A DNA stretch of 64,000 bases, taken from Eledone cirrhosa (taxonomy: Eukaryota). The stretch is from assembly GCA_964016885.1 (NCBI GenBank), contig OZ024751.1, forward strand, positions 1,488,001-1,552,000. Direction: 5' to 3'. The notes beneath the pieces are model-generated. The model saw only the letters and a program-made list of their open reading frames with translations, was not told the DNA's origin and made no database searches. The translations under genes and the position numbers were made by a program. This document shows positions 1 to 64,000 of the stretch, piece after piece; within the stretch, counting starts at the first letter, position 1, and each line of letters starts with the position of its first letter.

Positions 1-175
1 TATATATATATAAAATAAACATATGAAACAATCACAGGGAATAATTTGTAAAGAATGTAAGCACACATAGCTAGGTAGGTAACTAATCTTTGAGCTTATT
101 CTACGGTGGATATGGCGCATGTCTCTCAGACATGACAACCCTCAATTTTAATTTTGGATATATATATATATATAT

Positions 176-281
176 ATCCTTGAGCAAGACACTTTATTTC
201 ACGTTGCCCCTCTACACGGAGTTGCGACCGATATTAGCAATTGGAAGGACCATCGGAAACAGTGTTTCCTCGGTCGGATTT

Positions 282-285
<4 letters not shown>
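176..285 (+). mobile_element. 5'-truncated tRNA-derived SINE fragment (same family as 48532-48755)
   Basis: TCCTTGAGCAAGACACTTTATTTCACGTTGC...GTTGCGACCGAT..TTAGCAATTGGAA.GACCA.CGGAAACA matches 48616-48732. Confidence 0.7.
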
Positions 286-330
<45 letters not shown>

Positions 331-344
331 GTTAATATAGAAAT

Positions 345-395
345 GGCTTCTACAGGACTAGAACTGTTTCATTCGTGAGAAATCATCGGGAAGCC
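345..395 (-). ncRNA. Hammerhead ribozyme motif (U4C copy)
   Basis: revcomp GGCTTC-CCGATGA-T-TTC TCAC GAA-T-GAAA-CAG ttctagtc CTG-TA-GAAGCC. Confidence 0.65.
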
Positions 396-593
396 GACTG
401 TCCAAGTAATATGGTGATATTTATGGTGGTTGATGGATTTAAAGAAAGGGGATTCTTTAAAAACTATATTTAGAGAAAAAATAGTGTATCCCCTTTCTTT
501 AAATCCATCAACCGATGACCTCCACCCATCCCAATCACCACCCTCTCCTACCACCAGAAAATGTGTAAACACCACCATATTACATTGACAGTC

Positions 594-644
594 GGCTTAC
601 TGATGATTTTTCCTGAATGAAACAGTTCTAGTCCTGTAGAAGCC
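594..644 (+). ncRNA. Type I hammerhead ribozyme motif
   Basis: GGCTTa-CTGATGA-TTTTTCCTGAAT-GAAA-CAG..CTG-TA-gAAGCC. Confidence 0.7.
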
Positions 645-719
645 ATTTCTATATTAAATATTCACACTCTGCTATATATTGAGTACCTTACTGTCATTAC
701 CTCGGATTGATCCCGTGAT

Positions 720-829
<110 letters not shown>

Positions 830-1298
830 AGGTTTATTATTGGTTGTGTCAAACGGTCCAATAAACTTTTGTTAGCAATATTAAGTTCTCCACGCTTTTG
901 TATATCTCCAATTCCATTTATGGGAAGAGCTAGATGATGTAAAACGGAGTATTTGTATCAAAATAAAGATCCGAAGGCATGGTATAAATTTCCAATCATT
1001 TTAATCACGACACATGTTTCAATAAGATATAGATCGATCGTGTAGCCATGCGTCGGTGTGTGTGAGTGTGTATGTACCCACTCACATTAACTGTGACCGA
1101 CTGTAATTCTACAGATTTGATTGATGTCCAGCGTCTTTTACAGCTATTGACAGATAGAGACTTGATAGTTTTATGACCCTAACTGAAGACGATAGCAGTC
1201 GTCGTGTTCTGACTCCTTGATCTTCATATGAGGGACTAAACTCTGTGAGTAAACATTAATTTTCTCCCTCATATCAAGGATTTGAAGCCAATTCTTTT

Positions 1299-1372
1299 TC
1301 ACCTGACGAGATCAGTGATAATCGATCATGGCTACACGATCGATCTATCTCTTATTGAAACATGTGTCGTGA
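1299..1372 (+). ncRNA. Type I hammerhead ribozyme motif with long stem II
   Basis: TCAC-CTGACGA-stem II (ATCGATC/GATCGAT inner pairs)-GAAA-CATGTG-TC-GTGA. The 3' part is inverted-duplicated at ~955-1050. Confidence 0.75.
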
Positions 1373-1699
1373 TTAAAATGATTGGAAATTTATACCATGC
1401 CTTAGGATCTTTATTTTGATATATATATATACATACAAATAAGGATTCAGCGAGAATCGCATTTCGGCAGGCAGGAAAAGCGAAGCAAAACGCAAAAATC
1501 AGAAATGATACTGGCAAAGTGCTCAATAGTTAAAAACCAGAGCTAAACGATGTGAAGAAGCCATACAAAACTGAAAAGGTGGTCAAGAAGGCATTAACCA
1601 CCCAAGCCAAAAACCAAATCAAGCTAAACAGGTCAAAACAAAATAAATATATATATATATATATATTATTATGTAATAAACAACATAAGGCAATTATTC

Positions 1700-1753
1700 C
1701 ATTTACCAGTGGTTTCTTAAAAGCAAAAGGTTTTGCTTTCAATCCTCAGAATG
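1700..1753 (-). ncRNA. Type I hammerhead ribozyme motif
   Basis: revcomp CATT-CTGAGGA-TTGAAAGCAAAA cc TTTTGCTTTTAA-GAAA-CC act GG-TA-AATG. Confidence 0.8.
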
Positions 1754-1845
1754 AAAAAATCCTGGTTTGTTTATTGAATTTGGATCTTAAAAACAAAAAA
1801 AGCAAGCTATATGAAAGTGAGGCTGGAGAAGGAAGAAGGAAAGGG

Positions 1846-1879
<34 letters not shown>

Positions 1880-1903
1880 CTACCCATACAACCACACATA
1901 CAC

Positions 1904-1954
<51 letters not shown>

Positions 1955-2073
1955 TACACACGCGCATACACACGTTATTCCGGGTTGAATCGGAGGCAGC
2001 CACAGTAAGCAAGGCACTCAGTACACCGCAGAGCATGAAGGTTATAATACAGATGAGAATCTGTGTATGTATA

Positions 2074-2137
<64 letters not shown>

Positions 2138-2510
2138 TGTGTATGCGCGTACGCACGCACGCGTATACAAATATAAATATATTTCCCCCATACACATGTG
2201 TGTGCGTGCATGCGCGCATACGCGCAGGGTATATTCTGTTGAAAGTGTCTCCTGAATTTATCGCTACAGTTGTATAGATTATACTTAGAAATTGTCTACA
2301 GAATTCCCTAAACCTTCGTCAATTTACCTTTAAGAATTTAGCTTTTAAGGAATCTCCCCTTCCTCCAAAACTATCTACCATGAGTGACCCCATACTGATC
2401 TTACAGACACCTGTAAGCTAAAGAGAAAGCTAATGATAAGGATTGGCTCCAATCTGAATACAGAAATCTGTCTGCCTTTGTTCCTCTAAGAACAAACATA
2501 TACAAACATT

Positions 2511-2615
<105 letters not shown>

Positions 2616-3047
2616 CTACACACACACACACGCATACATATATATATATACACACACAGAAGGGGCACAAAGAATTGTTCTTTGTGTACCACAGAAAAGT
2701 ATAGGATTTTGCTAAACTTGAGAGACACTTCCGCTTGCCTTAATTCAAAGACTGAGATCTTCAGATGCTGTCCTCATCTGAGACCGCACCTGATCTGTAA
2801 CTGGATTGACACTCCTATGAGAAATCAACCGCCTTGAACTCCTCTCCCGCTCTTTACTTCTGCTACGGTTTTTATTTTACTGTTTCTACGTTCTGTACTC
2901 TTGTATACTTACATTTATTATATATTTTTTTCTCCCTTACCTCCCCTTATATTTTACCTTCTCCTATGCGCCCCCCCCCCCCCACATATATTCTTTTTGC
3001 CTTGCCCTCCACATACCTATGTGTATGTGTGTGTATATTTGTGTGTA

Positions 3048-3111
<64 letters not shown>

Positions 3112-3245
3112 GATATCTGTGTGTATGTGTGTATGTATATATGTTTATACGTATGTGTGTGTGTGCCTGTGTGTATGTATTTATATATGTATGTATTTGT
3201 GTGTGTGTGTATATATGTGTATGTGTGGATAAGCCAGGTTTCTCT

Positions 3246-3299
3246 CATCCTGAAGATTGTAGGAACATTTTTTTGCTTTTAAGAAACCCTTGGTAAATG
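3246..3299 (+). ncRNA. Diverged hammerhead motif (family of 1700/4792)
   Basis: CATC-CTGAAGA-...-GAAA-CCCTTGG-TA-AATG; stem II degenerate. Confidence 0.6.
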
Positions 3300-3467
3300 G
3301 AATAATTGCCTTATGTTGCTTTAATATTTTACTACTATATATACGTATATGTAAGGTCCTTATGATTTATCTAAGATTGAGTTTTACATACACACACGCA
3401 TATACGTGTGTGTATGCGTATGCATGTGTGTGTGCGTGGTTGTGTATGTGTGTATATGTGTATATGC

Positions 3468-3545
<78 letters not shown>

Positions 3546-4144
3546 ATATATGTGTGTGTGTACATATGTGCGTGTGTATATATTGATAATTATATGTGTG
3601 TGTGTGTATATATATGTGTGTGTGTGTGTGTTTGTGTTCTGTTGTGCGTGTTTATGATATATACGTATTTGTATGTGTATAATTGTTTAGCTATGTATGT
3701 ATATGTGTGTGTATGTGTACGTGTATATATATGTGTGTGTGTACGTTTGTATTTATGTATATATATGTGTGTTTATGTATGCATATATGTGTGTGTGTGC
3801 ATATAGTTGTATACACATGTGTGTGTGTATAGATTGTACACTTGTGCGTGGTTATGCATGTATGCGTATGTATGCGGTTATGTATTTGTATTTGAAATTT
3901 TTTTATGTGTGAGAGTGTGTGAATGCGTTGACTCTTTCGTGCGTATGTATATGTGCTTTTGTGTGTGTTTCTTACCACGCTTGTCTGTCCAGTTTGCTGC
4001 CTTATGTGACGGTCTCTATATTTTTATAATATATATATATAATTTTTCCTTATATTTATTTGCGTGTGTGAATATGTAGAGGAGTGCATTTATGTATGTG
4101 TATGCATGTACGTGTGTATATATGCTTGATTGTGTGAATGTATG

Positions 4145-4215
<71 letters not shown>

Positions 4216-4426
4216 GTATATATATATATATGTGTGGATATGGCTATGTGTACGTATGTGTATGCGTGTACACACGCGCATATATGTATATATATATATA
4301 TGTGTATATATATGCGTGTGTATATGTGTGTGTGTGTGTGTATGTGTGTGTATATATGCATTTGTGTGTGTGTATGTGTGTGTGTGTATATATATATATA
4401 TGTATGCGTGTGTGTGTGTGTAGATA

Positions 4427-4470
<44 letters not shown>

Positions 4471-4590
4471 TATACATACACAGATTCTCATCTGTATTAT
4501 AACCTTCATGCTCTGCGGTGTACTGAGTGCCTTGCTTACTGTGGCTGCCTCCGATTCAACCCGGAATAACGTGTGTGTGTGTGCGCGTGT

Positions 4591-4627
<37 letters not shown>

Positions 4628-4791
4628 TTTCGTGTATGTGTGGTTGTATGGGTAGTCTTATTTTATTTATTTATTTATTTTTTTTTTAATTTTTATTTTT
4701 CCTTTCCTTCTTCCTTCACCAGCCTCACTTTCATATAGCTTGCTTTTTTTGTTTTTAAGATCCAAATTCAATAAACAAACCAGGATTGTTT

Positions 4792-4845
4792 CATTCTGAG
4801 GATTGAAAGCAAAACCTTTTGCTTTTAAGAAACCACTGGTAAATG
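4792..4845 (+). ncRNA. Type I hammerhead ribozyme motif
   Basis: CATT-CTGAGGA-12 bp stem II-GAAA-CCACTGG-TA-AATG. Confidence 0.8.
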
Positions 4846-4948
4846 GAATAATTGCCTTATGTTGTTTATTACATAATAATAATTAAGCTCTGTTGCTTAC
4901 ATAGAGCACTCTTTTTTCCTGGACTTTTCCGACGGAATTACTTCATTT

Positions 4949-5063
<115 letters not shown>

Positions 5064-5912
5064 TAAATTAATATTTGATGAACATTTACATGTTATAGTT
5101 GTAATTGACTAATAAGATCGCTAGAGTGAAAAATCTTAATTCAACAACATAAGGTCTGCCTGTACGATCTAGAAAATAATAAATCAATACTCACAGACTC
5201 ATATGGGCAAAAAGCCTTGGTACCTAGACACGTTTAAAATTCAAAATACAAACTTTTTCCGCAGATCGGTCAGAACTTCAAACTTCAAACATGTTTCACA
5301 AAGGATGGTATAATAGTAAAATAATTAACTAATTAGCAGTGAGTTAATCAACTTTTTCTGTGTTTATCAATAGGTACCCAGATAAAAATAAAAATAAAAA
5401 TAAAAATAAAAATAAAAATAAAAATAAAAATAAAATAACTCAACCTTAGAAAAATATCTAAGGTCTGGTTAGCGTAGCGAAAATACACGAGGTTTTGCAC
5501 ACGGCTTATTCCAGTCCTCTAACGTCCCACACATAGTGCTAGAAATAACAGCCGTTTGTATGGGATTACAAAATTCAGCTCACCTTGGGGAGCAGTGATA
5601 AATAGCTTAGAGTTTAGACTCAGAGAGGTCATTTACAATCATTTCAGCTCTAGGAATCGCTTCTGAGCAGTATAAATTAATATTTGATGAACATTTACAT
5701 GTTATAGTTGTAATTGACTAATAAGATCGCTAGAGTGAAAAATCTTAATTCAACAACATAAGGTCTGCCTGAACGATCTAGAAAATAATAAATCAATAAT
5801 CACAGACTCATATGGGCAAAAAGCCTTGGTACCTACAGTAATTTATACTGCTCAGAAGCGATTCCTAGAGCTGAAATGATTGTAAATGACCTCTCTGAGT
5901 CTAAACTCTAAG

Positions 5913-5920
<8 letters not shown>
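5064..5920 (-). mobile_element. Non-coding retrozyme-like element, 609-bp unit, ~1.3 copies plus an inverted terminal fragment
   Basis: 5064-5226 repeated at 5673-5835; 5840-5920 is the revcomp of ~5598-5678; flanked by (TA)n; contains HHR 5219-5378. Confidence 0.75.
5219..5378 (-). ncRNA. Hammerhead ribozyme, U3-A8 core variant, long stems II and III
   Basis: revcomp GGTACCTA-TTGATAA-ACACAG...CTTTGT-GAAA-CATGTTTGAA...TTTAAACGTG-TC-TAGGTACC (8-bp stem I, ~10-bp stem III). Confidence 0.75.
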
Positions 5921-5972
<52 letters not shown>

Positions 5973-5974
5973 GG

Positions 5975-6011
<37 letters not shown>

Positions 6012-6013
6012 CG

Positions 6014-6047
<34 letters not shown>

Positions 6048-6054
<7 letters not shown>

Positions 6055-6342
6055 TAAAATAACAGATTAAAGTTTAAGCAAAGAATCGCTGCTTTCACCC
6101 TTAACGGGATCTTCTGAAACTAACAAAGTCAATCTGTAAACGCAGAACTGGATATTTCAAAAAACGTTTACAGATTGACTTTGTTAGTTTCAGAAGATCC
6201 CGTTAAGGTTTAAAGCAGCGATTCTTTGCTTAAACTTTAATCTGTTATTTTAATAAATATTTGCTCTACGGTTCTTATATATTTGATATATATTTTCCTT
6301 ACCGAGCCCTCTTTGGATTTTAGTCTTCAATTTTATTATTAT

Positions 6343-6345
<3 letters not shown>
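6048..6345. mobile_element. Fold-back pLTR-type insertion with two U4A hammerhead-like motifs (6071-6121 minus; 6186-6236 plus)
   Basis: Arms ~6048-6142 / 6165-6259; AGTTT-CAGAAGA-T-CCC gttaa GGG-T-GAAA-GCA..TGC-TT-AAACT; same family at 52780-53030. Confidence 0.7.
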
Positions 6346-6400
<55 letters not shown>

Positions 6401-6408
6401 TATATATA

Positions 6409-6633
6409 TAGGAACGAGTAGGACCCCGACGGCTGAGCTCAAGCCGTTTCGACGGCTAATTCTGGACTAAAAGAAAAAAAAAAAAAAAATCATTTTTTTT
6501 TTTGTCCAGAATTAGCCGTCGAAACGGCTTGAGCTCTACCGTCGGGGTCCTACTCGTTCCTATTACCCACTCTACTACCCTAAGTATTGAGTACTTTGGT
6601 GCGTTATGGTCCACCTGGTCCCTTACCACATTT
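6409..6633. mobile_element. Fold-back pLTR fragment with only the 3' half of a hammerhead (family of 48773-49447)
   Basis: Arms 6409-6467 / 6504-6562; TAGCCGTC-GAAA-CGGCTTGAGCTC..CCG-TC-GGGGT followed by the family tail. Confidence 0.75.
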
Positions 6634-6642
6634 ATATATATA

Positions 6643-6703
<61 letters not shown>

Positions 6704-7200
6704 CATAGTAGAAGATATCTCCCTCCGAAATACGATGCGCAATGTAATGTTAGTCATTGAGAGAATGATAGAAGCAGATGATATGATTATTTCGCTGATG
6801 AAGAAAAGGTGTGTGTGGGGAAGAAGAAGAAGGTTGATAAGAGTGACGTACAACCAGTGTGATGGTGGGAGGGTGATGTGTAAGATATAGATCAATATAT
6901 AGTGATGTCAATGATTATTGCAACTTTTGACGAACGATGAGTATATATGTGTCTCTCTGAGTGTGTTTTGTGTGTTTCAATCGTGTGTGAAGCTGTATCA
7001 ATGAAGATGTGAGGCCCGATTCATCCATATATATGTGTGTGTGTGTGTGTGTATACATACATGCTGCAAACATATATATATATACACAGATAAATATCAA
7101 TGTATATTGTATGAGAGGAGGGAACTGTTGTGACAGTTGTATTTAAACATCGATGGAGATAGAGTTGTAATACGTAGTGCTGCAGTTTGGTGTAAAAGCG

Positions 7201-7298
<98 letters not shown>

Positions 7299-7320
7299 AT
7301 ATTATATATATATAAAATAT

Positions 7321-7353
<33 letters not shown>

Positions 7354-7366
7354 AATATATATATAA

Positions 7367-7436
<70 letters not shown>

Positions 7437-7516
7437 GCCTCCCCATCTCACTGACATATATACTTGTTTTTCCTCTTCCGCATTCCCCCCCCCCTCTCTC
7501 ACACACACTTGTTTTC

Positions 7517-7716
7517 NNNNNNNNNNNNNNNNNNNNNNNNNNNNNNNNNNNNNNNNNNNNNNNNNNNNNNNNNNNNNNNNNNNNNNNNNNNNNNNNNNNN
7601 NNNNNNNNNNNNNNNNNNNNNNNNNNNNNNNNNNNNNNNNNNNNNNNNNNNNNNNNNNNNNNNNNNNNNNNNNNNNNNNNNNNNNNNNNNNNNNNNNNNN
7701 NNNNNNNNNNNNNNNN
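7517..7716. other. Assembly gap (200 N)
   Basis: Run of n. Confidence 1.
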
Positions 7717-8123
7717 TATAGGGGGAGGATAAGTGATAGAGAGATATTATGTATAGAGGGAAATTGAGAGCCATGCAGTGTTTATAGAGGGAGTGTTGGA
7801 GGGGAATAGATCGTTTATAGGGTGATGGGTGAAAATAAGTGAGATGAACAGATAGCATTGAAAGACCGAATGAGGGGAGACAGAAAGAGAGAAAGAGTGA
7901 GAGAGAAAAAGAAAGAGAGTGAGAGCTAGGGAAGTAGAGAAAAGGAAAGAGAGAGAATTATAGGTGAAGAGAAACAATGATGAATAGAATGGTCACTCGG
8001 CATTGCCTGGGACCTATAGCAGTACGTTTGTAGTCAATACGTTGAATGAGAATGAAATAGGTCAGTGGAGGGCTATTACAATTTATTCCAGTCAAATAGC
8101 TGAGTCAATTATATTGACTACAG

Positions 8124-8280
8124 ACGGTGGTGGATTAGAAGAATCGTTAGAGCATCGGACAAATTCTTAGCAACATTTGTTCCGGCTCTTTAGGCTCAGT
8201 GCTCGAATCTCTCCTTCCGTCCTTCTATATTCGATAAAATAAAGTATCAGTCCGGTACTGAAGTCGAGGTAATCGACTTG
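8124..8280 (+). mobile_element. Degenerate cephalopod-type SINE
   Basis: AGAATCGTTAG...TCGATAAAATAAAGTA.CAG...GTACTG..GTCGA.GTAATCGACT; related inverted copy at 51775-51905. Confidence 0.55.
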
Positions 8281-8479
8281 GTGAGGTTGATGGTTGTGGA
8301 TGTATGGTGATGGGTTTGGTGGTGCTGGTGGGGATGATGAATGCGACATGATATTTACAGGATCGAATGTTACAATGTTAAAATATGACAGAGAAAACAA
8401 TGGTACTGAAATGAGAGATGGTGTGGTAAGGTATTGGTGATTATCCCTATGTTGAGTTCGACTTAGGGTTTCTCCTTGG

Positions 8480-9363
<884 letters not shown>

Positions 9364-9387
9364 CTGAACAAGGCACTCATATTCGCG

Positions 9388-11184
9388 ATGAATAGGACAG
9401 GCCTAACACGCGACGAGGTCCGAATCATACACGCCGCCAGAAAGACCCTGATCCGATTCGGTGGGGACATATGGACCCGGAGCGACTGGCCAAATAATTT
9501 TGACATTACAATGGGCTCCAGTGACTCCGCGCAGCTAACGGACTTGGTTGGGATATACATACTCTACGAGATCAGGAGAGAAATACCCAACCGAGACGAC
9601 GCACTATTCACCGTAGTGGACCACAGCACCACAATGGTCGAAAATACGAAGAGGAGAATTAGGCACTTCTTTAGCAAGGTAGGACTTAAGGTAGAGATGG
9701 AACCCAATAGAAAAATAGTGAATTTCCTGGACACCACCCTCAACCTCAACACCAAGCTACACCACCCATATCATAAACCCAATGAGAAGCTGGTGTATAT
9801 CAACGCTGGGTCTAATCACCCTAGATCTATAGTTAAGGCCGTAGTTAAGAGTGTCTCTGACAGGATCTCTAACTTGTCGGCCAATAAAGAGATCTTCAAT
9901 AGTAATGCTGATTACTATAACTCAGCGCTAGTTAAGGCGTCCCACAGCGATATGATCAGCTATAACCCTAAGGGACATGATCGAGATGACCCAAGTGTAC
10001 CCCGGACCAATACCCTCAGGGGCATGAGTCGCCCACCTAATACCTCGGTGACCAGTAGTAACACTCCCAGACCCCTATCCGTCACCACCCCCGGTAGAAG
10101 GTCCCGCATACCCCACCGGTCTAATACCTACAACGCTGAAGACCACTGTGCTGCGGAGCATAGGCACCCCTGGACCGGCCCCACAACCCGCCGAAACCTA
10201 ATTGAGCAGGGAGGCCGCACCTCGCAGGTTTATAACCCCACGGCGGGCCCATATAACCCTCATGATAGTGACCGCTCCGCACACCCGAGTGACACCAACC
10301 GAGCTCGACCTGAGCTGTGCACAACCACGCGATGGCCCACGGCGGACACCCAACAACCCCGCAAGAATAGGACCAGGAAAGTCACATGGTATAACCCTCC
10401 ACACTCGGTGGGTCTACGTACCAGCCTGGCTAGAACATTCTTTAGAGTACTGGATAAATGTTTCCCTAGGGCCCACAAGTACCATAAAATATTCAACAGG
10501 CACACAGTGAAACTTTCCTACTCAACCACACGCTCCGTAGCCCAGCACATAGCTGGCATAAATAGGAATAGGCTCACTGCCTCTAATACCACCGTAAACC
10601 TCGGAGCCACCCAACATAACCAGCACGCGGGACGAAACGGAACCCAGACAGGCCCAACTAGCACACCGGAACCCAACGACCTTGTGCTGATTGCGGAGGC
10701 TACCCAGCCAACGCCGAGTGATGGCAACCACGCGGTACATGTGGTGGGGATTAAGAAGTCATGTAATTGCAGAGACCCATCACTATGCCTCCTTAGTAAT
10801 GAATGCATGACGAAATACGTGGTCTACAGGTGTAAGGTCACAACCCCTAACTCGGAGCACCACTACATAGGATCCACAGCGACGAGCTTCAAAGATCGGT
10901 GGTATAACCATCGCTATTCCTTTAGCAGAATAGATAAGAGGAAATGTACGGCCCTTTCTGAATTGATCTGGAAGCTCAAACTTGAAAAGACCCCGCACTC
11001 TCTGGTCTGGTCCGTGGTTAGAAAGGTTCCCCTAGACAGAGGCGGGTCTGGTATTTGTAACCTCTGTCTTAGTGAGACACTCGAGATTCTTCATGGCGGA
11101 ACCCAGCTATTAAACAGAAGGGCCGACTTATTCGGTGCCTGCAGACACCTAAGGACGGGAACTTTCCTCAAGCTATATGGATAA
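9388..11184 (+). pseudogene. Penelope-like element ORF, 5'-truncated RT plus GIY-YIG endonuclease
   Basis: FDITMGS.DSAQL.DLVG, RDD, VNFLDTTLNL, YINAGSNHP, W.NPP, CNCR..LC, VVYRC..YIGST.TSFKDRWYNH, CNLCL.E, CRH. Confidence 0.9.
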
Positions 11185-12155
11185 ACCCGGTTACGGCCTC
11201 CCACAACGCCCCCCCCTGTAGGTCCCCTACACTCCGTACCAATGACCAATGGACAACAACAACCACCCATAGTTTGTGGTCCCTATGGTGGATGGTCCAC
11301 CGGATCCTCTACTGGTTAGGAGTCATCTAAACCACGTTTTATTGAACCTGATTTTATATATATATGTATATATATATATCATGTGTCTATATGTATATAT
11401 TTTATATGTGTATATATGTGTATTTTATATATATGTATGTATATATATGTATATATTTTATATATATATATATGCTTGTGCGTACATACATGCATACATA
11501 TATATATACACACCTGTATAGATATGTGTGTGTAGATGTGTGAGTGTCTGAGGGGGTAAGTGTGAGTGTATGTACAAGTCAACCAGCATAAAACTTTTAT
11601 TTCTAAATTTTCTAAACTATCTAAGTATTGGACTCTAACCATTATATTAAGTAATACCACCTTACATTTTGTATGTGTGGATGTGTGTCTGTGTGTGTGT
11701 GTGTCTGTAGAGGTGGGTGTGAGTGTAGTGCAAGCCAACCTACATAAGTCTTTTTATTTGTAAATGTTCTACTCCAACCATAAATTTCAGTAGCACCACT
11801 CCACATAAATTCCTCAATTTAAGAATGACCTGTAGTATCTATTTCATACTATTAACCTTAATTGAATATATATCTGACCAGGAATGCTTTTTGTGAAAAT
11901 CAGTCATATGGAACTATTGTCATCTTGCCTGACGGTTTGAACTTTACAACACCACCTGCCTCTTTGAGGTCCAATACCAACCCTACTACCATATACAAAC
12001 TGACCAATGAGAATCAAGACTATTCCTGCTGACAACATTAAATTATTCCTAACAAGCTCATATGTCCCAAGGCTCTGATACCATCAACACTATAAACACA
12101 GAGCTGGCATATCTAAGAACTGACTAACTGCCTGATGAGGTCATAGCCATACAAT

Positions 12156-12755
12156 GAAAGTATATACTTTCCTTATGCATATTAACGGCTGAGCAGCCTA
12201 ATTTGCATATCGAGTGAGTTCAGTCGGCTGGGCGCACCGAAAACGATAAATGGAATAGAAAGAATACATACATACTTACATTTAAGTAAGTGCCGTGCGA
12301 AGAGTGAGAAATGAAATTTCGTTTCATTCTATTCCATTTATCGTTTTCGGTGCACCCAGCCGACTGAACTCACTCGATATGCAAATTAGGCTGCTCAGCC
12401 GTTAATATGCATAAGGAAAGTATATACTTTCAGACGTTCAACCATCTGGCAGGAAGGTATACGATGCTGACGATAGCTAATAAGCTTGAATCTAGTACAC
12501 CGTTCCTGTGTCAGTGTTGAACAAAAAGGTGACGTGGTTTCCTAAACACTGTACGGCGTAATTCGGGCTGTTTGTTTGTTTACAAACAAACAAACCGATA
12601 CGTGCATATATATATATGTGTGCTTGTATGTATATATATACATACTACTGTACGTCTGTATACATATATGTATGTACGTATACATACATACATACTTACA
12701 TTTAAGTAAGTGCCGTACTAAGAGTGAGAAATGAAATTTCGTTTCATTCTATTCT
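12156..12755 (+). mobile_element. Retrozyme-like element, 420-bp unit, >1 copy with inverted 5' fragment
   Basis: 12265-12334 repeated at 12685-12754; 12156-12260 inverted versus 12328-12431; octamer 12379-12386; HHR 12462-12502 (GAAA>GAAT). Confidence 0.75.
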
Positions 12756-13392
12756 CTCTATATATATATACATATATATATATATATTTAAGGTCGAGTG
12801 ATGCAATTCCGAGTGATCAGCGGCCTTTCGACTCACCTGATCAATGAAATAATTGTTAATACTGTAAATAAAACCCTTTTTGTACAGCCGACCATGTTAT
12901 TCTTCACCCTTTCATTATATATATATATGAAGGAATTGGTAGTTTACTTGAAGCATTGTGTAGTGAGGTATAAACGTTTGAAGTTAGAAGGCCAGAACAA
13001 TGCAGGTTTGGATAATAAATGCAAAGGATAACGCTGACAATTAGTCTTTGACCATAATTTATTAGTATATCCTGATATTTCGAGATAATATATCTTCGTC
13101 TGAAGAAAGTAAAGGAGTTATCCAGTGTTCGAAGTGGGTTGCCAAGTCAAGCATATATATATATATGTATGTATATATATACACACATATAAATAATCAA
13201 AATATGCAAGTCAGAGTGTACACTACACTTTAAAGAGTGAATAAACAGCTTAGTGTGGGAACATGGAGAATTGATGTTAAAGCTGTGAAATCTTGCATGT
13301 ATTAATTTCAATTTTTCTTCTTAATAACTGCATTGTTTCTTTCTAGGGACTATGTTGAAAAATACACGTCATTGGGCCATGCCACGAAAGTG

Positions 13393-13430
13393 TCTTGGTC
13401 AGCCTATGAACTTTTCAGCAGACCCACGCA
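13393..13430. repeat. Possible degenerate Tc1/mariner-type terminal repeat
   Basis: CTTGGTCAGCCTATGAACTTTTCAGCAGACCCACGCA resembles mariner-type ends; no partner end seen. Confidence 0.3.
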
Positions 13431-56700: not shown

Positions 56701-58760
56701 CTGCTAAACACAGAGTTCAAGATTTTGGCCAAGGTGCTAGCAAAGAGGTTGGCGCTTGTCGTTGGTGGTCTGGTGGGAGAGGCGCAGACATACGACAGAT
56801 CCATCCACGACAACCTCCACCTCATGCGATACATCGTAGAGAGGGTAGCTAGGGAACCTGGCACGGGTGGGTCCTTGATCAATTTAGATCAGTCGAAAGC
56901 TTTCGATAGGGTCGACCATCGTTACCTGGCGGCAGTCCTGAGGGCGGCTGGCTTTGGGCCCGTCTTCAGAGGCTGGATCGCTGCCATGCACAGCGACATC
57001 TGCTCTGTGGTGAGAGTGGACGGTCAACTTTCGGAACCGTTCAACATCATGCGCTCGGTCCGCCAAGGATGTCCCCTCTCGTCCCTCTTGTGCGTATTGA
57101 CTCTCGAGCCATTACTGCACAAACTGAAGACGTTGAGGGGCGTCCGCGCGAACTAGGATGCGGAAGATCCGTGTCAACATATGCGGACGATGTCACCGTA
57201 GTGGTGTCGAACGCCAAACACATCGAGGCGATCGGCACTACACTAAGAGAATACCAAGCGGTAACAGGAGCAATGATCAACTAGGAAAAGTCAGTGGGCC
57301 TGCAGCTCGGCACCTGGAGAGGCAGGTCCATGCCGTCCAACAGCGTCGTCGGACGCTGGACGGACGGACCGGTTAAATTGCTAGGGGTCTGGTTCGGTCC
57401 GGACCTCCAGACGGATAAAAACTGGGACGAGGTGACGAGCAGGGTGGCTTCTCTCACCCAGAAATGGGCGGAGAGGAAGCTATCCCTGAAAGGTCGAGCG
57501 GAGGTGGCTAACGCGTACATGGCATCTGTCATCTGCTACCGCCTGACCGTCGTACCTTGTCCTAAGCCCCGCCTGACTGCGCTGGAGCGTTTGCTCTTTT
57601 GCTTTTTGTGGAAGGGACGCGCTCCGATGGTCAGGCGGTCCATCTACTGTCAACACCCGCTACGTGGAGGGCTGGGCATGCCGTGGATGATGATGCGCAG
57701 ACACGCGCTCAGGCTACGACATCTCCACCTCTTCCTCGACGGTGATCAGGTGTGGTCGCCGTTTGCTAGACACGTATTTCCCCAGCTCGTTTCCTTGACG
57801 GAGCTGCAGTCCTGGGTCAAGCGAAGACCGAGAGGGGGCGCCTGGAGACTGGAATGTCTTCAGGCGCTCACAGCCCTCGACCAATCGGGCAATGTGATCA
57901 TGGAAACTCCACCTCGGCGTTCTATAGAGGATTAGTGGAGGGGAAGAGCGACGTCGTACTTGGGGAAAATCTAGGCGTCGACGAAAATCAACTAGCCAAT
58001 CTCTTCGGAAGAACTTTCGGGCCGGGACATATGGACAACTTCCAGAAATCTCTGGCCTGGTAGTGCTACCGAGGAGCCTTGCCAGTTCGGGATAAACTCT
58101 ACAGGCATGGAGGTGCCGTCAGCCGGGCATGTCCGGGATGCGCGTAGGGCGACGAACCGTCCTGCACGCACTCGTCCAGTGTCCGAAAAATGCTGACTTG
58201 TTGGTTTATGTCGAACACCTGCTGTCGCGTGTAGGACGGATCCGGCTATCATCTGAGTCCATCGTGAGGATTGCCCCGCCCTCTTCCTTTAGCCGGGAAG
58301 GGCAGGCAGTTTTTATCTGTCTGGTGGCCATGGCGAAAGAGATAGTATGGTGGACACGTTTGAAAGGGCTGAAAACGAGCACATACCTCTTCGGTGATGC
58401 CCTGATTAACTTTTTCAAATTTCATTTGAAAAGGAAAATCAGGGTAGAGAGGGAAGTGCTCTCTTCCCAGCATACTCTGACTATATATCTGTAAATTAAA
58501 GGTGGAAAACTGGGAGAGGGCACTTGCCTTGGTGGTCAGGGTCACTGTGGCCTTTTACTGGGCTTTCTCCACAAATGTCCCTCCGAAGTCTCCCCCTATT
58601 GGGGAATTTTTCATTGTTATTTTTTTGTTACATCCTCTGTTTTTGTTTTTTACACGCAGAAATGCCCATTTGTACCGTCCTGTATTGTCCTGCACTGTCC
58701 TTAATGTCTACTTTATTATAAACCCTTGTTGTTAATAAATTAATCATTATTATTATTATT
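53051..58760 (+). mobile_element. Near full-length Tx1/L1-clade LINE flanked by (ATT)n
   Basis: ORF1 53455-54712 (CFRCGSKTHLRAFC; internal deletion versus the 33411 copy); ORF2 55136-~58495 (SINARGL, LVGDWN, TDHK, KSPG, RQGCPLS, YADD) with stops/frameshifts. Confidence 0.9.
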
Positions 58761-58761
58761 A

Positions 58762-61700
58762 ATTTTTGAGTCTCAGTCATTGATGTTAGTTAACTGGAAA
58801 GTTTGTTGAAATGAATATCAAGCCACTACCTGCAGCCTCAGATATTCAGGACGTATCGCAGGGTTCTTGCTGTTCCCAGCAAGCATGCCTTTTGGAGCGT
58901 TCCAAAAAGTGTGAAGGGGCCAATTTTCTTTAAACATCCCTGGAAACTTTTTGAGATAGTCCCTAGTGCGCCTATGACAATCGGGATCACTTTGACTTCA
59001 TGGCAGTTCCAAATCCTTTTTACCTCCCACTTTAACTCCTGGTATCGGTTAATTTTCTCCCTCTCCTTCTCTTGCACTCTCGTGTCGAATGGGCAGGCCA
59101 CATCCACAATCAGGCACGATCTTTTTTCTTTGTCCACAACTACCAGGTCAGGCCTATTGTGTTCCAGTTTCTTGTACGTCTGTATCCTAAAATCCCACAG
59201 CACCTTCACCTGATCGTTTTCTATCACCGCCTCTGGCTTATGCTCATACCACTTCTCAGAATGTGGTAAATTGTTTACTTTGCATAGGTGCCAGTGGATC
59301 ACCCTGCCCATCACATCATGTCTCCAGCCCTTATAGTGAGTCTGGGCTAGGTGTTTACACTCGGATACAATGTGAGCCACAGTCTCCTCTCTCTCTCCAC
59401 AGATCCTGCACAGTGGGCTAGCCTCCTCCTTGTAAATGTGGTGTTTCAACCACTTCGTTTTGAGGGCCTACTCCTGCGCAGCCATTAACATTCCTTCTGT
59501 AGCCTTTTTAAGGTCTCCTCTTTTCAACCAGTTCCATGTCTGTGGATCTCTAAATTCTGTTTTCTCAAAGAAGGTACTATGAAGGGATTTTTCCTGAAGG
59601 CTGCTCTATCTCCTTGATGTTATTTCCTCCTTGGACATCCCCTGGCCTATTGTCCCCTCCTTCAGTACAGTTCTGAGCATTGGCTCCTTACTATCAGTCA
59701 CGTATTTGTGTAGGTTGTTTTTCTCCATCTGAACACAGTCCTCTATGCTGATAAGACCTCTTCCACCTTCAGATCTCCTTAAGTAGAGTCTATCGACATC
59801 ACTCCTCTTGTGAAACATATTGTAGATAGTCAATAGCTTCCTAGTCTTGCTATCCATTTCTTTTTGTTCAGCAACATTCCATCTCAGAATTCCCGCACTG
59901 TACCTAATAATAGCTACAGCTCGGGAATTTACTGCGCTTATGGCATTTCTGCTGTTCAGATGTGACTTCAATACGCTCCTTACTCTCCGAATGTATTCAG
60001 TTATTATCAATTCCTTCATTTTTTTGTTCTTGATGTCATCAGCCTCCAGAACGCCCAAATACTTGTATCCTTCCTCAGAGTCAATTTCCTTTATCATCTC
60101 ACCTGTTGGTATCTGGATTCCGTTACTTCTGCTCAACTTACCCGTCCTCATCACAATGACTCCACACTTACTAATACCAAATTGCATACATATATCACTG
60201 CTGAAAATACGGACAGTGTCAACAAGCACATCCAACTCCCTCTCACTTTTCCCGAAGAGCTTAAGATCGTCCATAAAGAGGAGGTGATTGATGGTAAGCC
60301 CTCTCTTTCCCAACCTGTATCCTTCTCTCACTTTTCGCAGTACACTGGTCAGGGGCATCAGGGCAAGGACAAACAACAGAGGGGACAGACTATCTCCCTG
60401 GAAGATACCTCTCTTGATCTTCACGCTTCCCAAGGATTTTCCAGTTGATGTTAACTCTGTTTCCCAGGACTTCATACTTTTGCCCAACAACTGACTGATG
60501 TTATCTGCCACCTTGAAGATCTCCAGGCTTTTGGTGATCCAAGAATGAGGCACCATGTCAAATGCCTTTTTGTAGTCTATCCATCCCATGGCAAGACCAG
60601 TGTGTCTCCTCTTGCAATTCCTCATTACCATCTTATCAATAAGTAACTGGTCCTTTGTACCACGTGACTTCTTTCGGCATCCTTTCTGTTCGTCCGGTAA
60701 CAAGTTGTTTGTGTGGAGGTGATGGTAGATTTCCTCAGACATAATGCTTGTCAACAGTTTCCACATTACGGACAGACATGTGATAGGTCTATAGTTGGTA
60801 AAATCATTACCCTTGATTCGGTCTTTCATTATCAGAACTGTGGTACCCTTTGTCAACCACTCTGGTACCTCACCTGACATCAAGCAGTCATTGAACATGG
60901 TTGTCAGTTTCGGGTGGAGGGGTGTTATAATTGTAATCCAATACCCCTGCACACCATCTGGGCCAGGTGATTTCCAGTTAGTTAGTTTTTTGGTCTGCCC
61001 CTTAAGAGTTTCAACTGTGATACTCAAATCAGTTTGTTGGTGTGCCTGTTCACTGATCTCCTTCTGTACTGTCTCAATCCACACTGCCTAGTCATTATGT
61101 TTAACATCCTGCTCCCATATTCCTCTCCAGAATGTTTTAGTTTGTTCCGCCTCAGGGATCAAGTCGTTGCCTCTTTCTTTCCCTTCAAGCTGTCCAAACA
61201 GCATGTCTGGTTGTTGTCGAACATGCGGTTCTGTCTATACTGGCTGACTCTGTTCTCGTATCGCCTGATTTTTGCACTCTTTGCTACAATGCGTTGCTTC
61301 AGTTCCTCTATGATAATATTTAGCTTTTTCCTCCTAGTTTTGTACTTTATTTCCAGTCTATTTTTAGTGTCTATGTTTTTTAGTGTCCCATTCAGTAGGG
61401 ACTCAAGCTTTCCAATGTCATTTCTCATTTCCCTGATTTGACCACTCAGTCTTTTCTTCCACCAAGGCTCTGCTCTTTCTTGTCTGTTGTTTCCTCTCGC
61501 TTTTATACCAAGTAGTTTCCTCACCGTATTTGCTGTTGCTTTGAGGATATTGTTGCACTGGTGAAGGCTCCTCGCCTCAAGGTATGGGATGACTTTGTTT
61601 ACCTTAGCTGTTGTTTCTTTTAACTTTTTCCTGTCTACAAATCTTAGGTTCATAGGTCTCCCACTATCATTGTTCAATTCGTCTACCACTAAGTTTAGGA

Positions 61701-62088
61701 TATCTACCAAATCTTGTCCTAGCCCGTCAGCATTCATCTCCTCAGTGGCCGTTCCAGGTATTATTTATCTCAGCATTCAGATCATTGTCTTTTCGGGTGG
61801 TTCCTCCGTTCTCTCGACCTCTTCACCTTCATTTCCCACTGGCTCGTTTGCCTGGCATACTCCACCCTCCATCTCCAAACTAATCTCTCTGCTCAGTTCC
61901 TCCAGTTCCAGCTCGCTTATCCACCCATTAGTTCTTATTACCCGAGCCTGCCCGGCCAGTTTTTGTTCATCTAATTTAAATGGACCAATCTCGTTCCAGA
62001 TGTTATGCATCCTTTTCCTATAGCCTTTCTCCTTGGGGTTACTCTTCAGGTAACATTGCATAACAGTTCTATTCAATTCTTTCGTCAA
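58762..62088 (-). mobile_element. R4/Dong-clade LINE (RT + restriction-like endonuclease), nearly complete, (TAA)n tail
   Basis: VMQCY..S.P..GYRKRM, WKSPGPDG, DYKKAFD.VPH, GIFQGDSLSPLLF, LFMDD, CRICG..EET..HIVSEC, RHD, RPDL..D, IVIGALG. Confidence 0.9.
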
Positions 62089-62105
62089 GTTATTATTATT
62101 ATTAT

Positions 62106-64000
62106 TTGCATTTATCTTGCTTTATGTTTATACGAGTTATCACCAAGTCACAACCAGTGACCTCAAGAGACAACAAGGTCCGCCATGTTCAAGAAAGAAC
62201 ATACATACTCACACATGCATCTTTAGTGTTTAGACTTGTGATGTACTTATATTGACAGAATCTTCCTTAGTATATGGGCAGTTCCCATTAGTACTATCTT
62301 TTGTATTTCTCATATACGCGGGTTTCCTGGGATTTGCGATAAGTAGTCGTTAGACCCCTTAGGTATCATTCCCAGAGCGCCTACAACCACTGGTATTGTT
62401 TTAGTTCTCAATTTCCACATTTTTCCAATTTCTATCTCCAGGTCCTTATACTTGCTCAATTTTTCAAATGTTTTTATAGATACATTCTTGTCTATTGGAA
62501 CAGACATATCAATTAGCAGGCATACCCTCCTTTGAAAGTCCTTCAATATTATATCAGGTCTATTTGCATCTATTTTTCGGTCTGTTTGGATGCTAAAGTT
62601 CCACAAGATTGAGATGTGATCTTTTTCAAGTATGGGAGGTGGTTGATGCTCCCACCAATTCTTTTGATGGGGCAGGTCAAAATGCTTACACATTATCCAA
62701 TGTATGTATTGTGCAGCTCTGTCATGCCTGTTTAGGTATTCGGTTGGAGCTATAGGACTGCACATTGAAATTATATGGTCAATGGTCTCTGGTTGTTTTT
62801 TGCATACACGGCATAATGGGCTGCACCCATTTTTTATTATGTTGGCTTGGTAATTTTTTGTTGGCAGACACTGATCTTGTGCCGATATAATCAGTCCTTC
62901 AGTCTCCGATTTCAGTCCAGAGGATGCCAACCACTGATGGGTTAAAGTTTTGTCAACATCAGGATTATTAGCTCGCTCTGGGTATTTTCCATACAGAGGC
63001 TTTTCTTGCCATTTCTTAGCCAGTTTCTGTAGCAGTTCTTTCTTTGCAGTTACTTTTACCTGCTTTGCTTTTTCTGTGTTTTCCATTTCAGCAGTAAATG
63101 GGACTTCTGAAATTTGTAGTCCATTACTGTATATTTGTGCATCTTTTGTAATGGAATATGATCTTTTGGTGCTTTCGTGTTTCAAAACGAGTTTGATCAT
63201 CCAATCATGTGATTCCCTTAGATATGTGGATAATCCAATTGTTGCAGTTTTCAACGCAATGTCTAACTGGATTAACCCACGTCCTCCTTCTTTCCTAGGG
63301 AGATATATTCTATCTATGTCTGCCTTAGGGTGATGCATTCTGTGCATGGTTAAGAATTTTCGGATTTTTGTATCGAGCCTACGGATCTCTGTGCTTGACC
63401 AGTTGATGACATTGTAACTGTAGGTTACTACTGGTATGGCAAGCGTGTTTATGGCATCGATCCTATTCCTTGCATTCAATTCCGTTCTTAAGATTGCTCT
63501 GACTCTGCGGTAACATTCCTTCCTTATCCTTTCCCTCATTGTCGAGTGCTTGATTCCGTCTCCTTCACAAACACCTAGATATTTGTAAGTTTTTTCTTGA
63601 TCAAGCTCTCTTATCACGTTCCCCCGATCAAGATTAATGTCTGAACTCTTCAGCAGCTTTCCTCTGGTGAACGTTGCTTTGGCGCATTTATCCAGTCCAA
63701 ACTCCATTTTAATGTCATCACTGAACTGCTTCACAGTGGATAATAGCCCTTGCAATTGTTCATCATTTTTTGCAAATAGTTTCAGGTCATCCATGTAGAA
63801 CAGGTGATAATGGTTTTGTCATAGACTCTATATCCATGTTTTGTTTCATTGAGCATTTTACTTAATGGTATAAGTGCGATGCAGAATAAAAGCGGTGATA
63901 AAGAGTCACCCTAAAAAATTCCACAATTAATGTTAACTTCTCCAGCTTCCAGTGATTTTGTTTCACTATTCAAAAGGAGTGTCGTTCTCCATGTCCTCAT
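62106..64000 (-). mobile_element. Second, distinct R4/Dong-clade LINE (3' part; runs off window)
   Basis: FYMDDLKL, YKYLG, CRVC..ETIDHIISMC, RHD, NRPDI, EKLSKYKDL, VVVGALG; (TAA)n at 62090-62105. Confidence 0.9.

Follow-up and report, generated by a model that had tools for sequence, protein, structure and literature searches.

Structure of the insertion

The 64-kb window (the whole stretch of DNA analysed) contains, at positions 5064–5920, one copy of a multicopy, non-coding element with a 609-nt unit that bears a hammerhead motif. The longest ATG open reading frame of the unit is 37 aa and the GC content is 32%. With the first base after the predicted ribozyme cut taken as unit position 1, the insertion consists of a long arm on the minus strand, positions 1–609 followed by positions 1–163, and a short arm on the plus strand, positions 157–238 (Table 1). 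The 163-nt direct repeat within the long arm has a period of 609 and its two copies differ at two sites (5163/5772 and 5190/5799). A check for head-to-tail repetition gives 1.27 units for this one locus.

The short arm is an 82-nt inverted copy, 100% identical to a segment inside the long arm, and is likely to represent a second cDNA. The arms abut head to head at their 5′ ends with three bases intervening, and both outer ends are 3′ ends that lie within (TA)n. In this one insertion the outer 3′ ends correspond to unit positions 163 and 238, a spacing of 75 nt. The (TA)n microsatellite target is present on either side and displays no clear target-site duplication. A partial tandem (pLTR) with an adjoining inverted 5′-truncated copy is the arrangement by which Penelope-type insertions are recognised, and it is found here.

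The direct-repeat match breaks off exactly at 5835, after which the locus reads CAG and the unit predicts GAC. The first base past the predicted cut on the minus strand is 5226, and 5226 + 609 = 5835, so the register is exact. An earlier reading made from the sequence only had placed the end of the repeat at the first nucleotide after GUC of the hammerhead, with a few bases and an inverted fragment following. Both observations are borne out: the period of 609 holds to the nucleotide, and the few bases are the 3 nt that precede the 82-nt inverted copy.

Under a uniform null, the chance of a 5′ end falling on the cut is 1/609 = 0.16% per end. As the insertion has two 5′ ends, the value for it is 2/609 = 0.3% (about 1% allowing plus or minus 1 nt), and for six ends it is ~1%. 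These figures are uncorrected for the many features inspected in a genome scan.

The filler between the arms matches the continuation of neither arm, and no microhomology blurs the joint. Fold-back copying from the end of the short arm accounts for the 3 nt of filler and then predicts C where T stands, thus the first base of the long arm is not explained by the filler. An origin of the filler by fold-back copying is put forward as a suggestion only, since chance may well produce a local match of only 3 nt.

Table 1. Features of the insertion and its flanks (positions in the window)
Feature	Positions	Strand	Remarks
Left flank, (TA)n/(GA)n microsatellite target	4973..5059		
Long arm, pLTR-like partial tandem of one 609-nt unit and a further 163 nt	5064..5835	-	5′ end 5835, 3′ end 5064
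Downstream 163-nt repeat copy	5064..5226	-	3′ end (unit 163) meets (TA)n via 4 extra bases
Type I hammerhead motif, the only complete one of the insertion	5219..5378	-	
Stem I, 3′ strand	5219..5226	-	
Predicted cleavage site after C17 = 5227	5226..5227	-	junction intact in the DNA
Stem III, 20 bp	5228..5294	-	5294-5275 with 5247-5228; pair probabilities 0.84-1.0
Core G12 A13 A14 A15.1	5294..5297	-	
Stem II domain, 66 nt	5298..5363	-	active register 3 bp, closed by A10.1-U11.1
Core U3 U4 G5 A6 U7 A8 A9, U3-A8 variant	5364..5370	-	
Stem I, 5′ strand	5371..5378	-	pairs with 5219-5226; pair probabilities 0.87-1.0
Hexamer run (TTTTTA)n immediately upstream of the hammerhead	5385..5437	-	
Internal counterpart of the inverted arm	5598..5679	-	
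Upstream 163-nt repeat copy	5673..5835	-	starts at unit position 1; both departures from the majority sequence of the family are in this copy
Filler at the head-to-head joint, 3 nt	5836..5838		readable as a fold-back copy of 5848-5850 (5-bp DNA hairpin, -2.4 kcal/mol)
Short inverted arm, unit 157-238	5839..5920	+	3′ end meets (TA)n
Right flank, (TA)n/(GA)n microsatellite target	5921..6050		

The hammerhead motif and its predicted fold

The motif displays a type I core of the form (C/U)3-UGAN-(G/A)8-A: positions 3 and 8 are complementary, the GAAA is present, and UC is found at 5228–5227 on the minus strand (U16.1 = 5228, C17 = 5227), adjacent to a stem I of 8 bp. The GAAA (5297–5294) is situated 66 nt upstream of the cut, thus stem III is no minimal helix but one of 20 bp. 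A model with a minimal stem III and without G12 was dropped once this helix and the GAAA upstream had come to light. According to the predicted fold both stem I, which is open-ended, and stem III form (pair probabilities 0.84–1.0). The motif is beyond chance: its hammerhead stem score is 31, whereas of 300 dinucleotide shuffles 296 score 0 and the best reaches 13. The hammerhead region gives a fold z of −2.31. A descriptor scan of both strands of the window shows nine type I hammerhead matches, and the motif described here has the longest stems. Stem I includes a 6-bp palindrome that is present three times in the element (KpnI sites at 5219, 5373 and 5828).

Rfam at its gathering score gives no matches in the 64 kb, a search of little power as the canonical motifs at 44–46 kb are missed too. 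The 16 weak Rfam matches within 4600–6000 do not include a hammerhead and were rejected as microsatellite artefacts.

Stem II is predicted to prefer an inactive, slipped register. The slipped register has 6 bp, pairs G12 and is 3.7 kcal/mol better than the active register, which makes up 0.1% of the predicted ensemble in a calculation without tertiary contacts. The predicted fold suggests that cleavage may be slow or assisted, which would fit a unit junction that is often crossed. Natural hammerheads include examples with stems II of 1–2 bp, and U3–A8 is a natural covariation that is active in vitro according to earlier work cited there (both in the part of PMC3088659 available). The available part of PMC4209133 gives the U3–A8 core for ~1,300 Schistosoma Penelope-like element (PLE) motifs.

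Other hammerhead families and neighbouring elements

At least five hammerhead families are present in the 64 kb, none of them detected by Rfam, and the window is microsatellite-rich eukaryotic DNA, which we take to be from an animal genome, full of retroelement fragments. With 250-nt probes around the hammerhead cut from five of the families, 11 of 23 window alignments start inside the probe and only one of the 11 starts at +1, namely the 609-nt insertion; these are alignment starts and not verified insertion ends.

One hammerhead family adjoins the element and stands tail to tail with it across a common microsatellite. It is found at 4404–4940 (+), 1664–2138 (−) and 3231–3353 (+), with its hammerhead motif at 4796–4841 and 1749–1704. 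Further type I motifs with a short palindromic stem III are situated at 47680–48125, 52444–52669 and 36860–36914, one of them in a tail-to-tail inverted pair around (TA)n. Beside the insertion in (TA)n are also two long-palindrome MITE-like elements, 6047–6260 and 6408–6563, with arms of 96 nt and 71 nt, and more copies of these are found at ~52750–53040, 30450–30680 and 48760–49490.

Broken open reading frames at 9220–11184, 15269–16918, 27089–27784, 40118–42306 and 50205–50957 are, judging by their motifs, what we take to be fragments of a Penelope-type reverse transcriptase or of a GIY-YIG endonuclease. Two of the Penelope-like open reading frames share a 41% identity over 140 aa. Pfam leaves five of six candidate Penelope-like open reading frames unnamed and gives only a sub-threshold RVT_1 for 40408–42306, and a search for solved structures showed no match to the candidates. 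They are candidate mobilisers, with no sequence link to the element in the window; the pLTR sequence of the element has no match elsewhere in the 64 kb, an autonomous RT-GIY-YIG element included.

A 467-nt hammerhead array with the same build

An array of a 467-nt unit with six canonical C3–G8 type I hammerheads is found at 43899–46822. It has the same build as the 609-nt insertion, with head-to-head arms, a 3-nt filler and (TA)n at either 3′ end. These ends correspond to unit positions 229 and 303, a spacing of 74 nt as compared to 75 in the 609-nt insertion. A separate inverted piece between (TA)n tracts (43783–43862) corresponds to unit positions 219–303 of the array, with a 6-nt deletion in a hairpin. 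It starts 10 nt ahead of the upstream 3′ end, reaches as far as the downstream one and so parallels the short arm of the 609-nt insertion (157–238). The two units show no significant similarity (best E 0.034). By analogy, with one insertion per family as evidence for the spacing, this likeness speaks for start sites that are fixed, two in number, and for a short cDNA ending a little beyond the upstream site.

The 5′ ends of the 467-nt array are at positions 296, 119 and 219; none of the three is at the cut and all are far from it.

The left arm of the array measures 1876 nt, or 2 × 934 + 8. At unit positions 24, 25 and 98 its successive units follow an A/B/A/B pattern, and the right arm is all of the B type. 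A dimeric template copied twice, or duplication of a dimer, are possible origins of this alternation.

Related copies in sequencing reads

Six sequencing runs in four studies contain part of the element (best 0.45 of sampled words), and none of the listed runs containing it is RNA. Four of nine listed runs were aligned, to 5058–5384 only, a stretch that excludes the 5835 joint and unit positions 164–451. This 327-nt stretch is matched by 100 contigs and by 312 and 268 reads, with many variants, which shows a variable family of many copies. Molecule ends in the raw runs, which come from reduced-representation libraries, are at AATT sites. At position 5102 all covering contigs and reads differ from the window, and the runs may come from a related species or population.

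Read depth at 5217 as compared to 5231 is 178 vs 163 and 130 vs 116 in the two raw runs, i.e. 89–92% of the depth continues past the cut (163/178, 116/130). The slope across the cut is 1.0–1.1 reads/nt vs 1.1–3.0 just before it, thus no steeper, and the bin means of depth do not fit a step at the cut. The histogram of truncation points that the sequence-only reading had proposed as a check, run in part on these reads, shows no peak. No pile of loose ends is found at 5226 among the six best-supported listed for each raw run, with 38 rows in all beyond these lists. If these are ranked by read count, ends at the cut are at most 13 of ~178 and at most 12 of ~130 reads. This bound of 7–9% per crossing is ~50 times the uniform rate of 0.16%, and a small peak at the cut, up to ~7–9% of crossings, may be present. 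Most sampled copies run through the cut and cut-site ends are a minority outcome in the family. Copies that run through the junction are the outcome expected from circular or uncut multimeric templates.

Piles at 5103, 5138, 5238–5241, 5326 and 5331 coincide with AATT sites and were set aside as library cuts, and those at 5165 and 5173 share a consensus and look like a divergent subfamily. Another copy shows a head-to-head joint with 5′ ends at positions 23 and 456, a weak case of 3 reads with a 27-nt side.

Among 40 of the 50 variants, those that were listed, there is none in the core or in 5219–5230, and stem I has a single change that keeps the pair as G–U. Stem III shows six changes: three keep the pair, two are on both sides of one pair (their linkage is not visible in the reads) and one breaks a pair. 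Variable positions number 0 of 12 in 5219–5230 vs 17 of 81 in the neighbouring sequence, a difference that is not significant (Fisher p = 0.11), and raw depth over the core is only ~15. The change 5190 C>A in reads was rejected as a sign of two donor units, as the same reads have 4–5 other differences.

Pattern searches in public contig collections give no further copies. The 21 viral-contig matches to a 17-nt pattern are alike over those 17 nt only and are attributed to chance; a 25-nt degenerate pattern has no matches in metagenome, viral and prokaryote contigs, and a 20-nt pattern has none in metagenomes. A contig from run X4, which carries another organism label, is 100% identical over 95 nt (5197–5291) and departs from the element at unit position 30 into unrelated sequence.

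Proposed mechanism and alternatives

The long arm probably ends at the predicted cut because the template RNA was self-cleaved there, a reading that applies to one insertion (n = 1). It is favoured as the boundary is exact and as the simplest model of a stalled reverse transcriptase predicts an extra base, C17. The probabilities expressed here for this and other readings are judgements and not computed posteriors.

The insertion into (TA)n was likely the work of a Penelope-type reverse transcriptase, with two priming events on a single RNA. The two target strands would prime cDNA synthesis inside the unit, at positions 163 and 238, which are separated by 75 nt. The 3′ end of the downstream repeat copy (unit 163) would mark reverse-transcription start B, and the short arm would be the second cDNA, from start A. 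The short cDNA would halt just past the other start site and would likely gain 3 nt by fold-back. The long cDNA would cross one unit junction, run off the 5′-OH end at unit position 1 and then be joined to the short cDNA.

The junction could be crossed by two routes. The template may be a multimeric transcript in which only the upstream ribozyme had cut, or the enzyme may jump over the nick of a cut monomer whose ends are held together by stem I. Reverse transcriptases are able to jump between templates at RNA ends. In a monomer cut at both ends, positions 1–8 are predicted to pair into stem I beside the 3′ end (p 0.84–1.0). With the ends so held, a template jump would leave the same DNA and no uncut or re-ligated bond is needed. 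The sequence-only reading had taken an uncleaved or re-ligated junction to be required; given the predicted stem I clamp that requirement falls away. After the first pass the 3′ end would be held in hybrid, which could lead to run-off at position 1 on the second pass. The nick-jump route predicts exactly one unit + 163 nt. The route of a multimer cut only upstream is the simpler. The two differences between the repeat copies fit either route; the upstream copy has both, and they may have arisen by mutation after the insertion. For the 609-nt copy, a covalently closed circle acting alone as template was set aside, as it offers no end at position 1 and as a first pass would presumably leave the RNA tied up in a hybrid.

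In its full form the nick-jump route would make the locus the record of an entire Penelope-type retrotransposition cycle on a nicked-circle RNA: a monomer cut at both ends by its hammerhead and clamped in stem I, two reverse transcriptases starting at fixed sites 75 nt apart, the nick jumped once, then run-off at the same nick on the second pass and joining of the cDNAs. This version is tentative and on balance we doubt it. If true, a nicked-circle mechanism would need no RNA ligation to yield the tail segment, inverted arm and pLTR of Penelope-type insertions, and the 74-nt spacing found in an unrelated family would point to a common ruler. Two internal reverse-transcription start sites with a tail between them are described for an anole PLE. 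In this one in vitro system uncut RNA was the main template used, and RNA-seq reads with an end at the cut were absent (PMC11167929, in the part available).

A boundary of this kind could also be left on uncut RNA, by a structure-induced stall where the 20-bp stem III rises from the three-way junction and joining of the cDNA at that point, with no cleavage involved. Stem III is the strongest helix of the unit and begins 2 nt from the boundary, its base is one of nine helix 3′ bases counted (helices of 6 bp or more), and the predicted fold favours the inactive stem II. However, the simplest version of a stall copies the unpaired C17, one base further, and that base is absent from the long arm. 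The same enzyme also got past the identical junction at 5227, and in other copies 89–92% of read depth passes it. A stall is considered unlikely. Somewhat more improbable in our judgement is chance, in which the point where an ordinary Penelope-type insertion was truncated at its 5′ side or inverted fell on the cut by accident and was singled out later from many ends and motifs. In its favour, the reads have no peak at the cut, every other 5′ end examined misses the cut, including that of the short arm (position 157), and the many ends of at least five hammerhead families in the window offered opportunities. The positional probabilities given above, 0.16% per end and ~1% for six ends, weigh against it, and the 7–9% read bound leaves room for a peak ~50 times the uniform rate.

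It is very improbable that a later rearrangement at the DNA level, or an assembly misjoin, at the palindromic stem I produced both the boundary and the inverted arm. The palindrome does occur three times in the element, the assembly is repeat-rich with 200 N, and no displayed read or contig spans the 5835 joint, which is outside the aligned stretch 5058–5384. But the boundary is 2 nt past the palindrome and carries a novel 3-nt filler, both outer ends are in (TA)n, and an unrelated 467-nt family shows the same architecture and spacing. The repeat copies also differ at two sites, unlike an assembly duplication.

Self-cleavage of the template, as the sequence-only reading had proposed, is thus the best single explanation of one boundary, but reads from other copies show no peak that would extend it to the family. 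Its view of the locus as a genomic fossil of ribozyme activity is retained for one likely trace and not as a rule, as about nine in ten reads from other copies continue past the site. The 467-nt array, with none of its three 5′ ends at the cut, also speaks against that reading. The evidence amounts to one suggestive junction and not to a family-wide signature.

The role of the hammerhead in Penelope-type elements is stated as open in the part of PMC8557442 available. If the insertion does start at the cut, a cut RNA can be a template in the germ line, and the junction would be in vivo evidence for the U3–A8 core. In vivo processing of retrozyme hammerheads has already been shown (PMC7229834, in the part available). 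The weight of the present case is limited by its single copy, by the lack of a dominant peak in the family and by the fact that reading junctions as fossils is already established for R2 (PMC3774820, available in part). Insertion ends can be counted in any long-read assembly, thus the question is directly testable.

Comparison with known systems

The build of the insertion is comparable to several known systems. In L1 twin priming, two target strands prime on one RNA and head-to-head arms result. As compared to this, both primings here appear to be at fixed internal sites, and the long arm duplicates the sequence of the short arm.

In R2, which has an HDV-like ribozyme, the place of self-cleavage can be read from the 5′ junctions in the genome, where extra nucleotides are often present (Eickbush et al. 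2013, PMC3774820). In the available part of that source a junction at the cut site is the rule for full-length R2 copies, whereas in the 609-nt family it is a minority outcome at most. R2 is also another element with another ribozyme, described there without an internal uncut junction or an inverted arm. No report of insertion ends that track the cut in Penelope or retrozyme hammerheads was found in the literature that could be searched, most subscription papers lying outside it.

PLEs, as described in the available parts of PMC8557442, show partial tandems, an inverted 5′-truncated copy at the 5′ end and a (TA)n bias. The 609-nt insertion likewise has a partial tandem, an inverted truncated copy, a (TA)n target and two 3′ end positions (PMC8557442, PMC11167929, each available in part). 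However, it has no open reading frame, unlike Penelope-like elements, and its 3′ ends are 75 nt apart as compared to the 30–40-bp tail of PLEs (PMC11167929, in the part available). The U3–A8 core is common to the 609-nt element and the Schistosoma PLE motifs. The stem II closing pair is A–U here and G10.1–C11.1 in PLE hammerheads, and its U3–A8 core, 20-bp stem III and stem II domain of 66 nt together set the ribozyme apart from the minimal motifs of metazoan PLEs. A large helix III, present here, is described for fungal and protist PLEs and not for metazoan ones (PMC4209133, in the part available, for each of these motif comparisons).

Metazoan non-LTR retrozymes are the other close parallel. 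Like the 609-nt element, they are non-coding type I hammerhead units, multicopy and with a GC content under 50%, they occur in copies of more than one unit, and their proposed mobilisation is Penelope-like (Cervera and de la Pena 2020, PMC7229834; Li et al., bioRxiv 10.64898/2026.07.22.740005, both available in part). In these sources the typical unit is 150–450 bp, as compared to 609 nt here, and stem III is short and palindromic, as compared to long and stable here. The 609-nt locus, with 1.27 units and one complete ribozyme, is also unlike the metazoan retrozymes described there. Thus the element is non-coding, multicopy and under 50% GC, as non-LTR retrozymes are, but with one complete motif at the locus it falls outside the definition of an 'active' retrozyme (Li et al. 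2026), and the copy counts as a monomer-type derivative. Judged by sequence, the element would appear to work like a Penelope-mobilised retrozyme.

Follow-up and report, generated by a model that had tools for sequence, protein, structure and literature searches.

A U3-A8 hammerhead motif in a young, Penelope-type retrozyme of Eledone cirrhosa

A young, non-coding tandem repeat of Eledone cirrhosa, with a unit of 567 nt, carries a predicted hammerhead ribozyme in which the tertiary pair between core positions 3 and 8 is U3-A8 instead of C3-G8. We consider it probable that this state arose by a single compensated swap from C3-G8 relatives, and that the repeat is written into (TA)n tracts by the reverse transcriptase (RT)-endonuclease of a Penelope-like element, from RNA that the ribozyme has cut in part. 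That the U3-A8 hammerhead is real, and that it belongs to a young retrozyme mobilised in the manner of Penelope, is well supported. The variant likely still cuts, as suggested by genomic copies that often start just past the predicted cut.

Results

A hammerhead motif with a U3-A8 core

The window is the whole stretch of DNA that was analysed, 64,000 nt of contig OZ024751.1. Family A is represented by an insertion near 5 kb, which contains the following motif on the minus strand.

5219..5378, minus strand: predicted type I hammerhead motif with U3-A8
5371..5378, minus strand: helix I, 5' strand (partner 5219-5226; 8 bp; two-sided change across families in 5 of 8 pairs)
5364..5370, minus strand: core U3-U4-G5-A6-U7-A8-A9 (UUGAUAA), with U3 at 5370 and A8 at 5365
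5298..5363, minus strand: helix II, 3 bp (A10.1-U11.1), with a 60-nt loop that holds an A/U-rich inner hairpin (two-sided change across families in 3 of 3 pairs)
5294..5297, minus strand: G12-A13-A14-A15.1 (GAAA)
5228..5294, minus strand: helix III, 20 bp in the predicted fold, with a 27-nt loop
5226..5227, minus strand: predicted cleavage site after GUC (C17 at 5227), by hammerhead consensus; 5' ends of arms are enriched in the next 25 nt

Core nucleotides 3-9, G12-A13-A14, A15.1-U16.1, H17 and a Watson-Crick 3-8 pair are all present, in the U3-A8 variant. The original prediction had described the UUGAUAA core, the 8-bp stem I, the GAAA and the GUC as we find them, but its stem III of about 10 bp is too short, since the predicted fold has 20 bp there. 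The predicted fold of 5219-5378 has an energy of -36 kcal/mol (z = -2.99), with 3 of 200 shuffles equally good. A descriptor open to both 3-8 states matches 11 times in the window, whereas 30 block-shuffled windows gave an average of 0.07 motifs each, and on this ground a chance origin of the motif was rejected. Rfam gives no matches at the gathering threshold in the window, and over 5000-6000 none of its hammerhead models reaches E ≤ 10. Folding into the hammerhead-compatible form costs 4.1 kcal/mol relative to the free ensemble, where G12 is paired at 90%; family B, described below, shows a similar gap of 5.0 kcal/mol. The slipped helix II of the minimum-energy fold, which pairs G12, was rejected as the selected structure, being broken in 7 of 22 rows. 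Sporadic decay of a single C3-G8 copy was likewise rejected, since U3-A8 is the state of the whole family.

The family-A unit and its insertions

The unit is non-coding, young, 567 nt long and low in GC (192 G+C in 557 positions, less than 45%), and is found in more than 100 places in the 3.0-Gb genome; a 27-base family marker has 310 exact matches there and its control none. Unit positions are counted from the first base past GUC, which is position 1. The copy in the window is a typical insertion of the family, a minus-strand arm followed by an opposed plus-strand arm.

5064..5835, minus strand: arm 1 of the insertion; 5835 is unit position 1; one whole unit and then on to unit position 163
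5839..5920, plus strand: arm 2, inverted; unit positions 157-238, then (TA)n; includes the 73-nt one-arm 'tail'
5382..5435, plus strand: (ATAAAA)9 expansion, private to the window copy

Because of the (ATAAAA)9 expansion the unit in the window measures 609 nt instead of the 567 nt of the family. To describe the insertions we sampled 57 by position, on contigs C1-C3, from the first 100 of the 310 marker matches. Two opposed arms with ends at 165 and 238 make up 31 of the 57, a single arm 17 and other two-arm forms 9. Arms are 92-100% identical to one natural unit, and 3' ends adjoin A/T dinucleotide runs in 107 of 119 cases. Tandem units follow with a 567-nt period, each with a complete type I hammerhead motif. 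Alleles at seven polymorphic sites agree in 134 of 136 comparisons within an arm and in 73 of 75 across the two arms of an insertion, but in 57% when insertions are compared with one another; both arms of an insertion therefore come from one RNA or one source locus.

Partial tandems, an inverted 5'-truncated copy, a tail at one end and a (TA)n target, all features of Penelope-type insertions, are present. The unit has no open reading frame for an RT with a GIY-YIG domain, and is thus not itself an autonomous Penelope-like element, although it is moved in the same way. The genome is rich in GIY-YIG genes (10,597 candidates, of which 150 were scored). Profile and BLAST searches around 40 GIY-YIG loci, from among more than 10,000 candidates, found no autonomous partner with the family-A tail and returned only neighbouring retrozyme insertions.

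The 3-8 pair across families

U3-A8 is fixed in 68 of 68 cores of subfamily A1 and in 26 of 26 cores of family E (558 nt, 82% identical to A1), so that UUGAUAA stands as the family consensus that had been predicted. Subfamilies A2 and A3 are also U3-A8 (120 pattern matches against 7 in the control, with 30 loci aligned). No C3-G8 core with the family-A helix I occurs genome-wide: the pattern of that helix I followed by G8 gives 6 matches (control 3), all of them U3-G8. Three of the six are family-A copies with a lone A8G, and such single mutants are rare. Core mutations among copies (2 in 552) are not significantly fewer than mutations elsewhere (221 in 31,467).

The other state is found in two families that align with family A through the whole ribozyme. 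Families G (547-nt unit, 83% identical to E and 76% to A1) and F (531-nt unit) are young repeats with a long helix III, found beside GIY-YIG loci, and have C3-G8 in 23 of 24 and 30 of 33 spans respectively, the remaining spans being without a core. In an alignment of seven sequences, one from each of A1, A2, A3, A3b, E, G and F, 96.9% of the cells are paired, and two-sided changes occur in 11 of 32 pairs: five in helix I, three in helix II (all of its pairs), two in helix III, and the 3-8 pair itself, which is UA in five and CG in two. None of 500 shuffles scores as high, a count that is not a p-value because the structure was read from one of the seven related sequences, and slid controls reach at most 2 pairs. 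The compensatory changes thus support three helices around the core, with helix I open. Specifically, the change from A-U to G-C at 10.1-11.1 fixes the hammerhead register of helix II. Within family A1 variation is too low for covariation.

On a tree of 27 monomers (midpoint root, no outgroup), A1, A2 and E, all U3-A8, form one clade with support 100/99, and G, F and B, all C3-G8, lie outside it. Parsimony places a single switch between C3-G8 and U3-A8, on the A1+A2+E branch, and the swap therefore counts as one compensatory change among eleven and not as statistical covariation at that pair. We infer that the direction was from C3-G8 to U3-A8, because the three outside families and the general consensus are C3-G8. 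The natural covariation at 3-8 that the original prediction had drawn from the 31-kb element of the window does exist as an alignable swap, but it is seen through families G and F elsewhere in the genome rather than through that element, and as a single event.

Family D, with a 316-nt unit, has U3 and A8 in all 25 core-spanning rows of 27 aligned; the count was taken from the alignment and a loose core pattern was dropped, as it matched unrelated DNA. A diverged relative of this family is U3-A8 too. Family D gives no alignment with A or B, and its alignment with E was equalled by 4 of 300 shuffles. Because this unrelated family is also U3-A8, two or more independent origins of the swap are likely in this genome. 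We also note that family D (L233:250-600; 3,111 first-look candidates) and a 73%-identical relative (L246:1050-1550) are compact U3-A8 hammerheads with a palindromic helix III.

The related element at 31 kb

The window holds an insertion of family B, a distant relative.

31140..31732, minus strand: long arm of the family-B element, with a unit of about 516 nt; an older family, 85-95% identity
31732..31758, plus strand: short inverted second arm of the family-B insertion
31403..31485, minus strand: family-B type I hammerhead motif with C3-G8; CUGAUGA at 31478-31472, GAAA, GUC, C17 at 31410

This element had been proposed as a homologous C3-G8 sister of the one at 5 kb. With units taken from cut to cut, the segments from cut to tail align with a score of 71 (shuffles 30.6 ± 5.2; 0 of 1000), and the motifs said to be common to the two elements are therefore real. 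The remainder of the unit gives no alignment above chance (24 vs 23.5; 430 of 1000), nor do the ribozyme regions of the two window elements (23 vs 19.0 ± 3.4; 141 of 1000), and alignment in another circular permutation is not significant (57 vs 39.2 ± 6.3, with a maximum of 68 in 200). The ribozyme regions of families E and B align at 38 vs 18.5 ± 3.6 (0 of 1000), with their cores in register. Family E thus bridges A1 and B: the proposed homology holds, but the 31-kb element is a true though distant relative, whose ribozyme aligns only by way of family E. Two further parts of the proposal were also borne out, the similar distance of the cleavage site (238 nt from cut to 3' end in A, 270 nt in B) and the canonical CUGAUGA with its GAAA and GUC. 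The window copy of family B differs from its family by two substitutions and has a weakened helix III (fold z = -0.57); the Rfam hammerhead score of the element is 16.7 bits, at E 5.4. Several subfamilies of B (L044, L139, L160, L220) have changed helix III in a compensated manner, and A-G/G-C changes are seen in helix I.

Arms stop preferentially just past the predicted cut

The 5' end of every arm was mapped, with correction for the number of arms that reach each position. Among the insertions sampled by position, 22 of 86 arms stop in positions 1-25, over an exposure of 1,779 nt, against 64 stops over 25,571 nt, which gives a hazard ratio of 4.9; with 22 BLAST-selected loci added the figures are 28 of 118 arms and 4.8. 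Since arms from the same insertion depend on each other (ends lie at most 25 nt apart in 14 of 41 two-arm junctions), the two arm classes were analysed apart, and 11 of 45 and 11 of 41 arms stop at 1-25, with ratios of 5.3 and 4.5. None of 5000 simulations with a constant hazard reaches the observed excess in any 25-nt window. Counted by insertion, 18 of 57 have an end in positions 1-25 and 7 have one in 26-50, compared with 5 in the last 25 nt ahead of the cut. Arms cross the predicted cut site in 59 passes, so that most templates were continuous there. The end pattern is likely the trace of partial cleavage.

In family B 7 of 39 arms stop there, a weaker tendency that falls short of significance (hazard ratio 2.2, p = 0.055). 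No excess is seen in the samples of A2, E, F and G (2 of 34, 0 of 38, 3 of 34 and 2 of 29 arms), where end mapping is uninformative because the loci were selected for spanning the ribozyme, a choice biased against such ends.

A separate observation concerns the pairing of ends. In 14 of the 41 two-arm insertions (for example L075, L101, L109, L121 and L084) the 5' ends of both arms lie at most 25 nt apart in unit coordinates, at many positions, and look as if both cDNAs had stopped at one template end, or as if one had folded back.

Discussion

A possible route from RNA to insertion

Writing by a Penelope-like enzyme is suggested because the opposed arms ending at 165 and 238 and the (TA)n targets match the two RT start sites and the both-strand extension described for a purified protein of this type. 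The events may then be ordered as follows. Tandem copies would be transcribed, and the transcripts cut at some of their ribozymes. The RNA, possibly circularised, would be captured by a Penelope-like protein, which would nick both DNA strands at (TA)n, and cDNA synthesis would be primed at two internal sites, 165 and 238, 73 nt apart, on one RNA or on RNA from one source. Each cDNA would run back along the unit; about a quarter of the arrivals would meet a cleaved 5' end, and the remaining cDNAs would pass an uncleaved or religated site, in a multimer or a circle, and go on. The two cDNAs would be joined head to head, with a few bases trimmed.

We also entertain a more far-reaching idea, as a tentative one on the doubtful side: that the copies record ribozyme cleavage on the very RNA being copied, with about a quarter of cDNAs ending at the cut. 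An attenuated U3-A8 core, gained independently in two retrozyme clades, would then tune the balance of monomers against multimers and circles, and hence the yield of two-ribozyme insertions able to spread again.

Alternative explanations

The pile of 5' ends could also have arisen on templates that were never cut at this point. The fold would then be real and selected, with cleavage serving only to make monomers and circles before insertion, and the RT, copying RNA that is circular or has not been cleaved, would stall on reaching the base of helix I. The detailed positions speak for this: 2 of the 28 stops in 1-25 are exactly at position 1, most are at 8-19, and the mode, at 8-13, is at the base of helix I, where that helix begins for an enzyme moving 5'-ward. 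The 59 passes that read through point the same way, as do 4 insertions in which one arm stops at 8-12 on its first pass and the other reads through, and RNA that has not been processed is the main substrate in vitro according to the accessible text of Frangieh et al. (2024; PMC11167929). However, just upstream of the cut, within the 20 bp of helix III, the hazard has returned to background (0.35 per 100 nt, compared with 1.24 in positions 1-25), and no pile is found at the other predicted long helices of the unit. Moreover, two family-A arms, that of the window included, and one family-B arm begin exactly at position 1, and the mixed arms are equally well explained by a multimer cleaved at its 5' end. 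We regard stalling as unlikely, and the pile as probably marking the cleaved end.

Another explanation gives catalysis only a minor part: U3-A8 would have become fixed in a single source lineage by drift, and the motif would persist for its fold, as a structural element or one that binds protein. On the tree the swap happened once, both of its changes are transitions of a common sort (C>T and G>A head the mutation spectrum), no canonical contact between loops 1 and 2 was identified, short of a systematic search, and ribozyme mutants did not impair insertion in vitro in the accessible text of PMC11167929. Still, all other core bases are kept in six families, compensated changes at 2.1-1.1 and 10.1-11.1 flank the core, the unrelated family D has also fixed both U3 and A8, and no family is seen with a mismatched 3-8 state, all of which makes drift a quite improbable account. 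The units might, alternatively, be truncated pseudo-LTR fragments of an autonomous Penelope-like element that became tandem later, at the DNA level. Their ends and targets are indeed those of Penelope-like elements, most of whose hammerheads in animals are solo truncated copies (PMC4209133, accessible text). This reading is weakened to the point of being very improbable: whenever an arm is longer than one unit, what follows is again the non-coding unit itself (up to 5.2 units, at 99.8% identity), none of 79 mapped family-A loci enters a coding body, and no open reading frame of 200 aa or more lies over 5064-5920.

Relation to known systems

Natural U3-A8 hammerheads, also in Penelope-like elements, are already known; the interest here lies in the series of alignable sisters and the footprint of ends. 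For the literature that follows we rely on the accessible portions of the cited works. C3-G8 covaries to U3-A8 in several natural hammerheads, and such pairs are active in vitro (Perreault et al., 2011; PMC3088659); these are scattered examples, given in those portions without the history of a retroelement family, which family A provides. Nearer to our case are the Cercyon Penelope-like elements of Schistosoma mansoni, with U3-A8 minimal hammerheads (Cervera and de la Pena, 2014; PMC4209133). As in family A, a natural U3-A8 type I hammerhead sits in an animal Penelope-type element and was missed by the standard descriptor; in Schistosoma about 1,300 matches appeared once the core was changed. 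The earlier remark that a fixed CUGANGA search would miss such a ribozyme is therefore correct and was already in print. Cercyon hammerheads have no true helix III and are believed to work as dimers, whereas family A has a helix III of 20 bp, a helix II of 3 bp with a 60-nt loop and a helix I of 8 bp, which brings it nearer in shape to the large-helix-III hammerheads of fungal and protist elements (PMC4209133). In family A, unlike Cercyon, the sisters can be aligned and the 3-8 switch located on their tree. Penelope hammerheads have been reported without recognisable loop contacts (PMC4209133).

Tandem hammerhead repeats of animals are known as metazoan non-LTR retrozymes (Cervera and de la Pena, 2020; PMC7229834), and have been argued to be non-autonomous derivatives of Penelope (Li, Clavereau and Pollet, 2026; 10.64898/2026.07.22.740005). 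Like family A, they consist of non-coding, low-GC tandem units with one type I hammerhead each. The family-A unit is longer than the approximately 300 bp typical of PMC7229834 and within the 51-972 bp of 10.64898/2026.07.22.740005, and differs from these retrozymes in that its core is non-canonical and its helix III long. The retrozyme features given in the accessible portions of either paper do not include insertions with two arms and fixed 3' ends. Eight of nine frog retrozymes did not cleave in vitro (10.64898/2026.07.22.740005).

The form of the insertions has its parallel in the Penelope-like elements themselves, which leave partial tandems, an inverted truncated copy and a tail at one end, at (TA)n targets (PMC8557442); a purified protein of this type starts from two internal RNA sites, which determine the tail, and extends both strands (PMC11167929). 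Specifically, Poseidon PAc of Anolis carolinensis (Frangieh et al., 2024; PMC11167929) resembles family A in having two internal RT starts that give the tail, both-strand extension, A/T-rich targets and a hammerhead near the RT start region. PAc differs in encoding its own protein and in its tail of 30-40 bp, compared with 73 nt. It differs also in that, in the accessible text, no RNA-seq ends fall at the ribozyme cut and cleavage is dispensable in vitro, whereas the genomic arms of family A show an excess of 5' ends at the cut. Our search, which reached few of the subscription papers, met with no paper that describes either a cluster of genomic 5' ends at the cut of a hammerhead or a 3-8 switch resolved on a tree.

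Six families, all young and high in copy number, have ribozymes that can be aligned base for base and include one compensated 3-8 switch, which makes them well suited to side-by-side kinetics. In addition, the positions at which cDNAs stop offer a genomic readout on whether hammerhead cleavage matters for Penelope-type retrotransposition in vivo. A long-helix-III hammerhead of an animal is seen here to escape both the CUGANGA descriptor and Rfam, and counts of retrozymes in such genomes are therefore low.

Other features of the window and genome

Four more type I hammerhead-like motifs with C3-G8 belong to other repeat families in the window, with cores at 4796 (plus strand), 1749 (minus strand), 36860 (plus strand) and 47766 (plus strand); the motif at 4796 is 270 bases from the family-A insertion. 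An inverted repeat at 6047-6260, with arms of 96 nt that are 98% complementary and 22 nt apart, adjoins (TA)n and is possibly a short two-armed insertion or a MITE. At 43899-46822 a 467-bp unit is repeated, at 99% identity, in two arrays of opposite orientation, and a compact C3-G8 hammerhead motif with a palindromic helix III sits in every unit.

Matches to RVT_1 lie in open frames at 24477-25619 (minus), 40405-42306 (minus; a weak match, E 1e-4), 55981-57156 (plus), 59606-61087 (minus) and 62310-63818 (minus), and an open frame of 654 codons at 9220-11184 (plus) has no Pfam match. Elsewhere in the genome, five loci (L308, L310, L311, L314 and L322) have long GIY-YIG-bearing frames, of up to 844 codons, with hammerhead motifs downstream, and are candidates for young autonomous Penelope-like elements.
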